Below are positions 1 through 27,903 of a stretch of 27,903 bases of DNA, piece after piece. Source of the stretch: Polyangium sp. 6x1. Its GTDB lineage: Bacteria; Myxococcota_A; Polyangia; Polyangiales; Polyangiaceae. The translations under genes were made by a program, and so were the position numbers. The stretch's first letter is position 1. The number at the start of each line of letters is the position of its first letter. The notes beneath the pieces are model-generated. The model had not been told where the DNA came from, searched no databases, and worked only from the letters and a program-made list of their open reading frames with translations. Location of the stretch: positions 1 through 27,903 of the forward strand of contig NZ_JARZHH010000040.1 in NCBI RefSeq assembly GCF_029946515.1. Direction: 5' to 3'.

Positions 1-152
1 CCGAGGGGGTCAAGATGGTGATGCCGGGCGACAACATCACGATGAACATCGAGCTCATCGCGCCGGTCGCGCTCGAGGAGCAGATGCGGTTCGCGATCCG
101 TGAGGGCGGCAAGACCGTCGGCGCGGGAATCGTGACGAAGATCGTCAAGTAG
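1..152 (+). CDS. tuf: Elongation factor Tu, C-terminal fragment (5' end outside window)
   Basis: Frame-3 translation ends ...[48 protein letters not shown] (stop TAG 150-152), the canonical EF-Tu C-terminus. Followed by rpmG and tRNA-Trp as in the bacterial tuf–secE–nusG cluster. Confidence 0.9.
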
Positions 153-158
153 CGAGGC

Positions 159-359
159 GTGATGTCGGTGCAGGGCGGCGGGTCCCGTGGCTCCGGTGGA
201 GCCGCGGGAGAACGAGGGACACGTATCCCGGTCTCGCTGGCCTGCACCGAGTGTACGGCGAGAAACTACAAGACGACCAAGTCCCCCGGGGACTACGTGG
301 AACTGAAGAAGTTCTGCAAGCAGTGCAAAAAGCACACGCTGCACCGGGAGACGAAGTAG
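159..359 (+). CDS. rpmG: 50S ribosomal protein L33 (C4 zinc-ribbon type) with a ~20-aa Gly-rich N-terminal extension
   Basis: The C-terminal 45 aa, [45 protein letters not shown], match the L33 family (CxxC...CxxC). Position between tuf and tRNA-Trp is conserved. The start could instead be the ATG at 162 or the GTG at 168; the N-terminal extension is unusual. Confidence 0.8.
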
Positions 360-420
360 TCGGATCCGAAGTAGACGAACCGCTCGGCTCGTGGCATCAG
401 TCCCGGGTCGAGCAGGTTGA

Positions 421-493
421 AGGGGTATAGCTCAGCTGGTAGAGCAGCGGATTCCAAATCCGCAGGTCGGGAGTTCGAGCCTCTCTGCCCCTG
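421..493 (+). tRNA. tRNA-Trp (anticodon CCA)
   Basis: Cloverleaf read by eye: acceptor AGGGGTA/TGCCCCT (one G·U), D-arm GCTC-AGCTGGTA-GAGC, anticodon stem GCGGA/TCCGC with loop TTCCAAA (anticodon CCA), T-arm GGGAG-TTCGAGC-CTCTC, discriminator G. The rpmG–secE position is conserved. The track ORF 417..902 overlapping it is spurious. Confidence 0.88.
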
Positions 494-643
494 CCCACAA
501 GGGCCCCTCCTTTCGCTGTCCCTTCAGCACCAGGTGGGGGTCGCACGAAACGCCTCGCTCGACCTCGCGGAAGCGAGCGGGCGAGGCGTAGATGTCGGTG
601 ACGCTGCTCGAAGCGAGATCCGGCACGTTTGGGACGAACGGCG

Positions 644-1297
644 ATGGCGACACGACGAGAGAAAGACGAGGCACGCAAGGCCCCCAAGAAGGGCTCTGCG
701 CCGGAGTCTGCCCCGGACTCGGGGGCGGACGCCTCGCTCGCGGTGCGCAAGGGGAGCGATCTCGACGTGGCGTCGGACGCAGACGAAGCCGGCGAAGAGC
801 ACGACGACGCTGCGGCGGAGGGCCCCGAGGGGCAGCCTTCGGGCGAAGAAGCCGGGGACGAGGAGGCCGCAGCGCGGCCGCTCGGCTCCGACCGCTACGT
901 GATGGCGGGGTTCTTCGGGGCGGCGATCCTCGGCGCGTACGTGCTTGGCAAGGCCATCCATGGGATCTGGGCCAACCTCGCGAACCGGGACTGGTTCAGC
1001 CGGGCGGTACCTGCGCTCGCGGCGGTCACGGACGAGGACAAGGCGACGTATGCGACCGTGATTGCGGGCGTCGTTGCGATCATCGTCACGCTGCGGACCT
1101 ATCGTCGTCCCGACGTGCGGGAGTGGACGGACGAGGTCGCTTCGGAGCTGATCAAGGTCAAGTGGCCGACCAAGAAGGACGTCACGAACTCAACCATGGT
1201 GGTCATTGCGGCGAGCGCAGTGGCCACCCTCTATCTCGCGTTGCTCGACCGGTTGTGGTCGTTCGTGACGGGCATCGTCTACGGCACTGGGAGCTAG
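644..1297 (+). CDS. secE: Preprotein translocase subunit SecE, long 3-TM form with an acidic N-terminal extension
   Basis: The C-terminus VKWPTKKDVTNSTMVVIAASAVATLYLALLDRLWSFV is the SecE signature, and three hydrophobic helices are present. The N-terminal ~90 aa are D/E/A-rich and low-complexity. An in-frame TTG at 629 (the track's start) is an alternative; the ATG at 644 is preferred. Immediately upstream of nusG. Confidence 0.85.
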   Translation: MATRREKDEARKAPKKGSAPESAPDSGADASLAVRKGSDLDVASDADEAGEEHDDAAAEGPEGQPSGEEAGDEEAAARPLGSDRYVMAGFFGAAILGAYVLGKAIHGIWANLANRDWFSRAVPALAAVTDEDKATYATVIAGVVAIIVTLRTYRRPDVREWTDEVASELIKVKWPTKKDVTNSTMVVIAASAVATLYLALLDRLWSFVTGIVYGTGS

Positions 1298-1319
1298 GGC
1301 CGTTCGGGAGCCACGCGCC

Positions 1320-1850
1320 ATGGCGAAGAAGTGGTACGTCATTCATACCTACTCGGGCTACGAGGCGAAGGTGCGCGATGCGCTCCAGCAGCGAGCGAAG
1401 CAGCACGGCCTCGAGGACAAGATTGGCGAGATCTTGATCCCGAGTGAAACGGTCACGGAGAACCGCCCCGGGGGCAAGCAGCGGGTTCGTCAGAAACTCA
1501 GCCTGCCTGGCTACATCTTCGCCGAAATGGAGATGAGCGAGACGGTGTGGCACCTCGTGAAGGACACGCCGAAGGTGACGGGCTTCATCGGCAACCAGAC
1601 GCCGCAAGAGGTCCCGTCCCCGCAGATCGAGAGTCTGCGTCGCGGCATCGTGGAGGGCGCGGTCAAGCCGAAGCCCAAGCTCACGTTCGAGGTCGGTGAA
1701 GAGGTTCGCGTGCTCGACGGCGCGTTCGCCAACTTCACCGGGACCGTGGACGACGTGAAGATGGATAAGCAGAAGCTGAAGGTCAAGGTGTCGATCTTCG
1801 GCCGTCCGACCAGCGTGGAGCTCGATTTTTCGGCCGTGGAGAAGCGCTGA
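1320..1850 (+). CDS. nusG: Transcription termination/antitermination factor NusG
   Basis: 176 aa, MAKKWYVIHTYSGYE...KOW motif region EVGEEVRVLDGAFANFTGTV. Conserved secE–nusG–rplK order. Confidence 0.95.
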   Translation: MAKKWYVIHTYSGYEAKVRDALQQRAKQHGLEDKIGEILIPSETVTENRPGGKQRVRQKLSLPGYIFAEMEMSETVWHLVKDTPKVTGFIGNQTPQEVPSPQIESLRRGIVEGAVKPKPKLTFEVGEEVRVLDGAFANFTGTVDDVKMDKQKLKVKVSIFGRPTSVELDFSAVEKR

Positions 1851-1905
1851 GCGACGTTCCGGGTCGGAACGAACAAGGTAGACGCAGCACAGAACGGGTA
1901 AAGCA

Positions 1906-2349
1906 ATGGCGAAGAAGGTCACCGGGTACGTCAAGCTTCAGCTCCCTGCGGGGAAGGCCAACCCCTCGCCGCCGGTCGGTCCTGCGCTCGGCCAGCACGG
2001 CGTGAACATCATGGCGTTCTGCAAGGACTTCAACTCGCGGACCGCCTCGCAGGGCGACATGATCATCCCGGTGGTGATCACGGTCTATTCGGACCGGTCG
2101 TTCACGTTCATTTTGAAGACGCCGCCCGCGTCGGTCCTCCTCAAGAAGGCCGCGGGGCTGGAGACCAAGAAGAAGCCTGGTTCGGGTTCGAAGGAACCGA
2201 ACAAGGTGAAGGTCGGCCAGGTGTCGCGCAAGCAACTGCAGGAGCTTGCGCAGATGAAGATGCAGGACATGAACACGACGAACCTCGAGTCGGCGATGCG
2301 CAGCATGGCGGGTACGGCCCGCTCGATGGGCATCACGATCGTCGATTGA
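1906..2349 (+). CDS. rplK: 50S ribosomal protein L11
   Basis: 147 aa, [43 protein letters not shown]... Classic L11 N-terminus. Confidence 0.95.
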
Positions 2350-2411
2350 GTCGTTCATCGCGCGTTCTGTCGCATCTCCGTTTGGCGGAGAAGCCGGCGA
2401 CGAGCGCGCGG

Positions 2412-2457
2412 CCGCGCAAAAGCGCGGTTTTACAAGAGCACCCCCCCACGTTGGGGG
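2412..2457 (+). terminator. Attenuator-like structure in the rplK–rplA spacer: GC hairpin plus T4, then a C5/G5 hairpin
   Basis: CCGCGC-aaaa-GCGCGG (2412-2427) is followed directly by TTTT (2428-2431). CCCCC-acgtt-GGGGG (2443-2457) lies just upstream of the rplA RBS AGGAGGG (2506-2512). The spacer is 167 nt. Confidence 0.4.
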
Positions 2458-2516
2458 AGAACCACGGTTAAGAACGGCGCACCGTGGGAGGCGTAAGCCG
2501 ATAAACAGGAGGGCAG

Positions 2517-3227
2517 ATGCCGAAAGTCGCCAAGAAACGCGCTGCGGCCCAGGCCATGGTGGACCGCACGCGCAAGTACACGCTTCAAGAAGCGTGTGCG
2601 CTCGTAAAGCAGGCCGCATCGGCGAAGTTCGACGAGACCGTCGACCTCGCAGTGCGGTTGGGCGTGAACCCGCGTCACGCGGACCAGATGGTTCGCGGCG
2701 CCGTGGTCATGCCGGCCGGAACGGGCCAGTCGGTCCGCGTCCTCGTCTTCGCCAAGGGCGAAAAGGCGAAGGAAGCGGAAGCGGCGGGTGCTGATTTCGT
2801 CGGTGAGGCCGACCTGGTGAACAAGATCCAGGAAGGCTTCATGGACTTCGACCGCGTGATCGCGACGCCCGACATGATGGGCTTGGTCGGTAAGCTCGGT
2901 CGTATCCTCGGTCCGCGAGGCCTCATGCCGAACCCGAAGGTCGGCACCGTCACCGTCGATGTGAAGACGGCGGTGTCCGAAGCGAAGGCCGGCAAGGTGG
3001 AGTACCGCGTCGAGAAGGCGGGCATCGTGCACGCTCGGATCGGCAAGGTCTCCTTCAAGGAGGACGCGCTCGCCAAGAACGCGGAGGCCTTGATTCAGGC
3101 GCTCATTCGCGCGAAGCCGTCGACTGCGAAGGGGATTTATCTCCGGAGCATCACGTTGTCTTCGACGATGGGCCCGGGCGTCCGGATCGACCCGGTGCAC
3201 CTCAGCGACAAGGGTGAGGAGGGCTGA
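2517..3227 (+). CDS. rplA: 50S ribosomal protein L1
   Basis: 236 aa, [11 protein letters not shown]...[23 protein letters not shown]...[11 protein letters not shown]1 family. RBS AGGAGGG 5 nt upstream. Confidence 0.95.
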
Positions 3228-3229
3228 TC

Positions 3230-3766
3230 ATGGAGCGCACGGAGAAAGAGGCTCTGGTCGGCGAGGTCAAGCAGCGATTCGATCGCATGACCTCGGCGGT
3301 CTTCCTCGACTTCACGGGGCTCAACGTCGCAGTCGTCACGAAGCTGCGCGACGAGTTCCGGAAGGCGGGCGTCGAGTACCGAGTCGTGAAAAACACGCTC
3401 GTTCGTCACGCGATCAAGCATCACGCGTGGTCGAAGAAGCTCGACGATACGCTTGTCGGGATGACCGGGATCGCCTGGAGTTACGAGGATCCCAGCGCCG
3501 CCGCGAAGGTCGTGAAGGCCTTCCGCAAGGACAAGGAACACGAGAAGCTGAAGATCAAGGCGGGCCTCATCGAGGGCCAGGTTCTCGACGCCGAAGGCGT
3601 GGAGAATCAGCTCGCGACGATGCCCGGCAAGGACGAGCTCAGGGCGACGCTGCTTGCCACGTTGCAGGCGCCTCTCCAGCAGTTCTTGCAGCAGCTCAAT
3701 GCGCCTCTTCAGAACTTCGCGTACCTGTTGAAGGCCAAGGAGGACGCGGCCGGCGGGGCGGGCTGA
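3230..3766 (+). CDS. rplJ: 50S ribosomal protein L10
   Basis: 178 aa, L10 family (…VFLDFTGLNVAVVTKLRDEFRKAGVEYRVVKNTL…). Starts 2 nt after the rplA stop. RBS GGTGAGGAGGG. Confidence 0.93.
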   Translation: MERTEKEALVGEVKQRFDRMTSAVFLDFTGLNVAVVTKLRDEFRKAGVEYRVVKNTLVRHAIKHHAWSKKLDDTLVGMTGIAWSYEDPSAAAKVVKAFRKDKEHEKLKIKAGLIEGQVLDAEGVENQLATMPGKDELRATLLATLQAPLQQFLQQLNAPLQNFAYLLKAKEDAAGGAG

Positions 3767-3850
3767 GCAGCCCACGTTCCGGGTCCGATCGTGGTCGGGG
3801 CGAAGGGGGACCGGAGGTGGTCCGGAGCTCCAAACGCTCGACCAGTGAGA

Positions 3851-3880
3851 AAGGGCATTGCGCCCTTCGGGTTTTGATCT
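3851..3880 (+). terminator. Hairpin plus U-tract (partial terminator/attenuator) between rplJ and rplL
   Basis: AAGGGC-attgc-GCCCTT (3851-3867) is followed by cgggTTTTgatct. Lies within the 176-nt rplJ–rplL spacer. Confidence 0.3.
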
Positions 3881-3942
3881 ACAGACGCGCCCCGGGGTAC
3901 TCATCCCACCGCGGCGCGCAGACGGTTTGAAGGAGTCTCGTC

Positions 3943-4332
3943 ATGGCTGAGATCACGCGGGAGCAGGTCGTCGATTACCTTTCCAACCTGCCGGTCATCC
4001 AGATCGCCGAGCTCATCAAGGAGCTCGAGAACAAGTGGGGCGTGAAGGCTGCTCCGGCCGCGGTGGCGGTGGCTGCTGCTCCGAGTGGTGGTGGTGAGGC
4101 GGCGCCCAAGGCCGAGGAGAAGACCGAGTTCGACGTCGTGCTGGCGAACGCCGGCGCGAACAAGATCGCGGTCATCAAGGCGGTCCGCGAGATCACGGGC
4201 CTTGGCCTCAAGGAGGCGAAGGACCTGGTCGAGGGCGCGCCCAAGAACGTGAAGGAAGCGGTCTCCAAGGCCGACGCCGAGGAGATGAAGAAGAAGCTCA
4301 CCGAGGCAGGTGCGACGGTCGAGCTCAAGTAA
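3943..4332 (+). CDS. rplL: 50S ribosomal protein L7/L12
   Basis: 129 aa, N-terminal dimerisation/L10-binding helix, Ala/Pro hinge, and C-terminal domain ...[66 protein letters not shown]. Confidence 0.95.
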
Positions 4333-4380
4333 GGATCCGGGCTTCCCGTTCAGGGACAGCGCGATCCGCCATGCGACGGC

Positions 4381-4423
4381 GGCAGGGGCGAACGTCCCTG
4401 CCGCGCGTCGAGTTTTGTCTTTG
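4381..4423 (+). terminator. rplL–rpoB intergenic hairpin plus T-rich tract (attenuator candidate)
   Basis: GGCAGGG-gcgaacgt-CCCTGCC (4381-4402) is followed by cgcgcgtcgagTTTTgtcTTT. Lies within the 272-nt rplL–rpoB spacer, the position of the known partial terminator in E. coli. Confidence 0.4.
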
Positions 4424-4604
4424 GGGGGTTTGCTGCTGCGTCTGTCGCGTGTTTCGGGCGCGTCTTCCAGGTCGCGGTAGCGCAGCCGAGTTTGTCCGTC
4501 GCCGGGACCTTTGATGGCTGTTTCGTAGCTTCGAGGCTGATGCTCGGTTCGTGGAGCGCGCGGGGATCGAGCCCTGTGCACCCGTAGGAGCCGGAGGAAT
4601 ATCG

Positions 4605-8732
<4,128 letters not shown>

Positions 8733-8738
8733 TGCCGA

Positions 8739-13070
<4,332 letters not shown>

Positions 13071-13122
13071 GGTGCAGGGGAGGGGGGCCGTCGTCGCTGA
13101 CGGCCTCCTGACCCCTCGACGC

Positions 13123-13165
13123 ACGCCCGCCCTGTCTTCAGGCGCGGGCGTGTGTTCTTTTGTTC
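13123..13165 (+). terminator. Rho-independent terminator downstream of rpoC
   Basis: ACGCCCGC-cctgtcttcaggc-GCGGGCGT hairpin (13123-13151) is followed by gtgTTCTTTTGTTc. Confidence 0.55.
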
Positions 13166-13267
13166 GGCCAGGCACGCGCCGTCTCCTGCCGATCCGCCGG
13201 ATGGCTGCTGCTTCGCGGGTCTTGGGATCCCCCGTCGTTGCGGACATGTACTATCTCTGCACTCGCG

Positions 13268-15448
13268 ATGTCCGTGCACGGCACCAACCAGCGTGTCGCT
13301 GATCGCCTGCTCTCCGAGGGCCGGATCGGGGCCGAGGAGCATCGGCGCGCCGTGGAGCACGCGAGCCGTCAGCGTGGCCGCATCGAGGACTCCCTCGTCG
13401 AGCTCGACATCGTGCCCGAAGGAGATCTCCTCAAGTACGTCGCGACGCTGCACAACACGCGGTTCGTCTCGACCGAGAAGCTCGCGAAGGCCGCGATCGA
13501 GCCGCGCGTGCTCGGCCGCGTGTTACCGAAGACCGCGAAGATGCACGGCGTCTTCCCGGTGCTGCTCGACGAGGCGAAGTCGGTGCTCTCCGTCGTCACC
13601 GCAGATCCCGACAACGACGCTGCGATCCACGAGGTGAAGCTCGCGGCGGGCGTGCGCGAGGTGCGCGCGCTCGTGGCGCGGCCGGCGGCGGTGCGCGCTG
13701 CGATCGCGCGGCACTACTTCAAGGACGCATCGGCCTTCGAGGCGGTCCTCCGTCCGGTCGCGACGAACGCGACGACCGGCGACTTCATCGACATCGATCT
13801 CGGCCCCTCGCCGGCGCGCCCTGCGACGGGGCCCGTGCCGACGCCTGCCGCATCGCCGCGCAACACGGCCGCGCAGACGCCGCCGCCGCGCGCGCCGATG
13901 CCCACGTCTCCCTCTGCGACCGGACAAACCAGCCCGTCCGTGATGGCGCGCGAGCAGACGCAGCCCTCGCCGAATGCGGGCAGCACGCAGCCCTCCGTGA
14001 ACGGCGGCGGGCCTGCGCCGCTCGCGGCGAGCGCGCAGACGTCGCCGACCGGAGGGCACGCGCCGACCACGCAGGTTCGTCCGTTGACGGCGACCACGCC
14101 GTCGCCCACGCCGCCGCCTCCACCGGTCCCGATCCTCACGCCGATCGAGACGCACGAGTACATCGAGACGCTCAACGTCCTCGTGAGCTTGCTCGAAGCG
14201 AACCGCCAGGATCTCCGCGGCCACTCGGCCGTCGTCGCGCGCCTCTGCCGCCGCACGTGCGAGCGCATCGGCCTCGCGCCTGCGCACGTCGCGGCGTTCG
14301 TCGTGGCCGCGTACCTGCACGATCTCGGCAAGATGGGCGCGTATCACCTCACCGCGCTGAACGTCGCGGAGTACGAGGGCCACCGCGTCGCGGGCCTCAA
14401 GGCCGTCGCGCTCCCGGCGCAGCTCATGGGATCGGTCGGGCTACCCGCGGAGACCGTCGCCGCGCTGCAGGCGATGTACGAGCGATACGACGGCCGCGGC
14501 TTGCCGCATGGCCTCGCCGGCAAGGAGATCCCGCTCGGCGCGCGCATCCTCGCCGTCGCGGACACCTACGCCGATCTCACGCAGAACCCGCGCAATCCGT
14601 TCCGCAAGATCCTCCGCCCGGCCGAGGCGTGCGACGTGCTCGCCGGGTATCGCGGCACGGTCTTCGATCCGAACATCGTCGACCTCTTCCGGCACGAGGT
14701 CACGGGCGACGACATGCGCGCGCGGCTTTTGTCCGAGCGGTACACCGTGCTCGTCATCGATCCGGATCCCGAGGAGACCACGGTGCTCGAGCTTCGGCTC
14801 ATCGAGCAGGGCTTCGAGGTGCGCGTCGCGCGGACCGTGGCGCAGGCGTGGCGCGAGCTCGAGGGCGGCGAGATCGCGGCGGTCGTCAGCGAGATCGACC
14901 TCGAAGAGCCGGAGATGGGCCTCGCGCTCCGCGCCGACGCGCAGAAGGAGTCGTGGGGGCGCGGGATCACGTGGGTGATCCTCACGCGCAAGAACGACCG
15001 TCACAGCGCGCAGAAGGCCTTTGATCTCGGCGTCGACGACTTCGTCGCGAAGCCGACGTCCGCGGACATCTTCGCCGCGAAGCTCCGTCAGCTCGTCGAG
15101 CGCCGCGTCGCGCGCGGCGGCGGGCGTGGCGTGACGGGATCGCTCGCGGAGATGAGCATTCCGGACATGGTCCAGGTCCTCTGGCATGGCCGCAAGACGT
15201 GCGCGCTGCGGATCCAGACTGGCAAGGGCACGGGCGAGATCCACTTCGCGGATGGGCAGGTCGTGGACGCGCGCTGGGAGCAGGTCGTCGGCGAGGAGGC
15301 CTTCTACCGGATGCTCACGTTGAACGAGGGCGAGTTCCGGCTCGAGCCGGGCGTCGAGCCCTCCGGCCGCACGATCGCTGCTTCGCCCGAGGCGCTCTTG
15401 CTCGAAGGCATGCGCCGCCTCGACGAGGGCATGCTGCACGCGCCGTAG
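13268..15448 (+). CDS. Multidomain c-di-GMP-type signalling protein: T2SSE_N/MshEN-like N-domain – Pro/Ala/Thr-rich linker – HD-GYP domain with degenerate GYP and HHE motifs – REC receiver – DUF4388-like C-domain
   Basis: 726 aa from the ATG at 13268 (MSVHGTNQRV...); the track ORF begins at an upstream alternative start. The N-domain (RVADRLLSEGRIGAEEHRRAVEHASRQ…VFPVLLDEAKSVLSVVTADPDNDAAIHEV…) fits the GspE-N / T2SSE_N profile. The HD-GYP core is HSAVVARLCRRTCERIGL…YLHDLGKMG…YERYDGRGLPHGLAGKEIPLGARILAVADTYADL; GYP is replaced by GLP and the HHE metal ligands are absent. REC: YTVLVIDPDPEE…VVSEIDLEEPEMG…WVILTRKND…FVAKP. The C-terminus LAEMSIPDMVQVLWHGRKTCALRIQTGKGTGEIHFADGQVVDARWEQVVGEEAFYRMLTLNEGEFRLE resembles DUF4388. 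Domain calls are from motif recognition, not a database search. Confidence 0.8.
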   Translation: MSVHGTNQRVADRLLSEGRIGAEEHRRAVEHASRQRGRIEDSLVELDIVPEGDLLKYVATLHNTRFVSTEKLAKAAIEPRVLGRVLPKTAKMHGVFPVLLDEAKSVLSVVTADPDNDAAIHEVKLAAGVREVRALVARPAAVRAAIARHYFKDASAFEAVLRPVATNATTGDFIDIDLGPSPARPATGPVPTPAASPRNTAAQTPPPRAPMPTSPSATGQTSPSVMAREQTQPSPNAGSTQPSVNGGGPAPLAASAQTSPTGGHAPTTQVRPLTATTPSPTPPPPPVPILTPIETHEYIETLNVLVSLLEANRQDLRGHSAVVARLCRRTCERIGLAPAHVAAFVVAAYLHDLGKMGAYHLTALNVAEYEGHRVAGLKAVALPAQLMGSVGLPAETVAALQAMYERYDGRGLPHGLAGKEIPLGARILAVADTYADLTQNPRNPFRKILRPAEACDVLAGYRGTVFDPNIVDLFRHEVTGDDMRARLLSERYTVLVIDPDPEETTVLELRLIEQGFEVRVARTVAQAWRELEGGEIAAVVSEIDLEEPEMGLALRADAQKESWGRGITWVILTRKNDRHSAQKAFDLGVDDFVAKPTSADIFAAKLRQLVERRVARGGGRGVTGSLAEMSIPDMVQVLWHGRKTCALRIQTGKGTGEIHFADGQVVDARWEQVVGEEAFYRMLTLNEGEFRLEPGVEPSGRTIAASPEALLLEGMRRLDEGMLHAP

Positions 15449-15477
15449 CGGTCATTCCAGTGACCGCTCTCTTTTCC
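15447..15477 (+). terminator. Rho-independent terminator overlapping the stop of the HD-GYP gene
   Basis: AGCGGTCA-ttccag-TGACCGCT (15447-15468) is followed by ctcTTTTcc. Confidence 0.6.
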
Positions 15478-15611
15478 TGATCTCCCGTCACCGCGCGTCT
15501 CTGGAGCGTGGAGCGGCGTAGAATGAAAGCGCCGCGCGCCTTCATGGGGTGGCTCGCGTGGCGAAGCGTTCCTCGCTCGGCGTTGCCGGGCCCTTGCCTT
15601 GGAGAATCGCG

Positions 15612-16988
15612 ATGAAGCTCCTTCGCGCCCTCGCCTTGTCTTTGCCGTTCCTCTTGGCGCCCGCCCTCTACGCGACCGATTCGGATGCGTGCGGCGGTTG
15701 TTTCATCAGCCAGCAGGAGACCACGCAGGTCACCGGCCATCGCATGGTTCTTTCGATCTCAAACGATCGCACGACCCTTTGGGATCAAATCACCTACGCC
15801 GGTGATCCTTCCTCGTTCGCCTGGCTCCTGCCGATCAAGGGACAGGTCGACGTCGGGCTCTCGTCGGACGCTGTCTTTGGCGCGCTCGAACAGGCCACGC
15901 AGGTCTCGGTCCTCTCGCCCTCGATCAACTGCCTCCCGTCGGGCTGCGTGGGCGCGCCGAACGCCGGCGGGGACGGCGCCGGCGGCAGCGGCGGCGCGGG
16001 CGGCGGCGTCGAGGTCATCGCCGAAGAGGTCGTCGGTCCGTACGCGACGGTGCAGCTCTCCTCGCAGGATCCGAGCGCGCTCGCGAACTGGTTGCTCACG
16101 AACGGCTACAACATCCCGCCGGACATCAAGCCGATCGTCGACGCGTACGTGAGCGAGGGCTTCGACTTCCTCGCCCTCAAGCTCGTGCCCGGCCAGGGCA
16201 TCGATTCGATGCGCCCCGTGCGCGTCACGTCGCCGGGCGCGGTGCCGGTCTTGCCGCTGCGCATGGTCGCCGCGGGCACGGGCGCGATCACGCCGATCAC
16301 GTTGTGGGTCCTCGCCGAGGGCCGCTACGAGCCGACGAACTTCCCGAGCTTCAAGATCAAGGCCCCGGATCTCGTGTGGAACTGGGACACGCAGTCGAGC
16401 AACTACAAGGACCTCAAGCAGAAGAGCTTCGACGCGTCGGGCGGCAAGGCGTGGCTCGTCGAGGCGGGCGAGCCGCTGTCGCGCTACTGGATCGAAGACA
16501 GCCTCAAGTACACGGCCGAATACGACCCGGAAAACAGCGGCTACGGCGGCGATCCGATGGGCCCGACTGCGCTCGAGGAGTGCGTCGAGGACCTCGACGC
16601 GCTCTTCGGTGCGATCCCCGAGAACAACCTCTGGGTGACCCGCATCCACGCGGAGCTCTCGCGCGCGGCGCTCGCGGCGGATCTGAAGCTCGGCGCGTCG
16701 AACGACCAGTCGTACATCGAGCGATGGCTCCAGGTCACGAACGCCGTCGGCACGCCGCCCGTGTGCCCGCCGCCGCCGGAGTGGTGCACGGGCACGGGCG
16801 AAGGGCCGGGATCCGACCCCGACCTGAACCCGTGGGACAACGGCTTCGGCGTGGGCGAGGACGACCCGAACCCGGGCTCGAGCAGCGGCGGCTGCGCCGT
16901 CGGCGGCGAGTCGGGCATGCCCGCGGCGCTCGGGCTCCTCGGCGGCGCGATGCTGCTGTCCGTCGCGCGTCGCCGTCGTCGCCGCTGA
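15612..16988 (+). CDS. Secreted protein with Sec signal peptide, Gly-rich tract, and C-terminal MYXO-CTERM-like sorting tail; central region may be DUF2330-like (unverified)
   Basis: Start ATG 15612 (MKLLRALALSLPFLLAPALYATD) with RBS GGAGAA 5 nt upstream; the track ORF begins 63 nt further upstream. The C-terminus ...GSSSGGCAVGGESGMPAALGLLGGAMLLSVARRRRRR* has an invariant Cys, then a Gly-rich spacer, a hydrophobic helix and an Arg cluster, which is the MYXO-CTERM pattern. Internal GGDGAGGSGGAGGG tract. Confidence 0.8.
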   Translation: MKLLRALALSLPFLLAPALYATDSDACGGCFISQQETTQVTGHRMVLSISNDRTTLWDQITYAGDPSSFAWLLPIKGQVDVGLSSDAVFGALEQATQVSVLSPSINCLPSGCVGAPNAGGDGAGGSGGAGGGVEVIAEEVVGPYATVQLSSQDPSALANWLLTNGYNIPPDIKPIVDAYVSEGFDFLALKLVPGQGIDSMRPVRVTSPGAVPVLPLRMVAAGTGAITPITLWVLAEGRYEPTNFPSFKIKAPDLVWNWDTQSSNYKDLKQKSFDASGGKAWLVEAGEPLSRYWIEDSLKYTAEYDPENSGYGGDPMGPTALEECVEDLDALFGAIPENNLWVTRIHAELSRAALAADLKLGASNDQSYIERWLQVTNAVGTPPVCPPPPEWCTGTGEGPGSDPDLNPWDNGFGVGEDDPNPGSSSGGCAVGGESGMPAALGLLGGAMLLSVARRRRRR

Positions 16989-17034
16989 TTTCACCGCGCG
17001 TGCAGTTTTTCCGGGGGCCGCGAATGCGCGGCTC

Positions 17035-17051
17035 CCGCGAAATTTTCGCGG
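17035..17051. promoter_or_regulatory. Perfect 17-nt palindrome CCGCGAAATTTTCGCGG in the spacer upstream of panB
   Basis: Exact inverted repeat with an AT-rich centre in a GC-rich spacer. A second hairpin GCCGCG-aatg-CGCGGC lies just upstream (17017-17032). Could be a terminator for the preceding gene or an operator. Confidence 0.3.
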
Positions 17052-17138
17052 ATCGCGCGTCTTGCTGTTTCGTTCGGGTCACCCTAGCCTCTTCGGAGGC
17101 GTGGACCGCGTCCATGCGGCCGCGACCCGGAGGAAGAC

Positions 17139-18080
17139 ATGTACGGTCCCAAAGGTCAGAGCAGCGGCGGTGGACGACCGCCTGCGGCCCCGAAGAAAGT
17201 CACCGTCCCGGACATCCGCGCGCGCAAGGCGGGTGGGCCGCCGATCGCGATGGTGACGGCCTACGACTTCACGATGGCGCGCCTCCTCGACGAGGGCGGC
17301 GCGGACATGCTGCTCGTCGGCGATTCGCTCGGCATGGTCGTGCAGGGGCATCCGACGACGCTGCCGGTGACGGTCGAGGAGATCTGTTACCACGGCCGTG
17401 CGGTCGCGCGCGGGGCGCGGCGCGCGCATGTGGTCGGGGACATGCCGTTCATGAGCTTCCAGGTCTCGGCCATGCAGGCGCTGGAGAACGCGGGCCGCAT
17501 GATGAAGGACGGCGCGTTCGAGAGCGTGAAGCTCGAAGGCGGCGAGGAGATCGCCGAGCACGTGCGCCGCATCGTCGCGGCGGGCATCCCTGTGTGTGGG
17601 CACATCGGGCTCACGCCGCAATCGGTGCACGCGATGGGCGGCTTCAAGGTGCAGGGCAAGGGCGAGGAGAACGCGGCGCGGCTCGTGCGGGACGCGCAGG
17701 CGCTCGACGAGGCCGGCGCCTACGCGATCGTGCTCGAAGCGATCCCGCCGGATCTCGCGGAGGAGATCACGGCGGCCGTATCTGTCCCGACGATCGGGAT
17801 TGGCGCGGGCGCGGGGTGTGATGGGCAGGTGCTCGTCTGTTACGACATGCTCGGCATGTACCCGGATCTGCGCCCGCGCTTCGCGAAGCGTTTCTCCGAG
17901 GTGGGCGAGCAGATCATGGCGGCGACGCGGGCGTACGTGGACGAGGTGCAAGCGCGCACGTTCCCCGGCGCCGAGCACAGCTTCAAGCCGAACGGCCCGC
18001 GCCGCATCACGCCGCCGGCCGAGCCTGCTGCTGCGGTGCTGGAGCTGGAGGAGATTCCTCCGCACTGGCAGACGCATTGA
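17139..18080 (+). CDS. panB: 3-methyl-2-oxobutanoate hydroxymethyltransferase (ketopantoate hydroxymethyltransferase)
   Basis: 313 aa, IAMVTAYDFTMARLLDEGGADMLLVGDSLGMVVQGH…VKLEGG…GIPVCGHIGLTPQSVHAMGGFKVQGKG. PanB family with a C-terminal extension. RBS GGAGGA 5 nt upstream of the ATG. Confidence 0.9.
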   Translation: MYGPKGQSSGGGRPPAAPKKVTVPDIRARKAGGPPIAMVTAYDFTMARLLDEGGADMLLVGDSLGMVVQGHPTTLPVTVEEICYHGRAVARGARRAHVVGDMPFMSFQVSAMQALENAGRMMKDGAFESVKLEGGEEIAEHVRRIVAAGIPVCGHIGLTPQSVHAMGGFKVQGKGEENAARLVRDAQALDEAGAYAIVLEAIPPDLAEEITAAVSVPTIGIGAGAGCDGQVLVCYDMLGMYPDLRPRFAKRFSEVGEQIMAATRAYVDEVQARTFPGAEHSFKPNGPRRITPPAEPAAAVLELEEIPPHWQTH

Positions 18081-18093
18081 GCTTCGAGGGCGA

Positions 18094-18115
18094 GGGCGGG
18101 CCCGCGAGCCCGCCC
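18094..18115. terminator. GC-rich hairpin between convergent panB (+) and the Cys-rich lipoprotein gene (-); likely bidirectional terminator
   Basis: GGGCGGGC-ccgcga-GCCCGCCC, a perfect 8-bp stem, in the 48-nt convergent spacer. An adjacent hairpin GCATCAA-ttgcag-TTGATGC (18125-18144) spans the minus-strand stop codon. Confidence 0.45.
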
Positions 18116-18128
18116 CGCGCCTTCGGCA

Positions 18129-19142
18129 TCAATTGCAGTTGATGCCGCAGATGAGCTCCACCTCGCCCACGCAGATGCCGTCCCAGCTCTGCTCGCAGCA
18201 ATAAGGATCGGCCTTGCAAACGGCCGCGGCGCACGGGTTGCACGTCGGATCCAGCGCGCCGCCGTTTCCCTGGCAGATCGAGTGCGCGCAGTTGCAGCTC
18301 ACGCCGCACTTCATCGTGGCCGCGTCCACGCAGGCCTGGTTCCAGCCCGTCGTGCAGCACTCGGGCTGATCCATGCACACCGACGTGATGCACGGATCCG
18401 CGCCGCAGATCATGTCCGCGAGGTAGGAGCAGGCTCCGTTCCACGGCGCGCTCGAGTTCATGCCGCAGCAGTTCGCGTCCTGCATGCACACCTCGTCCAC
18501 GCAAGACGCGCGGCAGACGTCCGGATCGAGCGCCTCGCCCGTGCCGCAGACCGAGTGCGGGCACTCCGCGCAGGGCCCGCAATCCTCGGCGCACGAGCCA
18601 CAATCCTCGCCGCCGTTGCACGCGCCGTCGCCGCAGAAGCAGGCGCCGCAGTCGTTCGGGCACGTGTCGCACGTCTCGCCGTTGCACTCGCCGTTGCCGC
18701 AGCAGCCGGCGTTGCAGAGCTGATCGGCGAGCGCGACGCAGTTGCCGCCCCAGAATCCGTCGCAACACCCAGCGCCGTTCTGCGACCCGCAGACCTGCGC
18801 GACGCAGGAATTGCAGCCGTCCGTGAGCGGGTCCCCGACGGTGCAGACCGCGTGCTGGCAGACGTCGCCGCCGCCCGATGAGGACGAGGAGGACGACGAC
18901 GACGACGACGAAGACGAGGACGAGGACGAGGACGCGCTTGAGCTCGATGCGCTCGACGAGGACGACGAGGACGACGAGGCGGACGACGACGACGCGCTCA
19001 TGCCGCCCATGCCGCCGCTTCCGCCTGCGCCGCCGTCACCGCCCGCGCCGGCGTTGTTTCGCGTGCCGAAGAGGTCCCTGCCGTCGGCGGTACACCCGGC
19101 CGCGGCAAGCGCGGCGATCGCAAGCAAGCACGTGAATCGCAT
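18129..19142 (-). CDS. Secreted cysteine-rich lipoprotein with a ~40-residue poly-Ser tract and four repeats of a ~50-aa 8-Cys module
   Basis: Start ATG 19142 ([17 protein letters not shown]; lipobox AAGC) with RBS AGGAG 7 nt upstream; the track start at 19160 is an in-frame TTG. Has a poly-Ser tract; four modules of the type C..S.C..G.ALDP.C..C...VC..D..CC...W...C......C; and a central [37 protein letters not shown] segment resembling the Myxococcus cysteine-rich repeat. Confidence 0.75.
   Translation of the reverse strand: [337 protein letters not shown]
18877..18992. repeat. Imperfect trinucleotide tract (GAC/GAG/GAA)n on the + strand, i.e. (TCN)n poly-Ser codons on the - strand
   Basis: ~115 nt of gaggacgaggaggacgacgacgacgacgacgaagacgaggacgag..., encoding [40 protein letters not shown] in the minus-strand lipoprotein. 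Confidence 0.8.
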
Positions 19143-19180
19143 GTCCCCACTCCTGGGCAAGGACGCGATGCTAACGCGGT

Positions 19181-21214
19181 TCAGGCCGGCGTGGACGCCG
19201 AACCCTCGCGCTTTTGCCCCACCGCGCGCAGGAACAGCTCCAGCACGGCGAGGCCGAGCAGCCCGAGCGCGACGTACGGCGACGCGTCAATCGAGGGAAC
19301 GACCCCGCCGAGCTCCTCGGCGCGCGCCGCGTCGATCACGCGCCGCGGACGCAGATCGATCTCGCGCTCGGGCACGGTCGCGACGCGGATCGCGCGCTCG
19401 CCGTCGAGGCGCACCTCGTACCTGCCCTGGACTGGCGCCACGGCGCGGCGACGGCCGTCCTGCTCCACGACCGGGATCGGCCGGCGCGCCTCGCCCGCGC
19501 GCACGGGCAGCCGCTCGATCGCGACGTCCTTGAACCCGTCGAACGTGAACGCGTCGCCGACGTCGATCTGCCGCGCCCCGCCTCGCGCCCGCGCCGTCCC
19601 GACGAACCGGTCGAGCAGCGCCAGGAAGGCGGGCCGGAGGACGAAGTCGCTCTCGTCCACGGTGAGCGGCAAGGACAGCGCGAAGACGGCGCCCCGGCCG
19701 AGTGAGCGGCGCAGGAGCAGGGGCGCGCCGTCGTCCCACCGCGCGAGCACGTCCGCGTTCGTCGCGGCGGCCGGGTCGAAGGACGCGCGCCCGTCGGGCG
19801 AGAGTTTTCCCAGGCCCTCCGCGCTCGGCCCGAAGAACACCGCGCTCGTGAGATCGGCGCCCGGGGACGGGCTCGGCCCCCAGCGCACCACGCCTGGCAC
19901 GAGCGGGTCGAATCCTGCGCCGAGCGGGGCCGTCGCCGCGCGCGGGCCGAACGTCAAGAGCAGCACGCCCCCTCGCTCGACCCACGCCGACAGCGAACGC
20001 CGTCCCTCCGGCGTGAAGCCCGGCACGTCGTCGACGATGAGCCCCGCGAATGCAGCGAGCTCGTCCGTGTGGTCCGGCACCGCGGGCAGCGGCCGCACCT
20101 CCGCGTCGAGGTGCATCGCCGCGAGGGCCTGCTCGATCGGCGGCGGCCCGCCCGTGGCCACGTGCGTCGAGGCCACGTCCACCACGACCGCGATCGGCAG
20201 CGCCCCGCCGGCCGGCACCACCGGCGCCTCGTCGTCCTCGAGGATCGCGTCGCCCGGCGTCAGCCCGACGATCAGCTCCTCCGGCGCGCCTTCCGGCACG
20301 TCGAGCGCGATCTCCTCGGCGCGGATCGCGGGCCCGAGCGGCGCCGACGCGAGCACCTTGCCCCCGGCGCGCAGCTCCACCGCCCGCCCGACCGAGGCCG
20401 AGATCACGGCCGCGCCCTCGCCTGCCGGCCGCGCCTCGGGGCTGCACACGACACGCGCTCGCACCTTGCCCGAGCGCAGATCCGCGCGCGTCACCGCGCA
20501 ATCGCGGCCCGAGGCTTCGAGCTCCGGCAGCGGCACCCACAGCGTCGTGTCCGAGCCGCCGCCGAGGGGCGTCGCGTTCGGCGTCCCGTCCGCGAGGTCG
20601 CTGAGCAGCACCACGCGCCGATCGGTGTGCGGCACGCTGCGCAAGAGCTCCCGCGCAAGCGTCAGCGCCCCTTCCAGATCGGTCGCGCGATCGGACGGCT
20701 CGATCGCGTCGAGCGCGCCCGTCACGGCTGCCATGTTCGTCGTCGACGCGAGCGCCACGCGCGCCGGCGCGCCCCCGAGGACCACGGCCACCGCGTCGCC
20801 GCTGCGCAGGCCCGTGGCGAGCTCCCGCGCCGACGCGAGGGCCCGCTCGAACTTCGTCCGCTTGCCCGGCCCGCCCGTCCCGCCTTCCAGCGGCGCGCGC
20901 ATGCTCAGCGAGTCGTCGATCACGATCGCGAGCGCCACCGAGGCCCCGTCCTTCCGCGACAGCCCGAGCCGCGCGCACCGCACGAAGGGCGTCGCGCCGA
21001 GCACCGCGAGCATCAGCACGCTGAGCGCTCGCACCGCGAAGAGCGAGCGATCCTCCAGCATGCTCCGCCGCCGGGCCATGGGCTTCGTCGGCGGCACGAG
21101 CTTCGCGGGGGGGAAGGGTTGCTCCTCGGCTTGCCTTCGCCGCAGCAGGTGCGCCGCGACCGGGGCGCCGACGAGCAGCGCCACGAGCAGCGCGGCGAGC
21201 GTGGCGAAGCTCAT
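19181..21214 (-). CDS. BatA-like membrane protein: N-terminal TM/'HLLRRR' aerotolerance-regulator N-domain, vWA (MIDAS) domain, long C-terminal region, C-terminal TM helix
   Basis: 677 aa from ATG 21214: MSFATLAALLVALLVGAPVAAHLLRRRQAEEQPF (BatA_N pattern). vWA: SVALAIVIDDSLSM…VVLLSDLADGT. C-terminal hydrophobic YVALGLLGLAVLELFL. Its ATG overlaps the DUF58 stop (ATGA). The upstream 330 codons of the 1007-aa track ORF are Arg/Gly junk read out of frame across the DUF58 gene. Confidence 0.75.
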   Translation of the reverse strand: MSFATLAALLVALLVGAPVAAHLLRRRQAEEQPFPPAKLVPPTKPMARRRSMLEDRSLFAVRALSVLMLAVLGATPFVRCARLGLSRKDGASVALAIVIDDSLSMRAPLEGGTGGPGKRTKFERALASARELATGLRSGDAVAVVLGGAPARVALASTTNMAAVTGALDAIEPSDRATDLEGALTLARELLRSVPHTDRRVVLLSDLADGTPNATPLGGGSDTTLWVPLPELEASGRDCAVTRADLRSGKVRARVVCSPEARPAGEGAAVISASVGRAVELRAGGKVLASAPLGPAIRAEEIALDVPEGAPEELIVGLTPGDAILEDDEAPVVPAGGALPIAVVVDVASTHVATGGPPPIEQALAAMHLDAEVRPLPAVPDHTDELAAFAGLIVDDVPGFTPEGRRSLSAWVERGGVLLLTFGPRAATAPLGAGFDPLVPGVVRWGPSPSPGADLTSAVFFGPSAEGLGKLSPDGRASFDPAAATNADVLARWDDGAPLLLRRSLGRGAVFALSLPLTVDESDFVLRPAFLALLDRFVGTARARGGARQIDVGDAFTFDGFKDVAIERLPVRAGEARRPIPVVEQDGRRRAVAPVQGRYEVRLDGERAIRVATVPEREIDLRPRRVIDAARAEELGGVVPSIDASPYVALGLLGLAVLELFLRAVGQKREGSASTPA

Positions 21215-22146
21215 GCCCGCGCCTCGGCCACGGCGCGCACCACCTCGCGCACCACGTCGGCGGGGGGTCGGTCCGTGACCGCCTCGACCCAGCGACCGCC
21301 CCGCGCGGACAGCTCCTTCGACCAGCGCTCGGCGATCCCGGCGAGCCGCTCGCGGTAGACGGCGCGCACCTCCTCGGCGTCCGTCTCGACGACCACGTCG
21401 CCCTCGCTCGCGCGGAGCCGCACGTGCCCGGAGAAACCGAGATCCGCCTCGTTTGGATCGAGCACCCGGAGCGCCACGAGCGATCGCCCGCCGGCCCCGA
21501 GCGCCGTGAACGCCGAGAGCGCCCTCTCTGGCAGGTCCACGAAATCGCTCACCAGCACGATCACCGCGCCTCGCCGCGCGCGCCGCGCCACGGGGGCGAG
21601 GGCGCGCTCCATGGCCCCGTCGTCCGTGCTCGCGTCGCCTGCGGCCGCGGCCCCTTCGAGCGCCCCTGCGACCCTGTCGAACGCCTCGCGCCCGCTCGAC
21701 GCCGGCAGCGGCAGCGTCCCCCGCCCGCCGAGCCACGCGAGCCCCACGGGATCGCCCGTCGAGAGCGCCACGCGCGCGAGCGCCGCGGCCACGAGCGCCC
21801 CGTACGCGAGCTTTGCGCCTGGGGCCCGCTGGCTCCGGTAGGCCATCGACGCCGTCGCGTCCACGCAGAGCCACAGCGCGCGATCCGTCTCCGTCTCGAA
21901 CTCGCGCACCATCATCCGGTCGTGCCGCAGCAGCGCGCGCCGGTCGAAGAACCTGAGATCGTCGCCGGGCACGTAGGGCCTGTGCCCTCCGAACTCCACG
22001 CCGGGGCCTTTGCGTACGCTCCGATGCCCGCCTGCGTATACGCCTTCGGCCAGCGTCCGGGCTCGCAGGCGCAGCGGCGCGAGGCTCCCCCAGTCGATGG
22101 GGATCCCGTCCTTTCCGGAGCGCGACGAGGGGCGAAGCTCGGCCAT
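21211..22146 (-). CDS. DUF58-family protein (MoxR/Bat-operon-associated, vWA-like)
   Basis: 311 aa, GVEFGGHRPYVPGDDLRFFDRRALLRHDRMMVREFETETDRALWLCVDATASM matches the DUF58 core motif. Translationally coupled to the downstream BatA-like gene. Confidence 0.75.
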   Translation of the reverse strand: MAELRPSSRSGKDGIPIDWGSLAPLRLRARTLAEGVYAGGHRSVRKGPGVEFGGHRPYVPGDDLRFFDRRALLRHDRMMVREFETETDRALWLCVDATASMAYRSQRAPGAKLAYGALVAAALARVALSTGDPVGLAWLGGRGTLPLPASSGREAFDRVAGALEGAAAAGDASTDDGAMERALAPVARRARRGAVIVLVSDFVDLPERALSAFTALGAGGRSLVALRVLDPNEADLGFSGHVRLRASEGDVVVETDAEEVRAVYRERLAGIAERWSKELSARGGRWVEAVTDRPPADVVREVVRAVAEARA

Positions 22147-22214
22147 GGGGGGACCGATGAATTACCCCAACGCCAAAGGCCCGCCACGACAAAACTTGTG
22201 GCAAGGAGAGGACC

Positions 22215-23114
22215 GTGCGCGTGTTCTTCTGCGATCACGTGGAGGTCCCGCTTCCGCCCGGGCATCGCTTCCCGATGGCGAAGTACGCGCGCCTTCGCGA
22301 GCGCTTGCTGGAAGCTCGCCTGCTCGATCCGACCGACCTCCTGCCCTCGACGCCCGCCTCGATCGCCGACCTCGAGCGTGTCCACGCGCTGTCCTACCTC
22401 GAAGGCTTGCTCTCGGGCACGCTCGACCCCCGCGTCCTCCGCGCCATCGGTTTTCCCTGGTCCGACGCGCTCATGCGCCGGTCCCGGGCCAGCGTCTCCG
22501 GCACGATCTGCGCGGGCCGCGCCGCCCTGGAGGACGGCATTTCGGGAAACCTCGCCGGCGGGACGCACCACGCGTTTGCCGATCGGGGCGCTGGATTCTG
22601 CGTCTTCAACGACATCGCGGTCGCCTGCCGCACCTTGCTCGACGCGGGCGACGTCCGCCGGGTGCTCGTCCTCGACCTCGACGTCCACCAGGGCGACGGC
22701 ACCGCGGCCATTTTCGAGGGCGAGCCGCGCGTCTATACGGCCTCGATCCACGGCGAGAAGAATTTCCCTTTTCACAAGCAGCGAAGCGACCTCGACCTCG
22801 CGCTGCCGGACCGGACGGGCGACGACGAATACCTTGGCGCGCTCGAACCCTTTCTCGCGCGCGCGTTCGCCGAATCGAACCCCGATTTGGTGTTTTTCCA
22901 GGGCGGCGTGGACGCGCTTGGGGCGGATAAATTGGGCCGGCTTGGCATGACGGCCGCGGGCATGCGCCGGAGGGACGAGCGTGTCCTCGGGGAAGCGCGC
23001 CGCCGGGGCATTCCGATCGCGCTCACGCTCGGCGGCGGTTATGCCGATCCCATCGACGCGACCCTCGACGCGCACGTCGGGACGTATGCCGTCGCCCGCG
23101 AGGTCTTCGGATGA
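22215..23114 (+). CDS. Histone-deacetylase/acetoin-utilisation (AcuC/HDAC) superfamily Zn-dependent amidohydrolase
   Basis: 299 aa from GTG 22215 with RBS AAGGAG 5 nt upstream. Motifs GGTHHAFADRGAGFCVFNDIAVA, VLVLDLDVHQGDGT, YTASIHGEKNFPF and LGGGYADP correspond to the HDAC catalytic-His / Zn-ligand / catalytic-Tyr positions. Divergent from the DUF58 operon. Confidence 0.8.
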   Translation: MRVFFCDHVEVPLPPGHRFPMAKYARLRERLLEARLLDPTDLLPSTPASIADLERVHALSYLEGLLSGTLDPRVLRAIGFPWSDALMRRSRASVSGTICAGRAALEDGISGNLAGGTHHAFADRGAGFCVFNDIAVACRTLLDAGDVRRVLVLDLDVHQGDGTAAIFEGEPRVYTASIHGEKNFPFHKQRSDLDLALPDRTGDDEYLGALEPFLARAFAESNPDLVFFQGGVDALGADKLGRLGMTAAGMRRRDERVLGEARRRGIPIALTLGGGYADPIDATLDAHVGTYAVAREVFG

Positions 23115-23491
23115 CGCCCGGACGAACCACGCTGCTCCTGCTCGCGGCTTTGCTCCCGGCCTGCCGCGGCGGCGACTCCGCGGAGCCCTCTCCCGCTCCG
23201 CCCGAGCCCACGGCATCGGCCGCGCCTTCTGCTGCAATGCCGCGGCGCCCGACGATCCGCCATTACCTCGCGCGCACGGCCGAGCGATGCGAGGTGTATT
23301 CGGTCGACCGGGACGCCGTCTCTCCGGCGACGCGCACGCCCTGCCCGCAGGATTTGCAGGTCGGCGAGCGTATTCGTGTCACGGGCAAATCGTGCTTGCG
23401 GGAGGGGAGCACGGAGCGGACGCAGCCGGTGGTTTGTCCGGGGGCGCTGCTCTCGGCGGCGCGGCCGGCGACGGTGGATGGGGGGGGTTAG
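23111..23491 (+). CDS. Small predicted lipoprotein (126 aa)
   Basis: ATG overlaps the HDAC stop (ATGA). Signal peptide/lipobox MTPGRTTLLLLAALLPAC. GC3-biased codon usage; four further Cys. No recognisable family. Confidence 0.45.
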   Translation: MTPGRTTLLLLAALLPACRGGDSAEPSPAPPEPTASAAPSAAMPRRPTIRHYLARTAERCEVYSVDRDAVSPATRTPCPQDLQVGERIRVTGKSCLREGSTERTQPVVCPGALLSAARPATVDGGG

Positions 23492-23528
23492 GGCGGCTAC
23501 GTCCTGACCCCCTTGTCCGCCGCGCGCC

Positions 23529-24689
23529 ATGGAGCGTACCCTCGGAACCTTGGGAATCAGGGTTCAAGGGAAAATCGGCGATAAATACGAGCTCTCGACC
23601 GTTCTCGGGGAGGGGGCGATAGGCACGGTCTACGCCGCGAAGAACCTGCAAACCGGCCGGCGCGTGGCGATCAAATCGCTGCGGCTGGGGAGCGTCCTTG
23701 CCCCGCATGATCCCGAGCTCCTGCGCTTCGAGCAGGAGGCGCGCATCGCGGGGTCGCTCGCGTCGGAGCACATCGCCCAGGTGCTCGACATCGAGCGGGA
23801 TCCCGCCACGGACGCGCCGTTTCTCGTGATGGAGCTGCTCCGCGGCGAGGACTTGCAATCCCTCCTCGACCGGGTCGGTCCCTTGCAGGTCGACGTGGCG
23901 CTGCGGATCGCGGCGCAGGTTTGCGTGGGGCTCGCGGCGGCGCATGCGGCGGGCGTGGTGCATCGGGACATCAAGCCCGGCAATCTCTTTCTCGCGCGGC
24001 GGGAAGGCGGCGCAATCGTGGTCAAGATCCTCGATTTCGGCCTCGCCAAGATCCGGCGCCTCCCACCGGATCCTTCCACGAGCGCCGCGCCTTTGGCCCT
24101 CTCGGCACCGCAGCTCTCCATGACCGAGACGGGGCAGCTCCTCGGCTCGCCGCTTTACATGTCGCCGGAGCAGCTCGACGGCGCGAAAGGCGTCGACGCA
24201 CGCAGCGACCTGTTTTCGCTGGCGGTGACGCTGTTCGCGATGCTCGCCGGAAAGCCGCCGCATGCGGACGTCAAATCGTTCCCCTTGCTGCTCAAGCATA
24301 TCGCGACGAAGCCGATGCCCAAGGTGCGCGAGGTCGTGCCGGGGGTCGGCCCCGATGTGGAGGCGCTCCTCGAACGGGCGTCACGGCTGGAGCGTGAAGA
24401 ACGGTTCTCCAGCGCGGCGGCGATGCTCGAAGCGATGATGCCCCTCTTGGCGGGAGGCATGGCGTTGCGGGAGGACATGCTCGTCGGCCGCAGGGACGCG
24501 CCCAGCGAGGTGGGCATGACCCAGGTGAAGAGCGATCCGTACGCCACGATCGAGCGCGCGGTGGCCGAGGAACGGGCGCCGACGGAGGCGACGGTCGCGT
24601 CGCGCCCCCGGCGATGGCCTGTGTGGCTCGGGATCGCCGTCGTCCTCGTGGCGGCGGTCGTGATGGCCCTCGGACTCCTTGGGCGCTAA
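23529..24689 (+). CDS. Hanks-type Ser/Thr protein kinase with C-terminal transmembrane anchor
   Basis: 386 aa. GEGAIGTVY (P-loop), VAIKSL (VAIK Lys), HRDIKPGNLFL (catalytic loop), DFGLAK, SPEQ. C-terminal hydrophobic WPVWLGIAVVLVAAVVMALGLLGR. Confidence 0.88.
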   Translation: MERTLGTLGIRVQGKIGDKYELSTVLGEGAIGTVYAAKNLQTGRRVAIKSLRLGSVLAPHDPELLRFEQEARIAGSLASEHIAQVLDIERDPATDAPFLVMELLRGEDLQSLLDRVGPLQVDVALRIAAQVCVGLAAAHAAGVVHRDIKPGNLFLARREGGAIVVKILDFGLAKIRRLPPDPSTSAAPLALSAPQLSMTETGQLLGSPLYMSPEQLDGAKGVDARSDLFSLAVTLFAMLAGKPPHADVKSFPLLLKHIATKPMPKVREVVPGVGPDVEALLERASRLEREERFSSAAAMLEAMMPLLAGGMALREDMLVGRRDAPSEVGMTQVKSDPYATIERAVAEERAPTEATVASRPRRWPVWLGIAVVLVAAVVMALGLLGR

Positions 24690-24691
24690 GG

Positions 24692-26416
24692 ATGGGCATG
24701 AACCAGCGGCAAATCCTGGGTTTCGTCGATCGGCTCCGGAAGGCGAGAACCTTCGAGGACGCCGCGCACACCTTGCTGCGCGCGATGCTCGACGCGGCGC
24801 TCGCGGCGCTCGCGGAGAGCGGTTTCGCCGGCCGCGGCAAGATCCTCCGCGGCATGGCGCACTGGCGGCCCGGCGACGGCTACCGGCGACTGGTCCTCCT
24901 CGACGACACGCAGCGCGGCGGCGAGCCGACCATCAACTATTTGCCCTCCGTGAGCGCGTGGCGCTGGGTCGTCACGCGCGCATGCCCCATTGCGATCGAC
25001 GTCCCGCTCGGCCGCGTATGGTCGTGGCAAAACGAATCCGCGAACGTGTTCCAGGAGGGCGGATTCTCCGGTCAGGACAGCGTGCTTCGGCTGACGAGCC
25101 GCGACACGAGCCACCTTTACGCGATCCCGCTGCGCACCCTGCACGGCGCGATCGAGGGAATGGCCACCGTCGAGGCGGGGTGCCCGAGGGCTCTCGGCGA
25201 CGATTTCATCTTTCCGGCCATTCACGAACCGCTCGAGCTCCTCGCCGACCTCGCGGCGCCTTACCTCGCGACCCTCCCGCCCCGGCCCGCGGCGACCGGC
25301 GCGACCGACGACCTCTTGCCCGTCATGGGCCAGAGCATGGCGGGCTTGATCGACATGCTCCGCGTCTTTGCGCAGCAGGAGGAGACCCTGCTCATCGGCG
25401 GTCCCACGGGTGCAGGCAAATCGCGCCTCGCGCGCTGGTGCCACGCGCGATCGGTCCGGCGCGGGGCGCCCTTCGAGGTCCTCGACCTCATCGCCGTGCC
25501 CGAGGAGCTGCAAATGGCGGAGCTCTTCGGCTGGAAAAAGGGCGCGTTCACGGGCGCGGTGCGCGATACGCCCGGGTGCATCACGCGGGCCTTCAAGGGG
25601 ACGTTGTTCATCGACGAGATCGACAAACTCTCGCTGAAAGCGCAGGCGGGATTGCTCCAGCTCCTCGAATCGCGTACGTATCGCCCGATCGGGGACGGCG
25701 CGCGAGAGCAGCTGGCGAACGTGCGTTTCATCGTGGGGAGCAACGTCGACCTGTACGATCAGGTGAAGGCCGGTCGATTTCGGGAGGACCTTTACTACCG
25801 GATCAACGTGCTCCCGGTGCAGATCCCCCCGCTCGACGAGCGCCGGGACGAAATCGCGGAATGGGCGCGCTTCATGGCCACGCGGCGCCATCGAGAATCG
25901 GTCCCGGGCGGGGAAGCGCGGATCGCGGCCGGCGCGGAGCGGCTGCTCGGCGAGCACAGCTGGCCGGGCAATTTGCGGCAGCTCGACAACGTCGTCCGCC
26001 GGGCGTACGCGCTCGCGCTCATGACGCAGGGCGAGGCAGGGCTCGAGATCTTGCTGGAGGAAAAGCATTTCGCGCGCGCCCTGAGCTACGAGCGGGGGAG
26101 CGGGCGAAGGTCGACCCTCGACGACCTGCGCGTCGCGGCGGGCGCGATCGTGGAAGAGGCCGAGCGGCAGCAGGGAAAGGGCCTCGTGCTCGACCTGGAG
26201 CTCTCGGACGCATTCCGCGGCATCGTGCTCGGCACGGCGGTGGAGCGGCTCGGCAGCAAGGACGCGGCGTTCCGGCTTTTTGGGAAGGGCGCGCAGGTGC
26301 AGGCGCGCAATCACCACAAGATGCTGCGGCGCGAGCTGGAGAAGGTCGAGGCGCTCTGCAAGGCGCTCGGGGAGGACGGCGGGCCCTTTCGGGAGCTGGG
26401 GGACGACGAGGCCTGA
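24692..26416 (+). CDS. Sigma-54-dependent transcriptional activator (bEBP): N-terminal sensory domain (GAF-like?) + AAA+ sigma54-interaction domain + C-terminal Fis-type HTH
   Basis: 574 aa from the ATG at 24692, 2 nt after the kinase stop. Walker A GGPTGAGKSRLA, GAFTGA motif (WKKGAFTGA), Walker B TLFIDEID, ESRTYRPIG, R-finger region RFREDLYYRINVLPVQIPPLDERRDEI, WPGNLRQL. C-terminal ...AVERLGSKDAAFRLFGKG...MLRRELEK is HTH_8-like. Confidence 0.88.
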   Translation: MGMNQRQILGFVDRLRKARTFEDAAHTLLRAMLDAALAALAESGFAGRGKILRGMAHWRPGDGYRRLVLLDDTQRGGEPTINYLPSVSAWRWVVTRACPIAIDVPLGRVWSWQNESANVFQEGGFSGQDSVLRLTSRDTSHLYAIPLRTLHGAIEGMATVEAGCPRALGDDFIFPAIHEPLELLADLAAPYLATLPPRPAATGATDDLLPVMGQSMAGLIDMLRVFAQQEETLLIGGPTGAGKSRLARWCHARSVRRGAPFEVLDLIAVPEELQMAELFGWKKGAFTGAVRDTPGCITRAFKGTLFIDEIDKLSLKAQAGLLQLLESRTYRPIGDGAREQLANVRFIVGSNVDLYDQVKAGRFREDLYYRINVLPVQIPPLDERRDEIAEWARFMATRRHRESVPGGEARIAAGAERLLGEHSWPGNLRQLDNVVRRAYALALMTQGEAGLEILLEEKHFARALSYERGSGRRSTLDDLRVAAGAIVEEAERQQGKGLVLDLELSDAFRGIVLGTAVERLGSKDAAFRLFGKGAQVQARNHHKMLRRELEKVEALCKALGEDGGPFRELGDDEA

Positions 26417-26512
26417 GCGCCCCGGGCTCCGCGTCCACGGGTGACGCAGGCGCGTACCTACGTTACGCGCGCCGAGCCCCGCGCGGGCCCCGCGTCTGGG
26501 CGAGGCTCGTGG

Positions 26513-26531
26513 GCACGTAGCTTTCACGTGC
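26513..26531. promoter_or_regulatory. Inverted repeat GCACGT-N7-ACGTGC upstream of the astacin-like gene
   Basis: gcacgtagctttcacgtgc lies 97 nt after the bEBP stop and about 25 nt upstream of the -24 element. Candidate activator/repressor binding site, or a weak terminator hairpin. Confidence 0.3.
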
Positions 26532-26554
26532 CTTTCGGGCCTGTCTCTCGCGTG

Positions 26555-26570
26555 TCGGCATGCGGGTTGC
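26555..26570 (+). promoter_or_regulatory. Candidate sigma54 (-24/-12) promoter
   Basis: tcGGCATGcgggTTGCt matches the TGGCAC-N5-TTGC(A/T) spacing: GG at 26557-58, GC at 26569-70, exactly 10 nt apart. Lies ~65 nt upstream of the ATG at 26636 and directly downstream of a bEBP gene. Confidence 0.4.
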
Positions 26571-26635
26571 TTTGCGGCTCTCCGCACCGCGAGCAACGCG
26601 GCCCAACATAGTATCCCGCTGGAGCTTCGACACCC

Positions 26636-27903
26636 ATGAAACGTTATCATTCGATGGCGATTGCCATCGCGTCGGTCCTTGCCATTTCCTACGCGTCGGC
26701 CGGCTGCTCTGGCCCGGCCGAACCCTCCGCCGAGGAAAACGTTCAGACGGACGTGGGCCCGCTTTATGTGGCCTCGACGAAGTTGTGGAGCACGCAGACC
26801 GTCCAGGTCTGCTGGGAAAACCCCAGCGCAGCGCCTCAAGCCGAGAGAGACTGGGTCCGACAAGCCGTCCTCAGGACGTGGGACGCCCACACGTGGGTGG
26901 ATTTTAATGGCTGGGGTACATGCACCAGCTCGTCGAATGGAATTCGCATTCGAATCGCCGATGATGCCGAGGGCCCACACACAAAGGGGCTCGGCACCGA
27001 TCTCGACGGCATGACGGATGGTATGGAATTGAACTTCACCTTCCAGAACTGGGACGGCCCGGACTGTCAGAGCAAGCGCCAGTTCTGCATCGAAGCAATC
27101 GGAGTGCACGAGTTCGGGCACGCGCTCGGATTCGCTCACGAGCAGAATCGGCCCGACACCCCGTCGGACTGCGACATGAGGCAGGGGAGCTACGGTGACC
27201 TTACCGTCAACCCGTGGGATGCGGATTCGGTGATGAATTACTGCAATCTGAAATGGAACAACGACGGCGCGCTCAGCCAGAGCGACATCGCCGGCGCGAT
27301 CGCGATGTACGGCATTCCGCGATGGATAACGCAATACGGCTATGTTCACGGATGGCGTGTGGACAAGCACCCCCGTATGATGGCGGACGTCAACGACGAT
27401 GGGATGCAGGATGTCGTCGCATTCGGCGATGCGGGGACGCTCGTGTCCAGGTCCACCGGGACCGGCTTCATGGCGCCGGAACTATGGGTGGACCAATTCA
27501 ATTACGATCACGGCTGGCGCACCGAGTATCACGAGCGGATGATGGCGGATGTCAACAACGATGACAAGCAGGACATCGTCGGCTTTGGGGACGCAGGCGT
27601 GCTGGTCTCGCTCTCGACGGGAACTTCGTTCACGGCGCCGTCACTCTGGGTCGCCGATTATGGCTGGAATCAGGGCTACCGCGTGGACAAGCACCCGCGC
27701 ATGATGGCCGACGTCAACAACGATGGGAGGCTGGACGTCGTCGCTTTCGGGGACAATGGCGTGGTCGTGTCGCTCTCGACGGGAAGCTCCTTCACGGCGC
27801 CGTCGCTCTGGCTCGCCAGTTACGGCTACAATCAAGGCTATCGCATCGACCAGCACCCGCGCATGATGGCCGACGTCAACAACGATGGGAAACAAGACGT
27901 CGT
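26636..27903 (+). CDS. Astacin-like (M12A-type metzincin) zinc metallopeptidase lipoprotein with C-terminal tandem FG-GAP-like repeats; 3' end outside window
   Basis: Hand translation of frame 26636 (absent from the ORF track because no stop occurs before the window end): MKRYHSMAIAIASVLAISYASAGCSG (lipobox SAGC) … HEFGHALGFAHEQNRPD (HExxHxxGxxHE zinc site) … SVMNY (Met-turn with Tyr). Then ≥4 repeats of ~55 aa: (Y/W)R(V/I)D(K/Q)HPRMMADVNNDG.QDVVAFGD.GVVVSLSTG.SFTAPSLW. Confidence 0.8.
   Translation, partial: MKRYHSMAIAIASVLAISYASAGCSGPAEPSAEENVQTDVGPLYVASTKLWSTQTVQVCWENPSAAPQAERDWVRQAVLRTWDAHTWVDFNGWGTCTSSSNGIRIRIADDAEGPHTKGLGTDLDGMTDGMELNFTFQNWDGPDCQSKRQFCIEAIGVHEFGHALGFAHEQNRPDTPSDCDMRQGSYGDLTVNPWDADSVMNYCNLKWNNDGALSQSDIAGAIAMYGIPRWITQYGYVHGWRVDKHPRMMADVNDDGMQDVVAFGDAGTLVSRSTGTGFMAPELWVDQFNYDHGWRTEYHERMMADVNNDDKQDIVGFGDAGVLVSLSTGTSFTAPSLWVADYGWNQGYRVDKHPRMMADVNNDGRLDVVAFGDNGVVVSLSTGSSFTAPSLWLASYGYNQGYRIDQHPRMMADVNNDGKQDV
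27322..27903 (+). repeat. Tandem ~165-nt coding repeats (≥3.5 copies) encoding FG-GAP-like blades
   Basis: Recurrent gacaagcacccgcgcatgatggccgacgtcaacaacgatggg... units at ~27361, ~27528, ~27686, ~27850. Continue beyond the window end. Confidence 0.7.

Follow-up and report, generated by a model that had tools for sequence, protein, structure and literature searches.

The gene at 13268..15448 of the window (the whole 27,903-nt stretch of Polyangium sp. 6x1 DNA analysed here) codes for a genuine signalling protein of four domains, three of which, judged by their residues, lack what standard c-di-GMP binding, hydrolysis or phosphorylation requires. We favor, with a probability of roughly 0.55, a reading in which the protein is a non-hydrolysing cytoplasmic sensor/adaptor with its output through the C-terminal PATAN domain, and not a c-di-GMP phosphodiesterase. 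The analysis establishes which domains are present, the state of their key residues, the family to which the protein belongs, purifying selection, transcription signals of the gene's own and the absence of conserved synteny. What we infer for this protein is a lack of hydrolysis, the sensing of a ligand and a set of interaction partners. The features of the gene and protein are as follows.

13268..15448, + strand: CDS of the 726-aa MshEN-like/HD-GYP-like/probable pseudo-receiver/PATAN protein, 100% identical to the NCBI protein of Polyangium sp. 6x1.
13286..13759, + strand: GSPII/MshEN-type domain, PilB-N-terminus-like, residues 7-164 (Pfam, alignments, AF2, fold search).
13760..14137, + strand: Pro/Ala/Thr/Ser-rich disordered linker, residues 165-290 (AF2 pLDDT < 50; dN/dS 0.24-0.68).
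14138..14713, + strand: HD-GYP-like domain, residues 291-482 (Pfam, alignments, family counts, fold match).
14474..14482, + strand: M403-Y404-E405 in place of HHE (alignments to HD-GYP structures).
14735..15115, + strand: receiver-fold domain, residues 490-616 (Pfam 40.1 bits, AF2, profile alignment, fold).
14891..14893, + strand: Glu542 at the phospho-acceptor position (profile alignment).
15134..15427, + strand: C-terminal PATAN (DUF4388/PatA_N) domain, residues 623-720 (Pfam 92 bits; AF2 pLDDT 80-93).

The open reading frame spans 13160..15448 on the + strand, and the ATG at 13268 yields 726 aa. We rejected the upstream TTG at 13160 as a start: it overlaps the U-tract of a terminator, and homologues and the NCBI model begin at the ATG. 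The four-domain architecture proposed in the initial annotation was confirmed by an HMM search, in which every reported domain scored above its own Pfam gathering score: MshEN (PF05157; residues 73-150, 37.7 bits, cut-off 23.1), HD_5 (PF13487; residues 304-470, 76.8 bits, cut-off 27.2), HD (PF01966; 36.3 bits), Response_reg (PF00072; residues 494-602, cut-off 30.2) and DUF4388 (PF14332; residues 623-720, cut-off 25, covering model positions 1-120 of 122). AF2 predicts four confidently folded domains and a disordered linker; its pTM is 0.37, and the model is therefore uninformative on inter-domain contacts. The gene is under purifying selection, with a whole-gene dN/dS of 0.10-0.16 at dS ~0.2 versus four Polyangium species. 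By domain, the HD-GYP-like region has the lowest ratio in the same genus (~0-0.01), followed by the receiver (0.02-0.05), GSPII (0.05-0.16) and PATAN (0.06-0.22). The linker is the quickest-evolving segment, and most relatives have a shorter one and total ~640-660 aa.

The window protein represents Polyangium in an MshEN-like/HD-GYP-like/receiver-like/PATAN family found across Myxococcota. This family comprises 316 representative clusters (50% identity) at E <= 1e-30 and is confined to Myxococcota so far as named matches show; members of ten distant clusters are mostly metagenome proteins. The architecture is not new, having been catalogued in 2016 as 'MshEN - HD-GYP - REC - DUF4388' for M. 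xanthus ABF87190 (Wang et al. 2016, Supplementary Table 4), and the family is biochemically uncharacterised. We made the link to M. xanthus by a profile search followed by a cluster look-up: residues 8-694 of the window protein align with residues 3-636 of P0382 (30% identity, E 5e-80), and ABF87190.1 belongs to the 90% cluster of P0382. ABF87190 probably corresponds to MXAN_2807 (Skotnicka et al. 2015/2016; Kuzmich et al. [quoted passage not shown] In M. xanthus, deletion of MXAN2807 left growth, motility and development without a phenotype (PMC4686200, PMC4877007). Involvement in type IV pilus motility is therefore not evident in that species.

The central domain has an HD-GYP fold with an altered active site. 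Foldseek returned 4r8z (PA4781) as its first match and 9rbz (DvhD) as the second entry, with 4mcw also among the matches. Alignments to PA4781, V-cGAP3, DvhD and PmGH place M403-Y404-E405 at HHE and G411-L412-P413 at GYP, while H319, H351-D352, K355, H372 and D432 are kept. The motif region reads MYERYDGRGLP and fails HHExh[D/N]GxGYP, the criterion of Galperin and Chou for counting HD-GYP domains. The initial annotation had described a degenerate phosphodiesterase with GLP for GYP and YERY for HHE; the loss of both motifs and the GLP stand, and the correct reading at HHE is MYE. Its claim that HD...H...HDLGK is retained agrees with the alignment. Five metal ligands of PmGH (E185, H189, H221, D222 and D305) are matched by D315, H319, H351, D352 and D432, but H276 and H277 are lost, which leaves the ligand set incomplete. 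In the catalytic D183/K225 pair, K355 stands for the lysine and the profile alignment puts R313 at D183. Where the KPG loop would be, the protein has 'MGAYHLTALNV', a segment shorter by 8 residues, and H372 is equivalent to PmGH H250 only with an assumed 8-residue deletion.

These changes are properties of the whole family. HHE occurs in none of the 118 full-length representatives (50% clustering); at position 403 they have Met in 56 cases and Leu in 43, followed by Y404 (107/118) and E405 (116/118). The retained residues are close to fixed: H319 and P413 are present in all 118, H351 in 117, D352 in 107 and K355 in 106, and D432 is Asp or Glu throughout. H372 is found in 78. The resulting family signature, H...HDxGK...[M/L]YExxDGxG[F/L/V/I]P, is present in the window protein.

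Because the HH pair and the GYP tyrosine are lost, a canonical c-di-GMP phosphodiesterase is very unlikely on these residues, as the initial annotation had also suggested. In PmGH, H276A, H277A and D183A each abolish activity, and GYP mutants do not (PMC4159591). HD-GYP domains with an altered HHE (HnoD, ECA3548 and DvhD) are inactive, and that of DvhD, which has MN for HH, binds c-di-GMP metal-free and does not hydrolyse it (PMC13090378). The HD-GYP-like pocket may conceivably serve as a c-di-GMP receptor. The KPG motif binds guanine 2 (bioRxiv 10.1101/2021.11.05.467447), and the missing KPG claw weakens the case for c-di-GMP binding by this pocket in the PmGH or DvhD pose.

An active phosphohydrolase would read the same residues differently. 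Its altered metal centre would consist of H...HD...D, possibly with H372 and Tyr404, and it would act on a substrate other than c-di-GMP (pGpG, 3',3'-cGAMP or another nucleotide) or carry out a partial reaction only. Many HD-superfamily hydrolases need no more than H...HD...D for catalysis. The near-invariance of H319, H351, D352 and K355, the D/E at 432, the lowest dN/dS of the protein and the family-specific [M/L]YE signature are all consistent with such an enzyme, as is the top PDB profile match, the cGAMP-specific V-cGAP3 (E 6.9e-29). We nevertheless consider both the altered-centre enzyme and its alternative substrates unlikely: a single loss at H276, H277 or D183 suffices to inactivate PmGH and all three are changed here, the known HHE-altered domains are inactive, and H372 occurs in only 78 of the 118 representatives and matches H250 only with an assumed deletion. 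The near-invariant H319, H351, D352 and D432 could mean mononuclear HD-site catalysis, an observation that runs against the sensor/adaptor model.

A more speculative proposal, which we regard as a long shot, is that the [M/L]YE/'YHLT' variant is not a dead enzyme and forms a distinct, ancient HD-GYP subfamily whose metal centre and ligand or substrate are peculiar to it. If so, the centre would be built from H, HD and D, possibly with Tyr404, and the ligand might be, for example, 3',3'-cGAMP or pGpG. Both nucleotides are relevant in myxobacteria. The pseudo-receiver would then connect it to a PATAN output and to a mimic of the PilB N terminus, so that nucleotide signalling would reach a pilus or secretion ATPase machine; in Polyangiaceae, sensing would have moved wholly from the MshEN domain to the HD-GYP-like domain.

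The N-terminal domain has the GSPII/MshEN fold. In addition to the PF05157 match, residues 8-164 align full-length with the N-termini of PilB and PilF, AF2 pLDDT is ~90, and the best GSPII-type fold-search match is PilF GSPII-A (9G1W), all of which upheld the T2SSE_N/MshEN assignment of the initial annotation. The c-di-GMP binding that it attached to this domain was not supported. [quoted passage not shown] Motif I keeps 7 of 11 relaxed positions (misses: G3=A, h11=R, h17=H, Q24=A) and motif II keeps 8 of 11 (misses: G3=E, G10=D, Q24=L), such that Gly3 and Gln24 are lost from both (A11/A32 in motif I, E40/L61 in motif II). R9, R38 and most hydrophobic positions are kept. With the NCBIfam model for the MshE c-di-GMP motif, NF053729, the protein reaches 16.7 bits, below the cut-off of 38. 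In PilF GSPII, changing Gly3 to Ala alone lowers affinity ~10-30 fold, and binding is abolished when Gly3 and the motif Arg are both lost (PMC12002112).

The third domain has a receiver fold (TM ~0.9 to receiver structures) and a Glu where phosphorylation would normally occur. In a family profile aligned without gaps to CheY, PhoB and Spo0F (reference sequences entered by hand), E542 falls on CheY D57 and P499 on D13; a PhoP alignment from the PDB search agrees on E542. The acceptor position is Glu in 98 of the 118 representatives, Asp in 8 and another residue in 12. Among the other conserved receiver positions (the acidic pair D12/D13, T87 and K109), D498, T573 and K595 are present, and P499 takes the place of D13. 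We considered D544, two residues further on, as an alternative acceptor, since it has the D-x-x-x-P spacing and one other PDB alignment places it at the acceptor position through a 2-residue gap. We rejected it: the ungapped family profile favors E542, the AF2 strand beta3 ends at E542, and position 544 is Asp in only 58/118. Because Glu replaces the acceptor Asp, the domain would not be phosphorylatable at the normal site, and with Pro also at the D13 position, phosphorylation control appears unlikely. The domain is thus a probable pseudo-receiver. No histidine kinase gene was found near the gene in the window or in the other two genomic contexts described below.

The model in the initial annotation, in which MshEN binds c-di-GMP and phosphorylation of the receiver switches the output, draws on both of these domains. 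The Pfam matches to MshEN and Response_reg, the retained R9, R38 and hydrophobic motif positions, the D498/T573/K595 set with D544 close by, and the complete motif I of Myxococcus-branch relatives speak for it. However, the Gly3, Gln24 and motif II Gly10 losses, the PilF mutant affinities and the low NF053729 score count against binding, and the Glu acceptor, the Pro at D13, the inconstant D544 and the lack of an adjacent kinase gene count against phosphorylation. In M. xanthus-type relatives the acceptor is Leu, and the receiver often falls below Pfam detection. We consider this model highly doubtful.

Under the sensor/adaptor reading, the HD-GYP-like domain would be the sensing module, holding a metal and/or nucleotide ligand without turnover; the two hydrolysis histidines are lost, and probably the D183 equivalent as well, and the basic H...HD...D metal site is kept. 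The receiver-fold domain may serve as a fixed conformational or dimerisation relay. The two ends of the protein, the PilB-N-terminus-like GSPII and the C-terminal PATAN, would mediate protein interactions; cyanobacterial PATAN regulators suggest, by analogy, that the target could be a type IV pilus or a secretion ATPase machine. In published work PATAN binds PilC and the N-terminal region of PilB1, and it is also noted to co-occur with GspE_N (bioRxiv 10.1101/2021.06.11.447907). A sequence search of the PDB found no solved PATAN homologue (all matches E > 0.1).

A gap of 197 nt separates the gene from rpoC, which precedes it on the same strand; its neighbors in the window are rpoC, a DUF2330 protein gene and panB. 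The flanking signals are as follows.

13076..13116, + strand: first hairpin 3' of the rpoC stop codon (13070), by MFE fold; kept in close Polyangium species.
13118..13168, + strand: intrinsic-terminator-like hairpin, stem 13118-13156 with a U-rich tail (fold and terminator scan).
13249..13254, + strand: -10-like hexamer TACTAT, 13 nt 5' of the ATG; putative promoter element.
15447..15478, + strand: terminator-like hairpin with a T-rich tail, starting in the last two bases of the stop codon.

The MFE fold of 13071-13170 has an energy of -67.2 kcal/mol (z -6.2). Within it, the hairpin 13118-13156 (dG -33 kcal/mol, z -6.27; 0/200 shuffles fold equally well) is conserved in four close Polyangium loci and is the probable rpoBC terminator. 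At the other end, the hairpin 15447-15468 (dG -13.9 kcal/mol, z -3.6) is followed by CUCUUUUCC. Terminators on both sides of the gene had been proposed, and these terminator-like hairpins agree with that. Seven Polyangium loci share the block TGTACTATCTC...TCGCGATG unchanged, among them MAGs in which the protein is only 66-68% identical, and other family loci have TATAAT, TATACT or TAAAAT 12-17 nt 5' of the ATG. A consensus scan upstream of the gene found no full sigma-70 site, and there is no Shine-Dalgarno sequence between the TACTAT hexamer and the ATG. We also considered a riboswitch or other known RNA 5' of the gene and dismissed it; the sole Rfam match at the gathering threshold in the whole window is a tRNA at 421-493. 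The strong terminator hairpin 3' of rpoC and the gene's own conserved -10-like element support its description as an independent unit.

That the gene is functionally coupled to rpoBC, perhaps by regulating transcription, would fit the shared strand, the short distance to rpoC and the preservation of this arrangement within Polyangium. We find it scarcely credible, given the terminator that separates the two, the gene's own -10-like element and the synteny in other clades. The synteny check found rpoC directly upstream in 8 of 77 related loci, all Polyangium (a ninth Polyangium locus ends on that side), and the significance first attached to the rpoBC adjacency did not survive this confinement to one genus. 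In ~65 other Polyangiaceae loci the gene adjoins rplM-rpsI-argC-uvrB, and in Myxococcus it has an OB-fold (tRNA_anti-codon domain) protein gene on one side and tatD, a HEAT-repeat gene and metG on the other. We set synteny aside as a functional clue, there being three unrelated gene contexts in three clades. Non-Polyangium loci have a conserved 263-aa downstream neighbor, for which we obtained no Pfam match and which is absent from the window.

Databases name the protein 'response regulator RpfG family c-di-GMP phosphodiesterase' or 'HD domain-containing phosphohydrolase'. These names imply a phosphorylation-controlled, c-di-GMP-degrading enzyme; the sequence argues against both properties and thereby corrects the names. 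The family is large and strongly conserved, and with the textbook functions of three domains lost it offers a useful case of second-messenger modules becoming adaptors. Its practical importance is uncertain, because the only published deletion, in M. xanthus, has no phenotype. With the MshEN motif intact in the Myxococcus branch and lost in the Polyangium branch, nature supplies an experiment by which the site of ligand binding could be located.

The closest known system is M. xanthus ABF87190, annotated 'GSPII_E domain/HD domain/response regulator', which has the same four domains in the same order and the same loss of HHE (to [M/L]YE) and of the GYP tyrosine. In the Myxococcus protein MshEN motif I is complete (RLGERLIEAGL...ALEHQ) and motif II nearly so, whereas the Polyangium protein lacks Gly3 and Gln24 in both. 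The Myxococcus receiver is more eroded: its acceptor position is Leu, and the K109 position has lost its Lys. The Polyangium protein also has a longer Pro-rich linker, and its genomic context differs.

DvhD of Desulfovibrio vulgaris (PDB 9RBZ) provides the precedent for non-hydrolysing HD-GYP receptors: it has the HD-GYP fold with HH changed to MN, where the window protein has MY. DvhD has also lost the HD (to SQ) and binds c-di-GMP metal-free, whereas the window family keeps H...HD...D almost invariantly. It retains the canonical post-HDxGK loop (v-P-s-r-l-L-t-K-P-G), which is replaced and shortened here, and its dCache-TM-PAS-HD-GYP architecture is unlike that of the window protein. PmGH (4MCW), PA4781 (4R8Z), V-cGAP3 (5Z7C) and the RpfG family share the fold and Pfam family. 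Relative to the active HD-GYPs, equivalents of H189, H221, D222, K225 and D305 are present and E185 is Asp315, but H276/H277 are Met/Tyr, Arg stands at D183 and Leu at the GYP Tyr, and the KPG loop is absent. The receiver is C-terminal to HD-GYP here and N-terminal in the RpfG family.

At the N terminus, MshE and PilF GSPII (5HTL, 6EJF) have the same two-subdomain fold and tandem 24-residue helical-hairpin motifs; the window protein differs in the replaced c-di-GMP contacts Gly3 and Gln24 and has no ATPase domain, and its best GSPII-type fold match, PilF GSPII-A, is itself non-binding. The cyanobacterial regulators PixG, PixE and PatA likewise combine PATAN with a receiver fold, and PATAN is their output domain. 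Their PATAN-REC order is reversed in the window protein (REC then PATAN), which, compared with PatA-type regulators, lacks the acceptor Asp, carries two extra domains and has no chemosensory neighborhood that we could find.

The gene downstream of rpoC opens with an ATG at 13268 (+ strand), inside an open reading frame at 13160..15448 (+), and encodes a 726-aa product that is 100% identical to the NCBI protein of Polyangium sp. 6x1. The initial annotation described a four-domain protein, and this architecture was borne out by Pfam, in which every domain scored above the gathering scores used as cut-off:

Residues 73-150: MshEN, 37.7 bits
Residues 304-470: HD_5, 76.8 bits
Overlapping the HD_5 region: HD (PF01966)
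Residues 494-602: Response_reg, 40.1 bits
Residues 623-720: DUF4388 (PATAN), 92 bits

An AlphaFold2 model built from a 46-sequence family alignment likewise contains four confident domains (residues 7-164, 291-482, 490-616 and 627-720; pLDDT mostly 80-95), with a disordered Pro-rich linker (residues 165-290) between the first and second. Foldseek searches against the PDB returned PilF GSPII-A for the N-terminal domain, the active phosphodiesterase PA4781 and the degenerate HD-GYP receptor DvhD for the HD-GYP part, and many receiver domains (TM ~0.9) for the receiver part. The gene is under purifying selection (overall dN/dS 0.10-0.16 at dS ~0.2, against four Polyangium species). The linker (window 13760-14137), rich in Pro, Ala, Thr and Ser, evolves much faster than the remaining protein, with dN/dS up to 0.68, and in Polyangium exceeds that of most relatives by ~70-90 residues.

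The architecture and HD-GYP degeneracy of this family are already in the literature, and the window protein is a new member. At E <= 1e-30 the family comprises 316 representative clusters, with named members in Polyangium, Sorangium, Chondromyces, Minicystis, Myxococcus, Pyxidicoccus, Archangium, Cystobacter, Melittangium, Stigmatella and Hyalangium. Residues 8-694 of the window protein align with residues 3-636 of the M. xanthus-type relative P0382 (30% identity, E 5e-80), whose 90% cluster includes ABF87190.1. Wang et al. 2016 list 'MshEN - HD-GYP - REC - DUF4388' for ABF87190, labelled there MXAN_2809 (PMC5013675, Supplementary Table 4). In Skotnicka et al. 2015, MXAN2807 (661 aa), most probably the ABF87190 gene, stands out as the only HD-GYP protein without several catalytic residues, and its in-frame deletion left growth, gliding and type IV pilus-dependent motility unaffected (PMC4686200); a 2016 developmental screen did not pick it out as important for development (PMC4877007), and Kuzmich et al. 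2022 place both HD-GYP and MshEN domains in MXAN_2807 (PMC8844925). We note that the locus tags disagree: ABF87190 is MXAN_2809 in PMC5013675, and the 661-aa MshEN/HD-GYP protein is MXAN_2807 in papers of the Sogaard-Andersen laboratory (PMC4686200, PMC8844925). A 2025 transcriptome paper (PMC11980068) reports, under the tag MXAN_2809, a strong rise in expression in fruA and mrpC mutants.

Residues 8-164 can be aligned end to end with the GSPII domains at the N-termini of PilB (M. xanthus and Geobacter) and PilF, and form a complete MshEN-type fold. [quoted passage not shown] 2016. Neither 24-residue motif is intact: motif I (R9-A32) matches at 7 of 11 positions (G3 = A11, h11 = R19, h17 = H25, Q24 = A32), motif II (R38-L61) at 8 of 11 (G3 = E40, G10 = D47, Q24 = L61), and the NCBIfam MshE c-di-GMP motif model gave 16.7 bits, below its cut-off of 38. 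[quoted passage not shown] In PilF GSPII constructs, the change of Gly3 to Ala alone lowers affinity 10-30 fold and further loss abolishes binding; the Gln residues contact the ribose-phosphate backbone (PMC12002112). The replacement sequence, NQR[IV]ADRLLxEGR[IL]...HRRAV...RGRIE[DE]A[LI][IV]EL, is strongly conserved in Polyangiaceae. Motif I is complete (11/11 positions) in 15 of 118 representatives, all in a distant branch including the Myxococcus type; the M. xanthus-type protein reads RLGERLIEAGLVNAGAVEQALEHQ. Because motif I is complete in that branch and degenerate here, canonical c-di-GMP binding by this domain appears plausible in Myxococcus and unlikely in Polyangium.

The receiver is predicted to be an aspartate-less pseudo-receiver. 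Its family profile aligns without gaps in the acceptor region to E. coli CheY and PhoB and B. subtilis Spo0F, placing 'vvsE' on 'visD', 'illD' and 'vllD', so that E542 corresponds to D57 and P499 to D13. Strand beta3 of the AlphaFold2 model finishes at E542, and the top PDB alignment (PhoP) also puts E542 at the acceptor; one other places D544 there through a 2-residue gap. Among the 118 representatives the acceptor position is E in 98, D in 8 and other in 12; position 544 is D in 58 and E in 23; and P499 (73), D498 (102), T/S573 (94) and K595 (109) occur as indicated. The Myxococcus branch carries Leu at the acceptor, and its receiver often goes undetected by Pfam. The two branches show reciprocal domain erosion: the receiver has survived better in Polyangiaceae than in Myxococcus, and the MshEN motif, degenerate in Polyangiaceae, is complete in the Myxococcus/Archangium-type branch (P0382 residues 3-55). 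These residues do not support the phosphorylation-dependent output first proposed, and no adjacent histidine kinase occurs in the Polyangium, other Polyangiaceae or Myxococcus contexts. The receptor initially proposed, binding c-di-GMP through MshEN and switched by phosphorylation, would suit the Pfam MshEN and Response_reg matches; with both motifs and the acceptor altered, we regard it as quite improbable.

The gene was also proposed to be an independent unit, which its flanking signals support:

13070: rpoC stop codon, with two hairpins beyond
13118-13156: second hairpin after rpoC, dG -33 kcal/mol, z -6.3, then a U-rich tract
15447-15468: weaker hairpin starting inside the family gene's stop codon, dG -13.9 kcal/mol, z -3.6, T-rich tail

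In addition to these hairpins, a block TGTACTATCTC...TCGCGATG immediately 5' of the ATG does not vary among seven Polyangium loci, some of them MAGs with a protein of only 66-68% identity. Within this block TACTAT, a -10-like hexamer and putative promoter element, precedes the ATG by 13 nt, with no Shine-Dalgarno sequence between the two. Other family loci carry TATAAT, TATACT or TAAAAT 12-17 nt before the ATG; the regions concerned are 13240-13270 in the window and, in related loci L014, L019, L020, L024, L026, L029, L035, L038 and L045, ~12-50 nt upstream of the gene. Such spacing, with no Shine-Dalgarno sequence, points to an mRNA that has a very short leader or none, a feature conserved across the family.

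Among 77 related loci, rpoB-rpoC upstream with a DUF2330 gene downstream occurs only in Polyangium. At some 60 other Polyangiaceae loci, rplM-rpsI-argC-uvrB lies divergently on the upstream side, and the downstream gene encodes a conserved 263-aa protein that has no Pfam match; in Myxococcus the gene is flanked by an OB-fold (tRNA_anti-codon domain) protein gene and by tatD, a HEAT-repeat gene and metG. Since the neighbors differ outside Polyangium, the location after rpoBC has no general meaning, and functional coupling to rpoBC, which the Polyangium arrangement alone might evoke, is hardly credible. Other features of the neighborhood are as follows:

L025 (a related locus) 8197-8988, + strand: ~263-aa protein, N-terminal 'FNNNVKHRGRVFHIQTEDSG', same strand and directly 3' of the family gene in most Polyangiaceae, likewise in ~60 other non-Polyangium loci; absent from the window; could be a partner
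15549-16988, + strand: DUF2330 protein, 479 aa, traveling with the family gene in Polyangium; signal-peptide-like N-terminus, Gly-rich insert, C-terminal hydrophobic stretch, end RRRRRR
4350-13247, - strand: 2965-aa frame antisense to rpoB-rpoC, very rich in R, A, L, D and E; a shadow ORF expected in 68% G+C DNA, not a gene
421-493, + strand: tRNA gene, 66.3 bits with Rfam, heading the nusG-rplKAJL-rpoBC cluster; the sole Rfam match in the window at gathering threshold, with no known ribosomal-protein leader
159-359 and 629-1297: upstream ORFs
23529-24689, + strand: Ser/Thr protein kinase gene, overlapping the next gene's start by ~75 nt
24614-26416, + strand: sigma-54 activator-type AAA+ protein gene; with the kinase, may form a kinase-enhancer-binding-protein pair

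Alignments, by sequence and by profile, with HD-GYP domains of known structure let us map the HD-GYP-like domain onto the active phosphodiesterase PmGH.

PmGH residues and their equivalents in the window protein
D183: R313, lost
E185: D315, conservative
H189: H319, kept
H221 / D222: H351 / D352, kept
K225: K355, kept
H250: H372, kept only assuming an 8-residue deletion
H276 / H277: M403 / Y404, lost
G284-Y285-P286: G411-L412-P413, Tyr lost
D305: D432, kept

The degenerate phosphodiesterase core reported initially is thus confirmed. In PmGH, hydrolysis is essentially abolished by H276A, H277A or D183A individually but survives GYP substitutions (PMC4159591). After HDxGK there is normally a conserved KPG motif that binds the second guanine through its main chain (bioRxiv 10.1101/2021.11.05.467447); the corresponding segment here is shorter by 8 residues and carries a conserved, family-specific motif, MGAYHLTALNV. 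None of the full-length representatives of 50%-identity clusters, 118 in all, has HHE; position 403 is occupied by M in 56 and by L in 43, followed by Y404 (107) and E405 (116), and at position 412 F (67) is commonest, ahead of L (24), V (11), I (10) and Y (2). Near-invariant are H319 (118), H351 (117), D352 (107), K355 (106), G409 (117), G411 (117) and P413 (118), and dN is ~0 at dS ~0.21 within Polyangium. This conservation argues for a long-standing variant that has been strongly maintained, not for a domain in decay. By sequence, a canonical c-di-GMP phosphodiesterase mechanism is very unlikely, and the domain probably retains a mononuclear H/HD/D metal site. A hydrolase of altered specificity could work through this retained HD site; set beside the lost HH pair and D183, we consider it unlikely.

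We favor, at a probability of about 0.55, a non-hydrolyzing sensor or adaptor. The HD-GYP-like domain would be its conserved core, probably holding metal and/or nucleotide, and the pseudo-receiver would be a fixed relay or dimerization module. Protein contacts would fall to PATAN and to the PilB-N-terminus-like domain; Han et al. reported that PATAN and GspE_N co-occur and showed that in cyanobacteria PATAN domains bind the PilB1 N-terminal region and PilC (bioRxiv 10.1101/2021.06.11.447907). Residue states, family membership, selection and context are shown; the ligand, partners and lack of catalysis are what we infer. The initial annotation was accurate in observation and only partly right in interpretation. 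New here are the universal and ancient HH to [M/L]Y change, the missing KPG loop, the receiver without acceptor Asp, and an MshEN motif loss specific to the Polyangiaceae branch. An experimental precedent is DvhD (9RBZ), whose HD-GYP domain carries MN in place of the HH pair and acts as a non-hydrolyzing c-di-GMP receptor (PMC13090378). However, DvhD has also lost HD but kept the KPG loop, the opposite of the pattern in this family.

What the first reader, a model, noticed from the sequence alone, without database searches (positions are those of the whole stretch)
18129..22146. DUF58 – BatA-like vWA – Cys-rich lipoprotein operon with no MoxR ATPase
DUF58 and BatA-type vWA proteins normally follow a MoxR AAA+ gene (Bat/aerotolerance-type operons). 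Here DUF58 is the first gene, read divergently from an HDAC-like gene. It is translationally coupled (ATGA) to an unusually long (677 aa) BatA-like protein with TM helices at both ends. This is followed 38 nt later by a Cys-rich secreted lipoprotein, and the set is closed by a GC hairpin. This suggests the vWA/DUF58 pair may chaperone or anchor the disulfide-rich lipoprotein, with the ATPase supplied in trans or absent.
Basis: partly seen in the sequence, partly recalled or inferred. Interest (0 to 1): 0.55.

Follow-up and report, generated by a model that had tools for sequence, protein, structure and literature searches.

The report
Conserved DUF58–vWA pair lacking MoxR
The three genes are really there, but the conserved unit is a two-gene pair (a cytoplasmic DUF58 protein plus a large membrane protein with a vWA domain) found across one class of myxobacteria without the usual MoxR ATPase gene nearby; the cysteine-rich lipoprotein gene is a recent, genus-specific neighbour.

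Summary
On the minus strand lie DUF58 (22146..21211), an ATGA overlap, a 677-aa BatA_N+vWA protein (21214..19181), a 38-nt gap with an AGGAG site, a Cys-rich lipoprotein (19142..18129) and a strong GC hairpin. The window comes from a Polyangium species.

In 80 species-representative Polyangia genomes, DUF58 sits directly upstream of the BatA-like gene in 70, and 62 keep the 4-nt stop/start overlap. A validated MoxR probe finds no MoxR within about ±10 kb in any of 92 loci (1.69 Mb), including relatives at 35% identity. So the MoxR-less pair is real and old.

The lipoprotein (Pfam DUF8252) follows the pair only in Polyangium sensu stricto. Sorangium has no third gene, other genomes carry different genes in that slot, and DUF8252 also occurs in unrelated contexts.

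The long protein is BatA_N (2 TM) – vWA (intact MIDAS) – β-sandwich – non-catalytic GATase1/DUF4350-like domain – β-sandwich – C-terminal TM, with the ectodomain probably periplasmic.

Verdict: a new variant of the MoxR/DUF58/vWA (Bat/MRP) theme, of modest interest. Whether a MoxR acts in trans could not be tested.

The parts
21211..22146 (-). DUF58 gene (311 aa, no TM helix or signal peptide; vWA-like core with a DATAS MIDAS-like motif at residue 96)
   Evidence: Pfam DUF58 E=9.7e-38, weak VWA_2/VWA_CoxE. No hydrophobic segment, DATAS motif. Motifs HRS..G.GVEFGG, GDDLR, FET.T.R and DA..SM conserved in 79 orthologues.
21211..21214 (-). ATGA stop/start overlap between the DUF58 and BatA-like genes
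   Evidence: Sequence. The same 4-nt overlap ([ATG]TGA) occurs in 62 of 80 Polyangia genome loci, and a 1-nt overlap in 2 more.
19181..21214 (-). BatA_N–vWA–GATase1-like membrane protein gene (677 aa)
20972..21214 (-). BatA_N double-TM hairpin (residues 1-81) with a highly conserved, K/R-rich TM1–TM2 loop (residues 22-58)
   Evidence: Hydropathy and 9 K/R in the loop. P18, A21, H22 invariant and F34, D55, L58 nearly invariant across 42 diverse family members.
20525..20938 (-). vWA domain (residues ~93-230) with a complete MIDAS (D100-x-S102-x-S104 ... T178 ... D206)
19655..20230 (-). GATase1-like / DUF4350-like flavodoxin-fold domain (residues ~329-520), without a conserved catalytic Cys/His
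19214..19285 (-). C-terminal TM anchor (residues 644-667)
   Evidence: Hydropathy; helix 646-673 in the model; S645, L653, E659 and R663 nearly invariant.
19143..19180 (-). 38-nt intergenic spacer with an AGGAG ribosome-binding site (19150-19154)
   Evidence: Sequence. No significant RNA structure: z=0.01.
18129..19142 (-). DUF8252 Cys-rich lipoprotein gene (337 aa): signal peptide + Cys17 lipobox, Gly/Ser linker, and about 3.5 'C.H..C..G..L...C..C...VC..D..CC...WD..C' modules plus CGDG.C-type repeats
   Evidence: Translation. 48 homologues, of which 42 carry precomputed Pfam PF26780, named DUF8252 in the gene tables. Cys17 and most other Cys invariant. AF2 model: helical modules with pLDDT >90.
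18076..18133 (-). GC-rich hairpin between the convergent lipoprotein and panB genes (core stem 18093-18116); no U-tract
   Evidence: RNA fold -37.6 kcal/mol, z=-3.92. Not called by the terminator scan because there is no T-run.
22215..23114 (+). Boundary only, not part of the module: divergent HDAC-like gene
   Evidence: Hist_deacetyl E=7.5e-55. Among the Polyangium loci compared, present upstream only in L001/L012 (the same y55x31 contig) and L010; absent from L002, L011 and L013.
17139..18080 (+). Boundary only: convergent panB (ketopantoate hydroxymethyltransferase)
   Evidence: Pantoate_transf E=9.8e-114. A syntenic neighbour of the pair in 30 of 80 loci.

Best explanation
The conserved functional unit is a two-gene, translationally coupled module.

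Shown:
- The module is DUF58 plus a 650-700-aa inner-membrane protein built as BatA_N (two TM helices) – vWA with an intact MIDAS – β-sandwich – non-catalytic GATase1/DUF4350-like domain – β-sandwich – C-terminal TM.
- It is inherited vertically in Polyangia (Myxococcota) among housekeeping genes (rpoBC, panB, uvrB, ftsH, recA).
- It has no MoxR gene in cis.

Inferred mechanism:
- The membrane protein has its N-terminus outside. The conserved K/R-rich TM1–TM2 loop and the short C-terminal tail face the cytoplasm. The roughly 560-residue vWA/GATase1-like ectodomain faces the periplasm, as shown experimentally for Borrelia BB0173.
- The soluble DUF58 protein, itself a degenerate vWA fold with a DxTxS site, docks on that conserved cytoplasmic loop.
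- The periplasmic MIDAS captures an acidic residue of an envelope protein ligand.
- The pair would therefore act as a trans-membrane scaffold or anchor of the Bat/MRP type, linked to envelope integrity and stress. It would work either without ATP-driven remodelling or with a MoxR encoded elsewhere.

The DUF8252 lipoprotein gene is a lineage-specific occupant of a variable slot between this module and panB. In Polyangium it is probably read through from the same promoter. It is not an obligatory partner.
For: Pair conservation:
- DUF58 lies directly upstream on the same strand in 70 of 80 species-representative genomes; 62 have the 4-nt overlap.
- The same pair occurs in relatives at 35-36% identity.

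Absence of MoxR:
- The probe scores 230 bits on Pfam AAA_3.
- As a positive control it finds 432 plasmid records, at 53-67% identity in the full-length rows listed, 8 of the 12 listed rows annotated 'MoxR family ATPase'.
- Its best hit in 92 loci (1.69 Mb) is E=0.004. The two such weak hits that were scanned are a sigma-54 regulator (representing the recurrent weak hit in the Labilithrix-type loci) and Lon.
- Precomputed Pfam lists for 9 neighbourhoods show no AAA_3.

Topology:
- 9 K/R in the TM1–TM2 loop.
- The BB0173 vWA domain is periplasmic (PMC5700661).
- Archaeal DUF4350 ectodomain proteins carry a C-terminal TM and co-occur with secreted vWA proteins (PMC5898192).
- C239 and C257 are invariant and lie on adjacent strands, which fits a periplasmic disulfide (inference).

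Lipoprotein as passenger.
Against: - No experiment or expression data were available. The DUF58–loop docking and the nature of the MIDAS ligand are pure inference.
- Four K/R residues also follow TM2, so the topology rests mainly on analogy.
- The AF2 model has only moderate confidence (pLDDT 69.8, pTM 0.51).
- In the Polyangium genomes seen (window, L001/L012, L002, L010, L011, L013) the lipoprotein gene is always present, co-oriented and closely spaced, so a genus-specific functional link cannot be excluded.
- MoxR in trans was not tested, so 'ATPase-independent' is not established.
- Some loci have less than 10 kb of flank.
Confidence: 0.6

Rival explanations
1. One reading: the three genes form one functional operon. 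The periplasmic vWA domain (with DUF58) chaperones or anchors the disulfide-rich DUF8252 lipoprotein, which is its MIDAS ligand.
For: - Same strand, 38-nt gap, good ribosome-binding site, no hairpin between the genes, and one strong hairpin after the third gene.
- The arrangement is conserved in the five other Polyangium genomes seen: y55x31 (L001/L012), P. aurulentum (L002), P. fumosum (L010), sp. 15x6 (L011) and P. jinanense (L013).
- Both the vWA ectodomain and the lipoprotein are predicted to be extracytoplasmic.
Against: - DUF8252 is absent within ±10 kb of the pair in 76 of 80 species representatives.
- It is separated from the pair by two genes, one on the opposite strand, in L007.
- It sits next to panB without the pair in L005.
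- It occurs in unrelated contexts in L003/L004 and L006.
- A different gene fills the slot in L017.
- The pair is far older and more widespread than the association.
Confidence: 0.12
2. A canonical MRP-type system with a dispersed ATPase. The pair still depends on a MoxR AAA+ chaperone encoded elsewhere in these 12-16 Mb genomes, which engages DUF58 in the cytoplasm.
For: - In characterised systems MoxR heads the operon and is followed by DUF58 and vWA genes (PMC11834572 and PMC12067865; example locus).
- The DUF58 motifs are well conserved here.
- MoxR-vWA systems are reported in deltaproteobacteria (PMC7159879). From memory, untested: large myxobacterial genomes encode several COG0714 ATPases.
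Against: - No MoxR within about ±10 kb in any of 92 loci spanning 35-95% identity. If MoxR were an obligatory partner, linkage would be expected to persist in at least some lineages.
- No direct test of the rest of any genome was possible.
Confidence: 0.3
3. A decaying remnant of a Bat operon: after loss of MoxR the pair is non-functional or drifting.
For: MoxR, BatB, the TPR protein (BatC) and the other Bat genes are missing.
Against: - Full-length conservation from 95% down to 28-35% identity.
- Invariant MIDAS and loop residues.
- Conserved DUF58 motifs and conserved 4-nt overlap.
- Gene-like codon-position GC for DUF58 and intact reading frames.
Confidence: 0.02
4. A MoxR-vWA-type biological-conflict (anti-phage) system that has lost or displaced its ATPase.
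For: MoxR-vWA ternary conflict systems are enriched in multicellular bacteria, including deltaproteobacteria (PMC7159879).
Against: - No PADLOC hit for any of the three proteins.
- No effector, VMAP, iSTAND or protease partner in the neighbourhoods.
- Stable, syntenic, housekeeping context (rpoBC, panB, uvrB, recA) with no sign of mobility.
Confidence: 0.02

Closest known systems
MRP-type MoxR operons / Bacteroides aerotolerance (Bat) operon (MoxR – DUF58 – BatA/BatB vWA membrane proteins – TPR BatC ...), including Borrelia BB0170-0176, Leptospira bat, Riemerella bat and the mycobacterial moxR1–DUF58–vWA genes
   Same: - A DUF58 gene immediately precedes a membrane protein with a BatA_N double-TM hairpin and a MIDAS-bearing vWA domain.
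- The vWA domain is probably periplasmic, as in BB0173.
   Different: - No MoxR at the head of the operon or anywhere within about ±10 kb.
- No second vWA protein (BatB), TPR protein (BatC), BatD or BatE.
- The vWA protein is twice as long. It carries an extra β-sandwich, a GATase1-like domain, a second β-sandwich and a C-terminal TM.
TIGR02226 'two_anch' N-terminal double-transmembrane proteins
   Same: N-terminal ~80-residue double-TM domain (E=7.6e-11, full-length match). [quoted passage not shown]
   Different: TIGR02226 defines only the N-terminal domain. It says nothing about the vWA/GATase1-like ectodomain or the DUF58 partnership.
Archaeal arCOG01314 (DUF4350) + secreted vWA + MoxR predicted secretion/surface complex (Makarova et al. 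2015, PMC5898192)
   Same: - An extracytoplasmic flavodoxin/GldG-like (β-galactosidase middle-domain-like) domain anchored by a C-terminal TM, functionally linked to an extracytoplasmic vWA domain.
- The same structural neighbours appear here: GH42 middle domains and GATase1-like proteins, plus a weak DUF4350 hit.
   Different: - Here the vWA and DUF4350-like domains are fused in one polypeptide behind a BatA_N hairpin.
- The partner is DUF58.
- There is no MoxR and no Ig-like or S-layer partner.
GATase1-like proteins of known structure (STM3548 2gk3; Planctomyces 3rht; ThuA-like 1t0b/4jqs; IFT52 N-terminal domain)
   Different: No conserved Cys/His/Glu triad, so it is not an amidotransferase. 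It is embedded in a membrane-anchored ectodomain.
Pfam DUF8252 (PF26780) Cys-rich proteins of Polyangia
   Same: - The window protein is 90% identical to a DUF8252-annotated Polyangium protein.
- It shares all conserved Cys, the lipobox Cys and the module order with more than 30 family members.
   Different: Nothing distinguishes it from the family. The family itself is uncharacterised: no paper mentions it, and it has no PDB relative by sequence or fold.

Membership tests
DUF58 (PF01882) | Significant full-length match to the DUF58 profile | tested here: met
   E=9.7e-38, 130 bits vs cut-off 23.4, profile positions 2-209 of 216.
BatA_N / TIGR02226 two_anch | N-terminal ~80-residue domain with two TM helices and a short cytosolic loop | tested here: met
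   PF07584 E=3.4e-10 (1-77/77); TIGR02226 E=7.6e-11 (1-79/82). Hydrophobic helices 1-25 and 56-81.
vWA domain with functional MIDAS | DxSxS ... T ... D metal-ion-dependent adhesion site | tested here: met
MRP-type MoxR / Bat operon | MoxR (AAA_3, COG0714) ATPase gene at the head of the operon, upstream of DUF58 | tested here: not met
   No AAA_3 in the window or in 92 related loci. The probe was validated.
MRP-type MoxR / Bat operon | DUF58 gene adjacent to gene(s) for membrane-anchored vWA protein(s) | tested here: met
   ATGA overlap; conserved in 62 of 80 loci.
MRP-type MoxR / Bat operon | Additional Bat components (second vWA BatB, TPR BatC, BatD/BatE) | tested here: not met
   No second vWA or BatD/BatE gene in the same operon in the Pfam-annotated neighbourhoods. 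The only nearby TPR-family hit is a convergent TPR/aspartyl-protease gene after the pair in Minicystis.
MRP-type MoxR / Bat operon | Functional dependence on a MoxR ATPase (possibly encoded in trans) | not testable with these tools
No whole-genome search of a Polyangium genome was possible.
Class I glutamine amidotransferase (GATase1) | Flavodoxin-like GATase1 fold | tested here: met
Class I glutamine amidotransferase (GATase1) | Catalytic Cys-His-Glu triad | tested here: not met
   No invariant or nearly invariant Cys or His between residues 322 and 520 in 42 homologues.
DUF8252 (PF26780) | Match to the PF26780 profile | tested here: inconclusive
   The local Pfam copy returned nothing for the window protein even at E<=10. 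It may lack the model. Membership is inferred: 42 of 48 homologues carry precomputed PF26780, including one 90% identical, and the full-length alignment keeps all Cys conserved.
Bacterial lipoprotein | Signal peptide followed by a lipobox with an invariant Cys | tested here: met
   [17 protein letters not shown]; hydrophobic segment 1-21. Cys17 invariant in 13 homologues. No dedicated predictor was run. The -3 residue is Ala, not Leu.
MoxR-vWA conflict (defence) systems | MoxR + vWA + third component (VMAP/iSTAND/FtsH/β-propeller) with effector domains | tested here: not met
   No MoxR, no PADLOC hit, housekeeping synteny.

The most novel reading that the evidence does not exclude
DUF58 plus the BatA_N–vWA–GATase1-like protein form a self-sufficient, ATPase-independent trans-envelope module that is a core, vertically inherited component of the Polyangia cell envelope. 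That would show that the widespread DUF58/vWA membrane modules have a function separable from MoxR. In the genus Polyangium the module would additionally have recruited DUF8252, a disulfide-rich helical-repeat lipoprotein with no structural relative, as a co-expressed periplasmic or outer-membrane partner.
Probability: 0.12. Interest if true: 0.55.

Novelty: new variant of a known kind. Interest (0 to 1): 0.3.

Why it matters
The function of DUF58 and of the Bat-type vWA membrane proteins is still unknown. Work so far assumes they are MoxR cofactors or substrates. A whole bacterial class keeps a translationally coupled DUF58–vWA pair, with an intact MIDAS, for a long evolutionary time without MoxR in cis. 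That makes it a natural system for asking what DUF58 and vWA do on their own, or for identifying a dispersed MoxR partner by phylogenetic profiling.

The fusion of vWA with a DUF4350/GATase1-like ectodomain also links the bacterial Bat-type proteins to the archaeal DUF4350–vWA–MoxR surface complex predicted by Makarova et al. The DUF8252 lipoprotein is a separate small curiosity: an uncharacterised disulfide-rich fold. None of this overturns current understanding, so the interest is modest.

Tried and rejected
1. Exact-sequence look-up of the window's BatA-like protein: not on record.
Repeated with 16 sequences.
3. The third homologue search, with the most distant representative P0293, returned only itself on a 2.4-kb contig. 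That was a wasted search.
4. The afdb50 fold library was unavailable.
5. My own GC3-based gene caller mis-called shadow and read-through ORFs in this 70% GC DNA. I dropped it in favour of tblastn with defined queries.
6. Recurrent P-loop ORFs near the pair were checked as possible substitute ATPases. They are UvrB, FtsH, Lon and sigma-54 regulators, not MoxR.
7. The 0.9-4.6 kb inserts between DUF58 and the BatA-like gene in 7 loci were checked for a hidden MoxR. They hold unrelated, mostly opposite-strand genes.
8. PDB sequence searches for all three proteins found nothing useful.
10. PADLOC found nothing.
11. Literature searches found no paper on DUF8252 or on MoxR-less DUF58 pairs in myxobacteria.
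12. The 1007-aa ORF 19181..22204 is a frame read-through over DUF58, not a fused gene.
Full report
**Observation**

The window is about 70% GC. It is collinear at 92-95% nucleotide identity with Polyangium fumosum, P. jinanense and Polyangium sp. y55x31, so it comes from a Polyangium species (Myxococcota, Polyangia).

- **DUF58 gene**, 22146..21211, 311 aa (Pfam DUF58 E=9.7e-38).
- **ATGA stop/start overlap**.
- **677-aa gene**, 21214..19181, with BatA_N (E=3.4e-10), VWA_2 (E=7.8e-13) and TIGR02226 'two_anch' (E=7.6e-11).
- **38-nt spacer** with AGGAG 7 nt before the ATG at 19142.
- **337-aa protein gene**, with a signal peptide, a lipobox Cys17, a poly-Ser linker and 50 cysteines.
- **GC hairpin** directly after the stop: -37.6 kcal/mol, z=-3.9, no U-tract. 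It lies between this gene and the convergent panB.

The HDAC-like gene (22215..23114, +) is divergent. No MoxR/AAA_3 gene is in the window. The only AAA+ gene is a sigma-54 activator.

**The long vWA protein**

It is not unusually long for its family.
- A word-indexed search gave 940 hits. The best 120 are all 58-94% identical, 664-745 aa, and carry BatA+VWA_2.
- An exhaustive search of 50%-identity representatives gave 189 proteins at E<1e-30. Most are 650-690 aa and match end to end, down to 28-35% identity.

- TM1 (residues 3-31) and TM2 (46-77);
- β-sandwich (239-318);
- a helix, then a second β-sandwich (549-626);
- C-terminal TM (646-673).

The MIDAS residues (D100, S102, S104, D206; T178 nearly) are invariant in 42 diverse members. 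No Cys or His is conserved in the GATase1-like region, so that domain is non-catalytic. The weak Pfam DUF4350 hit fits. Makarova et al. (PMC5898192) describe archaeal DUF4350 proteins as extracytoplasmic GldG/β-galactosidase-middle-domain-like modules with a C-terminal TM anchor. These co-occur with secreted vWA proteins and MoxR. Here the same two ectodomains are fused.

Topology is inferred, not shown:
- The TM1–TM2 loop carries 9 K/R and is among the best-conserved parts of the protein.
- The homologous Borrelia BB0173 exposes its vWA domain to the periplasm (PMC5700661).
- Invariant C239 and C257 sit on adjacent strands, consistent with a periplasmic disulfide.

**Is the DUF58–vWA pair without MoxR real and general?**

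A scan of one genome per GTDB species found 306 relatives. The best 80 (L010-L089) are all Polyangia or unclassified myxobacterial MAGs: Polyangium, Sorangium, Minicystis, Byssovorax, Chondromyces and Labilithrix.

| Position of DUF58 relative to the BatA-like gene | Loci (of 80) |
|---|---|
| Directly upstream, same strand, 4-nt overlap | 62 |
| Directly upstream, same strand, 1-nt overlap | 2 |
| Directly upstream, same strand, gap of 50 nt or less | 6 |
| Upstream, same strand, separated by an insert of 0.9-4.6 kb | 7 |
| Opposite strand | 1 |
| Not found | 2 |

These counts come from tblastn. The inserts in the 7 separated loci hold unrelated, mostly opposite-strand genes.

To test for MoxR I wrote a consensus of the AAA_3 core.
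- It scores 230 bits (E=7e-69) on Pfam AAA_3.
- As a positive control it recovers 432 plasmid records, at 53-67% identity in the full-length rows listed, 8 of the 12 listed rows annotated 'MoxR family ATPase'.
- In 92 loci (1.69 Mb) its best hit is E=0.004 at 25% identity. Those weak hits are sigma-54 response regulators and Lon.
- Other recurrent P-loop ORFs are FtsH and UvrB.
- Precomputed Pfam annotation of nine neighbourhoods, including three relatives at only 35-36% identity (LysM – DUF58 – BatA-like – SurA-like PPIase), also shows no AAA_3 within ±10 kb.

For contrast, the literature and one example locus show MoxR at the head, followed by DUF58 (PMC11834572 and PMC12067865; Rhizobium pPR2). 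The MoxR-less, translationally coupled pair is therefore an old, stable feature of this clade. It is embedded among housekeeping genes (rpoBC, panB, uvrB, ftsH, recA).

**Is the lipoprotein part of the unit?**

Its linkage to the pair is narrow:
- DUF8252 follows the BatA-like gene only in Polyangium sensu stricto: 4 of 80 species representatives, plus P. aurulentum.
- In a Polyangiaceae MAG, a PGA_cap gene and an opposite-strand gene lie between them.
- In another MAG, DUF8252 sits next to panB with no pair upstream.
- More distant DUF8252 genes lie next to a glutaredoxin gene or collagen-like/Metallophos genes.
- In 19 loci (Sorangium, Chondromyces and others) panB ends 43-214 nt after the BatA-like gene, so there is no third gene.
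- In one Polyangium-like MAG the slot holds an unrelated 358-aa secreted protein.

The BatA–panB junction is thus a variable slot, and DUF8252 is its occupant in one genus. Within Polyangium, the short gap, the ribosome-binding site and the lack of intervening structure make read-through co-transcription likely. That is circumstantial, and comparative data do not support an obligatory functional trio.

**Mechanism**

My committed reading is mostly inference. DUF58 is soluble and has a vWA-like core with a DxTxS site. It would bind the conserved cytoplasmic TM1–TM2 loop of the membrane protein. The periplasmic MIDAS/GATase1-like ectodomain would bind an envelope protein. The pair would act as a trans-membrane scaffold of the Bat/MRP kind.

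MoxR-vWA systems normally use ATP to release or remodel the MIDAS-bound client (PMC7159879). Here that step is either dispensed with or provided by a MoxR encoded elsewhere.

Two other readings are rejected:
- **Decay remnant**: ruled out by the strong conservation.
- **Defence-system remnant**: no PADLOC hits, and the context is stable and housekeeping.

**Verdict**

The lipoprotein link is genus-specific and probably incidental.
- This is a new variant of a known kind: the MoxR/DUF58/vWA theme without cis MoxR, with a fused DUF4350-like ectodomain. It is of modest interest.

Noticed in passing
L003:10001-11388; L004:8790-10177: A 55%-identical DUF8252 homologue is followed, with a 4-nt overlap, by a 140-aa glutaredoxin-domain gene. 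This may be a dedicated redox partner for the disulfide-rich protein.
   Followed up: no
L017:5789-6865; L007:5397-7827; junction window:18081-19180: The slot between the BatA-like gene and convergent panB is variable. It holds DUF8252 in Polyangium, an unrelated 358-aa secreted protein in L017, and PGA_cap plus an opposite-strand gene before DUF8252 in L007. In 19 loci (Sorangium, Chondromyces and others) it is empty.
   Followed up: partly
L088:9212-10048 (-); L080:9233-10048 (-): A different Cys-rich lipoprotein family (repeats CSRDVEC..LCNWKL) lies on the opposite strand just upstream of the BatA-like gene, displacing DUF58 by 1-4.6 kb.
   Followed up: no
L090, L091, L092 (about 7700-13200 in each): In relatives at 35-36% identity the pair lies in a conserved block: Ser/Thr kinase – LysM protein – DUF58 – BatA-like – SurA-like PPIase. 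A DsbA-like gene is nearby. LysM and kinase genes also lie upstream in Sorangium. This suggests an envelope-biogenesis neighbourhood.
   Followed up: partly
window:13160-15448 (+): A multidomain regulator (MshEN – HD_5/HD – receiver – DUF4388/PatA_N) is conserved between rpoC and panB/DUF2330 in Polyangium and Sorangium, and is present ~8.6 kb downstream of the pair, beyond panB, in Minicystis.
   Followed up: no
window:26636-27901 (+): An ORF running off the window end has a metzincin (astacin/matrixin-like) motif and FG-GAP repeats. Its 3' part matches several places in the P. jinanense locus L013 at 67-76% identity, i.e. repeated modules.
   Followed up: partly
window:4350-13247 (-); window:19181-22204 (-): Very long spurious ORFs: a 2965-aa antisense ORF over rpoB/rpoC and a 1007-aa read-through ORF over DUF58. 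These are typical high-GC shadow ORFs, not genes.
   Followed up: yes
window:22215-23488 (+): The HDAC-like gene and the 126-aa ORF after it are present in only some close Polyangium relatives: L010 and L001/L012, but not L002, L011 or L013. The region upstream of DUF58 is therefore also variable.
   Followed up: partly

Follow-up and report, generated by a model that had tools for sequence, protein, structure and literature searches.

Small disulfide-rich modules that bind a ligand, such as CBM1, hevein/CBM18 and WSC, are found appended to secreted enzymes. Cys-rich sequences also occur as tandem repeats, and in the family modelled as TIGR02232 the repeat is about 38 aa in length with a CDDGN...DGC core. 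In the myxobacterial envelope, Cys-rich tandem repeats are present in TraA, the kin-recognition receptor of Myxococcus xanthus, in which a PA14 domain and TIGR04201 repeats are combined with a C-terminal MYXO-CTERM. The Cys-rich repeat region of this surface receptor has been proposed to form a rigid, disulfide-bonded stalk, and the same authors proposed that MYXO-CTERM is a GPI-like site that anchors the protein at the cell surface (PMC3325183). In the lipoproteins of M. xanthus, Lys at position +2 denotes the inner membrane and Ala at position +7 the matrix (PMC3222651).

The protein described here is encoded in a 27,903-nt stretch of the genome of Polyangium sp. 6x1 (contig NZ_JARZHH010000040.1, positions 1 to 27,903; the window). 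It is one more orthologue of a catalogued, uncharacterised family rather than a new kind of protein. With a probability of roughly 0.45 we favour the reading that it is an outer-membrane lipoprotein in which a disordered tether would carry a head that is stapled by disulfides and binds without catalysis; the lipidation, the placement in the outer membrane, the disulfides and the role in binding are what we infer.

The open reading frame on the minus strand runs over 18129..19160, opens at a TTG and has 343 aa with 50 Cys. Starting instead at the ATG at 19142 gives a 337-aa product (18129..19142), and residue numbers below refer to this form. The ATG is preferred over the TTG at 19160 because an AGGAG motif lies 7 nt upstream of it and because the orthologues start with MRIT or MRFT at the same place, in agreement with the start chosen in the preliminary description of this DNA. 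The features of the gene are as follows.

18129..19142, minus strand: coding sequence of the 337-aa, Cys-rich predicted lipoprotein, with the stop codon at 18129-18131 (ORF list and sequence)
19150..19154, minus strand: AGGAG ribosome-binding motif, 7 nt upstream of the ATG at 19142 (read from sequence)
19092..19142, minus strand: signal peptide with lipobox ([17 protein letters not shown]), the candidate lipidation Cys being residue 17
18861..19091, minus strand: low-complexity Gly/Ser tether of 77 aa (residues 18-94), with a DLFG motif near its start
18876..18998, minus strand: Ser tract, 37 Ser in 41 residues, an imperfect trinucleotide repeat (Tandem Repeats Finder, period 3, 37 copies)
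18702..18860, minus strand: DUF8252 copy 1, aa 95-147, 10 Cys (HMM 50.7 bits, profile positions 1-51)
18570..18701, minus strand: two tandem 22-aa, 6-Cys CG[ND]GxC repeats, aa 148-169 and 170-191 (regular expression and sequence)
18390..18563, minus strand: DUF8252 copy 2, aa 194-251, 10 Cys, with insertions (HMM 36.9 bits, positions 1-49)
18294..18392, minus strand: truncated DUF8252 copy 3, aa 251-283 (HMM 30.2 bits, profile positions 16-51)
18135..18290, minus strand: DUF8252 copy 4, aa 285-336, 10 Cys, the most canonical (HMM 68.8 bits, positions 1-51)

Numerous overlapping spurious ORFs are present on both strands of this region, and this frame too might be a chance long ORF in DNA of 69% G+C rather than a gene. 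Against this, 48 homologues with invariant Cys were found, the best being a hypothetical protein of Polyangium sp. y55x31 (P0001) with 90% identity, and a ribosome-binding site and a lipobox are both in place. Differences from the Polyangium orthologues are about twice as frequent at third codon positions, the stop codon is kept, and the position of the gene is syntenic across several Polyangiaceae genomes. The probability of a spurious ORF is close to nil, the conservation data ruling it out, and the lipoprotein gene is a real, conserved Polyangium gene.

The 337-aa protein has the sequence characteristics of a bacterial lipoprotein (a signal peptidase II substrate), namely an N-region with positive charge, a core that is hydrophobic and, among the first ~35 residues, a lipobox [LVI/A][ASTVI][GAS]-C. 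The lipobox reads LAAAGC, followed by Thr at +2 and Asp at +7, and the lipobox-type [AGS]-C Cys is kept in all 22 of the 22 full-length homologues aligned, which upholds the earlier call of a lipoprotein-type precursor. The protein would be exported by Sec, lipidated on Cys17 and cut by signal peptidase II. With Thr at +2 and Asp at +7 its destination would most likely be the outer membrane, by analogy with the M. xanthus rules, which come from a different suborder. From there the 77-residue Gly/Ser tether (49% Ser, 21% Gly), predicted to be disordered, would project the 243-residue head. A low-complexity linker of 39-93 aa is conserved among homologues but its composition is not (Ser 2-49%, Thr 2-37%, Gly 18-46%). 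The conserved feature is therefore the tether and not the Ser tract as such, so that of the poly-Ser stalk proposed previously the low-complexity tether is retained and the poly-Ser character is not. O-glycosylation of the Ser tract would be pure speculation.

The 321 mature residues contain 49 Cys, close to the earlier estimate of about 50 in some 300 residues. The head, comprising the C-terminal 243 residues, has 48 of these, an even number that makes up 19% of its residues. It comprises three modules that are complete, with 10 Cys each, a further copy that is truncated, and a pair of CGxGxC repeats of 22 aa. Pairs of modules score z = 4.5-9.9 over composition-preserving shuffles, and a module HMM made from the modules of PF26780-annotated proteins, to the exclusion of the window protein's own copies, gives four matches in the protein (aa 95-147, 194-248, 248-283 and 285-336, with the scores given above). 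The internal repetition of the Cys-rich head seen in the preliminary description is thereby confirmed by both shuffles and HMM. Its fourfold repeat of 8-Cys copies is real as to the number four, but the three complete copies have 10 Cys each and the third copy is truncated. This third copy lacks the N-terminal third of the module. It adds 6 Cys and uses Cys251 jointly with copy 2, and it is kept in all family members. In an alignment of 23 sequences all 48 of the 48 head Cys are invariant, as is the His following the first Cys of every full module in the family alignment. The family members all have the same number of DUF8252 copies in the same order, whereas the number of CGxGxC repeats varies among homologues.

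A precomputed match to Pfam PF26780 (DUF8252) is found in the 90%-identical, colinear orthologue P0001 and in 41 other relatives. By way of these relatives, and of the profile derived from PF26780-annotated proteins, the head module can be assigned to PF26780/DUF8252. The module common to the window protein and PF26780 proteins can be written C-x-H-x2-C-x2-G-x2-L-x3-C-x2-C-x4-C-x5-CC-x3-W-D-x2-C-x7-C-x3-C; PF26780 proteins include those of Polyangium sp. y55x31 (P0001, 90% identity), Polyangium aurulentum (P0005, 62%) and Haliangium ochraceum (Hoch_6539, P0334, a longer form of P0049). Searched against a Pfam version that predates PF26780 and against NCBIfam, the window protein gave noise only, whether as the whole protein, the head or single segments. 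No Pfam or NCBIfam model of an EGF, laminin, toxin-repeat, granulin, metallothionein or other named Cys-rich domain matched above noise, and EGF, laminin and toxin repeats were rejected as identities of the head for this reason. The preliminary description had recognised no named domain, and had regarded a known one, such as an EGF/laminin-type or toxin repeat, as a reason to think the module less novel. No such repeat is matched but the module is already in Pfam, under a DUF label with no function attached, and a literature search on DUF8252 and PF26780 found no papers. The Polyangiaceae orthologues are colinear throughout (lipobox, tether, module, CGxGxC repeats, module, truncated module, module) and the window protein shows no difference of substance from them, being the orthologue from another Polyangium species.

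Beyond these orthologues DUF8252 proteins differ in copy number (from 1 to ~33 matched stretches) and in partner domains. The module profile finds 3139 representatives of 50% identity clusters, in Myxococcota, Planctomycetota and chytrid fungi. Specific fusions are to Trypsin (P0162), Phosphoesterase (P0164, P0194), chagasin together with the papain-type Peptidase_C1 (P0193), a lamin-tail LTD (P0169) and an InhA-like MAM (P0176), and other partners seen are Lectin_C (C-type lectin), VWA, Kelch and CBM96. Most of the scanned proteins have no other recognisable domain, so that the enzyme-appended pattern rests on a minority. The scanned proteins include no glycoside hydrolases among their partner domains, and a carbohydrate-binding role is for this reason without particular support. 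Since the window protein has no catalytic domain and DUF8252 behaves as a promiscuous extracytoplasmic accessory module, non-catalytic binding is the most likely function. On its tether, the head may serve as a multivalent adhesin or in the manner of a receptor, binding an extracellular ligand, for example a component of the matrix, of the prey envelope or of a partner protein.

The co-occurrence of DUF8252 with trypsin, and with papain and a chagasin inhibitor domain, could also be read in terms of protease inhibition. The tandem, disulfide-rich units of ~50 aa with no catalytic domain would then form a tethered inhibitor or decoy, comparable to Kazal-type tandem domains, that shields the envelope from the cell's own or foreign proteases. 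This is very improbable, given that the module also stands beside phosphoesterases, LTD, lectin, VWA, Kelch and CBM96, that no inhibitor family is matched by the sequence of the window protein or by the fold of the module, and that the conserved non-Cys residues of DUF8252 are H, G, L, W and D, with no variable loop resembling a reactive site in evidence.

The check by AlphaFold proposed for the repeat module returned a confident model but no fold match. A single module (copy 4) was modelled with a pLDDT of 94.1 and is predicted to form one beta-hairpin and three short helices with a conserved Trp core. Foldseek gave 0 matches for this model in the PDB, and the module profile found nothing significant among PDB sequences (best E = 9.1). 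The model of the whole head has a pLDDT of 83, with copy 1 above 90, and a pTM of 0.52, a low value that fits beads on a string with loose inter-module geometry. The head may be pictured, with due reserve, as small units strung one after another, each folding on its own and stapled by disulfides, among which the two CGxGxC repeats would serve as a spacer. Among 402 module instances from distant taxa, C5 has been lost 23 times, 21 of them together with C7, and C3 has been lost 9 times, 7 of them together with C1. This co-loss, with the even number of Cys and the export signal, suggests that the head Cys form disulfides rather than free thiols. The gene for a WCPVC-motif, thioredoxin-fold lipoprotein that overlaps the downstream end of one orthologue (P0009) points in the same direction. 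In the same instances the His at module position 3 and the Trp are each conserved at 99%, the Gly at 98% and the Leu at 93%.

The loose geometry would also suit a purely structural component of the envelope or matrix, in which protease-resistant beads act as spacer or filler with no specific ligand. The number of CGxGxC repeats and the length and composition of the linker vary freely among orthologues, and the chromosomal position of the gene beside panB/rpoC, which is conserved in Polyangiaceae, suggests a housekeeping role. We consider such a component unlikely: the near-invariance of the His, Trp, Gly and Leu residues and the constant arrangement of the DUF8252 copies each speak for more than a spacer, and by the M. 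xanthus rule the Asp at +7 argues against export to the matrix (PMC3222651).

The surroundings of the gene contain three further features.

18089..18122, no strand assigned: GC-rich hairpin in the 48 nt that separate the stop codon of the lipoprotein gene from that of the convergent panB
19181-21214, minus strand: BatA/VWA_2 gene, upstream on the same strand (Pfam match)
21211-22146, minus strand: DUF58 gene, upstream on the same strand (Pfam match)

The hairpin has a predicted energy of -36.8 kcal/mol (z = -3.55, with none of 200 shuffles equally stable) and is likely to be a bidirectional terminator. It was missed by a consensus terminator scan because it has no T-run; the sole match of that scan lies within coding sequence and was disregarded. 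A promoter scan gave no sigma-70-like site. Only 38 nt separate the BatA stop from the ATG of the lipoprotein gene, and the order DUF58-BatA-lipoprotein recurs in Polyangium relatives. Two genes intervene in P0029, however, and BatA is absent near P0007, P0015, P0009 and P0037. An obligatory component of a Bat operon was rejected on these grounds, and the link to the DUF58-BatA neighbours is one of local synteny only.

The same neighbours bear on the suggestion that this lipoprotein acts in the periplasm as a redox buffer or a binder of metal, in partnership with these 'aerotolerance-type' DUF58-BatA(VWA) genes, in which 48 thiols and the invariant module His would scavenge oxidants or chelate Cu/Zn. 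The gene follows DUF58-BatA/VWA_2 closely on the same strand here and in Polyangium relatives, the head is rich in Cys and carries the conserved His, and in one orthologue (P0009) the overlapping downstream gene encodes a lipoprotein with a WCPVC thioredoxin-fold motif. The linkage is nevertheless broken or absent at the loci named above, the pairwise co-loss of Cys is a disulfide signature, and the modules are predicted, with a pLDDT of 94, to contain helices around a conserved Trp core. The module moreover turns up in various secreted hydrolases, in which a redox sink would serve little purpose, and no metallothionein or copper-storage model of Pfam or NCBIfam matches; a metallothionein-like protein was rejected on this last ground, and the redox or metal-binding role as a whole is distinctly improbable.

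The central repeat has the form CG[ND]GxCNGxExCxxCxxDCGxC and is present as two tandem copies of 22 aa and 6 Cys. It resembles TIGR02232 and PF13948 (DUF4215) in being a short Cys-rich tandem repeat of secreted myxobacterial proteins that opens with CG(D/N)G and has an acidic residue a few positions further on. It had been likened to the myxobacterial disulfide repeat TIGR02232 in the preliminary description, and this likeness does not extend to membership. No match to TIGR02232 (cutoff 20.8 bits) at E <= 10 was obtained with the whole protein, the head, the 46-aa segment or that segment triplicated, in a search that gave 144.7 bits for a synthetic consensus as positive control. The spacing and count of Cys differ from those of TIGR02232, the window repeat ending in DCGxC. 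Membership of DUF4215 or TIGR04201 was likewise rejected: at E <= 10 the window protein is matched neither by PF13948, a model present in the Pfam library used (it matched another protein), nor by the TraA-type repeat TIGR04201 in NCBIfam.

The two central repeats are instead typical copies of a CGDGxCxxxExCxxCxxDCGxC repeat family of at least 439 proteins at E <= 1e-6, the named matches of which are from Myxococcota. This repeat has no model in the Pfam and NCBIfam versions searched, most proteins of the family have no Pfam domain recorded, and one of them, P0041 (Sorangium sp. So ce375, WME90_45770), gave no match in NCBIfam. Members have 4-8 or more copies and different terminal domains, whereas the window protein has two copies placed as a spacer between modules.

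Taken alone, the finding adds one orthologue to a catalogued family and alters little. It is of use in drawing attention to DUF8252, which is abundant (the 3139 clusters), confidently modelled and has no solved relative that could be found, and which in the smaller part of the scanned proteins is accompanied by hydrolases that predatory myxobacteria secrete. A structure and a ligand for one DUF8252 module would annotate thousands of proteins, and the 22-residue CGxGxC repeat could become a new family model. It is conceivable, if doubtful, that DUF8252 represents a novel disulfide-rich fold, employed across the myxobacterial secretome as a general module for targeting or binding, with the conserved His and Trp at its ligand site and the lipoprotein as a multivalent adhesin. 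If this were so, the lipoprotein could grip prey envelopes or matrix polymers.

Compared with TraA, the window protein is likewise a myxobacterial envelope protein with Cys-rich tandem repeats, but it has no PA14 domain and no TIGR04201 match. It would be held by lipid, in a manner comparable to the GPI-like anchoring proposed for TraA, with the opposite topology: the anchor is a lipobox at the N-terminus in the window protein and MYXO-CTERM at the C-terminus in TraA. DUF8252 differs from CBM1, hevein/CBM18 and WSC in having no sequence or fold similarity to solved structures and no glycoside hydrolase partners in the scan. It is nonetheless like them in its length of ~50 residues, in a conserved aromatic residue and, as far as the disulfides suggested here are concerned, in being stapled by several of them, and like them it occurs singly or in tandem beside diverse secreted catalytic domains.

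The minus-strand ORF for the Cys-rich lipoprotein appears in the ORF listing as 18129..19160, starting from a TTG. Inspection of the sequence revealed an AGGAG motif at 19150-19154, 7 nt 5' of an ATG at 19142, and the closest orthologues begin MRIT or MRFT exactly at this position, which makes the ATG the more credible start and bears out the choice made in the preliminary description. The N-terminus of the 337-residue product is positively charged, and after it come a hydrophobic core and a lipobox whose final residue is Cys17. The ORF encodes 50 Cys; the mature part of 321 residues accounts for 49 of them, and its C-terminal 243 residues (the head) for 48. The lipoprotein gene is genuine and conserved. 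Among 5.8 billion proteins searched, 48 relatives were found, the best from Polyangium sp. y55x31 (90% identity) and a more distant one from Polyangium aurulentum (62%). A genome scan also brought up relatives in P. jinanense (88%), Polyangium sp. 15x6 (88%) and P. fumosum (83%), and these identities place the window in a further Polyangium species. Against five Polyangium orthologues there are about twice as many differences at third codon positions, the stop codon is conserved, and synonymous and non-synonymous codon changes are similar in number, implying purifying selection. All 48 head Cys are invariant in a 23-sequence alignment, and so is the His that comes after the first Cys in every complete module. 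G+C across the window is 63-77%, so an abundance of ORFs overlapping on the two strands is to be expected as noise. A striking example of a spurious long ORF in high-G+C DNA is the 2965-aa antisense ORF at 4350-13247 (minus strand), opposite plus-strand ORFs 4551-8732 and 8739-13070 that are probably rpoB and rpoC, judging by their size and because L001, the locus of a relative, carries a gene for an RNA-polymerase subunit at the corresponding place.

The product consists of a lipoprotein-type signal, a disordered tether and a head in which two CGxGxC repeats accompany four DUF8252 modules, three complete and one truncated. It had been described as carrying four 8-Cys modules. The repeated Cys-rich head is real, every pair of modules aligning at z = 4.5-9.9 against composition-preserving shuffles, but each complete module has ten Cys (consensus CxHxxCxxGxxLxxxCDxCVxxVCxxDPxCCxxxWDxxCVxxxxxxCGxxC). 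One copy is truncated, as follows from the four matches to a profile that drew only on relatives and excluded the copies in the window itself.

Matches of the module profile in the lipoprotein (337-residue numbering)
Residues 95-147: copy 1, 50.7 bits, profile positions 1-51
Residues 194-248: copy 2, 36.9 bits, profile positions 1-49
Residues 248-283: copy 3 (truncated), 30.2 bits, profile positions 16-51
Residues 285-336: copy 4, 68.8 bits, profile positions 1-51

Two 22-residue, 6-Cys repeats sit between copies 1 and 2, and the Cys of the head thus sum to an even number (10 + 12 + 10 + 6 + 10 = 48). In a regex survey nearly all full-length members had the same order: module, CGxGxC repeats, module, truncated module, module.

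Over 402 full-length module instances H3 is conserved in 99%, G9 in 98%, L12 in 93% and W35 in 99%. Where C5 is lost, C7 is lost too in 21 of 23 cases, and loss of C3 is accompanied by loss of C1 in seven of nine. Such pairwise loss is characteristic of disulfide partners, with C5-C7 as one pair predicted from sequence. Variants without Cys5 almost always lack Cys7 as well, for example CAAEVIKRDSYCQFSYWD (P0067 and others). Downstream of the orthologue P0009, and overlapping it by 4 nt at the stop, is a thioredoxin-fold gene (L005 6966-7388, plus strand) for a 140-aa lipoprotein with lipobox LMAC and a WCPVC thioredoxin/glutaredoxin-fold motif; its product could act outside the cytoplasm as a thiol-disulfide oxidoreductase dedicated to the Cys-rich protein. 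The pairwise losses, the export signal, the even Cys count and the WCPVC gene together argue that the head is most likely fully disulfide-bonded, with about 24 disulfides.

An AlphaFold model of a single module (30 aligned instances) reached pLDDT 94.1 and shows a short beta-hairpin and three short helices. The AlphaFold2 model of the head, built on the family alignment, had mean pLDDT 83 and pTM 0.52, with 90-96 in the modules and 66-73 in the central repeats, which fits a predicted arrangement of well-folded beads with loose mutual geometry. A Foldseek search of the single-module model against the PDB gave no match, and the best hit of the module profile to PDB sequences had E = 9.1.

The module had also been taken as unnamed. 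Searches of the whole protein, the head and single segments against an older Pfam release and NCBIfam gave noise only. In a newer Pfam release, precomputed matches to PF26780 (DUF8252) are present in 42 of the 48 relatives. They occur in the module-only proteins P0038, P0040, P0042 and P0047 and are absent from P0041 and P0043-P0046, which have CGxGxC repeats only; it follows that PF26780 covers the module. P0048 is also without PF26780, and a strict CGxGxC regex finds no copy in it. The module is therefore already catalogued, although its label is only that of a domain of unknown function, and a literature search found no paper naming PF26780 or DUF8252. The lipoprotein is thus a member of a catalogued, uncharacterised family.

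Among 1.84 billion cluster representatives, the module profile matched 3139 proteins at E <= 1e-3 and 1294 at E <= 1e-10, with 1 to 33 matched stretches per protein. Signal peptides or lipoboxes of high-G+C bacterial type start many of the 150 matches listed. The few named sources are Haliangium ochraceum, Myxococcales and Deltaproteobacteria MAGs, a Phycisphaerales MAG and the chytrid Blyttiomyces. The two proteins of Blyttiomyces sp. JEL0837 (P0054 and P0155; KAJ3326400.1 and KAJ3290336.1) have eukaryote-type signal peptides and a Thr/Ser/Lys/Ile-rich composition that looks truly eukaryotic, and their sequences suggest cross-kingdom distribution or horizontal transfer of the module. A variant read from P0040, CC-x-P-H…PGC-x-D-x2-C-x3-VC-x2-DPFCC-x3-WD…, recurs in 7-33 copies within proteins about 400-2400 aa long (P0040, P0050, P0058, P0065, P0083). 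Its one named source is the Planctomycetota (Phycisphaerales) MAG of P0083, in which most of the 17 matched stretches cover part of the profile only.

A Pfam scan of 59 module matches found most without any other domain, and in the remainder Phosphoesterase, VWA, Peptidase_C1, Kelch, Lectin_C, Trypsin, chagasin, LTD, CBM96, InhA-like MAM, DUF4215 and DUF7305. Two modules lie C-terminal to Trypsin in P0162, accompany Phosphoesterase in P0164 and P0194, and follow chagasin and then papain in P0193. The module behaves like a promiscuous extracytoplasmic accessory module. In domain, structure and literature searches the lipoprotein showed neither a catalytic domain nor any relative of known structure or function. 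Since the module accompanies secreted enzymes, lectins and VWA proteins as an accessory domain, the head may have a non-catalytic binding or display role; that it is a tethered protease inhibitor, or an inert structural spacer, ranks lower. With thousands of members and no solved fold or function, DUF8252 is a useful lead.

The central repeats (18570-18701) had been likened to TIGR02232. The protein, a 46-residue segment and a triplicated segment were all without match at E <= 10, in a run in which a synthetic TIGR02232 consensus scored 144.7 bits, so that this identity falls while the lipoprotein, repeat head and tether of the preliminary description stand. Nor was there a match to PF13948/DUF4215, though the model is in the Pfam library searched, or to TIGR04201, the model of the TraA repeats (PMC3325183). 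At E <= 1e-6, a query of eight repeats from a Sorangium protein recovered 439 or more proteins of a CGDGxCxxxExCxxCxxDCGxC family, nearly all without a recorded Pfam domain and with Sorangium, Myxococcus, Cystobacter, Polyangiaceae and Myxococcota as named sources; members include P0041, P0043-P0046 and P0212-P0329. The motif is a genuine but uncatalogued repeat whose named sources are all myxobacterial, and a new repeat model could be built for it, there being none in the Pfam and NCBIfam versions consulted. Orthologues have from none or a partial copy to three copies centrally and up to five before module 1, a variation that would suit a spacer role.

Features around the lipoprotein gene
21211-22146, minus strand: DUF58 gene, upstream on the same strand
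19181-21214, minus strand: BatA/VWA_2 gene, its stop 38 nt before the lipoprotein gene
18089-18122: GC-rich hairpin (-36.8 kcal/mol, z = -3.55) within the 48 nt that separate the stop of the lipoprotein gene from that of convergent panB
17139-18080: panB, convergent with the lipoprotein gene

The hairpin is probably a bidirectional terminator without a T-run, missed by a consensus terminator scan. The arrangement recurs in Polyangium sp. y55x31, P. aurulentum and P0003; in P0029 two genes separate BatA from the lipoprotein gene, and in P0007 BatA is absent while panB still adjoins. The position beside panB is orthologous within Polyangiaceae and falls in a housekeeping region, and the BatA link is local synteny rather than conserved functional pairing. 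A redox or metal buffer linked to BatA ranks below a binding or display role. A Metallophos-type phosphoesterase gene comes after the DUF8252 gene in the contexts of two distant orthologues (L003 4562-8513, L018 6129-7505); P0015 has a collagen-repeat gene upstream and Metallophos downstream, and P0037 a Metallophos-like gene downstream. The L003 copy, with a collagen-repeat gene upstream, has a MYXO-CTERM-like tail (…AGCSCRLA…, then a hydrophobic segment and after it basic residues). Chance may account for the recurrence, since the L018 copy has a cytoplasmic look.

In 22 of 22 full-length homologues examined a lipobox Cys precedes a low-complexity linker of 39-93 residues, in agreement with the proposed lipoprotein precursor. 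Linker composition ranges over 2-49% Ser, 2-37% Thr and 18-46% Gly; what is conserved of the poly-Ser stalk proposed earlier is therefore a disordered tether, not the Ser tract, which in the window protein is an S/A tract of 41 residues, 37 of them Ser, encoded by an imperfect trinucleotide repeat. An opposite-strand ORF (18742-19533, plus strand) reads this tract as poly-Asp/Glu (DEDEEDDDDDDEDEDEDED) and was rejected as a gene, being a mirror artefact of the repeat. Most members have a (D/E)-x-[LVMY]-F-G motif 6-10 residues past the lipidated Cys (DLFG, residues 23-26, 19065-19076, minus strand), outside which the tether shows no conservation; the motif may serve as a signal for sorting or docking. 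Lipidation and placement in the outer membrane would be expected for the mature protein. In M. xanthus lipoproteins, Lys at +2 specifies the inner membrane and Ala at +7 the matrix, and FibA with A-to-D at +7 is retained in the outer membrane (PMC3222651). The window protein has Thr at +2 and Asp at +7, from which the M. xanthus rule, extrapolated by analogy across suborders, predicts that it would go to the outer membrane.

Follow-up and report, generated by a model that had tools for sequence, protein, structure and literature searches.

A probable sigma-54 regulatory cassette in Polyangium that joins a Hanks-type kinase gene, a GAF-type activator gene and a putative secreted protease target

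The C-terminal DNA-binding domain of bacterial enhancer-binding proteins (bEBPs) is usually a Fis-type helix-turn-helix (HTH). The group III, or GAF-type, bEBPs include NifA, NorR, FhlA and the Aquifex proteins Nlh1 and Nlh2, and they serve nitrogen, NO and formate metabolism; the GAF domain is the classic autoinhibitory sensor. To our knowledge, no other bacteria are known to encode as many Hanks kinases or as many sigma-54 activators as the myxobacteria, and we know of few connections between the two networks apart from the activators that carry FHA, a phosphothreonine-binding domain. These FHA-domain EBPs of Myxococcus xanthus were reportedly proposed by Jelsbak, Givskov and Kaiser in 2005 to be coupled to Ser/Thr kinases.

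PexR (MXAN_1565) of M. xanthus is an H2O2-sensing GAF-bEBP with an autoinhibitory GAF domain, in which His/His/Cys/Asp ligands make up a metal or ligand site (PMC12754779). Its enhancers, with the sequence CACCG-n6-CGGTG, are dyad repeats that occur in several copies ahead of sigma-54 promoters, and through them PexR acts on the neighboring genes ahpC, katB and ccp. Both PexR and these elements are conserved throughout the Myxococcota, and the paper links no kinase to PexR (PMC12754779). The NtrC-type activator Nla28, also from M. xanthus, has the half-site CT(C/G)CG(C/G)AG, and the myxobacterial sigma-54 consensus is TGGCACG-N4-TTGC(T/A) (PMC9765219).

The stretch of DNA analysed here, which we call the window, is 27,903 nucleotides long and comes from Polyangium sp. 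6x1. Toward its 3′ end lies a cassette that is probably a sigma-54 regulatory unit of the Polyangium chromosome. In the 5′ to 3′ direction, the cassette consists of a Hanks kinase gene (23529–24689), an activator gene (24692–26416), a candidate enhancer (26431–26468), a palindrome, a sigma-54 promoter (26556–26571) and a protease gene that begins at 26636. The features are as follows.

23529–24689, plus strand: Hanks-type Ser/Thr kinase, 386 aa (Pfam Pkinase, PF00069, residues 20–297, E 3e-39)
24692–26416, plus strand: sigma-54 activator (bEBP), 574 aa (Pfam and NCBIfam matches; full-length orthologs Myxococcota-wide)
24692–25312, plus strand: N-terminal sensory domain of the activator, GAF fold, invisible to Pfam
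25400–25423, plus strand: Walker A, GPTGAGKS (motif; invariant in the 18-sequence alignment)
25541–25558, plus strand: GAFTGA sigma-54 contact loop, residues 284–289 (sequence motif)
25604–25624, plus strand: Walker B, LFIDEID (motif; invariant in the 18-sequence alignment)
26431–26468, no strand assigned: candidate enhancer (UAS), GCGT-N9-ACGC-N4-GCGT-N9-ACGC (comparative motif)
26503–26542, plus strand: strong hairpin that contains the palindrome (RNA fold −25.3 kcal/mol, z −4.9)
26556–26571, plus strand: predicted sigma-54 promoter, cGGCATG-CGGG-TTGCT (weight matrix, pattern and conservation)
26636–27903, plus strand: lipoprotein, an astacin-like (M12A-type) metalloprotease that carries FG-GAP/VCBS repeats at its C-terminal end (Pfam and motifs)

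All of the elements that a first-pass annotation had placed in this region were found, at the exact position or a few bases off. Comparative evidence strongly supports the reading that the activator would control the sigma-54 promoter of the protease gene.

The kinase had been described as membrane-anchored and as encoded just 5′ of the bEBP, and this description holds. Its Gly-loop, VAIK, HRDIKPGN, DFG and SPE motifs were all located, placing it among the Hanks-type kinases. A hydrophobic tail, residues 363–384, is followed only by the residues GR, and the kinase is tail-anchored by this single C-terminal transmembrane helix (24615–24680), with no extracytoplasmic domain. The first ATG of the activator gene, at 24692, is 2 nt past the TAA stop of the kinase gene, and a Shine-Dalgarno sequence, AAGGA, overlaps that stop. 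Because of the position of AAGGA, and because the orthologs start with MNQR, the ATG at 24698, which leaves a gap of 8 nt, is likely the true start.

The activator comprises a divergent GAF domain (residues 1–207), an AAA+ domain (residues 214–442) and a family-specific helical C-terminal domain (residues ~476–574); the AF2 model of the full-length protein has a pLDDT of 81. Sigma54_activat (PF00158) matches residues 214–376 (E 4e-47), and Foldseek, queried with the full-length model, found AAA+ cores only, the best being the AAA+ domains of NtrC1, FlrC and FleQ. In an alignment of 18 homologs, residues G284, F286, G288 and A289 of the GAFTGA loop are invariant, A285 is nearly so, and T287 is replaced by Ser in three. 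The AAA+ domain, the Walker motifs and the GAFTGA loop, together with a nearby −24/−12 promoter and an upstream enhancer, mark the protein as a bEBP, which would be expected to activate sigma-54 RNA polymerase at the expense of ATP.

The N-terminal domain had been described as something other than a receiver (REC) domain beside an intact GAFTGA loop, and the searches agree: Pfam found neither REC nor any other domain in residues 1–210. The alternative of a plain REC with a cognate histidine kinase finds nothing in its favor at this locus, as the protein gave no Response_reg match and no histidine kinase gene is present at 22–27.9 kb. With its N-terminal GAF domain, the activator belongs to the group III bEBPs. 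Residues His57, Asp103, His141, Glu161 and Cys164 of this domain are invariant in the homolog alignment. Sequence-profile searches of Pfam and the PDB with the N- and C-terminal domains gave zero matches, no FHA domain was found with Pfam and NCBIfam, and an exact-sequence look-up with the activator returned no match. The C-terminal domain is conserved and helical, with R539-N540-H541 invariant. It has no HTH_8 or other Pfam match and no sequence match in the PDB; a comparison with E. coli Fis by hhalign was negative, and the NCBIfam NtrC alignments reach residues 532–540. Because the C-terminal domain lacks likeness to Pfam, PDB or Fis sequences, DNA binding by the activator is kept here as a prediction.

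The activator differs from the known group III bEBPs in several respects. Its GAF domain is too divergent for Pfam and PDB profiles, its C-terminal domain lacks a recognisable Fis-type HTH, its gene is coupled to that of a Hanks kinase, and its predicted targets are secreted lipoproteins and proteases. Like PexR, it is a myxobacterial GAF-AAA+ protein with a candidate DNA-binding domain. In contrast to PexR, its candidate enhancer is GCGT-N9-ACGC-N4-GCGT, its neighbors are kinase and lipoprotein genes, and it falls outside the PexR family. PexR was considered as the M. xanthus ortholog of the activator and rejected, since locus, enhancer and neighbors all differ. With the FHA-domain EBPs the cassette shares the concept that Hanks-type, rather than histidine, kinases feed sigma-54 activators in myxobacteria; however, the activator has a GAF fold and no FHA domain, and a single operon encodes it together with the kinase. 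NtrC-type systems such as that of Nla28 resemble the cassette in their AAA+ core, in having tandem half-site enhancers and in the sigma-54 consensus, whereas the activator has neither a receiver domain nor a histidine kinase partner, and its half-site is a different one.

Gene structures, domain folds, motif presence, conservation and co-occurrence were established directly, and on them we build the following proposal. The kinase and activator genes would be co-transcribed and translationally coupled. The activator most likely binds the four half-sites at 26431–26468 as dimers and, when active, would assemble into a ring and reach the promoter by looping over ~90 bp. The GAFTGA loops would then couple ATP hydrolysis to opening of the promoter at 26556–26571, and the gene for the astacin-like FG-GAP lipoprotein would be turned on. 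Judging by NifA, NorR and PexR, the GAF domain probably restrains the ATPase until a signal arrives, and the tail-anchored kinase, having no sensor ectodomain, is the best candidate to deliver or tune this signal through phosphorylation of the activator. The enhancer and promoter would form a portable module that was duplicated in the lineage of the window, one copy of which would now drive a protease gene that was presumably acquired horizontally. Taken as a whole, from the coupled kinase and GAF activator through enhancer, sigma-54 promoter and protease output to the kinase signal, we regard the proposal as somewhat probable. Points that sit against it include the C at −26 of the promoter, a C-terminal domain that resembles no Pfam, PDB or Fis sequence, a protease target confined to three close genomes, a GAF fold that suggests ligand, metal or redox input and could make the kinase dispensable, family members with no kinase gene next door, and an activator that has neither an FHA domain nor a clear conserved Ser/Thr acceptor.

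The part of the proposal that concerns the kinase draws on gene context. Kinase orthologs of 52–93% identity adjoin the bEBP gene in all ten Polyangium-type loci. Across the activator family, a Hanks kinase gene adjoins the activator gene in about 24 of the 33 informative loci and does so in three arrangements; in distant members, kinases of other subfamilies are encoded directly downstream of the activator gene or divergently from it. The kinase neighbors come from at least three subfamilies. Any kinase nearby was seen at 1 of 80 unrelated bEBP loci, a control drawn mostly from non-myxobacterial phyla that are poor in Hanks kinases. We suggest that kinase and activator are functionally coupled, because recurrence in three arrangements and with at least three subfamilies is otherwise hard to explain. 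Going by the gene context, the kinase may phosphorylate the bEBP directly and so gate it; the family alignment of the GAF-AAA+ linker shows no convincing conserved Ser/Thr acceptor.

An alternative, which we consider possible though doubtful, is that the activator does drive the promoter while its GAF domain senses a small molecule, a metal or redox state, with the kinase serving other substrates or being a parallel output of the operon. The first-pass annotation had favored kinase control over a two-component input, given the gene arrangement and the non-REC domain. REC is indeed absent, but its absence does not favor a kinase over a ligand as the input, because the N-terminal domain has a GAF fold, as in NifA, NorR and PexR. 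The five invariant residues His57, Asp103, His141, Glu161 and Cys164 could form a putative metal or ligand site. Moreover, the M. xanthus ortholog (P0087), with the same N-terminal domain, has no adjacent kinase gene, nor do several metagenomic members of the family. The recurrence of kinase neighbors across arrangements and subfamilies speaks against this alternative.

We propose that the element at 26431–26468, rather than the palindrome pointed out in the first-pass annotation, is the likely enhancer for the activator. It has four half-sites in 38 bp, lies just past the activator stop and 88 nt upstream of the promoter, and includes a perfect dyad, GCGCGTA-N7-TACGCGC, at 26450–26470. The four-half-site motif has a single exact match in the window (expected, 0.00). 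When eight promoter regions, taken from five genomes, are compared, the columns without variation are those of the half-site cores, and over the three close species the enhancer block carries just three substitutions, none of them within the cores. The motif is present at 26 of 40 activator-family loci versus 1 of 30 high-GC control loci. Enhancer clusters number 35 in 404 kb of family loci, as against 1 in 333 kb of high-GC loci of unrelated bEBPs and 1.3 in shuffles. Twenty clusters, in 18 loci, lie 40–160 nt upstream of a sigma-54 match of at least 12.5 bits, versus none in the controls. The control bEBP loci came from a contig scan with the full-length activator alignment, which picked generic AAA+ patterns (FREDLYYR) and thus yielded no orthologs but 80 loci of unrelated bEBPs. 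Motif and activator occur together in Polyangium, Sorangium, Cystobacter and Myxococcus, and the activator is the sole gene common to these loci.

The palindrome is real, with perfect 7-nt arms (26512–26518 and 26526–26532) that start 96 nt after the activator stop, and the idea that 26512–26532 is the binding site of the activator, or another operator for the protease promoter, draws on these arms, on their location 25–45 nt upstream of −24, and on a resemblance to GCTTCACCTGCC, a hairpin-like sequence in one P. spumosum promoter region. As an upstream element, it fails on conservation: the palindrome is lineage-specific, being deleted in P. jinanense and diverged or replaced in P. sorediatum. 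In both species the promoter and the half-site cores of the enhancer are unchanged. Homologous copies upstream of a 308-aa gene are neither palindromic nor able to fold, the motif that is shared across genera has no palindrome, and the position is too near −24 for a typical enhancer. A role as operator is therefore improbable. The hairpin may instead be a 3′-end or terminator-like structure of the kinase-bEBP transcript. Rfam families were not found at 23–27.9 kb.

By comparative criteria, the predicted sigma-54 promoter is genuine. The well-spaced GG-N10-GC element of the annotation is confirmed, with GG at 26557–58, GC at 26569–70 and 10 nt between them, and the weight-matrix scan that the annotation had suggested ranks it as the unique and top sigma-54 match in all 27.9 kb (14.7 bits). 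Start of transcription of the protease gene is predicted near 26581–26583. The pattern GGCAY-N5-TTGCW matches once in the window versus 0.12 expected, or ~5e-4 for the intergenic strand of the promoter. The sequence departs from the consensus in having C, not T, at −26. This T-to-C change, the same-strand arrangement of the genes and the failure to find a U-rich terminator after the activator gene would suit a fortuitous GG-N10-GC, with the protease gene read through from the kinase-bEBP operon or expressed from an unrecognised sigma-70-type promoter. That is very improbable given the rarity of the match and its setting: P. sorediatum and P. jinanense share the 27-nt −24/−12 block at 100% identity next to flanks that carry indels, equivalent sigma-54 promoters lie downstream of the same enhancer, with recurrent spacing, in 18 loci, and a strong hairpin separates the promoter from the end of the activator gene. 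A terminator and sigma-70 scan of the intergenic region found nothing meaningful, the one "terminator" call being at chance level and overlapping the sigma-54 promoter.

PADLOC PD-T4-6 models match the kinase (E down to 3e-74), but they match any Hanks catalytic domain, and the kinase gene is part of a chromosomal core region that is conserved (secE-rpl-rpoBC ... panB, BatA, DUF58) and is co-inherited vertically with the activator gene, so that an anti-phage defence kinase unconnected with the activator is hardly credible.

The target genes are less constant than the regulators. Nearly all of the genes behind the enhancer-promoter module encode proteins with a signal peptide or a lipobox; elsewhere these are a Cys-rich lipoprotein family, RCC1-repeat lipoproteins and an M4 peptidase. 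Conservation of the kinase-bEBP-protease trio in relatives, which the annotation had put forward as a check, extends to the two closest genomes, P. sorediatum and P. jinanense, in which the protease orthologs (P0121, 93%; P0122, 87%) occupy the same slot after the kinase and bEBP genes. It goes no farther, and five other genomes have no protease gene there. The GC content of the protease gene is 0.607, versus 0.69 in the neighboring genes. Both of these closest genomes have the module, ~130 nt long, once more upstream of the next gene; a further copy of it and a lipoprotein gene for ~308 aa are likewise predicted past position 27903. Judged from these comparisons, the conserved target of the module is the Cys-rich lipoprotein family, and the protease has become a target in one lineage only.

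It is tempting to propose a third route into sigma-54 activators, in which an operon-encoded Hanks kinase directly phosphorylates a GAF-type activator that has neither REC nor FHA, and in which the enhancer-promoter cassette is a mobile module that, through duplication, captures genes for secreted proteins after their horizontal acquisition, the protease being one such capture. We advance this tentatively. If true, a eukaryote-like kinase would govern extracellular proteolysis and the remodelling of the cell surface. Since the cassette is small, conserved and testable, with one kinase, one activator, a 38-bp enhancer, a promoter and a clear output, it could become a model for kinase-to-sigma-54 signalling. 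It would also offer a concrete case in which a duplicated enhancer-promoter module brings a newly acquired gene under the control of a circuit that was already there, and the uncharacterised Cys-rich lipoprotein family gains a candidate regulator and DNA motif.

The product of the protease gene matches its earlier description as a secreted astacin-like/FG-GAP lipoprotein. The gene starts at the ATG at 26636, behind a Shine-Dalgarno sequence, GGAG, at 26621–26624, and overruns the window end; its orthologs have 596–598 aa. The lipoprotein signal ends in the lipobox SAGC. The zinc motif HEFGHALGFAHE occupies residues 158–169 (27107–27142), the Met-turn SVMNY residues 198–202 (27227–27241), and the repeats match FG-GAP_3 (E 2e-11). 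The Pfam Astacin match scores 27.4 bits (cut-off 22.5) and spans just 22 residues around the zinc site; the M12A signature, HExxHxxGxxHE plus the SxMxY Met-turn, is present in a catalytic domain that is otherwise divergent. Myxobacterial astacin (M12A)-FG-GAP/VCBS proteins have HExxHxxGFxHE and SxMxY in common with the window protease, and some of its homologs, in Haliangium and Archangium, are annotated as "Peptidase M12A astacin".

The window is a chromosomal segment (GC 0.63–0.77) of a Polyangium-like myxobacterium. It contains secE, rplK, rplA, rplJ, rplL, rpoB, rpoC, and panB, genes for an HD-GYP/REC protein and a DUF2330 protein, and minus-strand genes for DUF8252, BatA, and DUF58 proteins. 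Directly 3′ of rpoC, at 13160–15448, an unusual multidomain protein is encoded, combining MshEN, an HD-GYP-type HD domain, a receiver, and DUF4388. The gene order is common to the window, P. fumosum, P. spumosum, P. sorediatum, and P. jinanense. The 3′ part is laid out as follows.

22215–23114, plus strand: histone-deacetylase-family gene, after the DUF8252/BatA/DUF58 genes
23111–23491, plus strand: lipoprotein gene, 126 aa, upstream of the kinase gene
23529–24689, plus strand: Hanks kinase gene, 386 aa (Pfam Pkinase, E 3e-39)
24692–26416, plus strand: sigma-54 activator (bEBP) gene
26431–26468: candidate enhancer, GCGT-N9-ACGC-N4-GCGT-N9-ACGC, the only match in the window (0.00 expected)
26556–26571, plus strand: sigma-54 element, cGGCATG-CGGG-TTGCT, found by pattern match and weight matrix
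26636–27903, plus strand, running off the window end: astacin-type protease (lipoprotein) gene, ATG at 26636, GGAG 11 nt upstream

All the elements listed by the first-pass annotation are present. The kinase, which it called membrane-anchored, has the full set of catalytic motifs and one hydrophobic helix at the C-terminus, with just two residues after it; it is thus tail-anchored, without an ectodomain. The activator was said to begin 2 nt past the kinase stop, and ATG 24692 does lie 2 nt 3′ of the TAA. The start is probably ATG 24698 rather than 24692, since an AAGGA Shine-Dalgarno sequence (24687–24700 region) overlaps the kinase TAA, 5–6 nt before ATG 24698, and the annotated ortholog starts (MNQRQ…) correspond to that codon. 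Whichever ATG is used, the two genes are translationally coupled. The histone-deacetylase-family and 126-aa lipoprotein genes overlap by 4 nt (ATGA), and 37 nt separate the latter from the kinase gene; in this strain, a single operon may comprise the four plus-strand genes through the activator. P. sorediatum has extra genes inserted among them.

Identity of the activator is 96% with its P. jinanense counterpart and 90% with the P. sorediatum one. The protein contains a Sigma54_activat AAA+ domain (E 4e-47) with Walker A, Walker B, and, as annotated, an unbroken GAFTGA. A Pfam search of residues 1–210 and 443–574 gave no domain, in keeping with the earlier description of the N-terminal domain as non-REC.

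The GG-N10-GC element noted earlier is the best sigma-54 site of the whole window at 14.7 bits, on a home-made weight matrix (frequencies after the Barrios et al. 1999 consensus) that serves for ranking only. The pattern GGCAY-N5-TTGCW has one match in 27.9 kb versus 0.12 expected, and the 27 nt holding the −24/−12 elements are fully conserved among the window, P. sorediatum, and P. jinanense. The second-best matrix match, 18428–18443 (minus strand; TGGAACGGAGCCTGCT, 13.1 bits), lies within a DUF8252-like ORF with no enhancer motif nearby and is probably a chance match.

When the regions 3′ of the activator gene were compared in five genomes, the top sigma-54 matches of each locus were found there, and about 60–140 nt upstream of each was a common block, GCGTCC-N-GGTACGC-N4/5-GCGTACC-N-ACGC. 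In the window, this candidate enhancer begins 15 nt past the end of the activator gene, with 88 nt between it and the promoter; its three substitutions in the alignment with P. sorediatum and P. jinanense all fall outside the half-site cores. Counts across loci were made with a three-half-site pattern, a cluster being scored as paired when a sigma-54 match of at least 12.5 bits, in the right orientation, lay 40–160 nt downstream of it. The 40 loci encoding members of the activator family (404 kb; genomes plus 29 metagenomic contigs retrieved by the GAF domain) held 35 clusters, in 26 loci, and 20 of these, in 18 loci, were paired. There was one cluster in 30 high-GC control loci with unrelated bEBPs (333 kb) and 1.3 in shuffled family loci of the same size, none paired in either. 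The motif also accompanies the activator in Sorangium, Cystobacter, and M. xanthus; these loci have no further neighbouring gene in common. From this co-occurrence, the activator is most likely the protein that binds the motif. In M. xanthus (L002:7713-7750) and one metagenomic contig (L103:4649-4686), the motif immediately precedes the activator gene, suggesting that the activator regulates its own gene where no kinase neighbours it. The M. xanthus motif is followed by a weak sigma-54-like site at L002:7815-7830 (11.8 bits).

The path from activator to sigma-54 promoter to protease, as first proposed, is retained in our reading; control of the promoter, hence of the protease, by the activator is very probable. 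The palindrome proposed as its regulatory element is not retained, 26431–26468 being the better enhancer. Its perfect 7-nt arms (26512–26518 and 26526–26532) exist, but the stretch is replaced in one and deleted in the other of P. sorediatum and P. jinanense. The hairpin that it forms in the window is strong (−25.3 kcal/mol, z −4.9), and the homologous sequence in a second copy of the module does not fold (z about +2). The palindrome is therefore lineage-specific and not the conserved regulatory element; it may be a hairpin at the 3′ end of the transcript that carries kinase and activator.

All Polyangium-type loci have an ortholog of the tail-anchored kinase (52–93% identity) adjoining the activator gene, despite a differing upstream context in P. 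aurulentum and a rearranged gene order in Polyangium sp. 15x6. More distant family members have a different kinase upstream (about 40% identity, six contigs) or another directly downstream (about 31%, six contigs), and Cystobacter has a small, unrelated kinase beside the activator gene in divergent orientation. In total, a Hanks kinase neighbours the activator at about 24 of the 33 family loci whose flanks are long enough to tell; there is none in M. xanthus or at a few other loci. Among unrelated bEBP loci, mostly from phyla poor in Hanks kinases, only 1 of 80 has a kinase within about 6 kb. That kinases of different subfamilies sit beside the activator in three arrangements is good evidence for functional coupling of the two, though it does not point to the kinase's substrate. 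The exception among the controls, L031:445-2854 from a Planctomycetota MAG, has its kinase about 750 nt 3′ of the bEBP match and hints that such pairing may occur outside Myxococcota too.

Direct gating by phosphorylation is a tentative reading that falls somewhat short of probable; Pfam finds no FHA domain in the activator, and no conserved phosphoacceptor residue was found. A serious rival is a ligand or redox input, whether or not the kinase contributes. In the GAF domain (24692–25312), a classic autoinhibitory sensor, His57, Asp103, His141, Glu161, and Cys164 are invariant across genera. By analogy, these residues could form a metal or redox site, PexR- or NorR-like; they recall the His/His/Cys/Asp metal site of PexR, a myxobacterial GAF-bEBP (PMC12754779). 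In architecture and likely mechanism the activator resembles the GAF-type bEBPs NifA, NorR, FhlA, and PexR. It is not PexR, from which its enhancer, neighbouring genes, and locus all differ, and identity as an NtrC-type response regulator or, lacking FHA, as an FHA-type activator of M. xanthus is rejected. The overall mechanism, from kinase through activator to protease, we consider moderately probable.

A large Ser/Thr kinase with TPR repeats (1067–1174 aa) lies on the opposite strand, a few kb 3′ of the activator, in all Polyangium-type loci. It falls past the window end and may provide a second kinase input or be a partner.

L001:13944-17231; L084:11774-15298; L085:12780-15995; L086:12516-15731: TPR kinase, opposite strand
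L087:11195-14440; L090:13004-16207; L091:12975-16178: TPR kinase, further loci

Three things are new: a distinct GAF subfamily of bEBPs with its own enhancer motif, its repeated pairing with Hanks kinases at the operon level, and an enhancer-promoter module that is portable and linked to secreted proteins. Full-text literature searches found no paper on this system, and nothing on Polyangium sigma-54 or on kinase/GAF-bEBP pairing. The cassette is compact and testable as a model of kinase-to-sigma-54 signalling and of how regulatory modules capture genes.

The protease carries a lipoprotein signal (…SAGC), the astacin-type zinc motif HEFGHALGFAHE, an SVMNY Met-turn, and FG-GAP repeats. P. sorediatum and P. 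jinanense both keep the kinase-activator-protease trio, with protease identities of 93% and 87%; next in these genomes come a 308-aa lipoprotein gene and the large convergent TPR kinase. Upstream of that lipoprotein gene is a near-identical second copy of the ~130-nt enhancer region (L090:11848-11997 and L091:11818-11968) with its own sigma-54 promoter, TGGCA(T/C)GACGGGTGCA. By synteny, this copy falls just past the window's 3′ end. No astacin gene occupies the protease slot in P. fumosum, P. spumosum, P. aurulentum, Polyangium sp. 15x6, or related metagenomic contigs, where the predicted targets are Cys-rich lipoproteins, RCC1-repeat lipoproteins, or an M4 peptidase. The low GC of the protease gene (0.607 versus 0.68–0.69 in the kinase and activator genes) and its scattered closest non-Polyangium relatives (Haliangium, Archangium, gammaproteobacterial MAGs) suggest horizontal acquisition. 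On the simplest reading, the gene would have been inserted between the activator and lipoprotein genes, the second enhancer copy implying that the module was duplicated at insertion.

Nearly all predicted targets have a signal peptide or lipobox, which fits the proposal, put forward in the title of PMC3162934, that sigma-54 controls the cell exterior. The activator's most conserved sigma-54-promoted neighbour is the uncharacterised Cys-rich lipoprotein family (about 270–320 aa, no match in a Pfam search), with these members:

L001:13076-14035; L084:10650-11555 and 9727-10533; L085:11704-12540; L086:11500-12342: Cys-rich lipoproteins
L087:7903-8823 and 10231-11172; L090:12035-12961; L091:12006-12932: Cys-rich lipoproteins, further members
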